Virus record (IMG/VR): IMGVR_UViG_3300044648_000096
Coordinates: 1 to 53,974 of that record
Reading direction: 5' to 3' (one strand)
DNA length: 53,974 nucleotides
Source of the DNA: a virus
Lineage: Duplodnaviria > Caudoviricetes
Every line of letters begins with the position of its first letter. Positions within the stretch are counted from its first letter, which is position 1. The position numbers were made by a program, and so were the translations under genes. Positions 1 through 53,974 of the stretch are shown one piece after another. The notes under the pieces were generated by a model. It made no database searches and was not told the origin of the DNA. It saw only the letters and a program-made list of their open reading frames with translations.

Positions 1-543
1 GGTAAGATCGCCTGTATATCCTTCGGAAAGGCACTTAATGATGAGTTTAAGACGTTTTCTTTTACCGGGGCAAATGATAAGTCCATTTTAAGTAATTTCA
101 TCACAGGAGCCAAATTTATCCATCAGGATATGGGCAAGTCCGATGCAGACTTTATATGCATACATAACGGTAAGCAATTTGATATACCATTTATTTCTAA
201 GCGGATTATGTATCATGGGCTTTCTCTCCCCGCCGTGTTTGAGATTGCCGATAAGAAGCCTTGGGACTTGAATTACATCATTGATACCAAAGAACATTTA
301 AAGTTCGGCGGGATGGATGCTCCTTCATTAGAACTATTATGCTATCAGTTGGGGATTAAGACTGCCGCAGAGCATTTTGAAGCAGAACCAACAGAGATTG
401 CTAAATGGTACGCGGCGGGGGAATTTGACAAGATTAAAGACTACTGTGAATATGACGTAAAAGCCTTATTCAAGTGCTTTTTAAAGCTTGTAAGATCAAA
501 AGAATATCCAACAGGAATTAACGACTCAACAATTAAATTATAA
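1..543 (+). CDS. 3'-5' exonuclease, PolB-proofreading-like (5'-truncated by window edge)
   Basis: Frame is open from base 1 (GKIACISFG...). Motifs HNGKQFDIPFI, DTKE and YCEYDV match DnaQ/PolB-exo motifs II and III. Confidence 0.8.
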   Translation, partial: GKIACISFGKALNDEFKTFSFTGANDKSILSNFITGAKFIHQDMGKSDADFICIHNGKQFDIPFISKRIMYHGLSLPAVFEIADKKPWDLNYIIDTKEHLKFGGMDAPSLELLCYQLGIKTAAEHFEAEPTEIAKWYAAGEFDKIKDYCEYDVKALFKCFLKLVRSKEYPTGINDSTIKL

Positions 544-567
544 ACCGCAAAAAACAAAACCAAAAAA

Positions 568-1383
568 ATGACACCTAACGCAAGAGTAGAGACGATTACG
601 CCAAATATGGCAAGACAACTACTAGAAAAAAACTCAATGAATCGTCCATTTAACCAAAATAATTTGGACGCTTTAAAGAAAGAAATCAATAACAACAACT
701 ATTTCCTTACGGGCGAGTCTATTAAAATCGCCAAAGACGGAACGCTACTTGACGGACAACATCGCTTAAGAGCCATTCTGGAAACTGGCAAAGCGGTAAA
801 AATATTTGTTATCCGTGATTTAGAAACAGAAGCCTTTAAATACATGGATACAGGTCGCCCACGACAAGCGGGGGATGTTTTAGCGATTGAAGGTATTAAA
901 AACCCTATGAAGATTGCCTCTATTGCTAAATTCATTATTGGCTACAACAAAGACAAAACGTTTAACTCCGCCATTCGCGGGAACGCAGACAAAGGCTCAA
1001 GAAGAATAACCAATGCTGATGTTTCTGATTTCGTAAATAAAAATCTCAATTCACTTGTAGATAGCTATGAGTTTGGATATGGCAAAGGGCGTAAATTGAT
1101 TCAAGGAAAGCTTGTCGCATCCATGCACTATGTTTTAAAGAAAATAGACCCAATGCAAGCAGACGGCTTTATTGAAGCATTGGTGACTGGCACAGGATTA
1201 ATAAAAGGACATCCAATTCATCAATTACGTGATATTTTCATTCACGACAATCGAAGCACTAAAAAGCTTCCAACAAGAGCAAAAGTTCACTTAATTATCC
1301 GCGCATGGAACCTAGTAAGAACTAAAAAGACGGTATCGAACTTAAAATACGACAAACGCGACCCGTTCCCAAAACCACTTTAA
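568..1383 (+). CDS. ParB/Srx-like N-terminal domain protein
   Basis: ITPNMARQLLE..NRP...GESI...LLDGQHRLRAI, a typical phage ParB-N motif. Confidence 0.75.
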   Translation: MTPNARVETITPNMARQLLEKNSMNRPFNQNNLDALKKEINNNNYFLTGESIKIAKDGTLLDGQHRLRAILETGKAVKIFVIRDLETEAFKYMDTGRPRQAGDVLAIEGIKNPMKIASIAKFIIGYNKDKTFNSAIRGNADKGSRRITNADVSDFVNKNLNSLVDSYEFGYGKGRKLIQGKLVASMHYVLKKIDPMQADGFIEALVTGTGLIKGHPIHQLRDIFIHDNRSTKKLPTRAKVHLIIRAWNLVRTKKTVSNLKYDKRDPFPKPL

Positions 1384-1419
1384 TTTAATAGATATAAAAC
1401 CAATAAAAAACCAATAGAT

Positions 1420-2070
1420 ATGTCAGGATTAGTAGACAAACAAGGAAGCAGCAAGCAATTCTTTAAACTTCAGGAAGATAAGCGAGACGCTTCAAAAACA
1501 AAAGGACAGTACCGATTTTTTCAACAGGAAAAAGTTAACGGGGCATGGGCTTCAACAAACGAAGGTAATTCCATGTCCGGGATTGTAAAATCAATCAATG
1601 TAAAATCTTACAAATGGCAAGATCAAGACAAAGAAAACGTTGAGCTTGAATTAATGGGTCAGGATGGAAGTATTTATGTCATCAGCTTTGGGTTCAATAC
1701 CATGCTTAACGAGAATCTTATTAACACCCTCGCCTCAGAGCCTATTATAGGCGAAATAGAGCTTTCTTGTGGCGCAGTTAACCAGCAAGGGTATCCAACA
1801 TTTTACATCAAGCACGATGGTCAGAAAACCAAATGGAAGTACTCTAAAGAGAACAGTAACTGGGATGAGATACCTAAAATCACCACTGAGGTTATTGAAG
1901 GGCAAAAAATAAAGCGCGGGGCAGCTAAAAGAACTGAGTTCTGGAAGAAAGTATTGAATGAGCAGATTTTACCTAAGCTTAAAGATGTAAGCATTAAGGA
2001 TAAGGTTATGGCTAAAAATGAAGCTCAGGCAAGCTCTACTATTGATACAGAGTCTGATCTCCCCTTCTGA
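1420..2070 (+). CDS. Putative single-stranded DNA-binding protein
   Basis: Acidic C-terminal tail ending DLPF, beta-rich body, replication-operon context. Confidence 0.65.
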   Translation: MSGLVDKQGSSKQFFKLQEDKRDASKTKGQYRFFQQEKVNGAWASTNEGNSMSGIVKSINVKSYKWQDQDKENVELELMGQDGSIYVISFGFNTMLNENLINTLASEPIIGEIELSCGAVNQQGYPTFYIKHDGQKTKWKYSKENSNWDEIPKITTEVIEGQKIKRGAAKRTEFWKKVLNEQILPKLKDVSIKDKVMAKNEAQASSTIDTESDLPF

Positions 2071-2077
2071 TGTGTAA

Positions 2078-2506
2078 ATGGAACTAAAGTACCGACATAT
2101 AGCTTCTGTATCTAAAGATGGTAAGAAAATACTATTTGAGAACAAAGGTTTATTTGATCGGCATGTAGCGAGTCTGGCGGGGAAAAATATAGAAGTGTTT
2201 TTAAGGCAAGAGTTAGTCCCCGCCAGCACTGCAAAAAAAAGCTACTTTCACATGATACTAAAGGAAGCTTATACAACTAATATGTTTTCCGGGTATGATA
2301 AGCCGATAGACATATACTATGAAGTATTAGCTCCAATGTTCACTAAAACAATAGTAGTAAGGAATGGTGAATTAACAGAAGATGTACCAAAGCTGTCAGA
2401 GATATTCAGAAGCCAAGAACGTACTGATGATCTGATAGAAAAAACAAAGATATTTCTCACCCAACAAGGGATAGAGGTTGGCGAGAGTAAAAATTACAAA
2501 CTATGA
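2078..2506 (+). CDS. Hypothetical protein, possibly NinB-like
   Basis: 142-aa ORF in a tightly packed operon; weak resemblance (YFHMILKE). Confidence 0.4.
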   Translation: MELKYRHIASVSKDGKKILFENKGLFDRHVASLAGKNIEVFLRQELVPASTAKKSYFHMILKEAYTTNMFSGYDKPIDIYYEVLAPMFTKTIVVRNGELTEDVPKLSEIFRSQERTDDLIEKTKIFLTQQGIEVGESKNYKL

Positions 2507-2889
2507 CAGCAAGAGAATTAGCAATACAGATAGATGGGCGGCAATACCGCCATGAAATGACCAAAGAGATTGTACAACTAGCTAAGGACAATAACCTTGT
2601 GATTGTTTACGGGGCAAGCGATGATCTTATGGAAATGCGCGGGGAAATAGATGATGAATTTGATTGCTGGAATGGTGGAAAGTTTTGCGTAAACAAATCC
2701 AAAGACAAGTTGAGAGTTTCAAAATCGCCGGGGAAAACAAATTACATAGAAGCCGTTTGGTGTTCTGATGAGTTTGAAGGGATAAGCTGGACTTATAAGA
2801 CTGATATTCCCCACGCCACTTTTGACATTATGGAAGATGGCGAGAAATATTGCATAGGAATAGTATTTAGTATTAATGATTTAAAATAA
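2503..2889 (+). CDS. Conserved phage hypothetical protein
   Basis: ATGA overlap with upstream ORF; LVIVYGASDDLME and WTYKTDIPHATF motifs resemble a widespread phage family. Confidence 0.7.
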   Translation: MTARELAIQIDGRQYRHEMTKEIVQLAKDNNLVIVYGASDDLMEMRGEIDDEFDCWNGGKFCVNKSKDKLRVSKSPGKTNYIEAVWCSDEFEGISWTYKTDIPHATFDIMEDGEKYCIGIVFSINDLK

Positions 2890-2899
2890 CAACCATATT

Positions 2900-3178
2900 A
2901 TGATAAAAACAACAGCAAAGCCAGCATTAACTCATATAGAGCGTTATACAGATGCTAATGAAGGAGAATTAGAATTCGCGGGGGAATCATATACAGAGCC
3001 TTTAAATAAGTTTGGAGAGCCTAAAATTTACAGCCAAATAATTATCAAAAGAGTGAGCAACAATACTCTTTATGGAATTGTATATTATCCCTTCCAGATG
3101 TATATAGAAGATCTGAAACAAACAATTTCAGAACTAAAACCATTAGTGAAGAACTATAAAATAGAGGTAAGAAAATGA
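2900..3178 (+). CDS. Hypothetical protein
   Basis: 92-aa ORF, translationally coupled to the next gene. Confidence 0.65.
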   Translation: MIKTTAKPALTHIERYTDANEGELEFAGESYTEPLNKFGEPKIYSQIIIKRVSNNTLYGIVYYPFQMYIEDLKQTISELKPLVKNYKIEVRK

Positions 3179-3507
3179 GTAAAAGCATTATAAAAGAAAA
3201 CAACGACATTAGGCAAGCCCTTATTGATCGATGGAAAGAACTAAACCTTAAACCGGGACAAATTGCGGCGGATGCAGCAGATAAATCTTCCCATATTTGG
3301 GGGAAATCTAAAGATACATGGGCGCAATGCCTTAGTAGGTATCTTCATCACGGAGTTGGCAAGAATTCGCTCACAGAAGAAATGATAGAATTTTTGTCGA
3401 TTCGGTGGGGAGTAAAATACGAAGTAGACGTAGAGGTTGAAGTGTTGCCTTACGATGAAAAAGAAGCTGTTAAGCAACTTAAAAAGAAATACCCTAAGAA
3501 GAAATGA
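3175..3507 (+). CDS. Putative helix-turn-helix DNA-binding protein
   Basis: LKPGQIAADA...CLSRYL pattern is HTH-like; ATGA overlaps. Confidence 0.45.
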   Translation: MSKSIIKENNDIRQALIDRWKELNLKPGQIAADAADKSSHIWGKSKDTWAQCLSRYLHHGVGKNSLTEEMIEFLSIRWGVKYEVDVEVEVLPYDEKEAVKQLKKKYPKKK

Positions 3508-3662
3508 GAAAAATATTAGGACACGGAATTATAGCTTTTATTTTCATTTTTATTTTTGTAATGACAGTTATTACTTGTGGGCTAAATGTAGCGGTATTGT
3601 CATTTATAACCACGTTTGTATTAATTGGCTTAATAGGCGTAGCGGTACATTTAATTAACTAA
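3504..3662 (+). CDS. Small membrane protein (52 aa, two hydrophobic segments); not in ORF track
   Basis: MRKILGHGIIAFIFIFIFVMTVITCGLNVAVLSFITTFVLIGLIGVAVHLIN*. ATGA overlap at 3504; stop lies 1 bp before the ATG at 3664. Confidence 0.7.
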   Translation: MRKILGHGIIAFIFIFIFVMTVITCGLNVAVLSFITTFVLIGLIGVAVHLIN

Positions 3663-3663
3663 T

Positions 3664-4236
3664 ATGGCAAAGCGGATGAGCATAGCTGATCTTGAAAAGA
3701 TGGGATTAGTAGATATGGGTAATGGTGTTTATGCTCCAAAAGGTAGCGTAAAACCTAATACTGTTAAAAGAACGATTCAAAGACGAATAAACGTTCCCGC
3801 CGAACTAGTGGCAAAGCAACCCGTTATAGAAACCCCTAATTTCACCATAAATAGCCCCGTAGAGTCATTTTTAACCATTGATGGGGTTGTGGCAGGGCTA
3901 AATGGAAAAGACGGGTTAATGAGGTCGCATTGGACAAATATCAAAAAGATCAAAGACCTATACTGCGCTATTATTACTCAACACATGAAAGAGGGGAAAG
4001 TTCGCAAACACGGCGGGGAAGTAATTATAAATTACGTTGGCTATAAGTCTTTATTGATGGACTGGGATAACTTTTGCGCCAGCTTTAAACATATTGGCGA
4101 TAGTTTGGAAAAGTGCGGGGTAATACTAAAAGATAACCCCAAGATCGTTCGTAAGTTTCTGCCGGAACAAATCAAGTGTAAGCGTTCAGAACAAAAAGTA
4201 ATTGTAATAATTTCAGATTATGTTCCGTCCACATAA
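3664..4236 (+). CDS. RusA-like Holliday junction resolvase
   Basis: MDWDNFCASFKHIGDSLEKCGVILKDN matches the RusA DxDN...K...D.L...G.I.DD motif. Confidence 0.75.
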   Translation: MAKRMSIADLEKMGLVDMGNGVYAPKGSVKPNTVKRTIQRRINVPAELVAKQPVIETPNFTINSPVESFLTIDGVVAGLNGKDGLMRSHWTNIKKIKDLYCAIITQHMKEGKVRKHGGEVIINYVGYKSLLMDWDNFCASFKHIGDSLEKCGVILKDNPKIVRKFLPEQIKCKRSEQKVIVIISDYVPST

Positions 4237-4711
4237 AAATACCTGCTCTGGATGCGGTCAGGAAACCATTGTGGTGGTAAAAGCTATGCTTTGCGCTAAG
4301 TGTAACCACGAAAAGAAGCAAGCTAAAAAAAAGGCGGCGGGGAAAAAACCAAGCAAGTCTTTTGGCTCTTATGGATATAAAGAACCAACCGGGGAGAAAA
4401 GCGTATTTGAAGCATTCTTGGAATCACTACCTGACGAACAGCAGACAAGATGCTTTGTATGTGGGGAAAGAATAAGTCTTGTGATGCCTCATAATTTTGC
4501 CCATGTATTGCCAAAAAAACAATATGAAAGGTTTAGATTAAACCCCGCGAATTTGCGCCTGTTATGCTTTAAAATAATCGCAGATGAAAGTGGGCAGGGT
4601 TGCCATTACGACTGGGACTTTAAACCCCGTAGCGAGCTTAAAAACGACCCTAAATGGGATAAAATGTTTGAACTAGAAGAACAACTTAAAGAAGAATATA
4701 AGAGGTTATGA
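4220..4711 (+). CDS. Zn-binding HNH/NinG-like nuclease
   Basis: CFVCG...FAHVLPK...NLRLLC...CH, plus N-terminal CxxC pairs. Confidence 0.65.
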   Translation: MFRPHKNTCSGCGQETIVVVKAMLCAKCNHEKKQAKKKAAGKKPSKSFGSYGYKEPTGEKSVFEAFLESLPDEQQTRCFVCGERISLVMPHNFAHVLPKKQYERFRLNPANLRLLCFKIIADESGQGCHYDWDFKPRSELKNDPKWDKMFELEEQLKEEYKRL

Positions 4712-4944
4712 CCAAAGAACAGCAAATATTAAAACAACACATAGATGAGTTTTCTCAGCACAACGGAGGTTTTGCCAGTTATAAGCACATGGATATTGAA
4801 TTCAAATACGCCATATTAGCGGCAATAACTGACTGCTTAGAGCCGTACAAAGAAGCTATGCAAGAATTTGTTGACCGCGTAGATCGCGGGGAAGTAAAGT
4901 CAACTTACACATATAATAAATTTAAGAAATTGCTTAATGAATAA
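4708..4944 (+). CDS. Hypothetical protein
   Basis: 78-aa ORF overlapping both neighbours. Confidence 0.6.
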   Translation: MTKEQQILKQHIDEFSQHNGGFASYKHMDIEFKYAILAAITDCLEPYKEAMQEFVDRVDRGEVKSTYTYNKFKKLLNE

Positions 4945-5155
4945 AAATGATGATATAAGCCATTTACACACCCACGAATTGACTTATCCATCTGGACAAA
5001 AAGAAACGTGTCAAGTGATTTATATGGACTTATACGAATACGATAACAGTGGGAAAAAAATAATGAAAGGAAAAGCTTTTGTTGAAACTAAACGCGGTAT
5101 ATATTATGAGATTAAACATGAATATTTGAAGAAGCTTGGGTTACAAAAAGAATAG
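4937..5155 (+). CDS. Hypothetical protein
   Basis: 72-aa ORF in the operon. Confidence 0.6.
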   Translation: MNKNDDISHLHTHELTYPSGQKETCQVIYMDLYEYDNSGKKIMKGKAFVETKRGIYYEIKHEYLKKLGLQKE

Positions 5156-5504
5156 TAAAAAGATGAGGGAAAGATATGTTCTTTGTGGAGAGCAGTGCTT
5201 TTACTGCCTTACACCAAAGGAATTTAGGCTTATAACAATAGATCATTTTTTCCCGCGCAGCTTACAAAACAGCGGAACTGGCAATAGAGTATTTGCTTGT
5301 AGGGAGTGTAACAACATGAAGCAATCTTTAAATGTTTACGAATTCAGGGAACGGATGTGCAAAGAAGCCACTAAGTATATGAAAAGAGACACAATAAGAA
5401 AATTACCAAATCACATTAAAAATCTTAGGCTAGAATATTACAAAAGACTTATTGTTAATTGCAATAAAATACTTAAAATGAATCCATCAGAATTTTGTTT
5501 TTAA
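5136..5504 (+). CDS. HNH endonuclease (likely start ATG 5163)
   Basis: CFYC...TIDHFFPRS...N..FACRECNNMK. Confidence 0.85.
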   Translation: MGYKKNSKKMRERYVLCGEQCFYCLTPKEFRLITIDHFFPRSLQNSGTGNRVFACRECNNMKQSLNVYEFRERMCKEATKYMKRDTIRKLPNHIKNLRLEYYKRLIVNCNKILKMNPSEFCF

Positions 5505-5506
5505 AT

Positions 5507-5659
5507 ATGAAAAAGAGTAAATTAAAACTAGTCATTCGTAATGCCATAAAGAGACATTATGGTGATAAAGGATTAACCGCAACTGCTGACAAACTTCGCG
5601 GGGAAATAATGATGGCTGTTGACAAAGAATACAATAAAATACATTTAAGAAAAAGATGA
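5507..5659 (+). CDS. Small basic hypothetical protein (50 aa); not in ORF track
   Basis: MKKSKIKLVIRNAIKRH...; fills the gap exactly, with an ATGA overlap at 5656. Confidence 0.6.
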   Translation: MKKSKLKLVIRNAIKRHYGDKGLTATADKLRGEIMMAVDKEYNKIHLRKR

Positions 5660-5958
5660 ATATTGGCGACAAATATATTGACACCTATAATGAATTTAAT
5701 AATCCTAATTTTAACTTTATAGAAGGGCAATCTTATGACCCCGAAAAGTCCATTGTTGAAATAGTGGATATAACGCCAACATCGGTTTGTGTAAAATTAA
5801 GATCAAGACCGCTTAGGATTATGTACAAAGACGGCGGGGGAATATCTAAACCACTGGACAATTATAATCAGTGGTTTAAGCTCAAAAGAGAACATGAAGA
5901 AGAAATAGGATTTCACTTTAGATTTACAAAATCAGTAAATAATAATCAAACCAAATAA
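5656..5958 (+). CDS. Hypothetical protein
   Basis: 100-aa ORF in the operon. Confidence 0.6.
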   Translation: MNIGDKYIDTYNEFNNPNFNFIEGQSYDPEKSIVEIVDITPTSVCVKLRSRPLRIMYKDGGGISKPLDNYNQWFKLKREHEEEIGFHFRFTKSVNNNQTK

Positions 5959-5979
5959 TAATTACAAAATCTGTAAACT

Positions 5980-6501
5980 ATGAATCAAGATCAAAAACGC
6001 CAAGAATGGCGAGAAGCAAGACTAAAAGAACTTCAAAATCTGCCAATAGACGAATCATTCTCTATCCCGGCGGGACTTATCATTCCATTTGGAGATAACA
6101 TTCTCTTAAAGGAAGTAATGCAGGGAGAAATCAAATCCAAAAGCGGTATAATCACTAAAGTCCCTGCATCTAAAACAATCGGCGCATCCGTTGGATTAGT
6201 AATGGGCATTGGTGAGGAAGTTACAATCCCTGTACATTTAGGAATGAAAGTGTATTACGAACCAACTACAATGCTTAGGGTTTATCACAACGGGGATGAG
6301 TATATCCAAATGTCACAGCACTTGATTTTTGGAGCCGTACCACCTGAGACTTACCTAGAAGCTTATGTACCAGATTCTATCGCGCTTCGCCGGGAATCAA
6401 GACAAACCAATATGGCTAAGGTAGACGCTCAAGAAGAAGAAATCTTAAAAGAGTCGATTGAAACCAACACTCCTGTTGAAATAATAAAAAACAGACAATA
6501 G
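5980..6501 (+). CDS. groES: GroES/Cpn10-like co-chaperonin with terminal extensions
   Basis: IIPFGDNILLK...KSKSGII...GLVMGIG...LGMKVYY follows the Cpn10 pattern. Confidence 0.75.
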   Translation: MNQDQKRQEWREARLKELQNLPIDESFSIPAGLIIPFGDNILLKEVMQGEIKSKSGIITKVPASKTIGASVGLVMGIGEEVTIPVHLGMKVYYEPTTMLRVYHNGDEYIQMSQHLIFGAVPPETYLEAYVPDSIALRRESRQTNMAKVDAQEEEILKESIETNTPVEIIKNRQ

Positions 6502-6556
6502 TTTGTAACCTTTTATCAAAACATTCGTTTAAGTAAGTAGCAAAAACAAAACTTAA

Positions 6557-6958
6557 ATGAAAAAGATAATTGTAATTACATCCGTAATGTTTAGTTGTAA
6601 TAAGGATAAAAAAGTTATTTATTCCCCGCCGATTAGGGATAAAATGCCTTACGGAAAGGTTAGCGTTTGGTCGCCTTTCGGCGGGGACACAACACTTAAA
6701 TCCGATCTTACACTTACTCACTATTACACCGAAAAGAAAGATTCCTGTAATCTTTATTATTACGAATTAAGCTACCCTATTTGGAGTGAATACGACTATA
6801 ATCATTGCGTTAATGAATGTGGTTATAATAAGGACACGCTGGTTATTAAAGACTTTAATTCTAATAAAAAAGCTATTTTTATAAGGAACTGGAACCACGA
6901 AAGACTCATAAGCGACATTGCTTCTAATGCAAAATTAACAAAGGCGGATGGAGGATAA
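6557..6958 (+). CDS. Hypothetical protein, possibly a degenerate lipoprotein
   Basis: MKKIIVITSVMFSC is lipobox-like, but the hydrophobic core is short. Confidence 0.5.
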   Translation: MKKIIVITSVMFSCNKDKKVIYSPPIRDKMPYGKVSVWSPFGGDTTLKSDLTLTHYYTEKKDSCNLYYYELSYPIWSEYDYNHCVNECGYNKDTLVIKDFNSNKKAIFIRNWNHERLISDIASNAKLTKADGG

Positions 6959-6999
6959 CGTACCGTGTGCAGGCTGAATGCGGTCATTTTGAGCCTTGC

Positions 7000-7128
7000 G
7001 GCTAACGGTTGCAAGTATGGCAAGGCAGGGATTAAGAGTACTGACCTGTCAAACCGTGATAAAGTAAATTAGAAGTACTCTGTTAGCATACAGAACACGC
7101 CCTTGCTTTGCTATACTTGTTGTTATAG
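7000..7128. repeat. attC-like recombination hairpin 1
   Basis: GGCTAAC(7000-7006), arm CAAGTATGGCAAGGCAGGG(7012-7030), arm CCCTTGCTTTGCTATACTTG(7100-7119), GTTATAG(7122-7128). Confidence 0.7.
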
Positions 7129-7150
7129 GGTGTTTTTAGTTCAGTCAAAA

Positions 7151-7477
7151 ATGGAAACAATAGTAAAAAGAGAAGAAATTACAGAAGAAACATACCGTGA
7201 AATATTGGATGTAGAAACTCATCATAACCACGAAATTATTAAGGATGATAACGGGACTTTAAGATGGAAAGAAAATCCAACTGTAAGCCATTATTTAAAA
7301 AATATATCACTAAATGATTTGTGTCCGCTATTAATGACACTTGGGTATGGTAAAAACTCAGAAGTTTATAGAAAACTTTATCGTGATATGGGATATTCAT
7401 TATTTGGGTATTGGGAAATATTTTTTTGGGAAGCAAATAACGAAGATGCTTCGGAGTACGTTCCAAATGCCCTATAA
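7151..7477 (+). CDS. Cassette-borne hypothetical protein (108 aa, METIVKREE...)
   Basis: ATG at 7151. TAA stop overlaps the TAAC core at 7475-7478. Flanked by a 14-bp inverted repeat at 7122-7135/7465-7478. Confidence 0.75.
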   Translation: METIVKREEITEETYREILDVETHHNHEIIKDDNGTLRWKENPTVSHYLKNISLNDLCPLLMTLGYGKNSEVYRKLYRDMGYSLFGYWEIFFWEANNEDASEYVPNAL

Positions 7478-7857
7478 CGTTTTCGGGCTTGGCGCAGTTA
7501 CTTTAACTTTTTGAGCGAAGGAAATTTTAAAAACTAAAAAAAATATGAATAACGAAGCAAAAGAAAAATTAAGCAAACACGGGATTGAAATGACAGACTT
7601 CATTTCATCATCTGGATATGAAGCAGTAAAACAGCTTTTAGAAAATCAACTCATTGAGCGAGACAGATTACTTAATGCGCTGGACGGACTATTGAATAAA
7701 AACGAGGGTAGCGGATGCCCTATGTGTGATAATGGCAAATTAAGGAACGCAGGCAAGGAGCATTGGGACGATTGCGTTTGGAATAATGCCCGTGTTGAGT
7801 ACGAATGGGTGTTGGCAAAAAAAGTTGAAGTAATTGCTCGCCAAGCCCGTGTTAGTG
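7472..7857. repeat. Giant attC-like hairpin 2 (~380 bp, loop contains a gene 5' half)
   Basis: CTATAAC(7472-7478), 30-nt arm 7484-7513, complementary arm 7816-7849, GTTAGTG(7851-7857). Confidence 0.7.
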
Positions 7858-8024
7858 GTTCGTTGCCGCCTGACGGACTTGTTAATGTTTACGAAAACTG
7901 TTATGAGGCTTTAAAGACTTTAATAGTTGACAGGTGGAGTGCAGATAACGTTAATAAGATTCAAGCCTTAGACAAGAAAATTATTGAGGCAAAACAGAAG
8001 TATTTAGGCGGCAATGACCACTAA
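7545..8024 (+). CDS. Chimeric cassette protein (102 aa loop-encoded plus 57 aa cassette-encoded)
   Basis: Reads in frame through GTT 7851 (RVSGSLP). Stop overlaps TAAC 8022-8025. Contains a CxxC...H...C motif. Confidence 0.75.
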   Translation: MNNEAKEKLSKHGIEMTDFISSSGYEAVKQLLENQLIERDRLLNALDGLLNKNEGSGCPMCDNGKLRNAGKEHWDDCVWNNARVEYEWVLAKKVEVIARQARVSGSLPPDGLVNVYENCYEALKTLIVDRWSADNVNKIQALDKKIIEAKQKYLGGNDH

Positions 8025-8078
8025 CATATATTATATCTAGCAATAAACAAAACACGCTAATTATAAGTTAATTAAATT

Positions 8079-8951
8079 ATGAATATTCCGAAGTATATAG
8101 AAAGGTATCGGAAAGACTTAGAGTTTTTAAGATACCGCCAAAACTCAGTAGAATCATACGTTTCTTGCGTAACGGTATTTCTTAACCATTTTATTAACAA
8201 AAAAGATCACGAACACATAAACGAATCAGAAATAAAAGACTTCTTATATCAATTCAAAGAACACAACACACAAAGAGCATATCACTCTGCTGTAAAGGCT
8301 TTTTATAAATATACTTGTAAGCAACCAAATAAATTCAAATGGATTCAGTATTGTAAACGCAATCGTAAATTACCAATAGTTCTTTCCCCCGCCGAAATGC
8401 AAAGAATTATATTCTCATGCACTAATCTTAAGCACAAAACCATCATTTGCTTAATGTACTCAACAAGCATTAGGGTAAGTGAAGTAATAAGCCTTAAAAT
8501 AGCAGATATAGACCCGGATAGAATGATTATAATGATTCGTGACGCTAAGGGCGGGAAAGATCGGCAAGTGCCGCTAGACCCAATTCTATTAGAATTAATA
8601 CGCGAATATTACAACCAATATTCTCCCGCCGAATATTTATTTAACGGGCAATTTGACTTGAAATATTCTACGCGAAGCATCGCTCAATTTTTACAAAAAT
8701 ACACAGATGCGGCGGGGATAAATAAACGAGTTTATCCACACCTAATCCGCCATTCATCAGCAACACATTTACTAGAAGCTGGACTAGATTTAAGCATTAT
8801 CCAAAAAGTTCTTGGTCACAACTCAATACAAACAACTCAAGGTTACACTCATATAAGCAATACGTTAATAAGCAGAGTTAAAACCCCGCTCAGTTATATT
8901 ACAATTCCTGTAAAAAATCAAATAGAAAGAAATAATTTACAACTTGTGTAA
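8079..8951 (+). CDS. Tyrosine recombinase, integron-integrase-like/XerD family with N-terminal SAM-like domain
   Basis: Catalytic set intact: SIR, KGGKDR, HLIRH, LGH, GYTH; also LPIVLS. No obvious IntI-specific insertion before HxxR. Confidence 0.9.
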   Translation: MNIPKYIERYRKDLEFLRYRQNSVESYVSCVTVFLNHFINKKDHEHINESEIKDFLYQFKEHNTQRAYHSAVKAFYKYTCKQPNKFKWIQYCKRNRKLPIVLSPAEMQRIIFSCTNLKHKTIICLMYSTSIRVSEVISLKIADIDPDRMIIMIRDAKGGKDRQVPLDPILLELIREYYNQYSPAEYLFNGQFDLKYSTRSIAQFLQKYTDAAGINKRVYPHLIRHSSATHLLEAGLDLSIIQKVLGHNSIQTTQGYTHISNTLISRVKTPLSYITIPVKNQIERNNLQLV

Positions 8952-8954
8952 ATT

Positions 8955-9206
8955 TTAAGAAAGCAATTTATTTAAAAGTCCTATTGCTGTTTGCCATTCA
9001 TCTACTGAATAACAATTATCTTCCCCATCAATCGTATAGCACTCTACCTTCCTTACAAGCCTTTGAATAAACAAATACTTAGTAATGCAACATTCGTCTA
9101 CCAGATCGCCTGATTTAGCTTTATTGAGCATATTATCAGCGATATTGGTAAGCTTACATTTAGCGGTAAGCACAATAGAGATTTGTTGATCTTGGTAGGT
9201 TGCCAT
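8955..9206 (-). CDS. Cys-rich hypothetical late protein
   Basis: 83-aa ORF at the end of the late operon, convergent with the recombinase. Confidence 0.65.
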   Translation of the reverse strand: MATYQDQQISIVLTAKCKLTNIADNMLNKAKSGDLVDECCITKYLFIQRLVRKVECYTIDGEDNCYSVDEWQTAIGLLNKLLS

Positions 9207-9210
9207 TTAA

Positions 9211-9720
9211 TTATTGTATGATATTAATATCAGCGTAAGCACCTTTTAATACTGCTCCAACCGCGCCGGAAGAACTCAAGTAACTAATTTTAATCACATC
9301 GTTCTGTCTTAAATTACTCAGCTTAAAGCTAAACGGAACTGCTGTCCATGTTGCCCCGGCGATTGCCGTAGCTGCCGTTACCTTCATGGTGATGTTAGCC
9401 ACCGCCACGCCATTCTTAAGAACAGAAGCGGTTATAAGGTGAACATCCGTAGCGTAAATTTGAGCTACTGTTTCAAACTCAGAAGTGTTTGTTGTAGCTA
9501 TTGAATCCGATATGGTTAATACCGTCCAGTCATATCCTACCCCGGCAGTATTAATTGAATCAGAAGATGTATCTAAACGCTGTACAGTTACTTCCTTAAC
9601 AGAAACAACATTAACGCCATCAATGGTGCGCCCTGCGCCAGCATCCCCTGTGGCTCCGCGCTGTACTGTTATGCTGTTGCAACCAGCCCCGGCATTACTA
9701 TCTGAACATCCACATCCCAT
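9211..9720 (-). CDS. Putative virion structural/fibre-associated protein
   Basis: MGCGC start, short G-X-Y stretch (GATGDAGA), beta-rich C-terminus. Confidence 0.6.
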   Translation of the reverse strand: MGCGCSDSNAGAGCNSITVQRGATGDAGAGRTIDGVNVVSVKEVTVQRLDTSSDSINTAGVGYDWTVLTISDSIATTNTSEFETVAQIYATDVHLITASVLKNGVAVANITMKVTAATAIAGATWTAVPFSFKLSNLRQNDVIKISYLSSSGAVGAVLKGAYADINIIQ

Positions 9721-9754
9721 AATATATAAATTTTAATTTTTAATAGTTAAACGT

Positions 9755-10375
9755 TTAACAGTCGCACTCGGCCTCACATAGGTCTTGCGCCTTTTCAAAA
9801 TATTCTAATCCTTTAGTTGTTTCCCCGATATTCACTGCGTAAATAGCGGCGTTAAACCAAAACTCAATTTCATTTACCTGAGCCATTTTATCATCGCATC
9901 CACATTCAGCCGCTTCAATATATTTCTCAGCTATACAACAGCAAAGGTCGCCAGTAGTTATGAAATCAACCGATGTTGTGTATGAATAAGCACTTCCTGA
10001 TGTTCCATTGATTGTGTAATCAAAAGACATTAAACCATCTTCCATTTCGGGGAGTTCCGCCCCGTAATCGGTATCCCTTAGATCAAACTTATTGCTTGAC
10101 GTAAATGGGAAAGTTGTGCTGGAAAGGTCAGCTAAAATATTGATCGTAGTCCCTTCCGCGTCAACCATAGAAGCGGCAGTAATGGTATTGCTGCTTACAG
10201 TAAAATTGTAAGTTATATCGACCCCTAATGACTCATAGTGATGTACGATTTGGAATGTTGTAACCGTAGAGGTTAAAATAGTTCCCGCGCCGTAGTTGTC
10301 TGTATCATCAATGAAATAGATAGTTGAATTATCGGCGGGAATGTACCTATCGCAACTTAAATCAGGTCTTGCCAT
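9755..10375 (-). CDS. Putative virion structural protein with Cys-rich C-terminus
   Basis: Thr/Ser-rich beta domain followed by CCC...CGC...C...CDC. Confidence 0.6.
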   Translation of the reverse strand: MARPDLSCDRYIPADNSTIYFIDDTDNYGAGTILTSTVTTFQIVHHYESLGVDITYNFTVSSNTITAASMVDAEGTTINILADLSSTTFPFTSSNKFDLRDTDYGAELPEMEDGLMSFDYTINGTSGSAYSYTTSVDFITTGDLCCCIAEKYIEAAECGCDDKMAQVNEIEFWFNAAIYAVNIGETTKGLEYFEKAQDLCEAECDC

Positions 10376-10641
10376 TATTGAGTGGAATTTTGGTTAATGT
10401 AATTAAAATGTGACGGGTTGGTATAGGTACAAGTTACTCCGCAATCGGCGGGGGAAAGTTGCCAAACCTCATCAAAAGAATCTACATATAAGTATGTGAT
10501 TTTCATACTGTCAAATATATACGATAATACTTATGAGCTATTACAGAATTATTAACAAACCTCAGCGATCTTTTAAACCTCAGCCTTATGGCGGTCTTAT
10601 TTTTATTAATATTCTCCCCCGCGCAAAGCCACGCACAATCG

Positions 10642-10736
10642 AAGCTATATTAACATAACGCTGAATTATAGCGGGTTTTGTCCGATTGATTTTAAACAGC
10701 TTTATTCAAGAAACCCGCTATAATAAGTCGTTATGT
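10642..10736. repeat. 29-bp direct repeat copy 1 with AAC...GTT hairpin
   Basis: AAGCTATATTAACATAACGCTGAATTATA at 10642-10670. ACATAACG/CGTTATGT outer stem plus a perfect 14-bp inner stem (10665-10678/10711-10724). Confidence 0.8.
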
Positions 10737-10882
10737 CTGCGGAATTGTCATTCCTTGTCCGCCTGAGGCGGATAAATAGCCTCACGAAAAAAGAGGTTTT
10801 CGGGAAATAGTTTTTTCCTCTTTTTTCTTACAGCCCCACGCCCCTCCGTAAAAATTTCATGCGAATTGCGTAAATTAAGGGA

Positions 10883-11260
10883 ATGGAAATTATAGATAGT
10901 ACCTTTAAAGGAGTTTGTTCTTTTTCTGATTACGAGTTTTTTACTTGGGATAAAGAATTAAAAATAGCACATAATATAAAATTAATTACAGAAACAAATT
11001 CAATTACGGCTTTAGTAGAAATTGTAAACGAAAAAGAAGAAAAATGTTGTTATGCTAAAGGTGTTTTAAAATATACGCCACTAATAAATCCACTAACTGA
11101 TGAGGGTAAATATTTTTTAACCAAAGGAATTATTTATTATACATTAAATGAAATTGGAATTTCTGTATCTAACAACATTCACACTCAGGTACAAATAATC
11201 CCTCCCAGCGACGACACGATTTATCGTTATTATATTTCGGCATATAAAAATCAGAATTAA
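10883..11260 (+). CDS. Hypothetical protein, antisense to the late operon
   Basis: 125-aa AT-rich ORF with AAGGGA upstream, lying between the two repeat copies. Confidence 0.6.
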   Translation: MEIIDSTFKGVCSFSDYEFFTWDKELKIAHNIKLITETNSITALVEIVNEKEEKCCYAKGVLKYTPLINPLTDEGKYFLTKGIIYYTLNEIGISVSNNIHTQVQIIPPSDDTIYRYYISAYKNQN

Positions 11261-11606
11261 TATAAGATTGTGTTTTAGAACTAACGACTTCCTGACCTAC
11301 ATTAATCCGTTTTCTTTGAAAACGTAGCTTACTTAAAATAAAAGTAATTAGTTTTTTCATTTTTTGATGAATTATTTGAGAGTTATGTTTGGATTTAGAG
11401 ACGCTAATAATCTTGTAATGGTGAAATATAAAGAGACTGTTTTCTTAGAGGTAAGAAAACTTGATCTTGCATAACATTAGCGGTAAACGAATACCCATCA
11501 ACTATAAAGGTTTTAGTAACAATCCGTTTTCTTTGAAAACGTAGCTTCATCACTCCGATGAAATTTTTACCCTTCTGCTTTACTTGACTTAAAAGTCTAC
11601 GTACCA

Positions 11607-11660
11607 AAGCTATATTAACATAACGCTGAATTATAAACAGATTTATAATTTTCGTTATGT
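11607..11660. repeat. 29-bp direct repeat copy 2 with AAC...GTT hairpin
   Basis: Same 29-mer at 11607-11635. ACATAACG(11618-11625)/CGTTATGT(11653-11660) plus a 9-bp inner stem. Confidence 0.8.
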
Positions 11661-11700
11661 GAGTAAATAGCCGTTTTAAAAATTTCATATTGTAAAAATA

Positions 11701-14700
11701 CTACTTTTTAGTATCTCCCGCAACAAGGTCATAAGATTTATTGTACGGGATAAGCTTTTTAGCGTTTTTATTGAAGTTTTTACTATCACCCTTCATCATT
11801 GCCTCAAGAGCATTGATAAACTTCTCCACAGTTCCAATAGAGGCTACTGGGGACTTTAAAAGATACTTAAGCTGGCTTGGGTCATACACGAATAAAATCT
11901 GCTCTAAAGCGTTCTCTAGGCTTAATGCCTGTTTACGCTTTTTCTCATCTTCATCACCCGAATGAGTCATTACGTATAACGCTCCTATAAACATCGCCTC
12001 AGTCAGATTTTGACGGGCTTGCTTGTTCTTCCATGCCGTAGCGATATTATACCTGTTCCAATCTTCTTTTAATTCCTTAATCGCCTGTTTAGTAAACATA
12101 TTGTAAGACCCGCGATGTAACACCCCTTTAGAGTCGTAATATTCTGACCCAAAGCGTTCACGCCACCAGTCCGGCATCCAGTTCTTAAACTGAGCGGCAG
12201 ATTTACCAAGTTCGCTTCTCATAAACATACGGCGATCTTTAGGGTTGTATTTCCCTTGAATATTAGAAACCTCATCCTTATACTGAGTTATCTTTTTCAT
12301 TAAGGCTTTCTCATCTACTCCCGGTTTAATATTGCCGTTTTCGTCAAAAGAATTCCATTCTTCATCAGTCATTTGTCCTAAGAACATAGACCCCTGAATT
12401 TGATACTCGCCAAATCTTGTTGCTCCAAATGACAACATTTCAAATAGTTTGCCAATATGGGCTTTAGGGTTACTGTCAAGGTCGGAACTTACTACGTTAT
12501 ACCTATCCAAGATATTCACCGCTTTTTTACTTACGGTTCCGTACCCAGCGCGATCTTTCCCGCCAAAGAACCTTCCTTGTCCTTTTAGCCAGTATTTGCC
12601 ACCCTCAGCCCTAAAGTTATTGTAATTACCAATAACAACGTTCATAACTGCTGCGGGGGCGTTAAAGGCCATTATAGTCATAGATGTAAGTCGCCTAAAG
12701 AAACTTAGCGGCAAATCAATAAACGGGTCGATTTCCTTAGTTCTTTGATAGATTTGCTCATCCTTCCATTCCTTAATGTATTTCAGGATGTTTCCGTACT
12801 GCATTTGCGCTTTACCTTCATCCTTACGGTCAACACCAAGCCTTTGATAAAACAACTCCACCGAATCCGCCAACGGAACAACCTTATTCATGTGCTTAAC
12901 ATGAGTAATATCATCAATTAGCTGCATAGCGGCGGCGTAGTAATCTTTGCTATATCCAACTGGTTTGTCGTATTCCTTATCAAACTTGGAAGTAAGCATC
13001 CCGCCGTAATTGATATTGTACGGTGATTTGTAGGCTGCTTTTTTGGCTTTATAAGCAAGTGAAAGTAATTTCCCTACCGCAATACCTTTTTGCTTTAACC
13101 CCTTCTCAGCGTAGCTTAAAATGGCTCTCTGCGCCTCTTTATACGGAACCTTCTCTGTTTTGCCAGTATTTGGGTTAGTGTAGGTCACTTCAACGTCAAC
13201 ATTATTTCCCCCGCCCATATACAAACTAACGGCTTCCATAAATCCACCGTTACCGAATGCTTCCCAAAACCCTTGATCGGTTTTTATTACTTGCAAATCA
13301 CCATTTGTTTCTTTGCCACTAATTTTGTTCTGCTCAGAAACCAACTCACGCATGATCTTAAGGAAATTGATTTGAGCATCAGATAATCCTTTCTTCCTAC
13401 CTTCTTCAATAGTCAATAGTTTTCCGTTGTTCTCTACGAACTGGAAGTATTTAGCGGAATTAGATGTAACCAAACCCTTAGCCCAGTCAATAACACCGTT
13501 CTTTTTGTTCACCTCGCGGATTACCGCCTTACCAGCTTTTTCTAATTCTGTCTTAAGCTTATAGCGTTCTTTTTCCCGGTCAAGGTTCGCTTGGTTAAAC
13601 TCATTGTATAATTCCTGAATCGCAGGGAATTCTTGGCTAATGTTGCCCATTGATTTAGTCCAGAACTCTCGCCCGGTTAAATCCCTTTGATTAGCAAGCT
13701 CAGTAATTTCCTTACCGTACTGTTTTTCTAATTCTTCTTTACGGATGTTATTTAAGACATATCCAATGCGCTCTTTTATTTTCTTTAACTGGGCGCGGTC
13801 AGGATACGTTTCATTAGCCTTAGCTTCATCGTAAATAGCTTGGTAGGTCTTAATCAATTCATCTAAAGGAATATCTTCTAGGCTAGTAGAATTCTCTATC
13901 TTATCAAGGCTTTCTTCTGTCTTAAGATAATCAATGTAAGCTTGCTTATCCGCTTCAATCTGATCTAAAATATTATCGCGCTCTGATTCTGCTAATGCTA
14001 AATCTTCCTCAGATAAATCTTCATTTTCAATAGCATCTTCTAAAGCTTTGAGTAATTCTTTTTCTTCTTTAATATCCCGCCCAATTTTTTTACGGTAAAG
14101 ATTAAATTCCTTTTGGTCAAAATCATCTAAAGACACTTGCTCTTTTCCGGGAATAGCACTTATCTGTTCAGAACGTTTAAAACTTTCCGTTTCAGATATT
14201 GGTGTTTTAACTCTATTTTCTTCTGATAGAGAAGTTCTATAAGTAGCATTTCTAGCTTCAACTTCCCCTGCCAATCTTAAATAAGCCTCTTTAGGCAAGT
14301 CATCTGGCAATTCTTTATTTTCAGAAATAAGTTTTTTCTTTAGCTTATCAGCCAACTTCTGATTTGGCTCTCCGCCCGGCTCTAAAAAATCTATTTTTTG
14401 TATGGCGTGTTGTATTTCGTGGAGAAGGATTCCTCGTAATCCACGCAAACGCCGTTCTTTTGTATGTATTCCTCCGTCAGTATTGGCGGTTCTCCCGTTA
14501 ACTCTACCTCTATCCCCAAGTCCAAAGCTCGTTGCATTAATTCTGATACTATTTGTTCCTGAGTCATAGATTCCTTTTGCTTTTTCTTCCGTTTCGTTTT
14601 TTGGGTCATCATAAAATTCTACTTTTAAGTTTTTTAAATCAGGGTATGCCTTAAATACGTTAGCATTTGGAGAAAGTTTCCCTAATTTAATAGAAAATCT

Positions 14701-17700
14701 TTCTTTGGTTTTTGTTAAAAAGTCATTAATTAGATTTAAAATGCTATCATTCAGTAAAAAATCATCTTGATTTTCAATTAAATCATATCTAAAGATTCCA
14801 TCAAAACCTCTTTCCCATCCAGTCGCCTGATATATTTCTTCTGCCGATTTACCCTCTGTTTCCATCAAAACAGCGGTTTCTAATGCCCTTTGCTGATATT
14901 CTTCTAAGTTAGCATTCGCGCTGATTATTTGCTTCTGCTCCACCTTATTATCAGTCCCCGCCAATTGCTTTGTACGAACACCCGCTATAATCTGTTTTGC
15001 AAGCGATTTAGCGATGTTTTTATCTAAACCAAGCTTTCTCTTAAACCAGTCAAAAATATAGCTTAAATAGGCTTTAAAACGGCTTGTTTGAGATTCTTTA
15101 GCAAATATCCCTGCTCCTTCCCTCCCGATTGCCTCAGCTAACACCTCTTTACCCAACATTTCTTCATTCAACTCTGAATATCGGGATTTAGTATCACTCC
15201 ACAATTTAGTTCCTTTCAATTGCTTAATAGCATCTTGAATAGTTTTATTGTTGTATCCGATAGCATCTATGAGTACGTGACCAGCTTCGTGAATTGGTGT
15301 ATCAATCCCCGCATAAAACGGATTAATTGATATTGTCTTACCATCGGCGGATAATTTACCAGCTACAATCATTGTGGGGTCAATCACCACTTTAATCTTA
15401 GGCATTACCTTTTGAATGTGTTCCGCTACCTTAATAGCATCACCCTCTACACTACTGAATTTCTGAAAAGGAGTGTCGGTTCCATCATCTGAAATAATAT
15501 CGCTAGTATCACCTTCCCAATTTTCATCCTGATCGAGCTTCTTTAAACTCTCATCATCCAATTGCTCTAATTCGCTTATAGCCTGATTAAGTTCCTCGCC
15601 AATACCTTTCTCATCGGCAATCTCAGAAATTTCATTTATAATGTCCTGAACAGGGTTGTTCTCCGGGCTGTTTTTACCAACAACTTCATTCAAAGCTCTT
15701 GCCATTTCGGTAGGGCTATGAAATCCAATAACAACATCTTCTACGGCGTTAACCACCTCATCCATTGGCAAAATAAGCCCTTCGTTATTAGCAATGATAT
15801 ACTCGGCTATTTGTTCAATAGTTCTTGCATTCTTGCCAAAATAAGAAATACGCTTATCGCGTTCAGCTTTTGAATTCTTGAACAACTTATTGATTGAACT
15901 AATAGCAACCCTACCGTTACCAATAAAGTATTGCAAAGCCAAACCATAAGGGTCAAATACCTCATGCTTTAAAGCTTCTACCTTTTCGGAATGCTTAATT
16001 ACTCCGCTTCTTTTTTTCTTTCCCGTGCCAAGCTTTTTAGTTTTTTGCTGTTTAGAACCTTCGTCAGTAGACTCTTTACTAGGTCTGGCGACAGATTCCT
16101 CTTGGCTAACGCTTTGGGCGTTTTCAGTTTGGTTAGTTTTTCCATATATCTTGTCATATTCGTTACCGAATAAATATTCATACGTGCCGCTATCAGCCAA
16201 ATCTTGGTCGAAATCGGCATCAGGGTCATTCTGTAATTCTTCTATTCTTTGATTAACAAAGTCTTGTTTTGTTGCTACTCCTTTTACGTTAGGTTTCGGA
16301 GTAGGTTTCACTGGCGGCTTAGTTTCTCCCTTACTTTCCGAACTCGGCGGGATGTCATTAAGCTTAATTTCTTCATCTTTAAGCCATTCTTCTTGCTCAT
16401 CAGTGAACTCTTTTTTCTTCCCGGTATTGGTAGCCTTTAACCATCCAACAGTCTTTCCGTTGTCTGTTCTAAATGCTTTAATAGCTTTTTTAGAAGTTGA
16501 ACCTTCGCCAATCGCAGGAACTTCTACTGCCTTTATCGCAATAGGAACTCCCACCATATTCTTTTCATCAAACTCTGGGAAAAACTCTTGTCTGAAATGT
16601 CCTTTAAACCCTTCCTCTCGCGTCATAGTAGACGCAAATTTCATCTTCTTACCATCAGGAAGTTCCACGCTATATGTTTCGTTAATCTTTGGCTCATCGC
16701 CAAAATTATCTATGAATTGATCTTCCGATAGTTTCCCAACAATCACTTTGTCACCCATGCTCTCGGCTAACTTGGCGTGTTTGTCGCGGTAACTCATCTT
16801 GCTCTTATGATTCCATTCTTTAGCGTCTATTTCATCATAAGAACGCTTATCTTCTTTCTTGGCTGTCTCTGTCCCATCCGACTTCATTCGTCCTAATAAA
16901 GCCTTTAAAGCAGGGTTTTTAGGTTCGACTTTCTTCTCCCCGTCCTTCTTTGGCTGTTCCTTCTTAATCTGATCTTGAATGGTTTTATCCGATACAACTA
17001 TCTCATCTTTAATTTGAGACTCTAGTATCAAATCATTGATTTGTTTCTGAATAGCCTGAGATTCTTTTTCAATGCTATTGTAAATTCCCTGACCAATCGG
17101 TTGTAATTTTTCCTTATCACCAATTACGCGAAGCTTTGATTCTAAATTTTCTTTCTGAAACGTCAGATCAAATAATTCTCGCTTCTTAGCATCATCAATC
17201 TTTAAATCCCTTGTTTGATTGTTATAATCATTGAAAGCATTAAGCTTGGTTAATATAGCTTCGCTTTCAGATTCAGTTATTTCCCCGCGCTTTAGTGCCT
17301 CAGCAACATTTAATCTTGTTGCTTCTACCGCCTGAGTACCTTGTCTTACGATATTAAAGGCATTCTCAGAGCTTTTCTTATCGCGTTCAATCTTGCGTTC
17401 CTGAGAAACAAAAGCAAGTCCCGGCGCACCTCCGCCAATAGCACCTGCGGCAAATTCATTTAAGTATTCCGCGATGCTTTGTGGGCTAAACGTTTGAGTA
17501 TTAAACTTTGGGTCTTTCTTTAAACTATCATAAATCTGTTCAGAAGCATTTAAAATCGCAGCCTGACCGCTTTCCGTTGCCCCTTCCTCAACTATATTTC
17601 CAACAGCTTGTTTGACAAATGACTGCTCATTCACCGCTTGCTTGGTAGCCTCATTGAATAGTTTTTCTAATGACTCTTTGGTTAATGCCTCGCCACCTTC

Positions 17701-18780
17701 TTTTTCTATACCCTTAGCCAAAGCTTCAATACCTTGTTTACGGGCATTCTTAGCAATTTGATTCTTTACAAACAAACCTTCTGTACCAAACATAATATCC
17801 ACTAGGGCGATAGGGGCGGTTACAATAGATGCAAATGCGATCTTGTCCCTTCCTTCTAACCCTGCGTTTTCGGCAGCACTTAAAGCCTCTGTATAGTTTG
17901 TGGCGTAGCTTGCCGTGTAAGCTTTACTTAATTGTCCCCCGCGACTTGCCCCAGTAAGAAACTTAGATACCCCGCCAGTTTCGCTTAAAAGCCCTGTGGC
18001 TTCGCCGCTAACCGCAGCAAGTTCTCCAATGCCACCAGTCATAGCGGAAGCTGTTAAAAAGGACGTAATGCTTTCCAGCCCCCCAAATACCATTCCCTTC
18101 ACCCCATCGGCTGAATAATTATCAAGGTTAAATATGTCACCATATCCTTTTACCTTGCTTACATCAATAAGCGGTACGTTTTCAGAACTAGGTGTTTTTT
18201 CTTTTGAAATTTCCAGATTACGCTCGGCTGTCTTTACATAATCAGCTTCCTCACCAGTTACCAAAGCATAAGGTAATCCACTTAACCGAACCATATTATT
18301 TACCCCTTCCATCACACCATTTACAATGTGTTTTCCAGCAGAGGTAAAAGAACCATCATCCTCAGCGTCCTTTTGACGCGAAGCAGATAGATATTCTAAT
18401 TTTTCTGAAAGATTAGGGATAGCCTCACCTTTTTTTAATGGACGGGGAATACCGCTATTGTCGTAATAGAAACGACCATCTTCTTGATTTGGATGTTTAC
18501 CTTGTAATGTAAGGATAGAATTGCTTAAATCTTCTCCTTTTACGCCATTAATAGCAAGTTTCTTGATGTAATTCTTTTTAGAGTCATCAAGATCGGTTAT
18601 ACTATTAACAACTTCATCAACCCTACCTTTAGCGTCTTGCTGTTCTTGAACAAGTGTAAAAGCGTCTTTTTCTATTGGTTCCTGAATAACTCCAATCGGT
18701 TTAAGATTGCCAACTGGTTTAACTCCGCTATCAACAGCACCTATTGGTTTTAAAGTGCCTATTGGTTTAATGTCGCCCAT
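11701..18780 (-). CDS. Large polyvalent/ejection (cargo) protein with two zincin HExxH motifs and an LPD23-like region
   Basis: 2359 aa. DTPIHEAGH...EVLAEAIG; GWERGFDGIFRYD; LLHEIQHAIQ...LAGEVEARN; Gly/Ala-rich membrane-like N-terminal region. Confidence 0.75.
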   Translation of the reverse strand: MGDIKPIGTLKPIGAVDSGVKPVGNLKPIGVIQEPIEKDAFTLVQEQQDAKGRVDEVVNSITDLDDSKKNYIKKLAINGVKGEDLSNSILTLQGKHPNQEDGRFYYDNSGIPRPLKKGEAIPNLSEKLEYLSASRQKDAEDDGSFTSAGKHIVNGVMEGVNNMVRLSGLPYALVTGEEADYVKTAERNLEISKEKTPSSENVPLIDVSKVKGYGDIFNLDNYSADGVKGMVFGGLESITSFLTASAMTGGIGELAAVSGEATGLLSETGGVSKFLTGASRGGQLSKAYTASYATNYTEALSAAENAGLEGRDKIAFASIVTAPIALVDIMFGTEGLFVKNQIAKNARKQGIEALAKGIEKEGGEALTKESLEKLFNEATKQAVNEQSFVKQAVGNIVEEGATESGQAAILNASEQIYDSLKKDPKFNTQTFSPQSIAEYLNEFAAGAIGGGAPGLAFVSQERKIERDKKSSENAFNIVRQGTQAVEATRLNVAEALKRGEITESESEAILTKLNAFNDYNNQTRDLKIDDAKKRELFDLTFQKENLESKLRVIGDKEKLQPIGQGIYNSIEKESQAIQKQINDLILESQIKDEIVVSDKTIQDQIKKEQPKKDGEKKVEPKNPALKALLGRMKSDGTETAKKEDKRSYDEIDAKEWNHKSKMSYRDKHAKLAESMGDKVIVGKLSEDQFIDNFGDEPKINETYSVELPDGKKMKFASTMTREEGFKGHFRQEFFPEFDEKNMVGVPIAIKAVEVPAIGEGSTSKKAIKAFRTDNGKTVGWLKATNTGKKKEFTDEQEEWLKDEEIKLNDIPPSSESKGETKPPVKPTPKPNVKGVATKQDFVNQRIEELQNDPDADFDQDLADSGTYEYLFGNEYDKIYGKTNQTENAQSVSQEESVARPSKESTDEGSKQQKTKKLGTGKKKRSGVIKHSEKVEALKHEVFDPYGLALQYFIGNGRVAISSINKLFKNSKAERDKRISYFGKNARTIEQIAEYIIANNEGLILPMDEVVNAVEDVVIGFHSPTEMARALNEVVGKNSPENNPVQDIINEISEIADEKGIGEELNQAISELEQLDDESLKKLDQDENWEGDTSDIISDDGTDTPFQKFSSVEGDAIKVAEHIQKVMPKIKVVIDPTMIVAGKLSADGKTISINPFYAGIDTPIHEAGHVLIDAIGYNNKTIQDAIKQLKGTKLWSDTKSRYSELNEEMLGKEVLAEAIGREGAGIFAKESQTSRFKAYLSYIFDWFKRKLGLDKNIAKSLAKQIIAGVRTKQLAGTDNKVEQKQIISANANLEEYQQRALETAVLMETEGKSAEEIYQATGWERGFDGIFRYDLIENQDDFLLNDSILNLINDFLTKTKERFSIKLGKLSPNANVFKAYPDLKNLKVEFYDDPKNETEEKAKGIYDSGTNSIRINATSFGLGDRGRVNGRTANTDGGIHTKERRLRGLRGILLHEIQHAIQKIDFLEPGGEPNQKLADKLKKKLISENKELPDDLPKEAYLRLAGEVEARNATYRTSLSEENRVKTPISETESFKRSEQISAIPGKEQVSLDDFDQKEFNLYRKKIGRDIKEEKELLKALEDAIENEDLSEEDLALAESERDNILDQIEADKQAYIDYLKTEESLDKIENSTSLEDIPLDELIKTYQAIYDEAKANETYPDRAQLKKIKERIGYVLNNIRKEELEKQYGKEITELANQRDLTGREFWTKSMGNISQEFPAIQELYNEFNQANLDREKERYKLKTELEKAGKAVIREVNKKNGVIDWAKGLVTSNSAKYFQFVENNGKLLTIEEGRKKGLSDAQINFLKIMRELVSEQNKISGKETNGDLQVIKTDQGFWEAFGNGGFMEAVSLYMGGGNNVDVEVTYTNPNTGKTEKVPYKEAQRAILSYAEKGLKQKGIAVGKLLSLAYKAKKAAYKSPYNINYGGMLTSKFDKEYDKPVGYSKDYYAAAMQLIDDITHVKHMNKVVPLADSVELFYQRLGVDRKDEGKAQMQYGNILKYIKEWKDEQIYQRTKEIDPFIDLPLSFFRRLTSMTIMAFNAPAAVMNVVIGNYNNFRAEGGKYWLKGQGRFFGGKDRAGYGTVSKKAVNILDRYNVVSSDLDSNPKAHIGKLFEMLSFGATRFGEYQIQGSMFLGQMTDEEWNSFDENGNIKPGVDEKALMKKITQYKDEVSNIQGKYNPKDRRMFMRSELGKSAAQFKNWMPDWWRERFGSEYYDSKGVLHRGSYNMFTKQAIKELKEDWNRYNIATAWKNKQARQNLTEAMFIGALYVMTHSGDEDEKKRKQALSLENALEQILFVYDPSQLKYLLKSPVASIGTVEKFINALEAMMKGDSKNFNKNAKKLIPYNKSYDLVAGDTKK

Positions 18781-18782
18781 AA

Positions 18783-20246
18783 TTATTTTCTAAAATCAGA
18801 AGCTTTACCTAAATATTTACCATTTGCATCAAAAGCATTTCCAGCCTCATCTTCAAAAATTTGAGTTTGCCCTCCGCCAAAATTACTTTGTTGTGGCAAA
18901 TCAACTAACTTATCAGGCTGAATGCTTGCATCGTATTTAATTCTAGCCCTATTATCGTTAGCATCAATCGGTAAAGAGTATTTTACTTTAATATAATCGT
19001 ACTCTTTCCCGTCTTTATCTACTCCCTTTTCCTCTGTGGCTTGCCCTACAAAGTCTGACGCAATGCCATCTACTGTAAACGCACCTTGTTTGTAAATTTC
19101 ATACTTCTCAGCCACATCTTTAGGCAGCTTAACATACCCGGTTAAAAACTTAATACCATTTGAGGTAATGAAGCGATTATCGTAATGAAAATCATGCCCG
19201 GTAAGATCAACCTTTTTACCACTCTGTCCCTGTAAAACAATCTTAGGGTTGTCGCCCCAAACTTTTCTTACCGCTTCCGGGTCAACGTATCCGGCAAGTT
19301 TATTAGGGTTTTTAAAATTCTCATCAAACGAGCTAAACGTTGGTTGATTAGAGCTTCCGCTTGCTTTTGCTCTCGCTGCACCTTCCATAGACATATTGTG
19401 TCTTTTTTGTTCAGCTAATTGCGACCACTGTAACTGTCTTTGGAATTTAGCATTAGGGTCAGCAACATGATAATTCTTATCAAAACCTCCGCTAATCTGA
19501 TCTTCTACCCACTTCTCTATCATGTTAGGGTCAGTCATTCCTAATTTTCTTGCCTCTACCTCGATCTGTCTTGCGTGTTCTTGCCATGCGGATTTCTTTG
19601 TAGCTCCAAGCGACTCTGGATTAGGGACAGTCCACCAATCACCATCTTGGTTCTTAACAACCTCGTAGTTTTTAATTCCCTTACCCAACCCTTGTAATGT
19701 TTGGGATAAATTGGCAACAAAATCTCTTGGTCTTTGATAAACAAAAGCTTTTGCTCCTTCTTTTTCTGCACCTTCTATTCCAAATTGATTTCCGTATTTA
19801 TCGTAATTATCAAACTGTTTTAAAATTTCCTGATAAGCTTCCTGATCGTACATATTAGGATTCTTCTGCATCGCAGCTAAATCTTCTTTTAGAGCCTTTT
19901 TAGCATCACTGTAAGCAACAGCCCTAATCACATTCTCATTGCCCTTAATATCATTCTTAATGCTTTTTAATTCAGCTAAAGTATTTGGGTCATATTTCCA
20001 ATTAGGTCTTTCCCTGATTATTTTAGCAGCATCCATCATGCGTTTTTTCGCGTAGTCCTTGATGATAGGGTCATCGTAAACGCTACCAGTAGCTTCTGCG
20101 CTAAATTGATCTGCAAATAATTGTGCAGAAGCGGCAGATTGAGCTTTAGCCCTTTCTATCTGTAAGTTGTGATACCGTGAGTCATTTAACCTTTGGTCTG
20201 CTTGTAAATCCTGAGCAAGCCCTAAAAGTTGTCCGTATTCTGCCAT
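18783..20246 (-). CDS. Putative ejection/cargo protein
   Basis: 487 aa, helical Gln/Ala/Lys-rich, positioned among cargo genes. Confidence 0.6.
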   Translation of the reverse strand: MAEYGQLLGLAQDLQADQRLNDSRYHNLQIERAKAQSAASAQLFADQFSAEATGSVYDDPIIKDYAKKRMMDAAKIIRERPNWKYDPNTLAELKSIKNDIKGNENVIRAVAYSDAKKALKEDLAAMQKNPNMYDQEAYQEILKQFDNYDKYGNQFGIEGAEKEGAKAFVYQRPRDFVANLSQTLQGLGKGIKNYEVVKNQDGDWWTVPNPESLGATKKSAWQEHARQIEVEARKLGMTDPNMIEKWVEDQISGGFDKNYHVADPNAKFQRQLQWSQLAEQKRHNMSMEGAARAKASGSSNQPTFSSFDENFKNPNKLAGYVDPEAVRKVWGDNPKIVLQGQSGKKVDLTGHDFHYDNRFITSNGIKFLTGYVKLPKDVAEKYEIYKQGAFTVDGIASDFVGQATEEKGVDKDGKEYDYIKVKYSLPIDANDNRARIKYDASIQPDKLVDLPQQSNFGGGQTQIFEDEAGNAFDANGKYLGKASDFRK

Positions 20247-20248
20247 AA

Positions 20249-22765
20249 TTAGATATTATTTATCCAAGAATTATTGTAATAATCGTATTGGTTTTGATTC
20301 AAAGATTCATTAGCTAATCTAGCCCCGCCAACTATATTTTTTATGCCAGCACCAGCTAATGCTGCCCCAGCCTGTTGCTTGGCGTTGAAAGCATTCATGG
20401 CATCGTTAAATAATTGCCTTGACATACCCGCTCTTTGCGCCGATAAAGACGTTGCGTATTCTTGCTTATTTTGCTTTACTTGATTATCTGCTATTGAATT
20501 TTGTAAATTACTCATCACCGCATCATTAATTGCAGTACGCTCCATATTAAAAGCTGCCCCGGCATTACCCCCCGAATAGTTTCTTGCAGCAAACCTAGCA
20601 TCATTTAATAACGCTTGGTTCTTTTGATCTAAAGCAAACTTTTCATCATTTGTAAATCCAAATTTAGCATTTGCTTGAGCTAAGTTTACATTAGCGTCAA
20701 ACGTTGGGTCTATTTTATCAATAGGGCGTTGTTCGTTGGTCGCCTCTAATCCTTTCTTTAATTGCCACGCTCCAAATCCCATATCCACTAATCCTGATGG
20801 CATATTAAAATTCTTAAATAAGTTTTGAAGTTTTCCGCCCCTGTTATCATCACCGCTACTTTCAATTTGCGGATGTTCTTTCTGATACTTCTGAGCCGAT
20901 TGGTTTAATTCCTTTGCTTGCGCATCAGTCAAATCATTGGTTTTTGTTCCCGGCGCAAGTGGGGTTTGCTGAGTTCCGGGAACCATAGGGTAATCTCCCG
21001 TATCATCTGCCATTGAAGGGGCAAATCCTAACGCCTTAGCTAATGCGCTATTGTTAGGCTTTTTTGTGCCGCTAGAAACGGTTTTGCTGTTTTGATTAGT
21101 ACTAGGCTTGGTTGCACCACCTTTAAATTGATTAAAAGACGGTTTAGCCATTACGTTAGGTATTCCGCTAGCTGGCTGTTTTGCTGATTGAGTATTAACT
21201 GACGCAGACTTTGTTTTAAAGGTTCCGTCATCGTTCCAGTTCTTATCATCATTCACAAACTTCAACCTGTTATCAGCCTCATCAAATTCTTTTTTTGCAG
21301 CATTTATTTTATTAAGCACATCTTCTCTTTCGGCATCATTCCCTGCCAACTTATAAGAAATATCCTTTAATGAATTATACTTATTTTGTTTTGCTTTCCA
21401 ATCCTTGTAAAGTTCAGTTCTTACTTTCTTTTTCTTTTCGCCAACCTCATAAGCAGATGCTCTTTTGTTTCTTGCCGCCTCATCAGCTTTTAACCTAGCC
21501 TCTTGATCTGATTTTGCTTTAGCTTCTTTAGCTTTTTTCTCGGCTAACTTCTTTTTCTCGGCTGCCACAAAATCATCATCCTTTTCTCCACCTTCTCTAA
21601 AATTATCTCCGCCCTCTGCATTAGGGGCTAAGGCATCTACATCAACACCTTTTTCTTCGAGTTCAGACACCTCTGATTTAGTAAATAAATATTCTTCATC
21701 GGAAAGCTTTACAGGCGTTCCGTTCTTCTGGTGAAGTTTAGCTTTCGTATTTGGGTTTTTACCCAATACAGCGGCTTTAAGCATTTTCGCAATGTGAAGA
21801 TTTTCATTTGGAACAACAAATGAACCGTCTTTAATCTCAGCATTAATACTGTCAGATTTAGGCGTTCCCTTACCTTTAATTTCCCCGCCATTTGCGTATG
21901 TAGCTTCGTATATTTTATTTGTTTTATCAGAAGCTAATATTCCAGCTTCGCGGTTCTGAATACCTTCTTTTGCTAACTCCTGTTGTTTTCTTTTCTTTTC
22001 TTCGTTAACCTTAATTACATTGGCAATTTCTTGGTTATCTAAATTATCCCTGTAAGCTTTTGCGCTCACTCCCGGTAAAAACACAGAACCTATTTTTTCA
22101 GCAGTACTAGAATTCTCATTCGACCAAGTTTCGGTCATACCCCTAAATGGGTCAACAAATGCACCAATCTGAGCGTTTCTTTTTGCCGCTTTTTTATCAG
22201 TGAATGTTCCGTCAGAATTAGTTCTTTCAGCGTTTTGCTTTATTGGGTCGCCAATCATATTTCCAAATGCAGCAATACCCCCAATAGCCCCTCCAATCGG
22301 GCCAATTTTAGATACCGTACCCATTCCTGAATTGTAAACTGTATTGCCTTTTCCTTGAGCTTGCTGACTAGCAAAATAAGAGCTTCCAACAGCCCCTAAT
22401 GCTTCCCCTGCTGCGTTTTGAGCGGCTTTTGAATTTGCTGCTTTCCTATCACCGTCAGACATATTAGAGTTCTTGCCTACGTAATTTCCCTGAAAAGAAT
22501 TAACGCCTTGAGAAATTCCCCCTCCAATAGCAGATGAATTATCTGAGAAATTATCATAGAAACTAGAGCTTCCTTTTGATTGAAATTCGCCACCTTGTTG
22601 TGATTGCAAAGTATTACTAGAAATATTTTCTCTTGTAATCGGTTGCCCGTAAGAATCTGTGATAATATTACCGCTTGAATCTATCGCCCTGCCCCTATCA
22701 TCATAACCAGCGATTTCCCCGCCGATTGAATATCCTTTTCTTTTATAACCTTTTGGAACTTTCAT
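20249..22765 (-). CDS. Putative ejection/cargo protein (start likely MKVPKGY at 22765)
   Basis: Gly-zipper segments, coiled coil and (Y/F)xxGG motifs. N-terminus resembles that of the upstream gene. A TAnnTTTG element at 22784-22791 overlaps the longer predicted start. Confidence 0.65.
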   Translation of the reverse strand: MKVPKGYKRKGYSIGGEIAGYDDRGRAIDSSGNIITDSYGQPITRENISSNTLQSQQGGEFQSKGSSSFYDNFSDNSSAIGGGISQGVNSFQGNYVGKNSNMSDGDRKAANSKAAQNAAGEALGAVGSSYFASQQAQGKGNTVYNSGMGTVSKIGPIGGAIGGIAAFGNMIGDPIKQNAERTNSDGTFTDKKAAKRNAQIGAFVDPFRGMTETWSNENSSTAEKIGSVFLPGVSAKAYRDNLDNQEIANVIKVNEEKKRKQQELAKEGIQNREAGILASDKTNKIYEATYANGGEIKGKGTPKSDSINAEIKDGSFVVPNENLHIAKMLKAAVLGKNPNTKAKLHQKNGTPVKLSDEEYLFTKSEVSELEEKGVDVDALAPNAEGGDNFREGGEKDDDFVAAEKKKLAEKKAKEAKAKSDQEARLKADEAARNKRASAYEVGEKKKKVRTELYKDWKAKQNKYNSLKDISYKLAGNDAEREDVLNKINAAKKEFDEADNRLKFVNDDKNWNDDGTFKTKSASVNTQSAKQPASGIPNVMAKPSFNQFKGGATKPSTNQNSKTVSSGTKKPNNSALAKALGFAPSMADDTGDYPMVPGTQQTPLAPGTKTNDLTDAQAKELNQSAQKYQKEHPQIESSGDDNRGGKLQNLFKNFNMPSGLVDMGFGAWQLKKGLEATNEQRPIDKIDPTFDANVNLAQANAKFGFTNDEKFALDQKNQALLNDARFAARNYSGGNAGAAFNMERTAINDAVMSNLQNSIADNQVKQNKQEYATSLSAQRAGMSRQLFNDAMNAFNAKQQAGAALAGAGIKNIVGGARLANESLNQNQYDYYNNSWINNI

Positions 22766-22838
22766 TATGGATGAGTTTTGATTCAAATATAATGCTTATA
22801 TACAATAATTTATAAACAACTTATAAAACAAAAAACAA

Positions 22839-22870
22839 AAAAGCCCGTAACATTTAAGTACGGACTTTTT
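22839..22870 (-). terminator. Intrinsic terminator-like hairpin
   Basis: AAAAGCCCGTA...TACGGACTTTT flanked by A/T runs. Confidence 0.55.
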
Positions 22871-22916
22871 GTAGACTACTATCTGGTCGAACCCTATTTT
22901 CAACCAAACAGCTTTG

Positions 22917-23726
22917 TTAGCACATTCTACCGCCCTTATTCATTCTTGGCGGCTTTCTGAACCTCTTTACTTCCCCGCCATCCTTAAATGATGCGGAAAC
23001 GCCCGTAATACCTCTTTTAACTGGTTTATTAATTAAATATGGATTATTGTCTTTTTCAGTTACCACTTCGCCAGAAGTTGTCCTGTTCGGCAACATAGTC
23101 TTGCCAGTACCATCATCGCGTATGGTCGTTTGCCTTAACTGATCTAATGTTCTTCCCGTTCTGTAAGGTGTTAAATCCTGTCCCGGAGTCCATTTAGCTG
23201 GGTCAACCTTAACTTCAAAGCCATCTTTATCAACAGTTACAACTTCACTTTGATTAACTTGCCCATCAATGTTATGAAGCTTATATCCAGTCCAGTAATC
23301 ATTGGTTTGCTCAGGTACAAACGTAACCGCCTCTTGTCGGCTTACCGCTGGTTGAACCTTTGCGCTTGCAACGGATGGCTCTATAAATAGAATTTCTTCC
23401 GCCGATTGCTGTGCGGGTAGAGTGGTGGTAGTTGACCTTCTTGGCTTGATTGGTGGAGCTTTTTTAAACCCGGTTGGATTTGTTGTCTGTATGGGTGTTG
23501 GATTAACGGGTCGAGTCCTCGTTTTTTCAACTGGCGGAGTTGTACTTGCTGATTCTTTTACGAAATAAGTTTTTCCATCAGAAGATGTTTCTTCTTTGTA
23601 ACCAGACCTCAATAATTCATCCCTAGTCTTGTTACTTTTTAAACCTTTAGAATAATCTCGTAATCGCGGGTCTTGTGTTCCGCCATCTGCGTAACCTGTA
23701 CGCTTAAATCCTTTTGGTAATTTCAT
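22917..23726 (-). CDS. Hypothetical late protein (possible cargo)
   Basis: 269 aa, Pro/Thr-rich, with YADGG, FKDGG and MNKGG motifs. Confidence 0.65.
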   Translation of the reverse strand: MKLPKGFKRTGYADGGTQDPRLRDYSKGLKSNKTRDELLRSGYKEETSSDGKTYFVKESASTTPPVEKTRTRPVNPTPIQTTNPTGFKKAPPIKPRRSTTTTLPAQQSAEEILFIEPSVASAKVQPAVSRQEAVTFVPEQTNDYWTGYKLHNIDGQVNQSEVVTVDKDGFEVKVDPAKWTPGQDLTPYRTGRTLDQLRQTTIRDDGTGKTMLPNRTTSGEVVTEKDNNPYLINKPVKRGITGVSASFKDGGEVKRFRKPPRMNKGGRMC

Positions 23727-23774
23727 AGGTTGAATATAATTAAATAAAACACCACAAAATTAACTATTTACTAA

Positions 23775-24350
23775 CTAATAATAAGAACGCCTCATAAACA
23801 CCGCAGTAGCCCATCCGTTTTTAAACGAAACCCCCTGCTTATCCTGTTTTCCAAAAATAATTTGATGATGTCCCTTCATTGACATATTCCAATTCTCAAA
23901 AGCAGATTTAGCTAAGTTGTCAGAAATTTCATCAATAGTTTTGCCCTTACTATAAACGTAAGTTATTACCTCAGCAAGCCCATATTCAAGCCCCAAAGCC
24001 TCACCCCTGTCGGAAGGTGTAACCCCTGAAAAAAAATCAGTATTCGGTGTTTCGTAATGAGTCATTTGAGAATTATTGCCGATCAGCCAGTCGTTATGGT
24101 TCTTCGCCACTAAACACAAAGTATCACAAACCTTTATCGGGCTTAAGCCTTGCCTAATCCTGTGCCTATTCAGGAGATCACAAAACTTCTTAGCTGCCAA
24201 CTTCTCAATCTTTTGAATTGAGTCGTTCTGTCCATTACAAACATAAGCCCCAAGCAAGAATAATACACAAAATAAAAGGATGACAAGCTTTAACCTTCTC
24301 TCGTTTCTTTTAGTGGTTTCCATATCGTTAAACTCTAAATTATTAAACAT
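23775..24350 (-). CDS. CAP/SCP-domain secreted protein
   Basis: Hydrophobic signal, LLNRHR..QGL, H..W, HYE, AEVI, WNMSMKGHHQII. Confidence 0.75.
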   Translation of the reverse strand: MFNNLEFNDMETTKRNERRLKLVILLFCVLFLLGAYVCNGQNDSIQKIEKLAAKKFCDLLNRHRIRQGLSPIKVCDTLCLVAKNHNDWLIGNNSQMTHYETPNTDFFSGVTPSDRGEALGLEYGLAEVITYVYSKGKTIDEISDNLAKSAFENWNMSMKGHHQIIFGKQDKQGVSFKNGWATAVFMRRSYY

Positions 24351-24390
24351 CGTTTGAATTGTTTAGTTTAACGCAAGTTTTGATAAAAGG

Positions 24391-27300
24391 TTACAATTTT
24401 AATTCCAAGATTGATCTTAGCCACTGTATAACGGTTCGCCTACCAGCTTCCGTAGTTGGTACGGTATCGTAGTTCTTCTTAACCAATTTCATCTTATAGT
24501 AATAGTCAGTTATGCGTCCCTTCATGCGATCTAACGCTACACTCCATGTCCATGCCCCGTCTATGTACTTATAATCTTGGTTCCATGACTTGATGTTGGT
24601 ATCCGACGAACTTTCTGTTGTTCCTGTATAATAAACATCAGTAATATTACTTCCAACGGCTTTAGCTATTACGTTTAATGGACTAAATGCTGTTTGGGTT
24701 TTAGGATTAACCACAACTTCAACTTCGTTATTCACTACCCTGCCGTAGAATTTATTGTACATATACCCCGGTGGAGTTGTAGCATAACTTGACTCTTGAT
24801 TCTCTACGTAAATCTCGTTGGTTTTATTTAGAGGGGCAAATATTAATACACTTGGAGTAGCGGCATAAGTAGGTACATTTCCAGCCGCAGTAACGATATA
24901 TTCAGTCGAAGCAACACCTATAACCTCACCAACCACAAAATCAGTGCTAGGCATACTCGCCCCGTAATACTTAGTCAGGTTCTTTGGATTGTTTGCCGAC
25001 AAAACTATCTGACCATGCCTATGCCAAATCGCAGGGTATTTATCGTAAAAGCCAATAAATTTACCAAGCCTATGGTGATAGCCAATAGTGAAATCTTTGT
25101 TCAAAATACTTAATGTGGCCGTGTTAACCTCGTTCTTAAACTTAAAGGTCAAATAGCTCATTTCAAACTTAGGGTCATATACACCAACAATACCTACGCC
25201 CATAAGCGGCATATCGCTTGTTCTCGCCCATGTAGGGTCGTTCAAAAAGTTAATGGTGTATGTTTGACTACCGCGCTCTACAAATATCTCGTTAAAGAAG
25301 GATTTAAGCCCTTTAGCGGTTGTTATTGCTTGTACCCCACCATCCATAATACACACATCCTTATTGCGCATATCAAACCAAATCCATCCGCCATCGGTTT
25401 CAGTTAACCCATGCTGGTGTTGGTTGCCGTAAAACTCTGATAAGGTAGTAAAGTTGTCTATTACCCCGCCAGTTCCCAATGAAGTAGCTGAACCGCTTGT
25501 ATTAGAAATAACCTGACGTTCTAGCACCGGGCTTGTACCTATACCGTGATTTTGCCAGTATATAATGCGATCACCTTTAGTTCTTACGTTGTTTATTTCC
25601 CCAAGCTGACCATCAACATCCTTATAATCATTGGTTAGAAACTTTCTGAATGAATCTTCCGTTTCCCCCGGATATTTTAATCCCGCAAATCGCATCCTGA
25701 ATTTAAACTTTCCGATATTAGGAAAAGCCACAGGAAGCGCAGGGTATTTTACATTCTGACCTTGTGCTGAGTATCCCGGATTGTATGAGTATTCTTCGGG
25801 GCGCGATGGTGAATAACAAACTCCGTTAGCCCCACCCATTCTATCATTGCTTATTTTTCTTCCCCGGCGAAGGTTATAATTCACATTAGACTCACAAGGG
25901 AAATATAATCCTAAAGAATATCTTATTGCTGAGGCGTTATTTTGCAATCCATAACCATAATCAACCAATGTTGTATAACAATCTCCCCCACCAATCTCTA
26001 CGTTATTAAACTGATACACGTTAGCTTTTGCGCTTAAAGCGGCTGTTGCTCCCGATGTTGTATCGTTTATTGTTTCGCCAACCGAGAATGTGCCGACAAC
26101 GTTTGTTACGTATATCTTAGTCCCAACAACATTTCTTACCGTTGCAGTCGCTCCCGATGTTCCGCCAGTAATACTATCACCTGCCGCAAATACACCAACA
26201 ACAGTTGTTAATGATAATTCTAAACAAGAGGTATCTGTTAGCACAGAAGATGTTATTGGCTGGAAATGCCCCGTTGACATATACAGCGTGTTTGCTATTG
26301 CCTGATCTGTACTGCCTCCGTAAAAAGTAGATTTATCAGTAACAACATTCATAATAATTTTTCGGGCATTCAACGGGTCTACAAATGTCCCTACATAACT
26401 ATAATTATAACCAGCCGGAAATTGACCATAGTGCTTAAATTCTGACGCTGGATTGATTATTATTTTCTTACCACCAGTGGCTCCACGACCCTGTAATGAT
26501 GTATAACCACCCCCGCCAGAGCAAGTATCATCTGCATTTGAAATAGCGTGAGGTATAATGTTATAATTTGTATAATTATCACCAGTAGTAGGAAATCCAA
26601 CAACGGTAGCATTCTCATTAATAGAAACAAAATTGCTTATCTTAACGCTACGCAAACTACCAGCATCGGCAGCTAATGGATAAAACAATTTAGCGTACAC
26701 ATCTTCTACGCCATTACCAGACCTCATTGCCGTTGCGCCCCCGCCCGGATTCCAAGTAACTGGGTCTAACCAACAAGCTTCCTCTATGCTTTGGTTAACC
26801 TGAATATCAGTGTCAGGCGTAAATCCTGATAAATGATCTGGCGAAATGTAACTTAATACACTACTAGGCACAGTCGTAAAACCAAGTCCACTAGCTCCAA
26901 AAGTATCAGCTATTGTAGGGGACGGCCTTACGTTATCCGGCGACAATGCGGTGTCCTCTACATTTTGAAACACTAATCCCTGAGATACAATTCTAGCATC
27001 CCTTTCCGCGCGTACAATACTAAAACCACTAACGTTATTAGCTAATTCTTCTGAAATTGTGATGTTGCTTGCCTTTATCAAAGATGGGTTTAAGCACCAC
27101 ATATTTGTCCCGGCATAATTGAACCCCCTCATTAAACCACCCTTTGTCGAAACATTAGGTATTTGGTAGTCCCCCAAATGACGCACATAAAATGGATTTC
27201 CTTTTTTATCGTAAAAAAGAATACCAAATCTATACCACTCCCTTGACCAATATCCGCGAACTGTACTTGACACTAATGGGTCTTTGTAATCCCAAAATGC

Positions 27301-28929
27301 CGTTCTTAATTCTAAAGGATTCTCTCTTGAAATTGAAGTGGCAACAGTTGTGTACTTGTTCAGGTTAACGCATGGACGAATTGTTGGTGCGCCAAAAAGA
27401 GTATAGTTGTTGTTACCAGCTGTACCTACAAAAACAGTCCCAAGCGGCTGTCCTGTTCCGTAAAAATTACCAGAACCAGTTGGATATTCCACGTAGTCAA
27501 CTCCAAATGCTCCGCCAGTAACCATGTACCTTGAATAAGGTTTGATTCCGTTTAAAGCCGGGGCTGCGCCAACACCCGGAGATTGATTCGCGTAAATGTA
27601 CCCATTTGAACATGATTGGTCATCGCCATGTACAATAAGCGGATATTCAAAGGCAGTAATACTTACTCCTGTTTTATCAAAAGTATATTCCTGACGCTCT
27701 ACTGTATTGCCTATTATGTTGTAGTTCTTGTTTGTGGTTATTGTTTTACATTTAAGAATACTCGCAGGGAACAGTGTAATGTCGTTTAATGTTAGAACAC
27801 CTGAGTTCTCATTACCGAAATGTTCAAGCGTCATTGACGTTCCCGTAATTGGGTATTGACCAACCTTTACTATTTGACGCGGCGTAGCATCATCCTGATC
27901 GAACTCAGCACACGCTAATTCTATGACATCAAAATTAGTGTCAATATTTGATACATTTAATTTAATAGACTTGTTACTTACTTGAGTAACCGTAGCTGTT
28001 CCATTACCAACGAAGTCATGGTAAGCATTACCCGTTATTATAGTATTGTCTCCGCCAATATGTATAGGATAAGAACCATACGACCATGAAGTAAAATATC
28101 CCGCCGATGTTGAACCTAAGCGTGTAAAATACACCTTGCTTCCGTAAACTTGCACCCCACTTCCGTATTCGTAAAAAACGGCACTACAATACGATCTTGT
28201 TGGTGTCCACCCAAGCAACTCATAAGGGTAATATTTAATCACCAAAGGAGTTCCCGCCGCAGTTGCAAATGTAGTTGTTGCATTAGCGGTAAATATGTTT
28301 GTCGCTGTTAATCCGCAACCGTAATTGACAGCATTATACGTAATAGCCCCCTGCAATACCATGTATTGCTGACCTGAGACTAAAGAGCCTGATGAAATAT
28401 AAGTTGTGAAAATAGGATTGTCTATATTGAACACTCTTGGCTCATTATAGAAATCTGTCCAATACACTTTCTTGTTCTGTTCCGCCTCATCATACCCAAA
28501 CCCTTCAATCTTGTATTGTCTTGAAAACAATAAGCTGTTATGGTGATAAAGCGGTGTATATCCAGTAGCGGTCAGAGCTTGCACTCCCTCGCCGTATTCT
28601 GCCCATTTTAATTCGCCAATTTCACCATACCCACCCGTAGTGTCATCTTTATTGGTAAAGAACACTATAAGGCGATCTGTGAAGGAAATAAAGCCTATTG
28701 GCATTGGTTCTACCTCAGTAGCGGCAATAGTAGCCGAATATCTTACAGGTAAAGTAAATGTCAAGCGATTGCCTAATACATCAGCAATGGTGTATGAATT
28801 ACCATCTTGGCTTACAAGCTGAAAGTTCTTCATATCCCTATAAGTCCCGTCCGGCTGCAATAAAAGGCTTGTATCCTTAAATAATCCGTTCTGAAATGTG
28901 TTAGTGAAATCTATATTACTCATAACCAA
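24391..28929 (-). CDS. Tail stabilization/muzzle protein (P22 gp10-like, crAss-type)
   Basis: 1512 aa. N-terminal NTFQNGLFKD, VYWTDFYNEPR, REWYRFGILFYD, YGNQHQHG; lies downstream of the ring and IHF genes. Confidence 0.8.
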   Translation of the reverse strand: MVMSNIDFTNTFQNGLFKDTSLLLQPDGTYRDMKNFQLVSQDGNSYTIADVLGNRLTFTLPVRYSATIAATEVEPMPIGFISFTDRLIVFFTNKDDTTGGYGEIGELKWAEYGEGVQALTATGYTPLYHHNSLLFSRQYKIEGFGYDEAEQNKKVYWTDFYNEPRVFNIDNPIFTTYISSGSLVSGQQYMVLQGAITYNAVNYGCGLTATNIFTANATTTFATAAGTPLVIKYYPYELLGWTPTRSYCSAVFYEYGSGVQVYGSKVYFTRLGSTSAGYFTSWSYGSYPIHIGGDNTIITGNAYHDFVGNGTATVTQVSNKSIKLNVSNIDTNFDVIELACAEFDQDDATPRQIVKVGQYPITGTSMTLEHFGNENSGVLTLNDITLFPASILKCKTITTNKNYNIIGNTVERQEYTFDKTGVSITAFEYPLIVHGDDQSCSNGYIYANQSPGVGAAPALNGIKPYSRYMVTGGAFGVDYVEYPTGSGNFYGTGQPLGTVFVGTAGNNNYTLFGAPTIRPCVNLNKYTTVATSISRENPLELRTAFWDYKDPLVSSTVRGYWSREWYRFGILFYDKKGNPFYVRHLGDYQIPNVSTKGGLMRGFNYAGTNMWCLNPSLIKASNITISEELANNVSGFSIVRAERDARIVSQGLVFQNVEDTALSPDNVRPSPTIADTFGASGLGFTTVPSSVLSYISPDHLSGFTPDTDIQVNQSIEEACWLDPVTWNPGGGATAMRSGNGVEDVYAKLFYPLAADAGSLRSVKISNFVSINENATVVGFPTTGDNYTNYNIIPHAISNADDTCSGGGGYTSLQGRGATGGKKIIINPASEFKHYGQFPAGYNYSYVGTFVDPLNARKIIMNVVTDKSTFYGGSTDQAIANTLYMSTGHFQPITSSVLTDTSCLELSLTTVVGVFAAGDSITGGTSGATATVRNVVGTKIYVTNVVGTFSVGETINDTTSGATAALSAKANVYQFNNVEIGGGDCYTTLVDYGYGLQNNASAIRYSLGLYFPCESNVNYNLRRGRKISNDRMGGANGVCYSPSRPEEYSYNPGYSAQGQNVKYPALPVAFPNIGKFKFRMRFAGLKYPGETEDSFRKFLTNDYKDVDGQLGEINNVRTKGDRIIYWQNHGIGTSPVLERQVISNTSGSATSLGTGGVIDNFTTLSEFYGNQHQHGLTETDGGWIWFDMRNKDVCIMDGGVQAITTAKGLKSFFNEIFVERGSQTYTINFLNDPTWARTSDMPLMGVGIVGVYDPKFEMSYLTFKFKNEVNTATLSILNKDFTIGYHHRLGKFIGFYDKYPAIWHRHGQIVLSANNPKNLTKYYGASMPSTDFVVGEVIGVASTEYIVTAAGNVPTYAATPSVLIFAPLNKTNEIYVENQESSYATTPPGYMYNKFYGRVVNNEVEVVVNPKTQTAFSPLNVIAKAVGSNITDVYYTGTTESSSDTNIKSWNQDYKYIDGAWTWSVALDRMKGRITDYYYKMKLVKKNYDTVPTTEAGRRTVIQWLRSILELKL

Positions 28930-29678
28930 TTATCAAGTGTACTGTGCATTCCTAAATATAATCCTTGTCCCGCAAAAGGGTCAGAAAGTTTTTCTACAAT
29001 CATTCTGCGCTCTGACTCAGAAGGTACAGCATCCGTAGCCCTAGCATCAGCGCATAACTGTTCCCATTCGCGTTTGTGTCGATCAACTATTCCAATATCA
29101 ATTCCGCTTTTAATTCTGTTGCGTTTGTATTTCCACATACAAAATTCACCGATAGCTTCTAAGTGATTTTCTCCAACATAAGGGATTCCGTCACAATCAG
29201 TTTCTACCCCCAAATATTGAATAGTCACTTTTTGACCATCATAGTTGTTTAAAAAAATGATTTTGTTATCCTGAACTTCATATCTTACAAATCCAAAATT
29301 GACGGTATTAGATGATGTTTCTGTCCCGCCCAAATCCACGATCAAAAATGAAGATAAATCGTATTGATTAGCGAATGTACTCCCTACCTCTGCATTAAAA
29401 CAAAGAAATCCACGCTCTAAAATATCAGTACAGCAATCTTTCACATCGCCGAGTATCGCCACCTGCAAATACTCACAGTCGCATGGTAAGTCGGCGGTAC
29501 AGCCATCAATGGTCAATACGTCAACTTTCTTTTTCTTAGCGTAATAAGAACCTATTTTTTTCTCCGCCAATATCGCCCAATTTACAAACATAGGCGTATG
29601 CTTATTGTGCTGCAATCCTAAGTCATCCATAAGATTGACAAGAACGTTTTTTACTGATACTAATTTATTCTGGCTCAT
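28920..29678 (-). CDS. Tail tubular/ring protein (crAss-type)
   Basis: 252 aa with VTIQYLG...DGIPYV...EAI..F..WK; synteny. Confidence 0.65.
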   Translation of the reverse strand: MSQNKLVSVKNVLVNLMDDLGLQHNKHTPMFVNWAILAEKKIGSYYAKKKKVDVLTIDGCTADLPCDCEYLQVAILGDVKDCCTDILERGFLCFNAEVGSTFANQYDLSSFLIVDLGGTETSSNTVNFGFVRYEVQDNKIIFLNNYDGQKVTIQYLGVETDCDGIPYVGENHLEAIGEFCMWKYKRNRIKSGIDIGIVDRHKREWEQLCADARATDAVPSESERRMIVEKLSDPFAGQGLYLGMHSTLDNWL

Positions 29679-29680
29679 AA

Positions 29681-29896
29681 TTAATTCTTGTGTACTACAA
29701 AATAAACAAATGCTGTTTTATATTCCGACCAAATGTTTCCAAACATAGGGTCGCCATTTGATAGCAAATATCGCGGGTGAACAAAATCAAATTGCTCTAC
29801 CTGACCAAAATCAATTCTTCTAGGAATACACCTATCATTCTTGTTCCCTATCTGAACCAAGTGGTGATTACAATTATTGTAAATTTCCTTACTCAT
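29681..29896 (-). CDS. Small hypothetical protein
   Basis: 71 aa, fits exactly between neighbours with 2-bp gaps. Confidence 0.55.
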   Translation of the reverse strand: MSKEIYNNCNHHLVQIGNKNDRCIPRRIDFGQVEQFDFVHPRYLLSNGDPMFGNIWSEYKTAFVYFVVHKN

Positions 29897-29898
29897 TT

Positions 29899-30357
29899 TT
29901 ATTTTTTACAGATTTTGTAATAAGTATCTGTTTCAATTAATGCTTTATGTACTCGCCGGGAAAAACTCTGAGCGGGTTTAAAGTAAATCTTTTTATCCCC
30001 CGCCAAACTGTTTTTATACTCAATACCATACTTCACATTTCCTCTCTTTCTATTGATATTATCAGCTTTCTTTAACTTCCCGTCCCTTGTTACATAAAGT
30101 CCTTTTTTTAATAACTCTAAACTCTTGCTTTCAAGTATCGGCTCACCTACTACTTGAATACTTGCGTGTTTACCAAGCTTCACCTCATTACCATCCAACA
30201 CTTCCTGAATCACACCATACTCAAGCCAATTTCCTACTATTTCATTTATGTCCTTTGTACTGATCGGCTTACCAAATTTCTTCTTAAACCGTTTCTTCAC
30301 CAAAGAAATAAATCTCTTTTTACTGAACTGATTGCGTGGTTTTTTCTTTAATGTCAT
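29899..30357 (-). CDS. IHF/HU-like DNA-binding protein (crAss-type)
   Basis: Basic; VLDGNEVKLGKHASIQV...IYFKPAQSFSR; in the conserved crAss position. Confidence 0.65.
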   Translation of the reverse strand: MTLKKKPRNQFSKKRFISLVKKRFKKKFGKPISTKDINEIVGNWLEYGVIQEVLDGNEVKLGKHASIQVVGEPILESKSLELLKKGLYVTRDGKLKKADNINRKRGNVKYGIEYKNSLAGDKKIYFKPAQSFSRRVHKALIETDTYYKICKK

Positions 30358-31174
30358 CTACGCTGTTATTTAAAATATCAGGTATTTCGGTTTGCTCAAT
30401 CTTAAATTCTTTAGTCAGAATCTCTAACACAATTTGCCTTGCCATATCTCCTGATACCGGGTATGCGCGGGTTTCTGTTATAGACTGAACCTGACTGTTC
30501 AAATACACTGTTCCGTTGCCTGTAAACGTTGTAAATCCAGCTACGCCAGTAAATGTGCTGTCGGGAGCATACAAGGTGCTGTTATAGTAAATCTGCTTGT
30601 ATTTAACCTTATATACAGTCCCCGCCGCAATCGTGGTTACAGGAGCGGAATTAATCAAATACCCATCTTCCGGGGAAGATAGTATAGCAATAATCCTTAG
30701 CTGTTCAACTTTTTTATTCACATACAACTCAGTGTTATTTCTGTGATAATACGCGAACTTTGATCTTACGTGTTCTTTAGGAATATCCTTCCAAATAGTT
30801 ATGGGGAACGGATAATATTTGGTCTTACCGCACAGTGACATAACGCCCCACAAACCAATGTCAGGGTTGCCGCCATATTCACCAAGCAAAGTAACTACAT
30901 TGGGAATAGTTGTTTTAGAAATGTCACAATCACAGTAACTAACGGTGATGTCATCAGCGAAATTTACCTTGTGAAAGTCTACAGCATCAAGATTAGATAG
31001 CCATGTATAATCAATGGCTTTTGTTTCGTTGAACTGATTAATGATTAGTTGCTCACGAATCTGGTCTATCTTAAAAGAAAGCCAGTCAGAATCGAGCCTT
31101 GCGTCATCAGTTAGTCCGAACCTTGACAAAACAATCTCAATGTCGTTTATAATTTTTTTCTTGGTGATAGCCAT
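30320..31174 (-). CDS. Tail ring/neck structural protein
   Basis: 284 aa; synteny, plus an Ig-like insert resembling that of 38892-39671. Confidence 0.6.
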   Translation of the reverse strand: MAITKKKIINDIEIVLSRFGLTDDARLDSDWLSFKIDQIREQLIINQFNETKAIDYTWLSNLDAVDFHKVNFADDITVSYCDCDISKTTIPNVVTLLGEYGGNPDIGLWGVMSLCGKTKYYPFPITIWKDIPKEHVRSKFAYYHRNNTELYVNKKVEQLRIIAILSSPEDGYLINSAPVTTIAAGTVYKVKYKQIYYNSTLYAPDSTFTGVAGFTTFTGNGTVYLNSQVQSITETRAYPVSGDMARQIVLEILTKEFKIEQTEIPDILNNSVDDIKEKTTQSVQ

Positions 31175-31303
31175 AATTGGTATAAATATAACTAATTATG
31201 GCTCTGAGATATTAGCGGATTATAAACAACAATCCCGCCGAAGCGGGACTGATGAAAATAAAAAATATGAAAGAAATACCCCAAAGAGGTACGTCAAATA
31301 TAG

Positions 31304-31744
31304 TTACAATATAACCACTACAATCACAACTATTATTAACAATTCAATTAAAATTGCTGACAATTCCCATGCAGCTATTTTCTTCCAAAGACCTATTTTT
31401 TTTTCAGCCCCAGCGTATTTTACAGAACATTCCTCCACCCCTTCCCTATACAAAACGATTTCTGTATTAAAGTTACTCATTTTAAGACTATCAAGCAATA
31501 TTCGCTGACCCTGTACGCCCACCTGATAAGCCAAAGTCTTGACCTGCTTTTTGTATAAAGCTGTATCAGCTTGTAGACCGTTAGCCACAACATTTCGTTT
31601 CAATAAAAAATCTATTTGCTTATTTTTTAGACAAGTGACCGAATCACTTAATACCTGCGCTTGTCCAAAGCGAGTCAAGGTAACGCTGGCGAGAAATAGC
31701 AGTAAGCTCAGTGATCTCTTTAATTTTTTTACCTGTTTTATCAT
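31304..31744 (-). CDS. Spanin-like membrane protein
   Basis: N-terminal signal, coiled coil and C-terminal TM; overlaps the upstream gene in the lysis cluster. Confidence 0.5.
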   Translation of the reverse strand: MIKQVKKLKRSLSLLLFLASVTLTRFGQAQVLSDSVTCLKNKQIDFLLKRNVVANGLQADTALYKKQVKTLAYQVGVQGQRILLDSLKMSNFNTEIVLYREGVEECSVKYAGAEKKIGLWKKIAAWELSAILIELLIIVVIVVVIL

Positions 31745-31997
31745 GGTTTTTTGCTTGTAATATCATTAGGTTTTCTATGACAATCCCCGCCGAATCCAGT
31801 TTAGCCTTATACGCTTTATTTAAAGCTGAAATGCTGTCGTTTGACTTATGTAGCTGTAACACTTCTTCGGTGTCCACAAATGGCTCTATGACGATCTCAG
31901 GCTTAAAAATAAGCCCATGAATGCAAAACCCTACCCATAAAAAACAAACGGCGGTAATGATTATTACTGCCCAGTCCCCTTTACTTAACTTCTTCAT
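31644..31997 (-). CDS. Spanin-like inner membrane protein
   Basis: N-terminal TM followed by a coiled coil. Confidence 0.5.
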   Translation of the reverse strand: MKKLSKGDWAVIIITAVCFLWVGFCIHGLIFKPEIVIEPFVDTEEVLQLHKSNDSISALNKAYKAKLDSAGIVIENLMILQAKNHDKTGKKIKEITELTAISRQRYLDSLWTSAGIK

Positions 31998-32211
31998 TGT
32001 TTACTTCTTCAAAATAAAAACAGGCCAAACTAGCATCTATAACCGCGCCCAATATGGCAACATACAAAGCATAGGTCGCGTTGGTTCCGTACCATGTAGT
32101 ACCAACAATAACAGACATAATGCCCTTAAAAATTGATTGTAATTTGACAACCTCTGCTTGGCTATCAGCGAATAGATTGAATATTGAAAAGTGAACTTTA
32201 TACTTTTTCAT
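31981..32211 (-). CDS. Putative holin
   Basis: 76 aa with two hydrophobic segments, directly after the lysin. Confidence 0.5.
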   Translation of the reverse strand: MKKYKVHFSIFNLFADSQAEVVKLQSIFKGIMSVIVGTTWYGTNATYALYVAILGAVIDASLACFYFEEVNNEEVK

Positions 32212-32840
32212 GCTAAATCTTTTTCTAAAATTAATGTATATGTAAATCGGTTCCCTGTTACGTTTTTAAAATGCTCACAAATAGAAATTAATTCTTCCTT
32301 ATCCTTCCAATTCTGAAACACCTGACAGCCCGCCGACCAACTACCAATTTTTTCTGTTTTAGTAAGCTTGTTCGCTCCATGAATATTAATCCCAAATAAC
32401 CCGGAATCTTCTGTTCCTGAATTACCAGCAATGCCGTCCAAATCCTTATCTCTTATTACCGTAACCTTTCCGACTTGAACTAACGCCTTGTGATCTGCTT
32501 TACTTTGATGTAAGCTAGAAGCATAAGCATTTACATACTGTCCCGGCTTAAGCACCGCGCACCCTTTAGAGTTTAGCAATTTTTTCTGATACGTTAATCC
32601 CGGCTCTGTTGTAATCGTATATGTTTTAAGAACTTCTTTTCCACACTCGTTATAAACCAAACACAAAAGATCATTGAACACATCTGCTACATACAGATTG
32701 GTTCTAATACCAATAATGTTCGGCCTATCATTGTACCAAACATACCCTTTTTTTGATAAAGTTGTCTTTAATGTGTTTATTGTTAACTGCATAACTCCTT
32801 TTAATTCCTGAAATAAATATTGATGCCTCCTACTTGTCAA
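32208..32840 (-). CDS. Putative endolysin (L,D-transpeptidase-like His/Cys fold; start likely MQLTIN at 32792)
   Basis: GINIHG...IGSWSAGCQV, TTEPG, FTYTL. Confidence 0.7.
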   Translation of the reverse strand: MTSRRHQYLFQELKGVMQLTINTLKTTLSKKGYVWYNDRPNIIGIRTNLYVADVFNDLLCLVYNECGKEVLKTYTITTEPGLTYQKKLLNSKGCAVLKPGQYVNAYASSLHQSKADHKALVQVGKVTVIRDKDLDGIAGNSGTEDSGLFGINIHGANKLTKTEKIGSWSAGCQVFQNWKDKEELISICEHFKNVTGNRFTYTLILEKDLA

Positions 32841-33139
32841 TCTTCTTTCTCAAACTTTATTCTTGTTTCCTTTGATAAAATAGCAACCTTTTCCCTTATG
32901 TTAAAGATTAACTCAGTGTTCTTTTTTTGATTAACCCTCAAATCCGCGATCTGAAACTCATACTGGTCAACTTGTTTAACCTGAGAATTCACAAAAGAGT
33001 CTATCTTATCATTAAGCCGCTCGATTTTAGAAACTATACCCGCGTACAGAATTACCGCGGCAGCAGTAACGGATATTGCCCCTCCGCCAATTTTAATCAC
33101 ATCCTTAGTCTCCCACTTTATGTCCGAAAACTTAGTCAT
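32837..33139 (-). CDS. Membrane protein with coiled coil (holin/antiholin-like)
   Basis: One TM segment plus a heptad region. Confidence 0.55.
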   Translation of the reverse strand: MTKFSDIKWETKDVIKIGGGAISVTAAAVILYAGIVSKIERLNDKIDSFVNSQVKQVDQYEFQIADLRVNQKKNTELIFNIREKVAILSKETRIKFEKED

Positions 33140-33149
33140 AAATTATTAA

Positions 33150-33758
33150 TTATATGGCAACCTCTTTCCAAACAAATTCACCAAAGAAACCTGTTGCGCC
33201 AGAAGCGGTAGACGTTTGAAACGAAATAGCTGTTCCCGGAGCAATTATTATTGACCCGTCAAAAAACCTTCCTAACGGTTCGCGGCTTGGTGTTGTGGTG
33301 ATCGCACCAGTAAGCCCTACTCCTAATGTAGCAATAGCTACGGGAGCGGCTGGTAATGTTGCGGCTAATAAAGCTTGAATATTATTTCCCGCCGCTTTAC
33401 CAAGAAAACCATTCCTGTGAGCAGTAGTTAGCGTTCCTGTAACGGCAGCAGCTACTACGTTAGTATTTGCACCTAGCCAAATAACAGAAGCAGCAGCAAA
33501 CGCCACGGTTTGTACACATCCGGCATAAATCAGAACGCCATTCACCCCGCTACCTGCGGGATTGTATAAAGTTAACGCTGGTTCGGTTGCCGAAAGACCA
33601 GCCTGCGTAGTGATACCTGTTTGGTTAGCCACAGAATAAACACTTCCGTCAAGAACTAAATTTTCATATTTAGTTTCTGACATAGAAACAAGAACGTTAC
33701 CTTCTGCATCGAGAGCAACTTTCTTTACTGTGCCGTTATATAAACCTTCAATTTCCAT
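33150..33758 (-). CDS. Putative structural protein
   Basis: Ala/Gly/Thr-rich, 202 aa. Confidence 0.6.
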   Translation of the reverse strand: MEIEGLYNGTVKKVALDAEGNVLVSMSETKYENLVLDGSVYSVANQTGITTQAGLSATEPALTLYNPAGSGVNGVLIYAGCVQTVAFAAASVIWLGANTNVVAAAVTGTLTTAHRNGFLGKAAGNNIQALLAATLPAAPVAIATLGVGLTGAITTTPSREPLGRFFDGSIIIAPGTAISFQTSTASGATGFFGEFVWKEVAI

Positions 33759-34134
33759 AGTTGTATTTTAAATATATGTTCAAATTTTCAATTAAATCCT
33801 TATTATTAATCTTCACGCCCTGATCTACAATTTCAAAAGTAAGCTGTGCAATTAAATGTTTCAAAAAAAGTATTTCTTTTGTATTAACATTTATACTATT
33901 CGCCAAGCTCAACAATATGTCGCCAAGCTCTACATTAGAATACGGGTCGCCCTCAATGTTCTCAAATAACGGGGTTATGCTACTACCCAAAAGGCCATTT
34001 ACATTCGTTAGCCTTGTCTTAAACTCCGTAGTGCCGCGCAAAATCGTTAGCACATCTTCAAGAGTTAATTCATTTGGAGCTATGTTTTGACCTTCTGCCA
34101 TTAATGTGAAATACAATTCCTTAACTGTAAACAA
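33748..34134 (-). CDS. Hypothetical late protein
   Basis: 128-aa ORF; true start may be internal (MAEGQ). Confidence 0.55.
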   Translation of the reverse strand: MFTVKELYFTLMAEGQNIAPNELTLEDVLTILRGTTEFKTRLTNVNGLLGSSITPLFENIEGDPYSNVELGDILLSLANSINVNTKEILFLKHLIAQLTFEIVDQGVKINNKDLIENLNIYLKYNYGN

Positions 34135-34640
34135 CTCAAATAGCCATAACCCTGAATCACATCCATAAAATCACTTACACCAGCGTTAGTTGATGCAAAA
34201 TACCAGTAAAAGTGTAAATAATAATTTTGATAAACAGCATCAGATTTCCAAACTCTCGATTTCGGAAACTTACCATAGTGAACGGTTAAATCAATATTGT
34301 ATCCAGAATTAGGAATAATCACCTTATTCAAGGGATTTGTTATATCTAGGCTTTCTGTTGGAGATAAAAGAATACCAGACGTTACTTGACAAACATAATT
34401 TAAGTTTTGCCTACATTGTCCATCGCCAGTTACAATCAAAACATCATCAATTGCTATATAAGGTATTTGTGTTCTATAAACTGTTTTATAATTATATGAC
34501 ACGCCAGTAGTTATTTGAATAGTCGAAACTAATTCGGAAGAAGTATTATGATATAGAGCGTCCATATTAGATGAAAAAAATGTACTAATTAAACTATTGT
34601 CACCATTAACATACATACTTAAGCTGATAACCTTAACCAA
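34101..34640 (-). CDS. Hypothetical protein (AT-rich, possible tail accessory)
   Basis: ORF in the tail gene cluster; start uncertain. Confidence 0.55.
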   Translation of the reverse strand: MVKVISLSMYVNGDNSLISTFFSSNMDALYHNTSSELVSTIQITTGVSYNYKTVYRTQIPYIAIDDVLIVTGDGQCRQNLNYVCQVTSGILLSPTESLDITNPLNKVIIPNSGYNIDLTVHYGKFPKSRVWKSDAVYQNYYLHFYWYFASTNAGVSDFMDVIQGYGYLSCLQLRNCISH

Positions 34641-35248
34641 ATGGCTGGGTCAGCCCCGCCAAAAATATCACTATCTGTGAATGCTGGAAATGTAGACGGT
34701 AAAGCCCCATAGGCATTTGATACAGCTAAAAGTGTTCTTGCCGTTGCTCCAAGCGTACTTGGTTGCCCGAATACGTTTGGCAATGCCACCGCGTCTATTG
34801 CTCTAAATGTTGGAGCAGATGCGGCATTATGAACCCAAGCTAACCAATAAATACCCCTATTCAGAGTGGCGTTAATAGTGATAGACTGCACAGTTGCGCT
34901 ATCCCCATTAATTAATCCGGCATCAACAAGAAGGGTTCCGGGAACGTTATTCCCATTATCCCTGTATATTCCCAATCTAACCTTGCTTCCGGCGGTTCCG
35001 GCAACGGTGATTTCCATAGCTATTCTATCAGCAACACAATCTTTACCAACTATAAAAGGGACACCGTGAAGAAAATTTGACAATAAACTTCCGCGAGTTG
35101 TTAGCGCTGCGTTGTTTATGGCTTGAGAATACCAAGCGTTATAAGTGGTAGTTCCTGTCTTTCTATACAGAAACTCTCTTGCTTCTATGAGCGTATTTAC
35201 GTCATCCTCATCTAATTCGTGAGGTAAAACAACATATTGATTTGCCAT
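34619..35248 (-). CDS. Putative tail fibre/receptor-binding beta-sandwich protein
   Basis: VRLGIYRDNG..PGTLLVDAG...GIYWLA motif. Confidence 0.6.
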   Translation of the reverse strand: MANQYVVLPHELDEDDVNTLIEAREFLYRKTGTTTYNAWYSQAINNAALTTRGSLLSNFLHGVPFIVGKDCVADRIAMEITVAGTAGSKVRLGIYRDNGNNVPGTLLVDAGLINGDSATVQSITINATLNRGIYWLAWVHNAASAPTFRAIDAVALPNVFGQPSTLGATARTLLAVSNAYGALPSTFPAFTDSDIFGGADPAIWLRLSA

Positions 35249-35634
35249 TACTTCTTGAAAATTAAATCACATTTAATAGTTCCTGACGAAACAGTTCCTT
35301 TATTCCAGTGGGGTCTAACATATTTATTTGTGAGTTCTGAATAACTAATAACATTAGATGACGTTCCCGAATTAACTGTTATTGTCGCTAAAGGAATGTC
35401 TACAAAATTCACATTATCAGAAGATTCTTGAAGCTTTATAACGCCATCAGCGGTATCCAAACTGGTCGCGTCAAGTTGCAAACATACTTTAGTAAAGCCA
35501 GATGCGTCAGTCGCACTAATTGATGTTAGACTTGTTGCAGCAGATGTTCCGCTTGCAATTGGAGTTACTTTTTCAGTAAGAATATTTCCCCTATCAATTG
35601 CATGAACAATTCTGTTTAATTCATTAGTTGTCAT
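35248..35634 (-). CDS. Putative structural protein
   Basis: KLQESSDNVNFVDI...KYVR jelly-roll-like motif. Confidence 0.6.
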   Translation of the reverse strand: MTTNELNRIVHAIDRGNILTEKVTPIASGTSAATSLTSISATDASGFTKVCLQLDATSLDTADGVIKLQESSDNVNFVDIPLATITVNSGTSSNVISYSELTNKYVRPHWNKGTVSSGTIKCDLIFKK

Positions 35635-35645
35635 AATAAATGTTT

Positions 35646-36146
35646 TTAAATATAAACCTCAATAAAAATTTCAGTGTTAAGCAACAAATCGTCAACTGCA
35701 ACATTAAGTAGCACATCACTAGCGTCAGCAGTAGCTAAAAATGAATTTAAGTAAATTGAATTCGCATCATTGCGTCCCATGCTAAACTGTATCGTTGCTG
35801 GCTTATTACTTACCGCGTAAACTAAATCAGGAGCTTGGTAATTACTTGGATGATGAAAAAATACTTTGTTAGCAGTAAAAGCACCTGTTAAAGTACCTGT
35901 ATATGCCCCCGCCGAATCCCTTGTCCAAGCAATATCGCCTAGAGTGTTTTCCAGCACTCTGACAGTTGGATTATCAGTTGAAGATTGAGTTAAAAGACCC
36001 TTGTAAATCTTTTTGTAGGCCGTTACGCCCATCTGATTTAGCTGACCCAAAGGAACAACCTCATCTTTGTTTTCCGCGTTTAAAACCCCACCCAAACGTT
36101 TTGGTTCAGGTAGGATTTCAGCGCGATCATTTTTGCTCTTAATCAT
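35646..36146 (-). CDS. Putative structural protein
   Basis: YKGLLTQS...P...LENTLG.I.WTR..AG.Y...IEVY motif. Confidence 0.6.
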   Translation of the reverse strand: MIKSKNDRAEILPEPKRLGGVLNAENKDEVVPLGQLNQMGVTAYKKIYKGLLTQSSTDNPTVRVLENTLGDIAWTRDSAGAYTGTLTGAFTANKVFFHHPSNYQAPDLVYAVSNKPATIQFSMGRNDANSIYLNSFLATADASDVLLNVAVDDLLLNTEIFIEVYI

Positions 36147-36157
36147 TTGTGATTAGA

Positions 36158-37123
36158 TTATAGATTAGTACGATGTAAACGATAAGCAACTTGGCATCTT
36201 AAAACGCCAGCAGCAGTTCCCGGCTGAGTCCAAGCGGTAGACTTAAGGCTAATGCCTGTACCTACTGATAAAGGATTTCCGGCAGTTGTTAAAGGGTAAA
36301 CGGCAACGATTTTGTCACCAGCAGCACCAAGTAAGTTAGCAGCAGTTGTCGCTCCCGATAAGGTAGCTCCACCACCCGAAATACAAACTACAAGGTCATC
36401 AGCACCACCTGTATAGGCAGCAGTATCGAAATCATAGATTAATACAGCAGAAACAAATTCCATTGCATAAGCAGAAGATACCCCTGCGATTAGGGCTGCG
36501 CCGTTTGCGTGACCAAGATCACCAGCCGCAGTTCCTACAATTTCAGTAGCGGTTAGGGTAGTTTGCTCAGTGATAATTCCACTCGCGATGTTTAAAGTAC
36601 CTACACTTGTTTTCCAAGCAGTAGCACTAATTCCTCTGAAAATGATTGTCTCATTCGGAGCAACAACAACAGAAGCGTTTGCAGAGTTACCATCAATGGT
36701 AGCCCCCGTTTGACCAAACACAGCCATTGGTTTTGCAGCAGAGTTTTTTACAATTCTGATTGCTCCTAAAGCAGCAGTTGGTAATTGAGCAGAATCTAAC
36801 GCGGTAGCAACGGTTGTGAAATCGTTGAACTCAGAAGATAATGCTGTCCCGGCTTGTGCGCCACCAGCTAACGCTGTTAAAGAAGTGCGAGAGTAATAAC
36901 TATTCGCTGCGCCAAATGTAGCCCCGCCAGTTAGCGTAGACGCTCCCGTTGTGGTTAAAGTGTTGTTTATGACAACATCTTCAAACGTTCCGTCAAAACC
37001 ACCATCTGAAAGCTGTCTTTTGGTGACAACATCATCATCTTGTTCGCCCTCAGCGATATTTCCGATTTTACGGGCTTTAGTTCCCATTGGGACTAATTTT
37101 CCGTTTTTAATTCTAAAATTCAT
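36158..37123 (-). CDS. Putative structural/fibre protein
   Basis: 321 aa, Ala/Gly/Thr-rich. Confidence 0.65.
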   Translation of the reverse strand: MNFRIKNGKLVPMGTKARKIGNIAEGEQDDDVVTKRQLSDGGFDGTFEDVVINNTLTTTGASTLTGGATFGAANSYYSRTSLTALAGGAQAGTALSSEFNDFTTVATALDSAQLPTAALGAIRIVKNSAAKPMAVFGQTGATIDGNSANASVVVAPNETIIFRGISATAWKTSVGTLNIASGIITEQTTLTATEIVGTAAGDLGHANGAALIAGVSSAYAMEFVSAVLIYDFDTAAYTGGADDLVVCISGGGATLSGATTAANLLGAAGDKIVAVYPLTTAGNPLSVGTGISLKSTAWTQPGTAAGVLRCQVAYRLHRTNL

Positions 37124-37142
37124 AATTGAAAGTATTTATATA

Positions 37143-37176
37143 AAAAAGGGGAGGCTTTTAACCGTCCCCGTTTTTT
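37143..37176 (-). terminator. Intrinsic terminator-like hairpin
   Basis: AAAAAGGGGAGG...CCGTCCCCGTTTT downstream of 37194-38798. Confidence 0.5.
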
Positions 37177-37193
37177 ATTGGTTATTAATTTGA

Positions 37194-38798
37194 TTACTGA
37201 ATTAATTGATCTGTTGGTACAGCAAAGAATTCGCTGATAGTTACCGCAGGGTCGCCACCACCAATATTCAAGTGCTGATAGAAAGCAATCATTTCATCGC
37301 CAGCATCAAACACTAAATCAGTAGTTCCAGCAGAATATACCGGGTATTCAGTTCCGTTTAAGAAACAAGTAACATTACCATTGATGTCAACCTTAACCCA
37401 CATCATAGCTGAAACAGCATCAGTGAAGTTTACGGCTGTATCAGTAGCAACAGTAGCAGCGTTATTTAAAATACCAAAGGTATAAACACTGTCGCCGTCA
37501 GCAGCACCACCGCCAATAGCGGCTAGGTCAGTATAGTCGTTGTAGTCAGCAGTGTAAACTGCTTTCTTACGGAAACCGAAGATAAACTGAGTGTCAGTCC
37601 AATCAGCAGCCACAACGCGGCAACCTACCATGAAAGGAGTCTTGCCAACGATAAACGACTGATCGCCTAATGTTTGCTGATTAGCAGATGTGTGAGAACC
37701 TTCGCCAGCAGTGTCATCTTGATCTAACAATAGACCAGCGGCAGCAAGAACCGGGGCAACAATAGTTTGAGTACCGATGTTTGTACGATTCATTGGGGTA
37801 TAACGAGATAACTGCCATCCTAATGTGTTGGCTGTACCTGTCGGAGCAGCACCTAGTGGGTCTTGGAACACGATAGGGGCATCAAACCACTCTTGCAGAG
37901 TAGAAGCATCACCTTCGTAAACCTGAACCATTAATTTGTGCATTACGCGCTCAAACGCTTTAAATCCTGTAAGGTTAGTTGTAGAAGAACCTGTTCCGTT
38001 GTCAGCATAAACAATCTGAACCTTTGGAACATAAGCTAATTGACCTTTTTGATTATGAGCAGCAGCAGTTGTCAAAGAAGTGATTGCAAATCCATCGTAA
38101 TTCTGACCACTAGTTGCGTAAGCACCAGCAGTAGTTTTAGGAGCAACACCACCAAGATAACCTGAAATAAGATTACCCCACATTTGGTCGATAACTGGTC
38201 GCCATTCAGCAAGATCAGCACCAACACCAAAGCTGTAAACAGCAGCGGTAGTTACTGAGTAGTTGTCATCAGCAAAGCCAGTTCCGTCAGCGTTAGTACA
38301 AGGACGAACAGTAGAAGCACCTAAACGGGCAGTCATACCTTGCTCTGGCACTGGATAATATCCAGCATCATCAGTGATAGAAAGTCCTGTTCCTAATAGC
38401 AAAGAAGCAGCAGTAACGAAGTTACCAGTGTCAGCATTGATCTTAGAAACTAATTCACCATGAATTGCTTCGCGCTGTAAAGCGGCAGTAGCACCCAAAG
38501 TTGTGATTACAGGAGGGGTTACATAAGTGTAACGCTTTAGAACTTCCTGTACACCATTACGGGTACGGTTAGTGTCGCCAATTTCGATTGTGTAAGCTGT
38601 ACTTGCTGTTGGAGTGTAAGATGTTGCGCCTACACTAACTACTTGTACTACTTCCGCACGATATTTTGTTTGGAGAATTGAGGTAATGTTTCTTTTGTCT
38701 GTACCACTCAGACCTGCGATGGTTACTACACCACCACTGCTTTGAATGTCACTCGCTGCCGAGCTTGCACTCAAAACTGATTCATTGATTGGTTTCAT
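37194..38798 (-). CDS. Structural protein (auxiliary capsid/decoration-like)
   Basis: 534 aa with strongly biased codons like the MCP; has its own promoter. Confidence 0.65.
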   Translation of the reverse strand: MKPINESVLSASSAASDIQSSGGVVTIAGLSGTDKRNITSILQTKYRAEVVQVVSVGATSYTPTASTAYTIEIGDTNRTRNGVQEVLKRYTYVTPPVITTLGATAALQREAIHGELVSKINADTGNFVTAASLLLGTGLSITDDAGYYPVPEQGMTARLGASTVRPCTNADGTGFADDNYSVTTAAVYSFGVGADLAEWRPVIDQMWGNLISGYLGGVAPKTTAGAYATSGQNYDGFAITSLTTAAAHNQKGQLAYVPKVQIVYADNGTGSSTTNLTGFKAFERVMHKLMVQVYEGDASTLQEWFDAPIVFQDPLGAAPTGTANTLGWQLSRYTPMNRTNIGTQTIVAPVLAAAGLLLDQDDTAGEGSHTSANQQTLGDQSFIVGKTPFMVGCRVVAADWTDTQFIFGFRKKAVYTADYNDYTDLAAIGGGAADGDSVYTFGILNNAATVATDTAVNFTDAVSAMMWVKVDINGNVTCFLNGTEYPVYSAGTTDLVFDAGDEMIAFYQHLNIGGGDPAVTISEFFAVPTDQLIQ

Positions 38799-38826
38799 AA
38801 TTGATTTTTTTTAATTGATTATGAAC

Positions 38827-38857
38827 CAAATGTACTAAACAATAGATGTTATAACAT
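38827..38857 (-). promoter_or_regulatory. Bacteroidota-type -7 element plus ATGTTATAACAT palindrome
   Basis: TACATTTG on the - strand (38827-38834); palindrome at 38846-38857. Confidence 0.6.
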
Positions 38858-38891
38858 TAAATGTTTCCACATTTAATTAACACCTTAATTT

Positions 38892-39671
38892 TTACTGTTC
38901 AGCTTGCTTTGAGATTTTATCTGCGAATGCAGATTTGTCGTATGCAGAGATTCCGCCCTGTAAGATTTGAGCCATTGTTCTTGCTAAATCTTCGTGCATA
39001 ACATCGGGTAAATTGCTTGTAAGAGTTTTAGAAGCAAGTATTACTTGACCACTTGTTAGGTTAGTATTGGCGGAAGTAAATTGATCGCCCGGATTGTAAT
39101 TAACGCTATTATGTGTAGAAGGAGCGGTACAGATATAAGATGTGGCGTTTACTAAAACACCAGTTCCTTCATTAATAAGGTCAGATTCGGTTCCTATTGT
39201 GTAATTTGCGGGAGCTATAAGATAGTTTAATTCCCCCGCCAAAGTGCCGCCTAAGCCTCTATAAAGAGTCCACCCAGTCGAATCCTCTAAGTGATACACC
39301 TTTGAATTACTTGGCTTACGGAAAGAACACAATAGCAATGGATTTAACTCATTATTATTGATGGGCTTCACATACGCCCTCTCGCCATCCACAAGTAAGT
39401 CTAGGAAGCTTAAATAATGATAATCGGTAGGATAATTGATGTGGTTAATAGTGAATTCAGTCCCCACCGAAGTTGTTGTAATGGTAGCTGTTATTTTTTT
39501 AAGAAGCGTGTATAATTTCTCACGAATAGATACTTCATTCTTTTTGTACATATCAAATATAATCATCTGAGCTTCCCGCCCGGCATTGTTATACTGATTG
39601 AATGAAAATCTACCAGACCTTGATCTGTCCATGTAAAAATCACATCTTTCCCTTATTTGTACACTATTCAT
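38892..39671 (-). CDS. Head-tail adaptor/ring protein
   Basis: 259 aa; synteny; C-terminal LPDVMHEDL motif. Confidence 0.6.
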   Translation of the reverse strand: MNSVQIRERCDFYMDRSRSGRFSFNQYNNAGREAQMIIFDMYKKNEVSIREKLYTLLKKITATITTTSVGTEFTINHINYPTDYHYLSFLDLLVDGERAYVKPINNNELNPLLLCSFRKPSNSKVYHLEDSTGWTLYRGLGGTLAGELNYLIAPANYTIGTESDLINEGTGVLVNATSYICTAPSTHNSVNYNPGDQFTSANTNLTSGQVILASKTLTSNLPDVMHEDLARTMAQILQGGISAYDKSAFADKISKQAEQ

Positions 39672-39723
39672 TACAATATTTGTAAATTAAATTAGCACTA
39701 AATTATTATTACAGTATTTGTAA

Positions 39724-39751
39724 AAAAGCGGGGTTTTTAGCCCCGCCGTTT
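39724..39751 (-). terminator. Intrinsic terminator
   Basis: GCGGGG...CCCCGC stem followed by a T-run on the - strand. Confidence 0.65.
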
Positions 39752-39755
39752 ACGT

Positions 39756-40895
39756 TTATTTTTTAGCTTCTGCTAGTTTTGCTTTAAGCTTATCCATGCT
39801 ATCACGGTTCGGCTTATACAAATGCAGTCCTTTAAACTTTAAAGTTTTTGCCTCAGCAATCAGTTCGTTAAATTCTTTTTCTAACGGATTAGAAATAGAA
39901 TCTTCGCCTACTGTTTCGCGTATCTTCGACGCTGCTAGATCAGCATTTTGTTTCTTCAAAGCTTCAAGTTCTTTCTTCATCACTTCAAGCTCAATATCCT
40001 TGTCGTCTTTCGCTGCCGACATTGAACTTGAATTTCCTTTCATAATTTTTTCTGACTGAGATATTTTTTCTTTTGATCTCAAATCAATAGTCGTAAGAAC
40101 ATCCGAGTGGTCTTGCAAGAACTTAACCGCAAGATCAAACGTATGCCCAAACGTATATCCATGAAACTTATAACCAACGGTTAAGTCATGCTCAATCACG
40201 CCTGTTTGTAATGCGCGGTTAAACACTGTTATAATTCCAAGATTAGGGTTTTCATGCACTGATAAAAATTCCGCTGGCTCTTTTTCCGCTTTCTTTAGAA
40301 CCTCTGCTTGAACCATTGTATAACTCATGTGGTTCGGGTCAAATCCTAAGTTACGAGCGTAATCAAACAATTCCTGACCATGTAATCCCTTAGCGATAGT
40401 AACCGCACGTTGACCTTTCTCAATACGCATAATTTCGTTATGAGCGGCTTTGTCCTTGTCTACTACGCGGAATAAATGGTGTTTAATGTTATGTGACAGA
40501 TTTGGAGAATCCACCACAATAGGACTCTTTGATAAGATGCAAGCTTTACGAGCTTCGGCGGGAATAGTACGGTCAAATACATTAATCATTCCTAAAGGAA
40601 ATCTTTTCCATTTAGGCTGACCACTTTTAGTAAAGCCGTTAAATTCTCCGTAATAAAGCCCCGATGCTTTGTCGAGTACCGCCGGACAAGAAAAGTCCGT
40701 AGTTCTCATTCTTTCAAAATCTCTTTTCTTTATAGCTTCATATTCTACGATTCCTTCTGTTGGACAAACATCAGGGTTATCAAGATTTGCTACTTTAAAT
40801 TCTAATCCATCGTTGTTCCTAAACACGATGTAAAGTGGCTTACCACTCTTTGTTCTTGGAATACCAACTGTGTTGGTTGCTTCTGCAATTTCCAT
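39756..40895 (-). CDS. Conserved crAss-like protein downstream of the MCP
   Basis: 379 aa; synteny; coiled-coil C-terminus. Confidence 0.6.
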   Translation of the reverse strand: MEIAEATNTVGIPRTKSGKPLYIVFRNNDGLEFKVANLDNPDVCPTEGIVEYEAIKKRDFERMRTTDFSCPAVLDKASGLYYGEFNGFTKSGQPKWKRFPLGMINVFDRTIPAEARKACILSKSPIVVDSPNLSHNIKHHLFRVVDKDKAAHNEIMRIEKGQRAVTIAKGLHGQELFDYARNLGFDPNHMSYTMVQAEVLKKAEKEPAEFLSVHENPNLGIITVFNRALQTGVIEHDLTVGYKFHGYTFGHTFDLAVKFLQDHSDVLTTIDLRSKEKISQSEKIMKGNSSSMSAAKDDKDIELEVMKKELEALKKQNADLAASKIRETVGEDSISNPLEKEFNELIAEAKTLKFKGLHLYKPNRDSMDKLKAKLAEAKK

Positions 40896-40924
40896 TTTGT
40901 TGTTTTTTGTTTTGATTTATAAAT

Positions 40925-40956
40925 AAGCGGCGAGTTTTTATCCCCGCCGCCTTTTT
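40925..40956 (-). terminator. Terminator-like hairpin after the MCP
   Basis: GCGGCG...CGCCGC stem. Confidence 0.55.
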
Positions 40957-40964
40957 GATTTTTA

Positions 40965-42446
40965 TTACGCTGCCTTGTAAAGGATACCGCAAAGTGTCGG
41001 GTTGTATACGCAAAGCATATCTTCCTTCAACATTGCTACCTTATCAGCATCAACTTCTGACTGAACTAATCCTTTAGAACCAGTTAAACCAATATAAGAT
41101 GCCTCTACGCTTGAACGGTTAACACCGTTAGCTTCTTTACAAAGGATTTCCATTGTAGGTTGGTCATCAGTGCTGATACCCATTGCGAAGTATGTAGATG
41201 ACATTAAAGAACGTCCATCTGCACCAACTTCTGGGAACAGTTGCTCATCATCAAACATTGGGTCAAGCACGAAATACGCGCTGTTTCCATTGATGTTGAA
41301 CTTAGTGAAGTTGTAACCAACTTCTACCTCAGCACCACCAGCTTGTGAGCTTTGAGTGATGTTCTGAACCATTGTGATGTTCTGATTACCAGAAAGGTTA
41401 ACCATCTTCTGTTGAGCATTCTCATACCCATCAGTTCCAGTTAAGAATACCCATACGATGTTCTGAACTTGGTTAGAACTCTTTTGCATGGTTTTCATCA
41501 AATCAGCAAAGTCATCTTCTGTTGCCTCACCGTTAGTTCCTGAACCAGTCGCTACGTTTGTAGAAGATACTTGTTCTTCCCATCCGTCACCGATCATAAT
41601 TGGAAGCCCGGTTTCAGGGTCGTTACCAAGTTTTGATTCAGTTGCTAAAGAGCCGTCAGAATTCTTCATAGAAGATACTGAGAACTTCTTGTGACGCTCG
41701 TTTTCCATAGCGTACTGTGCGCGAGCTTGCTCTACTGCCCAATACATCCATCCAATTTGCGCTCCGTCTGCATATTCATACCAAAGAATATCCGACTTTG
41801 CACTACCAGTGATGGCAATAGTCTTACGTTGGATAGTCATGTGGTTGATATAAGTATCAGGGTGCTTTGAACGGCTATCTGACCTTAGTGAACCTTCTGA
41901 GTAAGAAGTAAAGAGCGGGAAACAAGTTTTGATTGACCCTACGTGAGTTGCGTAAACAAACGCAGTTCCAGTTACCGACTTGAAGTTATATACATAACCT
42001 GTTGCGCTAGAACCAGAAGCATAACTCATTACACGAGCTTGGTAACCGCTAGAAAAACGAACTACTTGACCCGGATAAAGGTAAGTGTCTTGCATTTTAA
42101 GGCTGAAATCGCCATTTGCGCCTGATGCTCCTACTTGAGAAAGGATTGTGGCTGCTTTTTCGATACGTCCGATTACATCAAAACGATAAGCATTGTTTCC
42201 AATACCTTTTGACTCGTTCATCTTTGGAACCTTAGTATCTACTTTTCCGTTGATTCCATAACGTCCTACCGCGCCGGAGGTTAGGTAAGTCATCATATAA
42301 CGCTTGTTACGGAACTCAAGCATTTTGCGGTAAGCTGGCTTAACCGCTTGATTTGTGATTAAATCATTTTGTGTTGTACAAGTATCTGCGTTGTACGTAC
42401 CCCTTTTAATATTAATTTGACCGGGGTTAGTTGGTGCTACTGACAT
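40965..42446 (-). CDS. Major capsid protein (HK97 fold, crAss-like)
   Basis: 493 aa in terminase-portal-scaffold-MCP order; YSEGS...NHMTIQRK..ITG motif; highly biased codons. Confidence 0.8.
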   Translation of the reverse strand: MSVAPTNPGQINIKRGTYNADTCTTQNDLITNQAVKPAYRKMLEFRNKRYMMTYLTSGAVGRYGINGKVDTKVPKMNESKGIGNNAYRFDVIGRIEKAATILSQVGASGANGDFSLKMQDTYLYPGQVVRFSSGYQARVMSYASGSSATGYVYNFKSVTGTAFVYATHVGSIKTCFPLFTSYSEGSLRSDSRSKHPDTYINHMTIQRKTIAITGSAKSDILWYEYADGAQIGWMYWAVEQARAQYAMENERHKKFSVSSMKNSDGSLATESKLGNDPETGLPIMIGDGWEEQVSSTNVATGSGTNGEATEDDFADLMKTMQKSSNQVQNIVWVFLTGTDGYENAQQKMVNLSGNQNITMVQNITQSSQAGGAEVEVGYNFTKFNINGNSAYFVLDPMFDDEQLFPEVGADGRSLMSSTYFAMGISTDDQPTMEILCKEANGVNRSSVEASYIGLTGSKGLVQSEVDADKVAMLKEDMLCVYNPTLCGILYKAA

Positions 42447-42503
42447 TTTATTTTTGTTTTAAGTTTGACATTTATTTTTTTGTCAATCCTTAAATCAAAA
42501 AAG

Positions 42504-43679
42504 TTATCTTCCAAAATCTGCTTCTAATCTTTGTTCTACTGCTGTTTTGTCTTTTGCGGAGACATCCACCCTGTTTGCATTACCTTGTGTAAGCGGGGGA
42601 ACGTTGTGTTGTTTGGATTTTTGATCTAAAAGAACTTTTTCGCGCACTCTGGCCTCGAAGTCTTTTATGCCTTGTTTACCAAACTTATTATACAAGAGAT
42701 AATCAACTTTCTGTTCAGGGGTTCCCGGAGCTTTTAGATAAAAGTCCGAACTCAATTCTTGCAACAACTGAGGTTTAATAGCATCAGGAATCTTTCTGTC
42801 CATATACGTTTGAACTCTGTCAAGCGCGGTTTTTAGGAGTAAAGTTTTCTGATTGCGTTCTTGTTCCTGAACTTGTTTTTGATTTTCTGTATATTCTCTT
42901 AATTTTATTTCTCTTTCTGCGTTTAATTTCTTTTCGTATGAGTCAAGTTTAAAATCAATAAGCCCTGCCTCTTTATCTATCAATCCACCCTCTACAAGCT
43001 TATTAAATTCATAATCCACCAACTCAGGTGTCATCCCGGATTGCTCCAAATTGAAACGAACCTTTTGCTCAGGCGACAATGCTTTGAATGATCGTAATTG
43101 GTCAAACGGCTCATTAATCTCAGCCAGTGTTTTCCCCGACTTTAGCTCATCCATTAAAAGACGGGCTTCGGGGGTGTATTCTGATAAAAATACTTCGCGA
43201 TCAAACTTCTGTGCCTTTTCAACCTCTTGTTTTAAGCGGTTTTCAAATGACTGCTTAAAATACTCGTACCCTTTTTCTTCCGAATAATCTTGGGGTACTT
43301 CCCCGCCGATTTCGGCAATAAGGTCTTTCCACGAACCACCATCGGCTTCTTCCTGAGTGGTAGCTTCTGCTGTTTCAAGCGACCATTCATCTTCCTTTGG
43401 TTTAGCGGCATTCTCAGCTTTTTTAGCCTCTATTTCTTCTTTAGTGGCTGTTTCTGCTAATCCAAGTTCTTTTGCCTCATTAGCCAATGCCTGTTTTTCT
43501 TCGGCGGTTGGTTCTGTGGTTGCGGTTTGAGTGTTTTGGGTTTCTGTATTTGTTTCGGTTGTGGTTGTTTCCGCGCCGAAATCTGACAGAAGCCTATCCT
43601 CTACGGATACGGTTGTTGTAGCATTATTTTCAGTCTGTGACTGCACTGTTTCAGTGGATGCTTGGTTTTCTGTTGACAT
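42504..43679 (-). CDS. Scaffold-like acidic protein
   Basis: Glu/Thr-rich N-terminus; lies between portal and MCP. Confidence 0.65.
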   Translation of the reverse strand: MSTENQASTETVQSQTENNATTTVSVEDRLLSDFGAETTTTETNTETQNTQTATTEPTAEEKQALANEAKELGLAETATKEEIEAKKAENAAKPKEDEWSLETAEATTQEEADGGSWKDLIAEIGGEVPQDYSEEKGYEYFKQSFENRLKQEVEKAQKFDREVFLSEYTPEARLLMDELKSGKTLAEINEPFDQLRSFKALSPEQKVRFNLEQSGMTPELVDYEFNKLVEGGLIDKEAGLIDFKLDSYEKKLNAEREIKLREYTENQKQVQEQERNQKTLLLKTALDRVQTYMDRKIPDAIKPQLLQELSSDFYLKAPGTPEQKVDYLLYNKFGKQGIKDFEARVREKVLLDQKSKQHNVPPLTQGNANRVDVSAKDKTAVEQRLEADFGR

Positions 43680-43698
43680 TTATAATAAATTATTTAAA

Positions 43699-43722
43699 CA
43701 AATATAAATAGATGTTATAACA
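43699..43722 (-). promoter_or_regulatory. Bacteroidota-type -7 element plus TGTTATAACA palindrome
   Basis: TATATTTG on the - strand (43699-43706); palindrome at 43713-43722. Confidence 0.6.
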
Positions 43723-43750
43723 CACAATTCATAAGTTATTAACACTCACA

Positions 43751-45961
43751 TTATTCTGAGAGCATATCATTTGACATTTTGTGATTTTGCTCAATAACTT
43801 TGTTCTTTGCTTTATTGTCATCGACTTCCATTTGCACTTTACCTTTCAGCATAATATCATTGGAAGCTTGGTTTTGGCGATCTTCTCTGTCCTCTTGAGC
43901 GATCTGTAAGTTTGTTTGAAGTTGTTGTTGTTGCATTTGCATTTGCGCCTCACGGTCTGCTTGCGCTGACTCCTGAGCTATTTGCTGCACTCTTTGAAGT
44001 GATTCGCGGAAAATATTCTCAGCCTCAACAGTAGTCTCAGCCATTTCAAATCTCAAAGCATCTAAAGCACTTATTTCTTTGGTATTCATTCCAAACTCAA
44101 TATAAGCCCTCATGCGACTTCTTAATTCATTGTACTTGCCACCATCGTTAATATGCACACCATAATCCCTATATCCCAACTCGCGGGTGACTTGCATATA
44201 CTTATACTTCTCACTGCCTAGTATCTGCTCACCCTTGTCAAGTTTGTAAAACGCCCAGCTTACTTTTGTAGCCTCTACAATCTTTGTCATTACATTCTCG
44301 ACAAATAATTGCATCTGATAAAACAACGGTTCTGTCATTGTTCTACTTGCTTTAATCGCATCTTGAGAATTTGTTACAGTGGCGGAAGCGGCTATTTGTC
44401 CTTGTCGATTATCGTTAATCCCGGTAAGTCTATCTAGCGTATTTAAAAGCGTATCAAGTAATGCTAATATTCCTTCAAAGGATTGACTAAAACCAAGATC
44501 GTGTTCTTGCATCATTGATTTTAAATCAAGATTTTTCCCTGAGAAGTTTCCTGATGCTGCTGAGTTTGTAGTAATAAACCCATCATTCACCGCGTCATAC
44601 ATCAATTTCTTTAAAGTGGTGTTCTTTGGCAACGCAGCTAAGTCATACGCTAAAATCTTTCCTTTTGCCCTGTTAAGCTCTTTCATTAATTGGTACATCC
44701 CAATATCAAAAGCGGTATCAAAGTTCTCTATAACCTGCTGTAAAGGGATTCTGATACCGTCTACGGTTCCGAACAAACATCCAACATAAGAACTATCCAA
44801 AATATACGCTGGCGCATCATGGCTTCTCATTTGGAATGGCTTACGCCTCATGTTTACATCAAGCTCAGGCAAGCCACCAATTCGCGTAGCTTCCCATAAA
44901 TCTTCTTCCCACCCGGTTTCAATTTTGAAATGTCCTTTCTCCACACCCTTATCGTATTTAGCCTTGTTTGGCTCATATACATCATAAGGGATTTCATTCA
45001 TAATTTCAGTGGTAGTATCATCATAAGCCAACTGATTTGGGGTCTTTGGCATTATTTTATAATAAGACGGTTTAACTGATTTCCATTCTATATGAAGCAC
45101 AGTACACATTACCCCGCCTCCTTCGCCTTTAGCTAGCATACCCCGGCTTTGGCGTATATATGTTTCAGGATTTTGCTGCACATTGTACAATAAATCCCTT
45201 TGTTCTTTAGTTAATTCATACCTACGCAATACCTCATGGATAGGCATACGCATTCTGCATCCTTTGATCGGACTTTTCTCAATGAAATCATCCCCTTCTA
45301 TTTCTTCGTAAATGAAATCACGCGGGTCAATCTTCATAAAATCAACATCACCCTTTTCATTTATTTCAATCTTAGCAAAACACTTCCCGGTAATCCTTGC
45401 ATCTAAAAAACACTCTCCAAATTTCTTTACAAGTTTTAATGCTTTGATTTGCTCATTGACAATAATCTGCATTATATCTTCTTGCTTGTCCTTTGGACTC
45501 ATCTTTGCCCACAGAGGGTCGTCCTCACTCTCAGGTACGGGCGCACCTTCCATTACGTCTACCCCGGCTATTTCTTTTAATTCCGCTAATTCATCCTTAG
45601 CGATCATTGCTCCCATCATAAAATCCATTGCCGCCATCTTTTCAGATTTAGCCTGAATGTTTACGGTTTCAACAGTAGCGTTTAATGGTCTTGTTAACCA
45701 CTCTCCGCTCAATAAATCTTGTTTGGTTCTCCCCACGCGATAGGCAATGAATTTAGCCCTGTTCTGCACACCGTAAGTAGCTTCTAGCCACTTTATACTA
45801 TCGGGAGATTTAACGCCGTTATATGAGTTATAAAGCCGCGTAGCTTTATTTCTTTCGTTGTCTGCGTTGTTTAATAATGATTCTGCGTAGTCTAAGTGTT
45901 TTTTACACCATTCTGGTGTCTTTTCACTTTGCGGAATATCCTGTCTTGGAAAAATTGACAT
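43751..45961 (-). CDS. Portal protein
   Basis: 736 aa after the terminase; FPRQ.IP..EKT.EW start, LTGINDNRQGQI, Gln-rich C-terminal barrel helix. Confidence 0.85.
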   Translation of the reverse strand: MSIFPRQDIPQSEKTPEWCKKHLDYAESLLNNADNERNKATRLYNSYNGVKSPDSIKWLEATYGVQNRAKFIAYRVGRTKQDLLSGEWLTRPLNATVETVNIQAKSEKMAAMDFMMGAMIAKDELAELKEIAGVDVMEGAPVPESEDDPLWAKMSPKDKQEDIMQIIVNEQIKALKLVKKFGECFLDARITGKCFAKIEINEKGDVDFMKIDPRDFIYEEIEGDDFIEKSPIKGCRMRMPIHEVLRRYELTKEQRDLLYNVQQNPETYIRQSRGMLAKGEGGGVMCTVLHIEWKSVKPSYYKIMPKTPNQLAYDDTTTEIMNEIPYDVYEPNKAKYDKGVEKGHFKIETGWEEDLWEATRIGGLPELDVNMRRKPFQMRSHDAPAYILDSSYVGCLFGTVDGIRIPLQQVIENFDTAFDIGMYQLMKELNRAKGKILAYDLAALPKNTTLKKLMYDAVNDGFITTNSAASGNFSGKNLDLKSMMQEHDLGFSQSFEGILALLDTLLNTLDRLTGINDNRQGQIAASATVTNSQDAIKASRTMTEPLFYQMQLFVENVMTKIVEATKVSWAFYKLDKGEQILGSEKYKYMQVTRELGYRDYGVHINDGGKYNELRSRMRAYIEFGMNTKEISALDALRFEMAETTVEAENIFRESLQRVQQIAQESAQADREAQMQMQQQQLQTNLQIAQEDREDRQNQASNDIMLKGKVQMEVDDNKAKNKVIEQNHKMSNDMLSE

Positions 45962-45981
45962 ACTATGGGTAGATTATTACC

Positions 45982-46003
45982 CAAATATATGTTATAACAT
46001 CTA
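45982..46003 (-). promoter_or_regulatory. Bacteroidota-type -7 element plus ATGTTATAACAT palindrome
   Basis: TATATTTG on the - strand (45982-45989); palindrome at 45989-46000. Confidence 0.6.
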
Positions 46004-46022
46004 ATTTGTATTAATAACTTAT

Positions 46023-48032
46023 TCACATCCAACGTTTAGGATGGTCATGCTCATCACCCAAGAACGGGTTTAAGTTTTCTAACGGAACAACATTCCCATT
46101 TTTATCCTGTTGCCAAGAGCCTAAATCAAGAATATCAGGGTTATTCCAATCCTCTTTATTGCGCGGCTGGATTTCAAATGAAACATCTTGCATCAGAGCC
46201 ATGCCATAAGCATCAGCAAGGTCATTATCTGAGCCAATATAAGCTATATCGAAGTTTTGTAATTGATTTAATAATTCAGGGAACCATATCTGATTGCAGA
46301 AATAATCCACCGCCGACTGCATTAATCCCAACATCAACGGCTTGCTATAATTATTAAGAGATACACCCCACAAATGGGTTTGCTCAGAATTTTCAGATTC
46401 AAATTTACGTGGGCGGTATGCTAAATACTGCGCCATACCTTTCATTTCAAAGTGCTTTATCACCCCTGCCGATCTTACGTCACAAAGCACAGCTTCATGT
46501 AAATTAAAATGCACAGCTAATTTACAGCACATTTCATAAAACAATTCTTTGCGTTCCGGGCGGCAACAAATAGTGGCAACCGGGGCTAATTGCAATGCGT
46601 TAGGAATAGTGTTTCGTCTTATAATAACACACATACCTCCTTTAGATTTTGAGGTACGCGACAAATCCTGATCGTAACCATCTGTCCCAGAGCAATATAA
46701 GTGGTCGTAACCTTTGATAGGAGCAAGATGGTCTTGGTGTATTAAAAAACAAACACCATCTTCTGTAACGCTATTATCAATTTTAACTTCGGTTTGCGCG
46801 GGGAATAAATACTCTCCTGTTTTTAAGTCTTTTTTCCATTCAATCTGACATCTTACATACTTCTTTGGACTTGACATAATCTTGTCCATTTGGTCATTCA
46901 TTATATCAGTATCAAAAGCATTTACGATGGTCTTTCTGAAAATGTCAGCTTCGGTTAAAGGGTAATCTTTTAAATGCTCTTGGTATTTTTCAGAGTTCTT
47001 ACCCTTCATTATCTCTTTTCTCTCCGCGATAATGGTTTCTTTTGCAGCCTCAGTATCTTCTACCCCAACAGACTCAAAAGTCTTGTATTCCTTCTCTAAA
47101 TTCGGAATTTTTGGGATTTCTAAAGAACATCCACCATAAAACGGTTTATGAAATCTCTCTGCGGTTACTAAGAACTTAATAAAGTTGTTTTCTTCCGCCT
47201 CGTGCCACATTTTTTGAAAATCGCGGCTTCCTTTATTCATGTTACCGCCTGTTCCCCACATCCAAAAATTACCAATTTGAATACTACCGTCCATAATACA
47301 GGGGCGAGTATGGCTATAAAATTTCTCCAAGTGTTCAAACTCCCCGCATTCCTCAGCCATAACATCTACCAACGCCAATCCTTTAAACAATGCGGGAGAT
47401 TGTTTCATTGTACGTACATAAATAGTATTACGCGTTCCCCCTTCAATTAAAGAGCCATCTTCCCCGCGAAACTTGTATCCGGCTATTACCTGATCGTCGT
47501 TGTCCTTTAATTTCTTTACTCGTAGTTCAGGCGGCAACATAGATTCTGATGTGCGCCATTTACGCATAAAATCCTGAGCGTATAAGTCTTGTCCCGCCGC
47601 AACACCACACTGATATGCACCATTACGAAATCTAAAGTCATAATCGACCTTTGCCTTTTGGAACAATTCAGACGCTCCAATACGGCGTTTCTTAGCGCAA
47701 ATGAAATTCTTCTTATTAGCAATGCAATACTCAATCAAATAGATCATTTCAAGGTGTAAATCCACCATGTCGGGCGAGATAATACCCGCCGCCGCCGCCA
47801 TTGAGTTAAAATTGAGGTAATAATAGTAGCGTCCCGGTATAAATAACCCGCCAGTTTGGTATCCGTTGGTGATGTAATATAATTGCTCGTTCCACCAATC
47901 TTCCCATTGTGGAGTGCCGATAACTTTAGGATTTCTTATTGAGTCTGCAAAATCAGGGATTCCGTACTTTACAATAGGATTTGGACAATAGTTTTTGCCC
48001 TTTCTGTATGGTGGGCGGGCAATTATACTCAT
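46023..48032 (-). CDS. terL: Terminase large subunit
   Basis: Walker A-like KKRRIGAS, Walker B-like VMAEECG, WGTGG, RNase H-type GTDGYD and DLADA. Confidence 0.9.
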   Translation of the reverse strand: MSIIARPPYRKGKNYCPNPIVKYGIPDFADSIRNPKVIGTPQWEDWWNEQLYYITNGYQTGGLFIPGRYYYYLNFNSMAAAAGIISPDMVDLHLEMIYLIEYCIANKKNFICAKKRRIGASELFQKAKVDYDFRFRNGAYQCGVAAGQDLYAQDFMRKWRTSESMLPPELRVKKLKDNDDQVIAGYKFRGEDGSLIEGGTRNTIYVRTMKQSPALFKGLALVDVMAEECGEFEHLEKFYSHTRPCIMDGSIQIGNFWMWGTGGNMNKGSRDFQKMWHEAEENNFIKFLVTAERFHKPFYGGCSLEIPKIPNLEKEYKTFESVGVEDTEAAKETIIAERKEIMKGKNSEKYQEHLKDYPLTEADIFRKTIVNAFDTDIMNDQMDKIMSSPKKYVRCQIEWKKDLKTGEYLFPAQTEVKIDNSVTEDGVCFLIHQDHLAPIKGYDHLYCSGTDGYDQDLSRTSKSKGGMCVIIRRNTIPNALQLAPVATICCRPERKELFYEMCCKLAVHFNLHEAVLCDVRSAGVIKHFEMKGMAQYLAYRPRKFESENSEQTHLWGVSLNNYSKPLMLGLMQSAVDYFCNQIWFPELLNQLQNFDIAYIGSDNDLADAYGMALMQDVSFEIQPRNKEDWNNPDILDLGSWQQDKNGNVVPLENLNPFLGDEHDHPKRWM

Positions 48033-48589
48033 ACTCGTTGCGGTTTTTTATTCCGCACAATTTCGTAATTTTTCTTATTACGCTGTAAAATTTCTATGTA
48101 GCTGTTCTGCTGATCGCCTTTTAGTTGACCTTCCTTCAAAACATCTTCGTAAATCTCATTCTCGATAGCTTTTATGCGGTTATTAAGCATATCAATAGAC
48201 TTTAGACAGTTTTCAAGTGCTTTCCCGTCCAAAGTTGGGATTTCCCCCTGCAACTGCGCGACTTTATTGCGATAGGTTTGCTTTAATTCTTCTTTTTCAT
48301 CGTACTGCAACGACTTGTATGCCTCAATAGCCACCATTATACGGTGACTTTTATCATCATCTTCAATGGCCTTTAGGATTTTTGGGTTGTTGTCCCCAAA
48401 AGCCTCTATCATTGCCCTGCGAATTCGGTCTTGTTGGTTAAAACGACGAAATGGGCTGTGATAATCGTAGGCGGCAGCTATAAAGCATAATTCTTCGTCA
48501 GATATTCCCGACAGTTCAGGGCATAAAGCCACGCAAGCTGGGCGCAAGGCGACTTTGTTTTTTGTATCAAGATATATGACGTAGCTCAT
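48029..48589 (-). CDS. Conserved protein upstream of terL (possible terminase small subunit)
   Basis: YDYHSPF motif, helical, coupled to terL. Confidence 0.5.
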   Translation of the reverse strand: MSYVIYLDTKNKVALRPACVALCPELSGISDEELCFIAAAYDYHSPFRRFNQQDRIRRAMIEAFGDNNPKILKAIEDDDKSHRIMVAIEAYKSLQYDEKEELKQTYRNKVAQLQGEIPTLDGKALENCLKSIDMLNNRIKAIENEIYEDVLKEGQLKGDQQNSYIEILQRNKKNYEIVRNKKPQRV

Positions 48590-48933
48590 TAGTTGCTGTT
48601 TGGATTAAGCGATAACAATTCATCGCCGCTATCGAATTCCTCAACTAAAATTCCGTCAACTTCTTCCCCCCATCCGCGTTGTTCGGCTATATCTCTAGCC
48701 TCATTCCAATCGCCTGATTTTGAAACAATGATAGTTCCGCAATATGGGCGCGGTTCAAATTCGTTGTAAGGGCAATCGGCGGGAGCTTCCCCCATAACTT
48801 CGGTTGCTTTTTTGGCATCGAATACAGCTCTAGTTGTAAAAACTCGCTCATCGACTAACAAAACCTTCTTAAAGTTTTCGTCTTTAACCTCATCAAAAGC
48901 TCGGAAGTGTTTATTTACGTTTTTAGGTATCAT
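48589..48933 (-). CDS. Hypothetical protein
   Basis: 114-aa acidic ORF. Confidence 0.6.
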   Translation of the reverse strand: MIPKNVNKHFRAFDEVKDENFKKVLLVDERVFTTRAVFDAKKATEVMGEAPADCPYNEFEPRPYCGTIIVSKSGDWNEARDIAEQRGWGEEVDGILVEEFDSGDELLSLNPNSN

Positions 48934-48973
48934 TTTTACGGATTTTGTAATTTTTATTTCGGCGGGAGATTAT

Positions 48974-49195
48974 TTACTGATTTTGTAAAGAGGTGTCAAT
49001 GAATTTTACATCCGTCCCGTCAGGATTGAAAATTTTAACTGGATTTTCTACGTCTTTTCCAGAATAATTTCCACTTGCTTTTGAGCAATACACAATTACG
49101 CCCTCTTTTTTGTATTTCTCTATAATGTCATTCATTTTAGCGTTTTTGGGCAAGGCGGCTAAATCATAAGCTAGTATTTGTTTTTCTTCACTCAT
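48974..49195 (-). CDS. Mini-protein paralogous to an internal portal segment
   Basis: ILAYDLAALPKN-x21-ASGNYSGK versus portal ILAYDLAALPKN-x21-ASGNFSGK. Confidence 0.8.
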   Translation of the reverse strand: MSEEKQILAYDLAALPKNAKMNDIIEKYKKEGVIVYCSKASGNYSGKDVENPVKIFNPDGTDVKFIDTSLQNQ

Positions 49196-49947
49196 ATCAA
49201 AATGCTTTTTTGTAATAATTTCTCTTTTATCTTATCCTTGTTCAGCTCCAATAATGCCATGACATCGTGCTTTAAGTAAGGTACGTGTATTTTCTTGTGA
49301 TTCACTTTTCCCACGCGACAGGTCGATGGTTGTATCAAATGTATGAAAAGTTCTTTAATCTTTTTCCCGGTCAATTTCTCAGCGTGATACCCATAATAAC
49401 TTAACTGGAACGCTGTTTTCATAAACTTACTATTGGGTAAGTGATCGAAAGGAGCAAATAACCAACCTCTGCCTTTATACAAATCATCTTCCATGTTCTC
49501 ATAACATTTGGTGTCCGATAAAACAATTTGGCTGTCTTTGCGGTTAGTTGTTAGGCAAAGGGTGTCGGTTGTCCCGGCGGTTCTGAATTCTTCGCAATAA
49601 AGTATAGTTTGTGGGAATTTCTTAGCATACGCTCCGTACATCACCGACAGTTCTAACACCGCTAGCTGTATATCATTGAACTCGGCGGGGATTTCATCAT
49701 GCTTCAAGTAATGAGTTAAAGCGGCATCAACTCTTACCCCCTCCGATCTTTGTTCGTCCCATTTGGCTAATGTTTTTTCCATACCCTCTTGGTTTTTACC
49801 GCCAGTAAAGTATGCTATCTTATTAGCGTCAAATCTAGGGGCTAAGAATTCATAGCACTCGCTAAAAGACATATAGTAATTCCCCGCCGAATCGGTGTAT
49901 TCATGCGTTTCTTCATTAAGATTTACCTTTGCGGGGAATAAGCTCAT
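49192..49947 (-). CDS. PD-(D/E)xK exonuclease
   Basis: EETHEY, AGTTD...LSDTK, FQLSYY motifs. Confidence 0.75.
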   Translation of the reverse strand: MSLFPAKVNLNEETHEYTDSAGNYYMSFSECYEFLAPRFDANKIAYFTGGKNQEGMEKTLAKWDEQRSEGVRVDAALTHYLKHDEIPAEFNDIQLAVLELSVMYGAYAKKFPQTILYCEEFRTAGTTDTLCLTTNRKDSQIVLSDTKCYENMEDDLYKGRGWLFAPFDHLPNSKFMKTAFQLSYYGYHAEKLTGKKIKELFIHLIQPSTCRVGKVNHKKIHVPYLKHDVMALLELNKDKIKEKLLQKSILI

Positions 49948-50594
49948 AGTGACTGTAAGAATTTATATAATTCAAAATTCCACCTCGCGTCCGAAAGCGC
50001 ATTGTGTTCGTTTATTTGTTTCGGATATTTAGAGTGCCCCTTAAAAGACTTTAACGCAACATCAAAGCTGTTATTCCCTTTTATTCTATTAACCTCAAGG
50101 TCTACCATTTGCTTTAAGTCAACACAAAACATTGGAAATCCTTTTGGTAAATCAATCATTCTGCCAAACAAAGAACAAAATAATACCCAATCATAATCAG
50201 AATAATATCCATAAAACTCAGGATTATCAACTTTCATTTTAAGTCCATGTCTAATTCCACGAACTTCCTTCATTTCTTCTGGTAGCGGGTCATAAACCTT
50301 ACAACAACCCTCTCCATTATCACAAACGGCATAAGGCATTGTAAAATCAATGATTTCACTTGCTATTTGCCGATTTGATTTGGCGTATTTTTTTTCGTAA
50401 TTAATTGGTTTGATAACATTTTCTTTAACCCATTCATCTGCATCGTTTGGGTTAAATTCGTTGCTAACAGCATAATATTCGCGTCCGTCCTCAGCAATAA
50501 TTCCAACACTAATAAGGTCAATAAAATGCCTACGCTTACCAAATAAGGGCTTATGAAAGCCCTCTATGAACTCAAAATCTATAAAATACTTCAT
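49944..50594 (-). CDS. DEDDh 3'-5' exo(ribo)nuclease, Rv2179c-like
   Basis: YFIDFEF, LISVG, YYSDYDWV, DLKQ, HNALSDARW. Confidence 0.85.
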   Translation of the reverse strand: MKYFIDFEFIEGFHKPLFGKRRHFIDLISVGIIAEDGREYYAVSNEFNPNDADEWVKENVIKPINYEKKYAKSNRQIASEIIDFTMPYAVCDNGEGCCKVYDPLPEEMKEVRGIRHGLKMKVDNPEFYGYYSDYDWVLFCSLFGRMIDLPKGFPMFCVDLKQMVDLEVNRIKGNNSFDVALKSFKGHSKYPKQINEHNALSDARWNFELYKFLQSL

Positions 50595-51272
50595 TTATGC
50601 TGTTTTAGCGTTTAATTCTATTACAGGGGTTGTTTCTTCGTCGATAACAAAGTTCTCGTCGGGGTTAACGGTAATATATCCTTTGCCTTGTAAAAACTCC
50701 TGACAAAACGCCTTTTGTTCTTCCTCGCTCATGTTCTTGAAGTCATTCAAATCTTCCTCTCCTTTTTTACCCTTCCTTATAAGATTCTCCACATACCTCA
50801 GTCCCATTTCCTCAACCGATACTGGCCTATTCCCAGCCGCGTACTCCCTTACTTCCTCCAAAATCTCGCCAAAAATTTTCTTAACCTCAGCAAATTCAGG
50901 GTACTTATCTTCTTCCTCTAATACGGCGGTTTTCAACTTAATCGTTTTCCCCGTTTCCTGATTCACCAGCTTTGTCCCGGTAATTACAAAGGCATTGTTA
51001 CCTTTTAATTCCACATCGGTAATCGTAGTGTCATTCACCGCGAACTCAAATTCCATTTCATCGCGCGGGTTTTGACAAACTTCGCAGAGATTCAACAAAT
51101 GTGATCGCAATTCTTTAAACTTTTTCTCTAATCCCAAATGGATAGGATACTTCGGTTCGTGTTTGGCGGGAGTCATATAACTAAACCCGTCCTTAAATTC
51201 TTCTACTTTCCCTTTTAATTTTAAACCGCTAATTCCGTTTTCAACTAGCGTAACCCGTTCTATTATGTTCAT
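50595..51272 (-). CDS. Hypothetical protein
   Basis: 225-aa ORF coupled to both neighbours. Confidence 0.7.
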   Translation of the reverse strand: MNIIERVTLVENGISGLKLKGKVEEFKDGFSYMTPAKHEPKYPIHLGLEKKFKELRSHLLNLCEVCQNPRDEMEFEFAVNDTTITDVELKGNNAFVITGTKLVNQETGKTIKLKTAVLEEEDKYPEFAEVKKIFGEILEEVREYAAGNRPVSVEEMGLRYVENLIRKGKKGEEDLNDFKNMSEEEQKAFCQEFLQGKGYITVNPDENFVIDEETTPVIELNAKTA

Positions 51273-52162
51273 ATTTCTATTTTTAATTGATTTTTTCTTT
51301 TGTTTTCATAAAACTTTAACATTGATTGTCTCATTTTTTCAAGGGTTTCTTTACTTCTTGGCGGCCTTTTACTTTGAAATTCACTCATTTTTTTTCTAGC
51401 CTCAACAGATGCTTTCCTACCTTTTAGTTTAGCTTTAGTTTCATCAGAAAGCTTTTTGCCTAATTTTGCTTCTCTTATTTTCTGCTTAGTCTCGATAGAA
51501 TGTTTCTTGCCATAAAAAGGATTTCGCTCTCCATTTATGTTATCGCAAAACTTTAACCGATGCTCTTTAGATAATTTTTTTCCCTTCTTTTTTTCACTAA
51601 GAAGTTTTTTAGTTTCTTCATTGTGCTTTTTTCCAAAAAAAGGATTGCTCTCTCCAAATTTCCTAACACCATTAAAATTAGAATTTTTTCTCATTTTTTC
51701 TATGGTTTCAGGTTTATGTTTTTTACCAACCCACCATTTAGATATTTTTTCTGCGTGTTCTGGCGATAATTTTTTTCCTTTTCTAGCTGCGCTAATTTTC
51801 TTTTTAGCTTCTTCTGATAACGGAATACCCATCCTAGAGTCAGCCTTTTTAAGAACATTATATTCTGGACATAAAGAATCAAGATAAAACTGCTCCCTTG
51901 AAATAATAAACTCTTTTTTTATTTCTTCTATAATTTCTAAAACCTCAAACGAAAAAGAAGATTCTCCATACTTATTAAAATCATTTTGGAGTTTGAAGCT
52001 GTGATGTTTTCCTTTTCTCAACGTAATCAAATGAGAATTTTTTCTAATTCTCATGTTTAATGTAGAACCAATATATATCTTTCCGTTTATAACATTTGTT
52101 ATACTATAAATACAACAAAAATCTGTTTTGCTGTGATCTTCTATTTTATTCCAAAATGCCAT
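51269..52162 (-). CDS. GIY-YIG homing endonuclease with NUMOD3-type repeats
   Basis: CIYSITNVINGKIYIGS, REQFYLD, YN; repeated NPFFGKKH.EETK. Confidence 0.9.
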   Translation of the reverse strand: MAFWNKIEDHSKTDFCCIYSITNVINGKIYIGSTLNMRIRKNSHLITLRKGKHHSFKLQNDFNKYGESSFSFEVLEIIEEIKKEFIISREQFYLDSLCPEYNVLKKADSRMGIPLSEEAKKKISAARKGKKLSPEHAEKISKWWVGKKHKPETIEKMRKNSNFNGVRKFGESNPFFGKKHNEETKKLLSEKKKGKKLSKEHRLKFCDNINGERNPFYGKKHSIETKQKIREAKLGKKLSDETKAKLKGRKASVEARKKMSEFQSKRPPRSKETLEKMRQSMLKFYENKRKNQLKIEI

Positions 52163-52293
52163 TTAATTAAATTACGTGTTTTATTCCAGATTCGGTGGGG
52201 AAAAGAAAGACGCATAATCGTACCATATCTGTACTTTTCTTCTTTCCAATATACATCAAACTCCGTCATCTAAAACAATATATTGATTCGTAC

Positions 52294-52542
52294 TCATCTT
52301 GCATATTCATCCAATTTTTTAAAATATCCACAAACTGCATCACCCTCATACCAAATAACATTAGTCTTTGCTCTCCCAGTTACACTAATCGTTCTTCTTT
52401 GAATGGTCATGTGGTTCATGTATTTCGGCGGGGAAATAGACTTCTTCTCTACAAAGTCCGTCACAGCCAAAACCTTATCCGCCGGGATTAAACCGCTCCC
52501 AACCAAAAAACCCAACGATCTTAAAAATCCCCTTCTTTCCAT
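52294..52542 (-). CDS. Mini-protein with twin-arginine-like leader fused to a major capsid fragment
   Basis: MERRGFLRSLG followed by YMNHMTIQRRTISVTGRAKTNVIWYE (17/26 identical to the MCP). Confidence 0.75.
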   Translation of the reverse strand: MERRGFLRSLGFLVGSGLIPADKVLAVTDFVEKKSISPPKYMNHMTIQRRTISVTGRAKTNVIWYEGDAVCGYFKKLDEYAR

Positions 52543-52826
52543 TACAAGTTCTGTAAATTTTTATCGTCGGCGGGATTTTTTACATCTTCTGTAAATTCTA
52601 CACTCAATATCCCCAACAACTCCGATCTATTCTTAGCCAACCTCGCAGCAATCAAATTTAAAACCCTGTCCCTTTCTTTCTTATCCGACTCATAATTCTC
52701 ACTATACAAAATAGGAAAACTAACAAGACTCATTAATTCCTCATCACCCCTTATCAACCCAATCAACTCACCCTTACGACTACTTTCCATTCGCCAACCC
52801 CTTCCTATATTCCTCCAACTTCTCAA
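52542..52826 (-). CDS. Hypothetical protein (start likely MESSRK)
   Basis: ORF coupled to both neighbours. Confidence 0.55.
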   Translation of the reverse strand: MRSWRNIGRGWRMESSRKGELIGLIRGDEELMSLVSFPILYSENYESDKKERDRVLNLIAARLAKNRSELLGILSVEFTEDVKNPADDKNLQNL

Positions 52827-52986
52827 TCTCCGCCAACTTCAAATCAATAGCACCATTCATCAAATCCGTCAAACTCCCATACTTACCCTTCCACTCCCGC
52901 AACCTCGCCAACCTTACCCTGCTAACCCTTACACTATCCGTCTCATCAGCCATAATCCTTTCACTACTATTTTTATTCTCACTCAT
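52780..52986 (-). CDS. Small ribbon-helix-helix-like DNA-binding protein
   Basis: SVRVS..RLARL...SLTDLMNGAI; first gene after TACATTTG (52991-52998). Confidence 0.45.
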   Translation of the reverse strand: MSENKNSSERIMADETDSVRVSRVRLARLREWKGKYGSLTDLMNGAIDLKLAEIEKLEEYRKGLANGK

Positions 52987-53274
52987 ACCACAAATGTAAG
53001 CAAACCTCTACAATAAAATTATTTTATATAATATTTTTTCTAACATAGTTTTCCACAATCTAACACAAATTAATCCGATATGGGGTGGGTAGGTTTATGG
53101 GATAATTACACCCTCTTTGCGTTTTCGGGAATCGCCCAACGTAGGGGGGGCGGTTGAATTTTAGAAGCTGGATTTAGAAAGCATTCTTTTTTAGGATTTA
53201 CGGCTGTTAGTAAGTTTTGCACTACTACACTGCATTTATTTGTAAGTTTGGCATCAAATCAATTTATAGTTTGC

Positions 53275-53502
53275 ATGAGAATATATGGTATATCCAAAGA
53301 AAACGAGCTAATGCCGGACGCGTACAAGTCATTAAGGCCACTTTGTAAGGCATACGGCATTAGTTATAGCACCGCAGCACACGGTAAGACAGAGTTCTTA
53401 ATAGGTGGCGTGAAGCTTAAAATCCACACCTTTTATTTAAACAAAATTAAGGGAAGGGGCAACCCTAATATAGGCAAGTATGCTAAAGGCGGCAATAATT
53501 AG
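53275..53502 (+). CDS. Small basic hypothetical protein (possible DNA-binding)
   Basis: ATG at 53275; YKSLRPLCKAYGISYST; TAAGTTTG at 53243-53250 upstream. Confidence 0.5.
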   Translation: MRIYGISKENELMPDAYKSLRPLCKAYGISYSTAAHGKTEFLIGGVKLKIHTFYLNKIKGRGNPNIGKYAKGGNN

Positions 53503-53974
53503 ATATAGGCGCGTTTCGTTTGCTTCTAGCGTTAGATACTGGCTTCATATATTATTGCCTTAAATCGCTTTATTTTACGTTATACGGTGTTTTAGGGTAA
53601 TTTGTATTATATCCCCTCTGTTTTGATTTGTGGGTTTTGGGTTGGTGTTTGGGTTTGGGTTTAGGTGTGTTTTGTGATTGGTGTTAGATGTTTTGAATCA
53701 ATTTTAACATAATATGAGTTAAGTGTATGTGTTATGTCTCTGTTTGAGTCTTGTGTGTTATTTCCCCGCCGAGTTTACAGAATTTGTAAATATTGGGTGT
53801 TTGGGTTTTACCGGGATTCCCGGTGCGTTTATGGCTTTTTAGTTTACTTTGAGGTGTTAAAGTATATTAGCTAGTGTTATAGTTTACTTTAGTTTCTCCC
53901 CGCGCGATTTACAAATCTTGTAAATTATCAATAGATCATCTTATTATTTACACCCTCTGTAATTGCATGAATAA

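Follow-up and report, generated by a model that had tools for sequence, protein, structure and literature searches.

Organization of the locus

The window, that is, the whole 53,974-nt stretch of phage DNA analysed here, carries on its + strand a gene (8079-8951) predicted to encode a 290-aa Xer-like tyrosine recombinase, and four long stems, labeled A, D, C and B in their order along the DNA, are found upstream of it on the same strand within 7003-8025. Site A (7003-7125) is an attC-like hairpin (C-type) bounded by TAAC (7003-7006) and GTTA (7122-7125), between which run a 5-nt spacer, a left arm (7012-7030), a 70-nt loop, a right arm (7101-7119) and a 2-nt spacer; its stem includes three G-T pairs (G7019-T7112, G7024-T7107 and G7028-T7103). 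Stem D (7122-7478) is of an ORF-holding kind (B-type), in which a GTTA-led arm (7122-7135) pairs with a TAAC-ended arm (7465-7478). It shows two wobbles, T7131-G7469 and G7132-T7468, the latter at a fixed position, the 11th from the G of GTTA, and it holds ORF2 (7151-7477, + strand; 108 aa), the TAA stop of which lies within the TAAC core.

The second attC-like site, C (7475-7854, C-type), consists of TAAC (7475-7478), a GTTTT spacer (7479-7483), a left arm (7484-7512), a 306-nt loop, a right arm (7819-7849), T7850 and GTTA (7851-7854). Its wobbles are G7497-T7834, which falls in a fixed CAG/TTG motif, and T7504-G7827; in a homologue of this site from another metagenome (X4, see below) G7827 is replaced by A, giving a T-A pair. 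The loop contains the start of ORF3 (7545-8024, + strand; 159 aa), which has a CPMC...HW..C motif and a TAA stop within the TAAC core at 8022-8025. The last ORF-holding stem, B (7851-8025, B-type), pairs 7851-7873 with 8004-8025 (more fully, 7850/7851-7873 with 8004-8025/8026), and is marked by a wobble at the fixed position (G7862-T8015), another at G7872-T8005 and a bulged T7859. The array ends in an attI-like site (8022-8045, + strand), where a TAAC core is followed by a conserved A/T-rich motif, with the ATG of the recombinase 57 nt downstream.

ORF3 is a real gene, since the changes in its X4 homologue across 7589-7812 fall mostly in third codon positions. No Pfam, PHROG or NCBIfam family was matched by ORF1, ORF2 or ORF3, and relatives of ORF3 were found in viral contigs neither with a single-protein query nor with an alignment-based one; the alignment did reach one distant metagenome locus (1,095 nt), where the gene is shorter and long stems are absent. 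The window contained no tRNA or tmRNA and no Rfam family at gathering thresholds, with chance-level matches only in 6400-8200 (E >= 0.7), and 5900-9300 had no DNA match in the phage collection. A retron or other large structured RNA was rejected in the absence of a reverse transcriptase and of an Rfam match, as was a terminator role for the stems, the single weak terminator-like match on the + strand lying inside ORF3.

With G-T and A-C scored alike, the substitution mismatches of the four stems number three in A and two each in D, C and B, which makes nine G-T, no A-C and no transversions on the + strand (binomial p = 0.004). An earlier note on this DNA had claimed that every stem mismatch is G-T on this strand, and this is borne out, although it had counted seven such mismatches rather than nine. 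Three of the stems also have unpaired bases: the left arm of B contains a bulged T, C has two such bases in its right arm, and A, in the whole-hairpin fold, has one in its right arm. When the stems were compared with 200 dinucleotide-preserving shuffles of 6959-8078, the scores of C (44) and B (35) were reached by none of the shuffles, and these two are also the top separate-arm inverted repeats of the entire 54-kb window. The score of A (29) was reached by 16 of the 200 and is not significant alone, nor is that of D (24), which is close to the average of the shuffle maxima (24.7); stem D is accepted by virtue of the family architecture described below, whose rule 38 of the 39 ORF-holding stems follow, and not for its own score. 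With DNA parameters, the arm duplexes of the + strand are the stabler in all four cases, at -17.3 versus -14.4 kcal/mol for A, -10.7 versus -9.4 for D, -28.3 versus -25.5 for C and -24.2 versus -22.5 for B. The whole-hairpin fold of site A is not unusual relative to shuffles on either strand (z = -1.41 for + and -0.59 for -).

A Xer-like recombinase distinct from IntI

The recombinase matches the Phage_integrase catalytic domain (PF00589, 1.6e-38) and the N-terminal SAM-like domain (PF13495, 1.5e-07), and its nearest solved structures are the XerA-type chains 4a8e and 5hxy. The top-scoring model is the archaeal XerA-type NF040815 (212.7 against a cutoff of 220), and the two IntI models stay below their thresholds (TIGR02249, 156.4 bits with a cutoff of 265; NF011946, 108.4 with a cutoff of 435). 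In an alignment with VchIntIA (2a3v), residues 11-175 correspond to 10-178 and residues 204-272 to 250-318, leaving 28 residues opposite 71; about 43 residues are thus missing from the region of the IntI-specific I2 helix between the catalytic patches. Judged by its sequence, the protein is a Xer-like tyrosine recombinase and is not an IntI. PMC4792948 and PMC7790495 describe the IntI-specific insertion as thought to enable single-strand recombination, which IntI would have gained through this one extra helix. The product of 8079-8951 is probably the recombinase of the cassettes. A protelomerase site was considered and rejected, the enzyme being of the wrong size and a contiguous palindrome being absent.

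More than 1,700 close homologues of the recombinase were recovered from metagenomes. A single-protein query found no relatives in viral contigs. When one genome from each of 185,579 species was scanned with two peptide patterns, which can miss relatives, a single locus with a recombinase of more than 40% identity was obtained, on a 36.9-kb contig of a metagenome bin.

A conserved architecture with diverse sequences

In 11 related phage loci we observed two types of stem that alternate in a regular tiling upstream of a gene for a homologous Xer-like tyrosine recombinase, namely TAAC...GTTA hairpins that resemble attC and GTTA...TAAC stems that enclose an ORF. A cassette accordingly comprises an attC-like hairpin and the ORF after it, with the GTTA... 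and ...TAAC ends of the ORF unit pairing with each other. The hairpins have spacers of 5–7 nt on the TAAC side and 1–3 nt on the GTTA side. A scan for stems returned 70 matches upstream versus one downstream of the recombinase gene in the eight loci for which both flanks were available. TAAC and GTTA bound every hairpin in the 11 loci, in part by construction in that the scan required these cores, and they are invariant in an alignment of 16 sites.

The arms are strongly matched to their own partners. Hairpin arms scored 30.7 with their own partner versus 10.4 +/- 2.7 with the others, and the corresponding values for ORF-holding stems were 19.9 versus 9.0 +/- 2.2, while left arms of different sites share only 33–37% identity. 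RNAalifold applied to site A and 15 homologous sites predicted 17 pairs, 15 of them with compensatory changes. The phage sites thereby display the conserved structure and diverse sequence that characterize attC sites. Paired arms lie from 50 to more than 800 nt apart, and sequences that meet at any one TAAC node bear no relation to each other. Recombinase-controlled invertible segments were rejected as an explanation in view of the unrelated arms of different stems and a strand bias at odds with plain duplex repeats, and a shufflon was rejected for want of a common repeat.

Two of the loci, L007 and L014, have in common an 844-nt methyltransferase unit at 91.6% identity. The 7-mers at the ends of this unit differ between the loci and are complementary to each other within each locus. 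The ORF unit alone is shared and the adjacent hairpins differ, which suggests that exchange may also use the GTTA cores, or that hairpins may be replaced. Among the ten cassette ORFs scanned, six are DNA methyltransferases, and the cassette ORFs are typical accessory genes. The longest ORF lies on the + strand in 31 of the 38 ORF-holding units and on the - strand in six, in agreement with the suggestion of the earlier note that the ORFs are inverted and oriented with the recombinase gene.

Strand asymmetry

Across the family, mismatches on the + strand comprise 106 G-T versus 15 A-C, and removal of the fixed wobble leaves 33 versus 15 (p = 0.013). This wobble is present in 38 of 39 ORF-holding stems, and among 36 hairpins there are 35 G-T at alignment positions 12–14. 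The G-T excess is therefore mostly due to one wobble per stem at a fixed position, which is a site signature rather than tolerated drift. The + strand is also the stabler one in 29 of 32 short sites, by a mean of 1.78 kcal/mol (Wilcoxon p = 4e-5), the - strand being favoured in the other three. On this strand the arrays have a GC skew of +0.165 and the recombinase gene one of +0.005; all 11 arrays show a positive skew, which in 10 of them exceeds that of the adjoining recombinase gene. The proposal in the earlier note that the + strand is the one selected to fold thus stands insofar as this strand is G-T-rich, G-rich and better folding throughout the family, but it is qualified by the concentration of the excess in the fixed wobble and by the possibility of selection on RNA structure, the + strand being also the sense strand of the mRNA.

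PMC5027507 gives G:T enrichment and purine richness as known features of the strand that is recombined in canonical attC sites, and places the extrahelical bases of their bottom strand on the arm opposite the cleaved AAC. More G:T pairs and a lower folding energy would characterize the recombined strand of the phage sites only if this is the + strand. Extra bases were more frequent in the left arm than in the right (11 versus 8 in hairpins; 13 versus 3 in ORF-holding stems), and on the + strand it is the AAC arm that carries both the longer spacer and the bulged T, which is the geometry of the canonical top strand and not of the bottom one. If the G-T-rich + strand is the recombined strand, its extrahelical bases are therefore not opposite the cleaved AAC.

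The attI-like site and natural breakpoints

A conserved attI-like TAAC|ATA..ATAT closes the tiling, 55–60 nt before the start of the recombinase gene. In the window, the earlier note had placed such a site near 8031-8021, where the core indeed lies (8022-8031); of 10 related loci, seven keep the motif beside the recombinase gene and two more have a looser form of it.

Four sequencing runs, X1 to X4, were examined as contigs; X1 may be the sample of the window itself, and X2, X3 and X4 come from three other metagenome studies, in which the cassettes occur in other contexts and the contigs break at TAAC cores. The assembly graph of X1 has two branch points, 7474-7481 and 8022-8025, each with alternative flanks. 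At the latter the 4-nt core is bordered on its left and on its right by alternative sequences, and the alternative right flank starts like another hairpin site. A 56-nt junction unitig at the attI-like site has a depth, estimated from the graph, of 8.6 as against about 13.8 for its flanks. A 26-letter alternative flank had no exact match in viral contigs. An X2 contig with ORF3 carries a different sequence after 8025, an X3 contig has the first hairpin (7001-7130) with a different left flank, and 7475-8025 recurs in X4 with 34 differences and with a different flank at either end. The contigs of X1 to X4 showed no circle junction, empty site or joint of a cassette deletion, which is a weak absence in that contigs drop rare forms. 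The TAAC cores of the + strand are the positions of the natural breakpoints, which supports an integron-like reading.

Relationship to known systems

We consider it reasonably probable that the two cassettes of 7003-8078 form the array of an integron-like gene-capture system carried by the phage, which the recombinase of 8079-8951 would run and in which the + strand would be folded and recombined. Like a canonical integron with its IntI, attI and attC, it has a tyrosine recombinase gene beside a putative primary site and then an array of cassettes. Also shared are imperfect hairpins with AAC/GTT cores, an unpaired spacer, paired boxes, a bulged base and a variable loop, as are G:T mispairs and G richness on one strand, presumed crossovers at the cores and accessory cargo. 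As the earlier note proposed, the - strand would correspond to the integron 'top' strand; read in this direction, the recombinase gene is divergent, the attI-like core follows and each cassette ends in a hairpin. The order of the sites thus upholds the parallel, whereas the recombinase falls outside IntI, lacking the insertion and scoring below the IntI thresholds, and the extra bases are on the non-canonical arm, the AAC arm of the G-T-rich strand. Further differences are the phage ORFs, which are antisense to the attI-to-attC order, the single fixed-position G-T wobble, the cassette ends, which pair over 14–23 bp instead of a 7-bp R box, and the loops, which may include coding sequence, as does the 306-nt loop of site C.

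The same architecture was found in Polaribacter phage P12002L, around methyltransferase genes and a Mom-like gene. Attachment-site clusters of the attC kind (CALINs) have been described in this phage by Qi et al. 2023, who report that IntI1 recombined one P12002L site (PMC9892861), perhaps one of those seen here. P12002L thus shares its unit architecture with the present arrays and has Bacteroidota hosts, but the present arrays adjoin a cognate-looking recombinase and an attI-like site. Among the titles and abstracts listed by literature searches, which left most subscription journals uncovered, there were no phage arrays with a Xer-like recombinase, the closest report being PMC9892861.

Gene modules flanked by short conserved duplex Xer sites are known from Acinetobacter plasmids (Xer/dif modules; PMC7399989), and these resemble the phage cassettes in being discrete and bounded by Xer-type sites. 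They differ in that the phage arms are diverse, long-range and conserved in structure, and we found no conserved duplex site apart from the 4-nt cores and a 3-nt motif. A folded site used by a Xer-type enzyme does have a precedent. XerCD, which is of the Xer type and without the IntI insertion, acts on a hairpin folded from a single strand of the CTX phage that mimics the duplex site, and this filamentous, single-stranded phage thereby integrates at the host dif with host enzymes. The combination of an insertion-less enzyme and a folded hairpin is common to both, whereas the present case is a cassette array in a tailed phage. In phages of the T4 type, small accessory early ORFs flanked by stem-loops form promoter-early cassettes that are shuffled between phages, and these are thought to move via the homology of their conserved flanks. 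The flanks of the present cassettes share only the 4-nt cores and a recombinase is attached.

Alternative explanations

The coincidence of the G-T-rich strand with the transcript, in which G-U pairs are tolerated, raises the alternative that the stems are structures of the early-operon mRNA, serving processing, stability or translation control, and that the cassette-like variation arose by other means. Every strand asymmetry does point to the sense strand, and a simple scan revealed no convincing terminator between the ORFs and the recombinase gene. Furthermore, the ORF-holding stems pair the 5' leader of the ORF with its stop region already in the linear form, so that their covariation needs no circle. 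We nevertheless regard the mRNA explanation as unlikely: a conserved TAAC or GTTA core lies at the base of every stem, natural breakpoints fall within a few bases of these cores, and the arrays are confined to the DNA upstream of a single recombinase family, next to whose gene they terminate in a conserved site. The recombination by IntI1 reported for a P12002L site (PMC9892861) and the lack of a match to any RNA family in Rfam also speak against it.

Two other explanations invoke a recombinase acting on ordinary duplex DNA. The cores could belong to duplex Xer-type sites of modules comparable to Xer/dif, in which case the stems would be mere inverted repeats and the fixed G/A difference would reflect unlike half-sites rather than a wobble. 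The enzyme is indeed Xer-like and without the IntI insertion, G-T at a fixed position is what a half-site difference would produce, and possible exchange at both TAAC and GTTA cores fits a two-strand reaction. However, with paired arms 50 to more than 800 nt apart one duplex core site is impossible, the neighbours at TAAC nodes are unrelated while the arms covary and structure alone is kept, and the strand bias extends to the non-fixed mismatches, the folding energy and the GC skew, so that we hold this explanation to be decidedly unlikely. An ordinary lysogeny integrase is very improbable; in that case TAAC|ATA.. would be where the phage attaches, the alternative flanks at 8022-8025 would be host junctions and the hairpins would be unrelated elements. 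A recombinase gene beside an attachment site is the usual phage layout, and host integration would also give alternative sequences around a 4-nt core, but there is a second polymorphic junction with the same core 550 nt away (7474-7481), the alternative right flank starts like another hairpin site, and the two-pattern scan of one genome from each of 185,579 species, which can miss relatives, gave a single recombinase locus of more than 40% identity, on a metagenome-bin contig.

A possible mechanism

Under the integron-like reading, the + strand, the sense strand for ORFs and recombinase alike, would fold and be recombined, with crossovers at its TAAC cores and entry of cassettes at the attI-like TAAC beside the recombinase gene. 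The fixed-position wobble, with an optional bulged T beside it, may mark the + strand as the recombined one. If a cassette were excised as a circle, its two stems could stack on each other to give a single long duplex, at the centre of which the crossover point would lie. Since the ORFs face attI and the recombinase gene, we propose that they are expressed from upstream early promoters and not from an attI promoter. A more far-reaching proposal, which we put forward tentatively and think more doubtful than the array itself, is that these loci constitute a second, independent kind of phage integron. In it, a Xer-like recombinase without the IntI helix would act on sense-strand hairpins by reading the fixed wobble with or without the bulged T. 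The cassette site would be bipartite, with the full site existing only in the excised circle, and the system, to judge by the number of metagenomic homologues of the recombinase, would be widespread in phages of soil and water Bacteroidota, trading methyltransferases and other accessory genes. If so, one internal stretch of the cassette pairs with both of its ends, and the single strand would itself unite the two points of cleavage.

A large phage clade that keeps attC-like folded sites beside a helix-less recombinase would represent either another route to structure-specific recombination or an intermediate stage in the evolution of IntI. The orphan attC clusters of phages would likewise gain a cognate enzyme and an entry site, and the swapping of small accessory genes such as methyltransferases between phages would be explained. 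The features of strand asymmetry disagree here with the canonical ones, which makes the rule by which the strand is chosen directly testable at these loci.

Organization of the stem array upstream of the recombinase gene

The window is one linear record of a virus, 53,974 bases long. A + strand block of small early-type genes extends from its start to 8951, the last of them encoding a tyrosine recombinase of 290 aa (8079-8951, + strand); past this block the - strand carries genes of structural size. The 1 kb immediately upstream of the recombinase gene is occupied by four + strand stems. Stems A (7012-7030 with 7101-7119) and C (7484-7512 with 7819-7849) are hairpins, and stems D (7122-7135 with 7465-7478) and B (7851-7873 with 8004-8025) each enclose an ORF. 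A 4-nt core delimits every stem, and in A and C the order is TAAC, 5-nt spacer, left arm, loop, right arm, 1-2-nt spacer and GTTA. Given that D and B begin at the GTTA of the preceding hairpin and finish at the next TAAC, with the ORF inside, the region is tiled as an alternation of hairpin A, ORF unit D, hairpin C and ORF unit B. Each hairpin's right arm is continuous with the left arm of the ORF unit that follows, and the combined stretch (7101-7135 and 7819-7873) pairs with both ends of its own cassette. The tiling ends at an attI-like (putative cassette entry) site on the + strand, 57 nt upstream of the recombinase ATG, where an A/T-rich motif comes after the TAAC at 8022-8025. ORF2 (7151-7477, + strand) and ORF3 (7545-8024, + strand) lie in this 1 kb, and their TAA stops fall inside TAAC cores (7475-7478 and 8022-8025), the core thus doubling as stop codon. 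Family searches returned no match for either ORF, and a simple scan between the cassettes and the recombinase gene recovered no convincing terminator.

Stems C and B scored above the best inverted repeat in all 200 shuffles and are the top two separate-arm repeats of the whole window. The score of stem A was matched by 16 of the 200 shuffles, that of stem D was at chance level, and the whole fold of hairpin A was not unusual relative to shuffles. A full-window scan outside 7003-8025 drew in 5 weak matches, all devoid of the wobble pattern. With G-T and A-C weighted alike in the scoring, all nine substitution mismatches in the window stems were G-T on the + strand, with no A-C mismatches or transversions (p = 0.004). 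The earlier note's claim that all stem mismatches are of this type therefore stands, with its count of 7 corrected to 9. The comparison of folding energy by strand that it proposed also favored the + strand, whose arm duplexes were more stable in all four stems, by 1.3 to 2.9 kcal/mol.

Conservation of the cassette system in related loci

Searches with the recombinase yielded 1,763 homologues at E <= 1e-30 from 2,302 candidates, the best 120 of which are 57-75% identical and occur on contigs of up to 76 kb. We retrieved 18 viral-contig and 6 genome-contig loci, and analysed the 10 with usable upstream sequence (L005-L007, L009-L011, L013-L015 and L023) together with the window. The alternating tiling was present in all 11 loci, which contained 36 hairpins together with 39 to 41 stems around an ORF, and a stem scan of the 8 loci with both flanks gave 70 matches upstream of the recombinase gene as against 1 downstream. 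Arm identity between sites is 33-37%, and each arm pairs with its own partner, the own-partner versus other-partner scores (cores excluded) being 30.7 versus 10.4 for hairpins and 19.9 versus 9.0 for ORF stems. For 16 hairpins of similar length, RNAalifold predicted 17 pairs, 15 of them with compensatory changes, and one column pair of this alignment is G-U in 11 of the 16. In 7 of the 10 loci the recombinase gene is preceded, at a distance of 55-60 nt, by the motif TAAC followed by ATA..ATAT, and 2 more have a looser form of it. The window stems are part of a family-wide, structured cassette system. A complication is that the longest ORF is on the - strand in 6 of 38 ORF units. The array of the distant relative L015, whose recombinase is 31% identical, carries four copies of a segment of ~150-250 nt (733-942, 2083-2366, 2729-2983 and 3657-3980), with translated ORFs 84-100% identical.

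Natural breakpoints and apparent mobility of cassettes

The cassette system is apparently mobile, as indicated by Logan contigs from four metagenome runs of four studies (X1-X4) that were compared with 6400-9000. In X1, possibly the source sample of the window, the graph branches at 7474-7481 (8-nt shared core; junction unitig of 52 nt with a depth of 5.4 versus ~13.7 alongside) and at 8022-8025 (4-nt shared core; unitig of 56 nt with a depth of 8.6), with alternative sequences on the left side of the former core and on both sides of the latter. In X2 the sequence after 8025 differs from the window, and in X3 7001-7130 is present with a different left flank. A 1,257-nt contig of X4 contains 7475-8025 with 34 differences, between flanks that are unrelated on both sides. 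These differences are mainly in third codon positions within 7589-7812, with almost none in the stem-holding 7475-7512 and 7813-8025; one of them, G7827 to A, replaces a wobble with a T-A pair. The contigs of the four runs showed neither a circle junction nor a deletion joint. A long X1 contig has one opposite-strand joint of ~6536 to 9000, whose short side is only 34 letters, at the edge of the compared stretch; it is probably an alignment artefact, the other reading being an inversion.

Two related loci, L007 and L014, with recombinases respectively 63% and 40% identical to the query, have in common an 844-nt methyltransferase unit at 91.6% identity. The 7-mers at the ends of this unit are different between the loci and complementary within each. 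Given that the ORF unit alone is common to them and the adjacent hairpins differ, either exchange would also take place at GTTA cores or the hairpins may have been replaced.

Strand asymmetry of the sites

Across the family we counted 106 G-T and 15 A-C mismatches. Most of this excess is supplied by a single wobble at a fixed position: 38 of 39 ORF stems have it at position 11, counted from the G of GTTA, and the 36 hairpins have 35 G-T mismatches at alignment positions 12-14. A bulged T is frequent just 5' of it (e.g. T-CAG opposite TTG). Hence, the G-T bias is largely a signature of the site rather than tolerated drift; in the window 4 of the 9 wobbles are of the fixed-position kind. The earlier note had taken the bias to mean that the + strand is selected to fold, and this inference has a precedent: Nivina et al. 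2016 (PMC5027507) report that in canonical attC sites the bottom strand, which is the recombined one, has more G:T mispairs (1.24 versus 0.39), lower folding energy and purine richness. The + strand is also favored by mismatches other than the fixed wobble (33 G-T versus 15 A-C, p = 0.013), by its greater stability in 29 of 32 short hairpins, and by the GC skew of the arrays (+0.165, the same-strand value for the recombinase gene being +0.005). It is plausible, though unproven, that recombination acts on the + strand. Of the A-C mismatches in hairpins, 8 of 9 are at positions 3-5, and this cluster may be a second conserved feature.

Relationship to canonical integrons and a possible mechanism

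The window recombinase falls under both thresholds for the integron integrase IntI and is ~43 residues short at the IntI-specific segment; it is not an IntI, and XerA-type proteins are its best matches. On account of its integrase, the system does not qualify as a member of the integron family proper. Supposing that cassettes enter at the TAAC beside the recombinase gene, with crossovers at the cores, the order on the - strand is a divergent recombinase gene, the attI-like site and cassettes each ending in a hairpin, which is the site order of a canonical integron, but with antisense ORFs. On the + strand a hairpin precedes each ORF and the attI-like site directly adjoins the last one, such that neither choice of strand yields the canonical ORF-then-attC array. 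The integron-like antisense layout put forward earlier is thus supported by site order alone, independently of the G-T argument. Relative to the hairpin's own asymmetry, the ORFs are placed like those of canonical cassettes, and the inversion concerns how ORFs and hairpins are oriented to the attI-like site and recombinase gene. In canonical attC sites the extrahelical bases are on the opposite arm of the bottom strand (PMC5027507), whereas here it is the AAC arm of the + strand that carries the bulged T and longer spacer.

We propose that each TAAC node of the folded + strand would be a binding site for the recombinase; in such a node the core and spacer are flanked by an ORF stem, with the wobble motif after 8 bp, and by a hairpin arm, with that motif after 10-11 bp. 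A cut at each of two successive TAAC cores would set free a circle, in which the two stems could stack into one ~50-bp duplex with the crossover point in its middle. Insertion would be the reverse reaction at the attI-like site, and transcription from upstream would pass through the cassettes into the recombinase gene.

Qi et al. 2023 (PMC9892861) report clusters of attC sites without an integrase from phages, including Polaribacter phage P12002L, and the recombination of one P12002L site by IntI1. Stems of matching architecture surround methyltransferase genes and a Mom-like gene in P12002L, on the strand that is sense for the ORFs; they need not be the sites assayed in that study. In two separate clusters of cassettes of this phage, an identical ~70-nt sequence comes after the final TAAC (29150-29240 and 37180-37262). 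The closest cultured relative of the recombinase is from Polaribacter phage Leef_1 (37.6% identity), where the stem scan recovered no more than a single stem per type, both approximately at the score threshold. In the literature searched, no account turned up of arrays like these next to a Xer-like recombinase.

Further features of the locus

Genes for an HNH endonuclease and a GroES-like co-chaperonin (5136-5504 and 5980-6501) are directly upstream of the array. The intergenic 6502-6555, before ORF1, recurs in a 3,585-nt X1 contig with 4 differences and 4 gaps, amidst unrelated sequence on both sides, and may be a shared promoter or leader module. ORF3 has a conserved cysteine/histidine core in common with the metagenomic proteins P0005 and P0006, and its residues ~92-110, which encode stem arms, are wholly unlike those of a 62%-identical homologue. 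Two hairpins in the intergenic region at ~10.5-11.7 kb (10653-10736 and 11613-11665) have in common an 18-nt stretch, TAAC...GTTA-like flanks and perfect stems free of the wobble motif, and could be operators, terminators or stray sites.

What the first reader, a model, noticed from the sequence alone, without database searches (positions are those of the whole stretch)
48974..49195. Stand-alone mini-gene copying an internal segment of the phage's own portal protein
Seen: ILAYDLAALPKN is 12/12 identical to the portal (44621-44656 versus 49142-49177), yet 8 of the 12 codons differ synonymously. A second block (ASGNYSGK versus ASGNFSGK) follows after a gap-free 21-aa spacer. This implies selection on the peptide rather than a recent duplication. 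Known: portal proteins are sensed by Avs4-type STAND defence proteins. Inference: a decoy/sponge for host pattern-recognition immunity, or a dominant-negative regulator of portal/terminase assembly or superinfection.
Basis: partly seen in the sequence, partly recalled or inferred. Interest (0 to 1): 0.85.

Follow-up and report, generated by a model that had tools for sequence, protein, structure and literature searches.

The report
Free-standing copy of portal clip domain
A soil phage related to crAss-like phages carries a small 73-residue gene that is a stand-alone relative of the clip domain, the part of its DNA-entry portal where the packaging motor and tail dock, and it belongs to a previously undescribed family of such mini-proteins whose function is still unknown.

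Summary
ORF 48974-49195(-) encodes 73 aa. Residues 7-18 (ILAYDLAALPKN) equal portal residues 436-447 in 12 of 12 positions, and 8 codons differ synonymously. ASGN[Y/F]SGK follows a gap-free 21-aa spacer.

The copied segment is the portal's clip domain, which lies between the two stem helices.

The mini is not a private copy of this phage's portal. A profile search of 1.84 billion proteins found 62 further small proteins of the same kind, and none matches Pfam or PHROGs. The family profile contains no portal, yet it hits the clip of every portal in this clade (hhalign 95.6%). In a short-alignment tree, 63 of 64 minis group together as sister to those clips. A second lineage (L119/L120) has a mini at the same site, between the exonuclease and terminase genes.

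The exact 12-mer match is specific to this lineage. The other cognate pairs share only 2-3 of 12 residues. Chance is about 1e-5.

Function is untested. My best guess is a clip mimic that competes for a clip-binding partner, either phage terminase/portal/neck or a host sensor. Real gene and new family: high confidence. Mechanism: low confidence.

The parts
48974..49195 (-). Mini gene, 73 aa: stand-alone homologue of the portal clip domain and member of a new small-protein family
   Evidence: ORF. The family was found. The window mini scores E=3.6e-20 against the family HMM, which includes it. It is 36-49% identical to its nearest relatives P0013, P0009, P0011 and P0041.
49142..49177 (-). Mini residues 7-18, ILAYDLAALPKN (predicted first strand and turn): 12 of 12 identical to the own portal, 8 synonymous codon differences
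49055..49078 (-). Mini residues 40-47, ASGNYSGK: a block shared with mini subfamily B and with the clips of the portal clade
43751..45961 (-). Portal gene, 736 aa, crAss-like type
   Evidence: phrog_6547 at 3.4e-51. PDB 7qog gp20 at E=7.1e-17 with the single protein and 1.4e-209 with the 30-sequence profile.
44483..44662 (-). Portal clip domain, about aa 434-493, between stem helices 407-433 and 494-513; this is the segment the mini resembles
   Evidence: AF2 model secondary structure. The family HMM hits portal aa 434-484. hhalign aligns portal 431-476. The general portal topology (two stem helices joined by a clip of three strands and one helix) is stated in PMC12847820 (passages read).
44621..44656 (-). 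Portal residues 436-447, ILAYDLAALPKN
49192..49947 (-). Exonuclease-like gene immediately upstream; its stop overlaps the mini start (ATGA). The same junction occurs in L119/L120.
   Evidence: phrog_298 at 1.7e-9. Junction seen.
48589..48933 (-). ORF114, an orphan gene between the mini and the 186-aa gene; absent from every relative examined
   Evidence: no family; no locus ORF matches it; only itself among 5.8 billion clusters.
48029..48589 (-). Conserved 186-aa gene directly upstream of the large terminase gene (small-terminase position; identity not verified)
   Evidence: Conserved next to TerL in L001-L010 and L119/L120. No significant family.
46023..48032 (-). Large terminase subunit gene, a natural clip-binding partner
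   Evidence: phrog_6681 at 2.9e-59.
52780..52986 (-). 68-aa gene homologous to the N-terminal half of the L002/L003 136-aa protein, whose C-terminal half is a mini-family domain (a fusion link)
   Evidence: 46% identity over 50 aa, E=6e-11. The family HMM hits L002 residues 62-132 at 2e-27.

Best explanation
The ORF is a real, expressed-type gene for a free-standing clip domain. Shown: it belongs to an undescribed family of roughly 70-100-aa phage proteins. That family descends from the clip domain of one clade of crAss-like portals, that is, the strand-helix-strand module between the two stem helices where the large terminase and later the neck/tail dock. Inferred: because it keeps the clip module but lacks stem, wing and crown, it cannot build a portal, yet it can still present a clip surface. 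I propose that it acts as a competitive mimic. It would occupy a surface that normally binds the portal clip: a neighbouring portal subunit's clip, the large terminase, or the first neck ring. In that way it would time or limit portal and packaging-motor assembly, much as a microProtein-type truncated paralogue does. In this phage lineage the first strand and turn (12 residues) have been kept, or made, identical to the portal's. Synonymous sites meanwhile randomised, which points to selection on that surface in both genes.
For: Real gene and family. A profile of the mini plus the L002 C-terminal domain found 72 proteins at E<=1e-3 among 1.84 billion. Two are the queries, 62 are single-match proteins of 54-152 aa, and 8 are long repeat proteins. 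Y10, D11, P16 and P53 are at least 90% conserved over 64 sequences. Homology to the clip. The family HMM, built without any portal, hits the clip of the window portal at 5e-9. It also hits L001 at 1.3e-9, L004 at 9e-8, L083 at 1.4e-10 and every other portal of the clade, always at aa about 427-500. hhalign gives 95.6% probability and E=1.3e-8 over 45 columns. Clip assignment. Origin. In the tree, 63 of 64 minis form one group (SH-aLRT 90) that is sister to the 12 clade clips, and the two together have support 98. Conserved placement. The order exonuclease-ATGA-mini-186-aa gene-TerL-portal is found in the window and in L119/L120, whose portal is only 53% identical. Selection on the motif: pS 0.96 against pN 0; the only 12 of 12 among 1024 pairs; about 1e-5 by column frequencies. 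The portal motif is otherwise free to change, with 2 of 12 differences between the 94%-identical L119 and L120 portals. Established knowledge: the clip is the docking site for terminase and then for adaptor proteins (PMC10359639, passages read).
Against: No binding partner has been shown by any tool. The motif match does not generalise: the other cognate pairs share 3 of 12 (L002/L003), 2 of 12 (L119) and 3 of 12 (L120). L119 and L120 carry an identical mini with different portal clips, so the family does not need to track its portal. Outside the motif the window mini is no closer to its own portal (7 of 25) than to foreign ones (4-9 of 25). The gene is dispensable: it is absent at the syntenic site in L002/3, L004, L005, L006, L008, L009 and L010. 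It is also absent from a 90%-complete 68.6-kb relative. One member lies in a larger phage fragment with no crAss-like portal detected. 18 of 64 members have strongly basic N-terminal tails and several have extra N-terminal domains, which could indicate a different, nucleic-acid-linked role. The fold is not confirmed: the AF2 model has pLDDT 56.6 and used portal segments as its alignment.
Confidence: 0.4

Rival explanations
1. Immune decoy. The free clip domain soaks up a host sensor that recognises portal clips (an SpbK-like protein that must cluster on the 12-fold clip ring, or an Avs4-like STAND). Being monomeric, it binds without providing the activating platform.
For: Clip domains are a documented immune target. 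SpbK's N-terminal domain docks on the clip domains of the SPbeta portal dodecamer, and an escape mutation lies in the clip helix. [quoted passage not shown] Avs1-4 and Avs11 sense portal or terminase (bioRxiv 10.64898/2026.01.04.697583, passages read). The gene is small, patchily distributed and fast-evolving, as accessory and counter-defence genes tend to be. It sits with replication/recombination genes rather than inside the structural block. Exact identity to the own portal over a surface element is what an epitope decoy would need.
Against: No sensor, host or binding is known for this phage. No family member matches a PADLOC model (6 proteins tested; that library holds defence proteins, not counter-defence proteins). 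Avs sensors are described as wrapping extended fold surfaces rather than short motifs (same bioRxiv paper, discussion), so a clip-only fragment may bind them poorly. Three of four cognate pairs show no motif mimicry.
Confidence: 0.2
2. Exapted small fold with a job unrelated to portal partners, for example a nucleic-acid-associated or nuclease-associated regulator. Under this view the 12-mer identity is the relic of an old short gene-conversion tract, kept only by ordinary structural constraint.
For: In two independent contexts the mini start overlaps the stop of a nuclease-type gene: a phrog_298 exonuclease in the window and in L119/L120, and an MmcB-like nuclease in L121. 18 of 64 members carry at least 5 Lys/Arg in the 12 residues before the first strand, several as PRKLKK tails. 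N-terminal fusions exist (the L002 136-aa protein; P0009, P0015, P0045). Motif mimicry is absent in three of four cognate pairs.
Against: The two nucleases show no detectable similarity to each other, so the adjacency may be coincidence (n=2 contexts). No DNA-binding family was detected in any extension. Structural constraint alone does not explain zero replacements at saturated synonymous divergence, because the same 12 positions vary freely among portals and among minis.
Confidence: 0.2
3. A recent partial duplication of this phage's own portal gene that is decaying or only just co-opted.
For: The 12 of 12 identity, the second block in register, and the same strand 3 kb upstream of the portal.
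Against: Synonymous sites are saturated. The mini is up to 50% identical to minis from unrelated samples but only 33% (24 of 73) to its own portal segment. The tree nests it among minis. A mini sits at the same site in L119/L120.
Confidence: 0.03
4. Chance ORF or non-functional remnant.
For: No RNA or protein evidence; no Pfam or PHROGs family.
Against: There are 62 diverged full-length relatives with conserved residues. The reading frame is intact, with a coupled ATGA start preserved in two lineages. Identical DNA fragments occur in a second soil study.
Confidence: 0.03

Closest known systems
Clip domain of crAss-like portal proteins (PhicrAss001 gp20, PDB 7qog and related entries)
   Same: Sequence homology over about 45 columns to the clip of the window-clade portals. 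The predicted strand-helix-strand is in the same register as the portal model: mini E9-11/H21-31/E34-36 against portal E438-440/H450-460/E463-465. The mini model is not independent, because its alignment was built from portal segments.
   Different: Stand-alone protein of 73 aa, with no stem helices, wing or crown. It has its own C-terminal part with a conserved Pro53 and a hydrophobic-K-hydrophobic-hydrophobic-D end. The family profile does not reach the 7qog sequence itself (best PDB E=1.3).
Portal-clip sensing by defence proteins (SpbK-YonE; EcAvs4-portal)
   Same: These are the only documented cases I found in which a non-phage protein docks on the portal clip (PMC12847820, passages read), which makes a free clip a conceivable competitor.
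   Different: Those are host sensors. No phage-encoded clip decoy is described in the passages read, and nothing here shows that a sensor exists for this phage.
microProteins, i.e. truncated dominant-negative paralogues (plant and animal transcription-factor literature; recalled, no call)
   Same: A small protein that retains only an interaction module of a larger multi-domain protein and is encoded as a separate gene.
   Different: That concept comes from eukaryotic regulators. Interaction with the parent complex is unproven here.
Packaging-interference proteins of phage satellites, such as SaPI Ppi, which binds the small terminase (recalled, no call)
   Same: Small proteins that act on the packaging machinery by binding one of its parts.
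   Different: They are encoded by satellites against a helper phage and are not derived from the portal. The mini lies in the phage itself.

Membership tests
Portal protein (crAss-like, phrog_6547 / PDB 7qog gp20) | Sequence homology to the portal, here to its clip segment | tested here: met
   Own-record translated search E=1.6e-9. The family HMM hits portal clips at 1e-10 to 2e-4. hhalign 95.6%.
Portal protein (crAss-like, phrog_6547 / PDB 7qog gp20) | Full architecture of wing, stem, clip and crown in one chain of about 700 aa or more | tested here: not met
   The protein is 73 aa and aligns only to portal aa 431-476, at most about 493. It is therefore not a portal.
Portal protein (crAss-like, phrog_6547 / PDB 7qog gp20) | Clip fold (three strands and one helix) | tested here: inconclusive
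   AF2 model pLDDT 56.6 with strand-helix-strand at 9-36 and the C-terminal part unmodelled; its alignment was made of portal segments. The Atlas model has pLDDT 0.42.
Any curated family (Pfam-A, PHROGs v4, PADLOC 2.0) | Match above threshold | tested here: not met
   0 of 64 members match Pfam at E<=0.01 or PHROGs at E<=0.001. 0 of 6 match PADLOC. The only hit is a sub-threshold one to PF18618 HP0268 (E=0.057, 14 bits against a cut-off of 25).
Counter-defence decoy of portal sensors | Binds a portal-sensing defence protein and blocks its activation | not testable with these tools
   No host and no sensor are known. This needs co-expression and pull-down experiments.
Counter-defence decoy of portal sensors | Accessory, patchy distribution among close relatives | tested here: met
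   Absent at the syntenic site in 7 distinct loci and from a 90%-complete relative. Present in the window, L119/L120 and, as a fusion, L002/L003.
Dominant-negative truncated paralogue (microProtein type) | Derived from an interaction module of a larger protein and lacking its other domains | tested here: met
Dominant-negative truncated paralogue (microProtein type) | Physically engages the parent protein or its partners | not testable with these tools
   No usable result here; see Tried and rejected.
Dominant-negative truncated paralogue (microProtein type) | Co-variation of the mimic with its cognate parent across genomes | tested here: not met
   Motif identity in the cognate pairs is 12, 3, 2 and 3 of 12 (window, L002/3, L119, L120). 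Only the window pair matches.

The most novel reading that the evidence does not exclude
Phages of this clade have turned the portal's docking module into a separate, mobile mini-gene family. In the window's lineage the first strand and turn are held letter-for-letter identical to the portal because the mini works as a molecular stand-in for the portal clip. It would be either a decoy that titrates a host sensor needing to cluster on the clip ring, or a cap that controls when terminase or neighbouring subunits can engage the real portal. This would be the first family of virion-domain mimics encoded by the virus itself.
Probability: 0.3. Interest if true: 0.85.

Novelty: new variant of a known kind. 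Interest (0 to 1): 0.62.

Why it matters
The portal clip is the hub where the packaging motor, the neck and at least two kinds of bacterial immune sensors dock. A family of free-standing clip domains encoded by phages offers a natural reagent and a testable handle on those contacts. One can ask who binds the clip, whether phages regulate their own portal assembly with a truncated paralogue, and whether they hide the portal from immunity with a decoy. It also adds a family (62 further clusters at 50% identity) to the unannotated small proteins of soil crAss-like phages. Finally, it gives a clean example of a structural domain being released as a separate gene.

Tried and rejected
Searches with the mini alone found nothing. 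INPHARED tblastn gave only chance hits at E 0.7-9. IMG/VR pattern scans found none. The word-index search of 5.8 billion clusters returned only the mini itself. The family surfaced only with the full HMMER profile search.

tblastn of P0013, P0005 and P0030 against INPHARED gave no match. The genome-contig scan with P0030 returned one locus, L118, which proved spurious: a solute-binding protein sharing one 8-mer, with no HMM hit. The metagenome-contig scans with P0044 and with A10 confirmed no relative.

Alignments A5, A7 and A8 were too diverse for the search for related loci. A6 found nothing. A9 re-found only L002/L003.

I could not fetch the contigs of most family members. The planned cognate-pair test therefore rests on only four pairs.

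Complex prediction (mini with alignment A5, plus portal residues 395-525 with alignment A2) returned 'no answer (no support, and no evidence against)', score 0.09 against a mark of 0.32, and no controls were run. I do not use it either way.

The look-up of sequencing runs listed no RNA holder. Read laying showed X1 (the probable source) and X2 (a second soil study) holding identical pieces with no variants in the mini. X3 covers only part of ORF114. None of this bears on expression or within-population selection.

The ESM Atlas has no feature hit, and its own model of the mini has pLDDT 0.42, so the structural neighbours it lists are meaningless. The family profile against PDB sequences gave a best E of 1.3.

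I first read the N-terminal half of the L002 protein as ribbon-helix-helix by eye. Pfam gives no support, so I dropped the label.

I rejected the idea that mini plus ORF114 form one window-specific insertion (my reading). L119/L120 have the mini at the same junction without ORF114.

Of the 8 long multi-match proteins, I inspected 3 (P0020, P0022, P0038: repeat proteins). I set all 8 aside without reading the other 5.

Supplementary files of the papers were not consulted. The Gao et al. 2022 Avs paper is not held, so what I say about EcAvs4 contacts comes from passages of PMC12847820. My literature searches for a described stand-alone clip paralogue or mimic listed nothing of that kind. These were title and abstract listings plus passages of four papers, not whole texts.

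Full report
1. THE OBSERVATION. The window is a linear IMG/VR virus record of 53,974 bases, estimated 71% complete. ORF 48974..49195 on the minus strand encodes 73 residues. Its ATG overlaps the stop codon of the upstream gene (49192..49947) as ATGA. That upstream gene matches the PHROGs exonuclease family phrog_298 at 1.7e-9.

Downstream on the same strand lie, in order:
- an orphan ORF of 114 aa (48589..48933);
- a conserved 186-aa gene (48029..48589);
- the large terminase (46023..48032, phrog_6681 at 2.9e-59);
- the portal (43751..45961, phrog_6547 at 3.4e-51);
- a scaffold-like gene and the major capsid gene.

- Mini residues 7-18 and portal residues 436-447 are both ILAYDLAALPKN.
- Eight of the twelve codons differ, all synonymously.
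- ASGNYSGK and ASGNFSGK follow after 21 residues without a gap.
- The gap-free register gives 24 of 73 identities.

A translated search of the record with the mini finds the portal at E=1.6e-9.

2. SELECTION ON THE MOTIF. The 12 codons show 8.0 synonymous differences on 8.3 synonymous sites and none on 27.7 non-synonymous sites. Four codons are identical, and 4.4 would be expected if codons were drawn independently from the phage's own usage. The nucleotide record of common descent has therefore been erased while the peptide has not changed. Over the rest of the aligned core, pN is 0.48.

3. WHAT THE PORTAL SEGMENT IS. A 30-sequence profile of this portal and its relatives matches the solved PhicrAss001 portal gp20 (7qog) at 1.4e-209. 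The window portal alone matches it at 7.1e-17.

In the AlphaFold2 model (pLDDT 75.4) the segment lies between two long helices, 407-433 and 494-513. It consists of strand 438-440, helix 450-460, strand 463-465 and a poorly modelled loop. This is the portal clip domain. Portals have two stem helices joined by a clip of three strands and one helix (PMC12847820, passages). The clip is where the large terminase and later the adaptor dock (PMC10359639, passages). In PhicrAss001 it contacts the tail barrel (PMC10172136, passages).

4. THE MINI IS NOT ALONE. Searches with the mini itself found nothing. While scanning 80 IMG/VR loci that hold related portals, I found a 136-aa ORF in L002/L003 whose C-terminal half resembles the mini. 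phmmer gave E=0.0025 among 11,305 ORFs, and pairwise BLASTP gave 6e-7.

A two-sequence profile (A3) was then scored against 1.84 billion representative proteins and returned 72 proteins at E<=1e-3. They break down as follows:
- Two are the queries.
- Eight are long proteins with 4-7 matched stretches. I read 3 of these 8, found them to be repeat proteins, and set all 8 aside.
- 62 are single-match proteins of 54-152 aa, most of them 69-90 aa, that cover the whole profile.

Across the resulting 64-row alignment (A5), Y10, D11, P16 and P53 are at least 90% conserved. None of the 64 matches Pfam or PHROGs. None of the 6 tested matches PADLOC. The window mini is 36-49% identical to its nearest relatives; the tree alignment gives 50% for P0013. 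That is more than its identity to its own portal segment.

The ASGN[Y/F]SGK block is common to this subfamily, for example in P0009, P0011, P0041 and P0055. It is also common to the portal clade, so it is inherited rather than a special match.

5. THE FAMILY DESCENDS FROM THE CLIP. An HMM built from A5 contains no portal sequence. It nevertheless hits the clip region (aa about 427-500) of every portal in the window's clade:
- L001 1.3e-9, window 5.2e-9, L004 9.4e-8, L011 7.2e-7, L002/3 5.2e-6, and L005-L010 at 1.8e-5 to 2.1e-4;
- L083 1.4e-10, L086 9.6e-9, L088/L089 about 1e-7, and others;
- the same result in whole records.

Profile-profile comparison of A5 with the 30-portal alignment gives 95.6% probability and E=1.3e-8 over 45 columns, with mini 2-54 aligned to portal 431-476.

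A maximum-likelihood tree of 64 minis and 35 portal clips was built on 76 columns with the quick method, so it has limited resolution. It puts 63 of 64 minis in one group (SH-aLRT 90). That group is sister to the 12 clips of the window's portal clade, and the two together form a clade with support 98 that is nested among other crAss-like clips. P0071 falls with the portals. The window mini groups with P0009, P0011, P0013 and P0041, not with its own portal.

The simplest reading is one old release of the clip as a separate gene, not a recent duplication in this phage.

6. GENOMIC CONTEXT. In seven distinct related loci (L002/3, L004, L005, L006, L008, L009, L010) the exonuclease gene is followed directly by the 186-aa gene. 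A 68.6-kb relative that is 90% complete has no mini.

L119/L120, however, have a 73-aa mini at exactly the same junction: exonuclease, ATGA overlap, mini, 186-aa gene, TerL, portal. Their portal is only 53% identical to the window's, and their mini is 33% identical to the window mini. L002/L003 carry the domain fused behind an N-terminal domain, and that N-terminal domain is a separate gene in the window (52780..52986).

A further member lies in a 74-kb fragment of a larger phage (39% complete). It sits directly after an MmcB-like nuclease gene, and no crAss-like portal was detected in that fragment.

Most family members come from Logan or ENA assemblies, a few on contigs of 74-79 kb. I could not fetch these. 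The gene is thus accessory, patchy and mobile between related genomes.

7. HOW SPECIAL IS THE 12-MER? Among 64 x 16 = 1024 mini x clip pairs, motif identity peaks at 4 of 12. The window's own pair is the only one at 12. One pair reaches 10 (P0071 with the L083 portal) and four reach 9. From column frequencies, the probability that a family member carries the window portal's 12-mer is 9e-6. It is 2.5e-5 if only the closer subfamily is used.

Outside the motif the window mini is no closer to its own portal (7 of 25) than to others (4-9 of 25).

The other cognate pairs do not match: L002/L003 3 of 12, L119 2 of 12, L120 3 of 12. L119 and L120 are 100% identical in DNA from the left end through TerL and then drop to 90% inside the portal gene, with 144 of 1422 bases and 27 residues different, 2 of them in the motif. 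The same mini therefore serves two different portal clips.

The identity is a peculiarity of the window's lineage. It arose either by convergence under selection or by an old short conversion tract, and in either case it has since been held by purifying selection on both genes.

8. MECHANISM. Shown: a real, conserved small protein homologous to the clip module and lacking the rest of the portal. Inferred: it presents a clip-like surface and competes for something that binds clips.

I rank the readings as follows:
- The partner is part of the phage's own assembly line, i.e. a neighbouring portal subunit, the large terminase or the neck (0.40).
- It is a decoy for a host sensor (0.20). This is made conceivable by SpbK, which docks on portal clip domains and must cluster on the ring, and by EcAvs4, which contacts stem, clip and wing (PMC12847820).
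- It is an exapted fold with an unrelated role, possibly linked to nucleases or nucleic acids (0.20). This is suggested by the repeated nuclease adjacency and by basic tails in 18 of 64 members.
- Recent duplication and chance ORF are essentially excluded.

9. NOVELTY. The searches of Pfam, PHROGs and PADLOC and of the paper library (listings plus passages of four papers) turned up no described stand-alone clip-domain family and no phage-encoded portal mimic. I classify it as a new variant of a known kind: a known domain released as an independent gene family. Interest is moderate to high. It would be higher if binding to terminase, portal or an immune sensor is shown.

Noticed in passing
L119:1-9190 versus L120 (offset +3064): The two IMG/VR contigs are 100% identical in DNA from their shared left end through the large terminase gene. 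They then fall to about 86-90% identity inside the portal gene (144 of 1422 bases, 27 residues). This marks a recombination breakpoint within the portal gene, so portal segments are exchanged independently of the upstream genes.
   Followed up: partly
window 48589-48933 (-): ORF114, between the mini and the 186-aa gene, is an orphan. It has no Pfam or PHROGs family, matches no ORF in any related locus, and finds only itself among 5.8 billion protein clusters. A 187-base contig in a plant-metagenome run (X3) matches its 5' part with 7 differences.
   Followed up: partly
window 52780-52986 (-) and L002:3093-3503 (+): The window's 68-aa gene is homologous (46% over 50 aa) to the N-terminal half of the L002/L003 136-aa protein, whose C-terminal half is a mini-family domain. 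This is a gene-fusion link between the two window genes. By eye the N-terminal part looks ribbon-helix-helix-like, but Pfam does not support that.
   Followed up: partly
L121:9525-10285 (+); window 49192-49947 (-); L119:3375-4342 (+): In two independent contexts the mini's start codon overlaps (ATGA) the stop of a nuclease-type gene: a phrog_298 exonuclease in the window and L119/L120, and an MmcB-like nuclease in L121. The two nucleases show no pairwise similarity.
   Followed up: partly
L002:6775-9927 (+): The large terminase gene of L002/L003 is 1050 aa instead of about 670. It carries an intein with a LAGLIDADG homing-endonuclease domain (Pfam PF14890 at 6e-9, PF14528 at 5.9e-10).
   Followed up: partly
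window 51269-52162 (-): A GIY-YIG plus NUMOD3 homing-endonuclease-type gene (PF01541 at 9e-8, PF07460 at 3e-28) sits in the replication/recombination block. It has no counterpart in L002 or L004 at that place.
   Followed up: no
L121:5707-6519 (-): A 270-aa ORF made largely of tandem 'AYDSA(N/S)V(K/E)' heptad-like repeats lies in the larger phage fragment that also holds a mini-family member.
   Followed up: no
window 43700-50000: A second soil metagenome from another study (run X2) holds many short contigs identical to this stretch (portal, terminase, exonuclease, part of the mini region). The same phage therefore occurs in more than one sample.
   Followed up: partly

Follow-up and report, generated by a model that had tools for sequence, protein, structure and literature searches.

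A small crAss-like phage protein joining a Tat-like leader to a strand copied from the major capsid protein

The genome of a soil crAss-like phage contains a mini-gene, ORF82, in which an export-type signal is joined to a strand copied from the capsid protein that the phage itself makes. ORF82 encodes 82 amino acids from an ATG start and occupies positions 52294-52542 of the window, by which we mean the whole 53,974-nucleotide stretch of DNA that was analysed; this gene, the capsid protein gene, the two small upstream ORFs, the homing endonuclease gene, ORF73 and the segments and palindromes mapped below are all on the minus strand. It belongs to a 38-sequence family under purifying selection, and these mini-proteins are an undescribed family of small proteins. 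Judged from sequence, the best reading of ORF82 is that of a selected micro-protein that would mimic a major capsid protein (MCP) strand. Phage genomes are rich in small unannotated ORFs, and ORF82 is one that can be read as a selected and recurrent fusion of a leader with a capsid strand.

The capsid segment copied in ORF82

The MCP gene (40965-42446) encodes a 493 amino acid protein of the Crassvirales HK97 type, with matches to Pfam Crass_capsid (3.2e-25) and to gp32 in PDB entry 7qof (1.5e-29), and its AF2 model has a pLDDT of 85. A putative scaffold gene lies at 42504-43679. In a pairwise BLASTP comparison residues 32-66 of ORF82 align with MCP residues 190-224 (19/35 identical, 29/35 positive, E = 6e-14). 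Within this alignment lies the ungapped 26-residue match between 52345-52422 and 41775-41852 on which the original prediction was built, and our recount gave the same 17 identities. The relationship can also be seen in the DNA, where 56 of 77 positions (73%) are identical between ORF82 and the MCP gene. A tblastn search of all window ORFs of at least 100 amino acids against the whole window returned just two non-self matches with E below 0.007, namely the MCP with ORF82 (E = 8e-10) and the portal with a second small reading frame, ORF73 (E = 1.5e-7). Profile-profile alignment with hhalign paired columns 38-92 of the mini-protein family with MCP 188-241 at a probability of 98.3% (E = 2.4e-14), and the Pfam profile PF23898 matched 10 of the 38 family members at a lenient E value. 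ORF82 itself had no match in Pfam or PHROG, so no nuclease domain is present in the ORF. The MCP-derived module of ORF82 comprises residues 32-74 (52321-52449), and its core, NHMTIQRRTISVTG, is near-invariant in the family.

Small blastn matches that follow the main match raised the possibility of a pseudogene-like, frameshifted continuation of the MCP sequence. This was rejected, as the family alignment continues in frame, with the motif WYxFxDxxAEGF/W corresponding to MCP 225-235. Sequence pieces from a second soil study, including one that spans 52418-52627, were identical to the window and gave no variants for a pN/pS estimate.

The source segment in the MCP, residues 190-224 (41775-41879), consists of a strand (198-212), a turn and a second strand (219-225); in the AF2 model of the MCP the region continues with a strand at 230-235 and a helix at 236-255. 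The copied piece comes after the E-loop I-domain insertion and extends through the hairpin of the P-domain to the long helix. With the domain boundaries of the crassvirus structure paper, it maps to approximately residues 195-225 of gp32, after the E-loop I-domain at 79-180 (PMC10172136). The copied element is the strand most conserved in the MCP: the MCP consensus reads INHxTIQRK, R207 is invariant in 48 MCPs, and the most conserved residues of the mini-proteins, N43 and R49, are also the most conserved MCP residues. With 82 amino acids against 493, ORF82 does not span the whole HK97 body of N-arm, E-loop, P-domain and A-domain. Its AF2 model (pLDDT 63) contains helices at 3-16 and 21-33 and is otherwise coil, so that the MCP-like part does not fold by itself there. 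A predicted complex of the MCP and the mini-protein scored 0.00 in a calculation that had no controls, and this speaks neither for nor against binding.

A family of mini-proteins with a conserved leader

Single-sequence searches with ORF82 were empty and suggested an orphan, a view overturned by searches with the MCP and with a profile. The MCP search returned five small proteins that match just MCP 170-255, from approximately their own residue 17-34 onwards. The profile search then gave 42 matches, 37 of which have leader and core together, showing that a search with the parent protein can find a family that a single-sequence search misses. These 37 distinct proteins of 73-116 amino acids, and one further locus (L019), share the build of ORF82: the Tat-like leader comes first, then a helix with the conserved sequence "TDFIEKK", then a linker that varies between members, and last an MCP-like strand, "NHMTIQRKT..ITG". 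Two more database entries, P0172 and P0176, lack only the first residues. In the alignment of the 37 proteins with the L019 copy (38 rows) every row has R3, F6, P20 and N43, and at least 90% of the rows have L7, L13, I47, R49 and G56. Several members end directly after "..ITG", so that one strand alone is universally kept; longer members also retain the hairpin that follows and the beginning of the long (spine) helix, and their MCP homology runs to MCP residue 255. Some linkers hold additional MCP pieces in the right order, such as MCP 41-52 in P0153 (E = 1.8e-5) and MCP 74-88 in P0164 (E = 3.7e-5), compared with a lowest E of 1.4e-4 across 20 shuffles. A single origin of the family was not rejected (p-AU 0.54). 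When the mini-proteins were compared with 33 MCPs, their own MCP ranked 4th, 4th and 11th, giving no sign that a mini-protein has co-evolved with its resident partner. A literature search, supplementary files aside, found no family of small MCP-derived phage proteins that bear a leader.

The original prediction had named frameshifts in relatives as evidence against it, and none was seen: all 38 homologues are free of frameshifts and stops, and the start is conserved. Between ORF82 residues 41-66 and MCP 199-224, pS is 0.72 (saturated) and pN is 0.18; between pairs of mini-genes the values are 0.62-0.78 and 0.40-0.43 respectively. The low pN relative to pS, together with the 38 intact homologues, indicates a gene under selection rather than a remnant, and ORF82 is very probably a real, selected gene with an architecture of leader, helix, linker and strand. 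A chance ORF, or a decaying remnant left by illegitimate recombination or by repair after homing endonuclease cleavage, might be suspected from the variable region, the adjoining homing endonuclease, the lack of a small homologue in the first search, and a CCCGCCG repeat whose position coincides with the 5' edge of the stretch in which the ORF82 and MCP gene DNA are homologous. That ORF82 is a functionless scrap of this kind is highly improbable given the conserved start, leader and core, the pN and pS values and the tight packing of the genes.

The leader (residues 1-20, 52483-52542) consists of M-E-R-R-G-F-L-R, 12-13 uncharged residues and the invariant Pro20. The N-terminus, MERRGFLRSLGFLVGSGLIP, is as originally quoted and does resemble a Tat signal: the consensus of such signals is S/T-R-R-x-F-L-K, ORF82 has E-R-R-G-F-L-R at residues 2-8, and its uncharged stretch is 13 residues long. 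Across the family the leader starts with the basic motif R-R/x-G-F-L-K, continues with uncharged residues that number 12 as a rule, and closes with a proline that never changes; among the 33 members in which it could be counted, the stretch is 11-13 residues long (median 12), with a median Kyte-Doolittle value of 1.67, and ends in Pro20. The leader is followed by a conserved middle segment, ADKVLAVTDFVEKK (residues 21-34, 52441-52482; consensus xxLPxTDFIEKK), modelled by AF2 as a helix at 21-33; the leader helix at 3-16 is of low confidence. The middle segment matched MCPs no better than it did reversed sequences used as a control. Derivation of the leader from the MCP was also considered and rejected, as a leader HMM scored 112 MCPs no better than reversed sequences and hhalign leaves the leader unaligned. 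One member, P0134, aligns further upstream, with MCP ~154-198, which is only a hint.

A Tat-like leader is a conserved feature of the family on sequence grounds, and one explanation of the mini-proteins is that they are exapted secreted or envelope proteins. The leader would then be a true Tat or Sec signal, and the strand would be reused in the periplasm or membrane, for example in superinfection exclusion, or by docking as a beta-strand onto an envelope machine and disturbing it. All 38 members have the anatomy of a signal (basic n-region, uncharged stretch, proline break), Pfam TAT_signal (PF10518) matches 19 of the 38 at E of 10 or less (best 5e-4), and the gene is distributed as an accessory gene. 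The same leader is found on no other ORF of the window or of 53 related loci, so it is not a shared phage-internal targeting tag. Among Atlas feature clusters those of Tat-signal proteins come nearest (0.88), which we treat as a lead only. However, ORF82 itself has no TAT_signal match, either in Pfam at E of 10 or less or in NCBIfam. The twin arginine is present in 27 of the 38 members and the second Arg is replaced in 11 (RG in five, RL in four, RS and RK in one each), which is unusual for true Tat substrates and thus speaks against a Tat signal. Many members, but not all, have an Ala at -1 before [VT][DE][FY], and no cleavage-site motif is clear in every member. The strand, moreover, retains precisely those positions that MCPs conserve, an indication that the two have a partner or role in common. 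We consider an envelope function unlikely, if still worth weighing. The uncharged stretch has a near-fixed length and the segment after it is better conserved than is usual for signal peptides; a binding helix could account for this as readily as a signal could.

In encapsulins, cargo-loading peptides dock inside an HK97-type shell, and the Gly/Ser/Leu-rich leader could in principle do the same, making the mini-protein a packaged protein of the capsid interior. In its favour are only what the leader is composed of, its unvarying length, and the packaging of cargo proteins by crassviruses (PMC10172136). Its occurrence on no other phage ORF and the failure of the leader HMM to find anything in MCPs are both against it, and the Pfam TAT_signal matches explain the leader more simply, so that targeting to the capsid interior is most improbable.

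Genomic setting and the portal-derived companion

The mini-gene is accessory. Of 32 related IMG/VR records two carry it, both of them among the 16 that extend 12 kb or more upstream of the MCP, and it is present in three of 17 related genomes with enough flanking sequence. Three genomic contexts are readable: the window, the complete genome G001 and G016. Searches for close relatives by megablast, by a neighbouring protein or by a single MCP sequence gave none or distant ones only, and phages in GenBank reach just 22-24% identity in the MCP. A DNA pattern search of viral sequences for further mini-gene loci gave 11 loci, of which one was real and identical to a locus already found; a leader-only alignment search gave 118 pattern matches and none was confirmed; and a loose DNA pattern search of metagenomes gave at least 120 loci, none real by HMM among the matches listed. 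A search of genome contigs gave one contig with the MCP only, in a MAG.

In the window, ORF82 is part of a leftward string of genes. Two small ORFs without family matches precede it (52542-52986), one of 68 amino acids at 52780-52986 and one at 52542-52826 with 94 amino acids from a TTG start, or fewer from an internal ATG. The ATG of ORF82 shares one base with the TAA of the latter (TAATG), and overlaps of the ATGA type are found in G001 and G016. Paired palindromes, T(T/A)ACA-N5-(T/C)GTAA, lie 38 nt apart at 52542-52594 with a copy of CCCGCCG between them (52568-52574), and the last base of the proximal palindrome is the first base of the ORF82 ATG. The start of the gene at 38892-39671 shows the same arrangement, and G001 loci contain these pairs too; we infer that they are a junction or regulatory element. 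A scan of 51900-53400 for sigma-70 promoters and terminators gave three promoter-like sites, compared with 5.3 expected, and no terminator.

A homing endonuclease gene (51269-52162; NUMOD3 3.2e-28, GIY-YIG 9.1e-8, phrog_314 2e-39) lies 131 nt downstream of ORF82 and is the only one of 54 scanned window ORFs with a GIY-YIG match. An endonuclease of phrog_314 directly follows the mini-gene in two of the three contexts, the window and G016. ORF82 could on this basis be kept as DNA that the endonuclease recognises or that provides homology for it, rather than for its protein, and the core is indeed also the best-conserved stretch of the MCP gene. We regard this as very unlikely: the mini-gene of G001 has no adjoining endonuclease, the two endonucleases are only 29% identical in their repeat region, and what is conserved is the protein, synonymous sites being saturated, with the leader and middle helix conserved as well.

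The portal fragment that the original prediction had paired with ORF82 exists. ORF73 (48974-49195) encodes 73 amino acids, its ATG overlaps the stop of an upstream exonuclease gene, and 22 of 45 residues are identical to portal residues 435-479 (44525-44659, within the portal gene at 43751-45961). This source segment aligns to approximately residues 458-505 of crAss001 gp20, just before the inner stem helix at 519-541. ORF73 and ORF82 are, as proposed, on the same strand and upstream of the structural genes. A homologue of ORF73 is present in G001 (L052:1459-1707; 24/69 identical, E = 5e-11), where it occurs together with the capsid mini-gene. The idea of a set of structural-protein copies thus holds in the sense of small paralogues: capsid and portal mini-genes are both conserved and are found together in G001.

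In HK97-type capsids, contacts between subunits involve the E-loop/P-domain region, and the mini-protein may be a capsid-assembly regulator or poison subunit that binds the MCP, as a micro-protein or dominant-negative paralogue would, and either delays the phage's own assembly or localises it, for instance at the membrane, or spoils that of co-infecting relatives, with ORF73 acting likewise at the portal. The copied element comes from this region, by which a self-assembling parent protein interacts, and N43 and R49 coincide with the best-conserved MCP residues. These phages also carry chaperone genes, with Cpn10 in the window and GroES-like and DnaJ-domain genes near the mini-genes in G001. 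A core assembly factor would, however, be expected in all relatives, and the mini-gene is absent from 14 of the 16 with enough flank. As the mini-protein is not matched to its own MCP, a poison would hit the phage itself as much as others, and the signal-like leader is left unexplained. A role in assembly is therefore a minority possibility.

A proposed role and comparison with known systems

We propose that ORF82 is a functional accessory gene, made up of leader, helix, linker and MCP strand, that acts by strand mimicry, and give this a probability of roughly 40%. The figure covers the whole statement including its mechanism: homology, family, selection, architecture and context were seen directly, but export, docking and the identity of the target are what we read into them. 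The family would have arisen once, from a partial duplication of the MCP gene that lost the I-domain and everything after the helix. The mini-genes would then have been kept by purifying selection, with patchy spread in a variable region, often beside homing endonucleases. The invariant strand, presumably disordered alone, would dock, by beta-augmentation, onto the usual pairing partner or recogniser of that strand in the MCP, and act there as a competitor or decoy; the leader would carry the mini-protein as far as the inner membrane or through it. The capsid protein is cytoplasmic, and a mimic of it would not be expected in an exported protein, which counts against the combination of export and mimicry.

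A further version of mimicry is that the two minis form a counter-defence kit, in which the leader-tagged MCP strand and the copy of the portal segment beside the inner stem helix bait host sensors, and the Tat-type leader brings the bait with anything bound to it to the translocon or membrane, so that the sensor would be lost from the cytoplasm by "hitch-hiker" export or sequestration rather than simply outcompeted; we think this improbable. Short segments of capsid protein are known to trigger abortive infection, as with the T4 Gol peptide and Lit, and with CapRel. MCP and portal are both sensed by host defences, the same two proteins that are copied here, and a short MCP peptide suffices for Lit. 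In these systems, however, the trigger is the structural protein itself. Avs sensors recognise portal, terminase and MCP, and do so through whole core folds, as set out in the consulted passages of a report, which describe no separately encoded decoy fragment (10.64898/2026.01.04.697583); a single mini-protein strand is no whole core fold. If the mini-proteins are mimics, be it as dominant negatives or as decoys, this would to our knowledge be the first case of a phage reusing pieces of virion proteins as separate regulators or counter-measures, and the mini-proteins would mark the capsid and portal surfaces that matter to partners or host sensors.

The leaders are like Tat signal peptides (PF10518, TIGR01409) in their basic motif, weakly hydrophobic uncharged stretch and helix-breaking proline. 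They differ in that the second Arg is replaced in 11 of 38 members, ORF82 is below detection and export is only predicted. Tat passengers are folded cofactor enzymes, whereas the passenger here is a phage capsid-derived peptide of ~60 residues. Compared with Crassvirales gp32 (7qof; PF23898), the core of the mini-protein is homologous to the strand after the E-loop I-domain, to the hairpin behind it and to the first part of the long helix, but it keeps just ~54 of ~490 profile positions and adds a foreign leader and a helix. Without the A-domain, the I-domain and a complete P-domain, it cannot form an HK97 fold.

Satellites redirect capsid assembly with proteins such as P4 Sid, SaPI CpmB and PICI Ccm. 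These are likewise small accessory proteins that act on HK97-type assembly, and one of them is an MCP homologue; they are satellite-encoded full domains without a signal-like leader, whereas the mini-protein is phage-encoded and consists of one strand. The hyperplastic regions of T4-type phages similarly contain patchily distributed small accessory ORFs beside GIY-YIG or HNH endonucleases and promoter-like junction repeats, but we know of no counterpart there to an ORF made of a capsid fragment and a leader. The closing comparison is with the micro-proteins of eukaryotes, small paralogues that keep only an interaction segment and act as dominant negatives of a multimerising protein. The phage setting and export-type leader are different, and binding of the mini-protein to its parent is only putative, but ORF82 likewise consists of one contact element of a self-assembling parent, and a second gene of this kind exists for the portal.

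The window phage and a family of capsid mini-genes

The window (53,974 bases, 38.4% G+C, classed by IMG/VR as linear and about 71% complete) encodes a 493-residue major capsid protein (MCP; 40965-42446, minus strand) that matches Pfam Crass_capsid at 3.2e-25 and, in a profile search, the solved crAss001 capsid protein gp32 (7qof) at 1.5e-29. Its identity to capsid proteins of named crAss-like phages is only 22-24%, and window-identical pieces are found in contigs from two soil metagenome runs, each of a different study and one perhaps the source sample; the window therefore belongs to a crAss-like phage that is divergent and soil-borne. Between about 11.4 and 53.0 kb, genes point leftward in the order two small ORFs, ORF82, a GIY-YIG homing endonuclease, a 225-residue ORF, an RNase H-like gene, an exonuclease, ORF73, ORFs of 114 and 186 residues, a 669-residue ORF (terminase-like by position), the 736-residue portal (matching crAss001 gp20, 7qog, at 7.1e-17), a 391-residue ORF and the MCP.

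Among the 54 window ORFs scanned were also crAss tail ring proteins 1 and 2, a tyrosine integrase (Phage_integrase, 1.6e-38), a Cpn10/GroES-like protein (1.3e-8), an HNH protein and a CAP-domain protein, assigned to the scanned set rather than to single ORFs; for a crAss-like phage the integrase and the co-chaperonin are notable. Two large adjacent minus-strand ORFs (22917-23726 and 20249-22786) have a common 16-residue N-terminus (11/16 identical, E 0.008-0.018) that may be a targeting or processing tag. Near the right end, 53580-53700 is G/T-rich and of low complexity with GGGTTT-like repeats; in soil run X1 its contig depth is 593 versus about 14 elsewhere, with contigs broken and rejoined at about 53213-53511 and 53640-53837. 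A repeat, or an end that assembles unstably, may lie here.

ORF82 (52294-52542, minus strand, 82 residues) had been proposed from sequence alone to carry a gap-free copy of part of the MCP behind a twin-arginine-like N-terminus. The leader is as originally quoted and the alignment was borne out, extending ungapped over MCP 190-224 with 19/35 residues identical and 29/35 similar (E 6e-14; DNA identity 56/77). A search with every window ORF of at least 100 residues against the six-frame translation of the window gave two conspicuous non-self matches, ORF82 with the MCP (8e-10) and portal residues 435-479 with 49046-49180 (1.5e-7), all remaining non-self matches having E values of 0.007 or worse.

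As a single query ORF82 found only itself. An exhaustive MCP search returned 155 proteins at E<=1e-3, five of which are small (81-112 residues), match only MCP ~170-255 from their own residue ~17-34 and have the whole build of ORF82. Searching with a profile built from seven members yielded 42 proteins (73-152 residues): 37, counting ORF82, have leader and capsid-like core, P0172 and P0176 lack only the first residues, P0187 has the leader and no core, and P0180 and P0181 are plain MCP fragments. The 37 proteins and a copy read from locus L019 form a 38-row alignment (A3) with a mean column identity of 30%, in which R3, F6, P20 and N43 are invariant and L7, L13, I47, R49 and G56 are conserved in at least 90%. 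The consensus comprises a leader, M-x-R-R-G-F-L-K-S-L-G-x-L-(5 residues)-I-P, a segment x-x-x-L-x-x-T-x-F-I-E-K-K, a linker of 5 to ~26 residues, and the core F-V-N-H-M-T-I-Q-R-K-T-V-x-I-T-G with a variable tail, which in longer members tracks the MCP as far as residue 255. Profile-profile comparison equates mini columns 38-92 with MCP 188-241 (probability 98.3%, E 2.4e-14) and leaves the leader unaligned to the MCP. ORF82 is thus a family member and no orphan, and the architecture and conservation of the family are solid and unexpected. A tree built on the shared ~70 columns is poorly resolved, and in it a single origin of the minis is not rejected (constrained tree 5 log units better, p-AU 0.54); the common leader also speaks for one origin.

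Selection was assessed by comparing the core, ORF82 residues 41-66, with MCP 199-224, giving pS 0.72 (saturated) and pN 0.18; between the three minis with DNA, pS is 0.62-0.78 and pN 0.40-0.43. Protein similarity kept despite saturated synonymous sites would have been erased by neutral drift, and ORF82 is under selection. Gene packing is tight, with a TAATG overlap at the ORF82 start, an ATGA-type overlap between the mini-gene and its upstream neighbour in the complete relative G001, and in a second relative, G016, a 4-nt overlap of the mini-gene stop with a 290-residue phrog_314 endonuclease (3e-10). The original prediction had named a decaying remnant with frameshifts in relatives as one way it might fail; all 38 members of A3 are free of frameshifts and stops, and that ORF82 is a dead remnant is hardly credible.

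The copied strand and the leader

An AlphaFold2 (AF2) model of the MCP (pLDDT 85) has strands at 198-202 and 204-212, a turn, strands at 219-225 and 230-235 and a long helix at 236-255, and the copied piece corresponds to gp32 residues of about 195-225, counted on the MCP-gp32 alignment. PMC10172136 places a beta-barrel I-domain, inserted in the E-loop, at gp32 79-180. On this model the copied piece is therefore the strand returning from the E-loop insertion plus the next P-domain hairpin; long members would also keep the start of the helix, by position the spine helix. Further MCP pieces occur, in MCP order, in some linkers: P0153, P0160 and P0175 match MCP ~34-52 (best E 1.8e-5) and P0164, P0174 and P0178 match MCP ~68-89 (best E 3.7e-5), while shuffling gave no E below 1.4e-4 in 20 sets and any match below 0.01 in 4/20. 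These pieces fit an ancestor that was an MCP gene minus its I-domain and whole C-terminal half, later trimmed line by line. In an AF2 model of ORF82 (pLDDT 63) the leader and next segment are helices and the capsid-like part is coil. A rival reading, in which ORF82 acts directly on the MCP to regulate or poison assembly, we regard as unlikely.

The leader fits the Tat consensus in 27/38 members, and its uncharged stretch, 11-13 residues long (median 12), ends at the invariant proline (33 members where the count applies). Pfam TAT_signal matches 19/38 members at E<=10 (best 5e-4), and the nearest language-model clusters are Tat-signal proteins (0.88, a lead only). Against a strict Tat signal, ORF82 itself has no profile match to one (Pfam at E<=10; NCBIfam), the second arginine is replaced in 11/38 members (RG, RL, RS or RK), the uncharged stretch is of near-fixed length and the segment beyond is unusually conserved. 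Such a leader was found in none of the other ORFs of the window and of 53 related loci. A second rival, an exported ORF82 whose descent from the capsid protein no longer bears on its job, we hold to be unlikely as well. That the leader is a capsid-interior targeting tag seems highly implausible.

Genomic setting

Among 32 related IMG/VR records with an MCP of the window's clade, two (G001, 100% complete, and G016) have a mini-gene, and in 3/3 known cases it sits 9-10.6 kb upstream of the MCP; 14 of the 16 records with at least 12 kb upstream of the MCP lack it, although records may be fragments. A 55.5-kb contig from a MAG labelled Nitrososphaerota archaeon (L174) also has an MCP of this clade (485-residue frame) and no mini-gene, and is probably a mis-binned phage contig.

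A GIY-YIG/NUMOD3 endonuclease (phrog_314, 2e-39), the one GIY-YIG match among the 54 window ORFs scanned, lies 131 nt after ORF82. In G016 the phrog_314 endonuclease follows the mini-gene and an HNH endonuclease lies upstream on the opposite strand, so that two differing homing-type endonucleases flank it (L019:2221-2553, minus, and L019:3356-4228). The two phrog_314 proteins have only 29% identity in the repeat region and are thus separate arrivals. In G001 no endonuclease is found at the mini-gene, which is followed by a 112-residue ORF and homologues of the window's 225-residue ORF and exonuclease; a DnaJ-domain gene (L005:6575-7195, 3.7e-15) lies ~800 nt, or two ORFs, upstream. The patchy records and differing neighbours place the mini-gene in a variable spot that is prone to endonucleases. 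In T-even phages, endonucleases are known to drive the co-conversion of DNA that flanks them, and such a process would explain the patchy spread. A DNA-level role of the mini-gene for the endonuclease would draw on the same proximity; with G001 having none there, it is very unlikely.

ORF73 (48974-49195, minus strand) is the second mini-gene, 22/45 identical to portal residues 435-479 and with no leader. The segment aligns to gp20 ~458-505, just before the inner stem helix that PMC10172136 puts at 519-541, and is thus probably from the clip/stem region. An 82-residue homologue lies elsewhere in G001 (24/69 identical, E 5e-11), so both well-covered phages carry both the capsid and portal mini-genes. 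A GroES-like gene (L052:2210-2665, phrog_3188, 1.8e-8) lies ~500 nt downstream of the G001 portal mini.

ORF82's ATG opens on the final base of a palindrome, T(T/A)ACA-N5-(T/C)GTAA, which has a second copy 38 nt upstream and a CCCGCCG between the two copies. A pair in the same register precedes gene 38892-39671, and ORF73 and the portal mini of G001 are each followed by a similar pair. Sites in the window are 52542-52594, 48936-48990, 39671-39723, 29868-29920, 8899-8951, 53775-53962 and 5962-5976, and in related loci L005 502-554 and 3811-3863, L003 11024-11076 and L052 1692-1745; the pairs, spaced 38 nt apart at gene junctions, are conserved in both G001 and the window phage. Read in one frame, the palindromes supply the C-terminal '..LQN(L/Q)*' of ORF94 (the 94-residue ORF just upstream of ORF82), of ORF73 and of the portal mini in G001; two of them overlap the start codon of the following gene. 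They are probably a promoter, operator or junction element shared across the clade, in which case ORF82 would head or join a regulated unit, like bona fide structural genes.

CCCGCCG itself occurs 39 times in the window (22 on +, 17 on -) versus 1.03 expected from base composition, for example at 52426-52432, 52568-52574, 48960-48966 and 53765-53771, and in coding DNA in every phase and either sense, frequently as T(C)CCCGCCGA. The + strand dominates at 13-48 kb and the - strand at 48.7-52.6 kb, and inside ORF82 one copy falls precisely on the 5' boundary of the homology to the MCP. Thirty-five related loci have 0-3 copies each, and some relatives (L019-L022, L027) over-use GGCGGAC/GTCCGCC instead. 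The 7-mer may represent a DNA signal specific to the host (Chi-like, or for uptake or modification).

Possible function and relation to known systems

A selected small protein with a signal-like leader, a fold-less invariant capsid strand, an accessory distribution and a portal-derived partner suggests that ORF82 may be a strand mimic, a reading to which we give a probability of roughly 0.4. The capsid-like strand would dock, through beta-augmentation, onto any molecule that pairs with that MCP strand or recognises it, the docked protein would act as a competitor or decoy, and the leader would put it at or beyond the inner membrane. CapRel and Lit are MCP-triggered host defences. A decoy is attractive because host sensors of portal, terminase and MCP exist (10.64898/2026.01.04.697583); however, the Avs sensors described there recognise whole folds, and it is awkward that a decoy should be exported when its trigger is cytoplasmic.

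Compared with known systems, the mini leaders have only some of the features of Tat signal peptides, and ORF82 falls outside the MCP family, with only a ~54-column piece aligning. It belongs to no described family, and a literature search of papers, excluding supplements, found none describing the minis. ORF82 would work like a micro-protein or mimic, and the known kinds nearest to these new mini-genes are small mimic paralogues and phage accessory genes.
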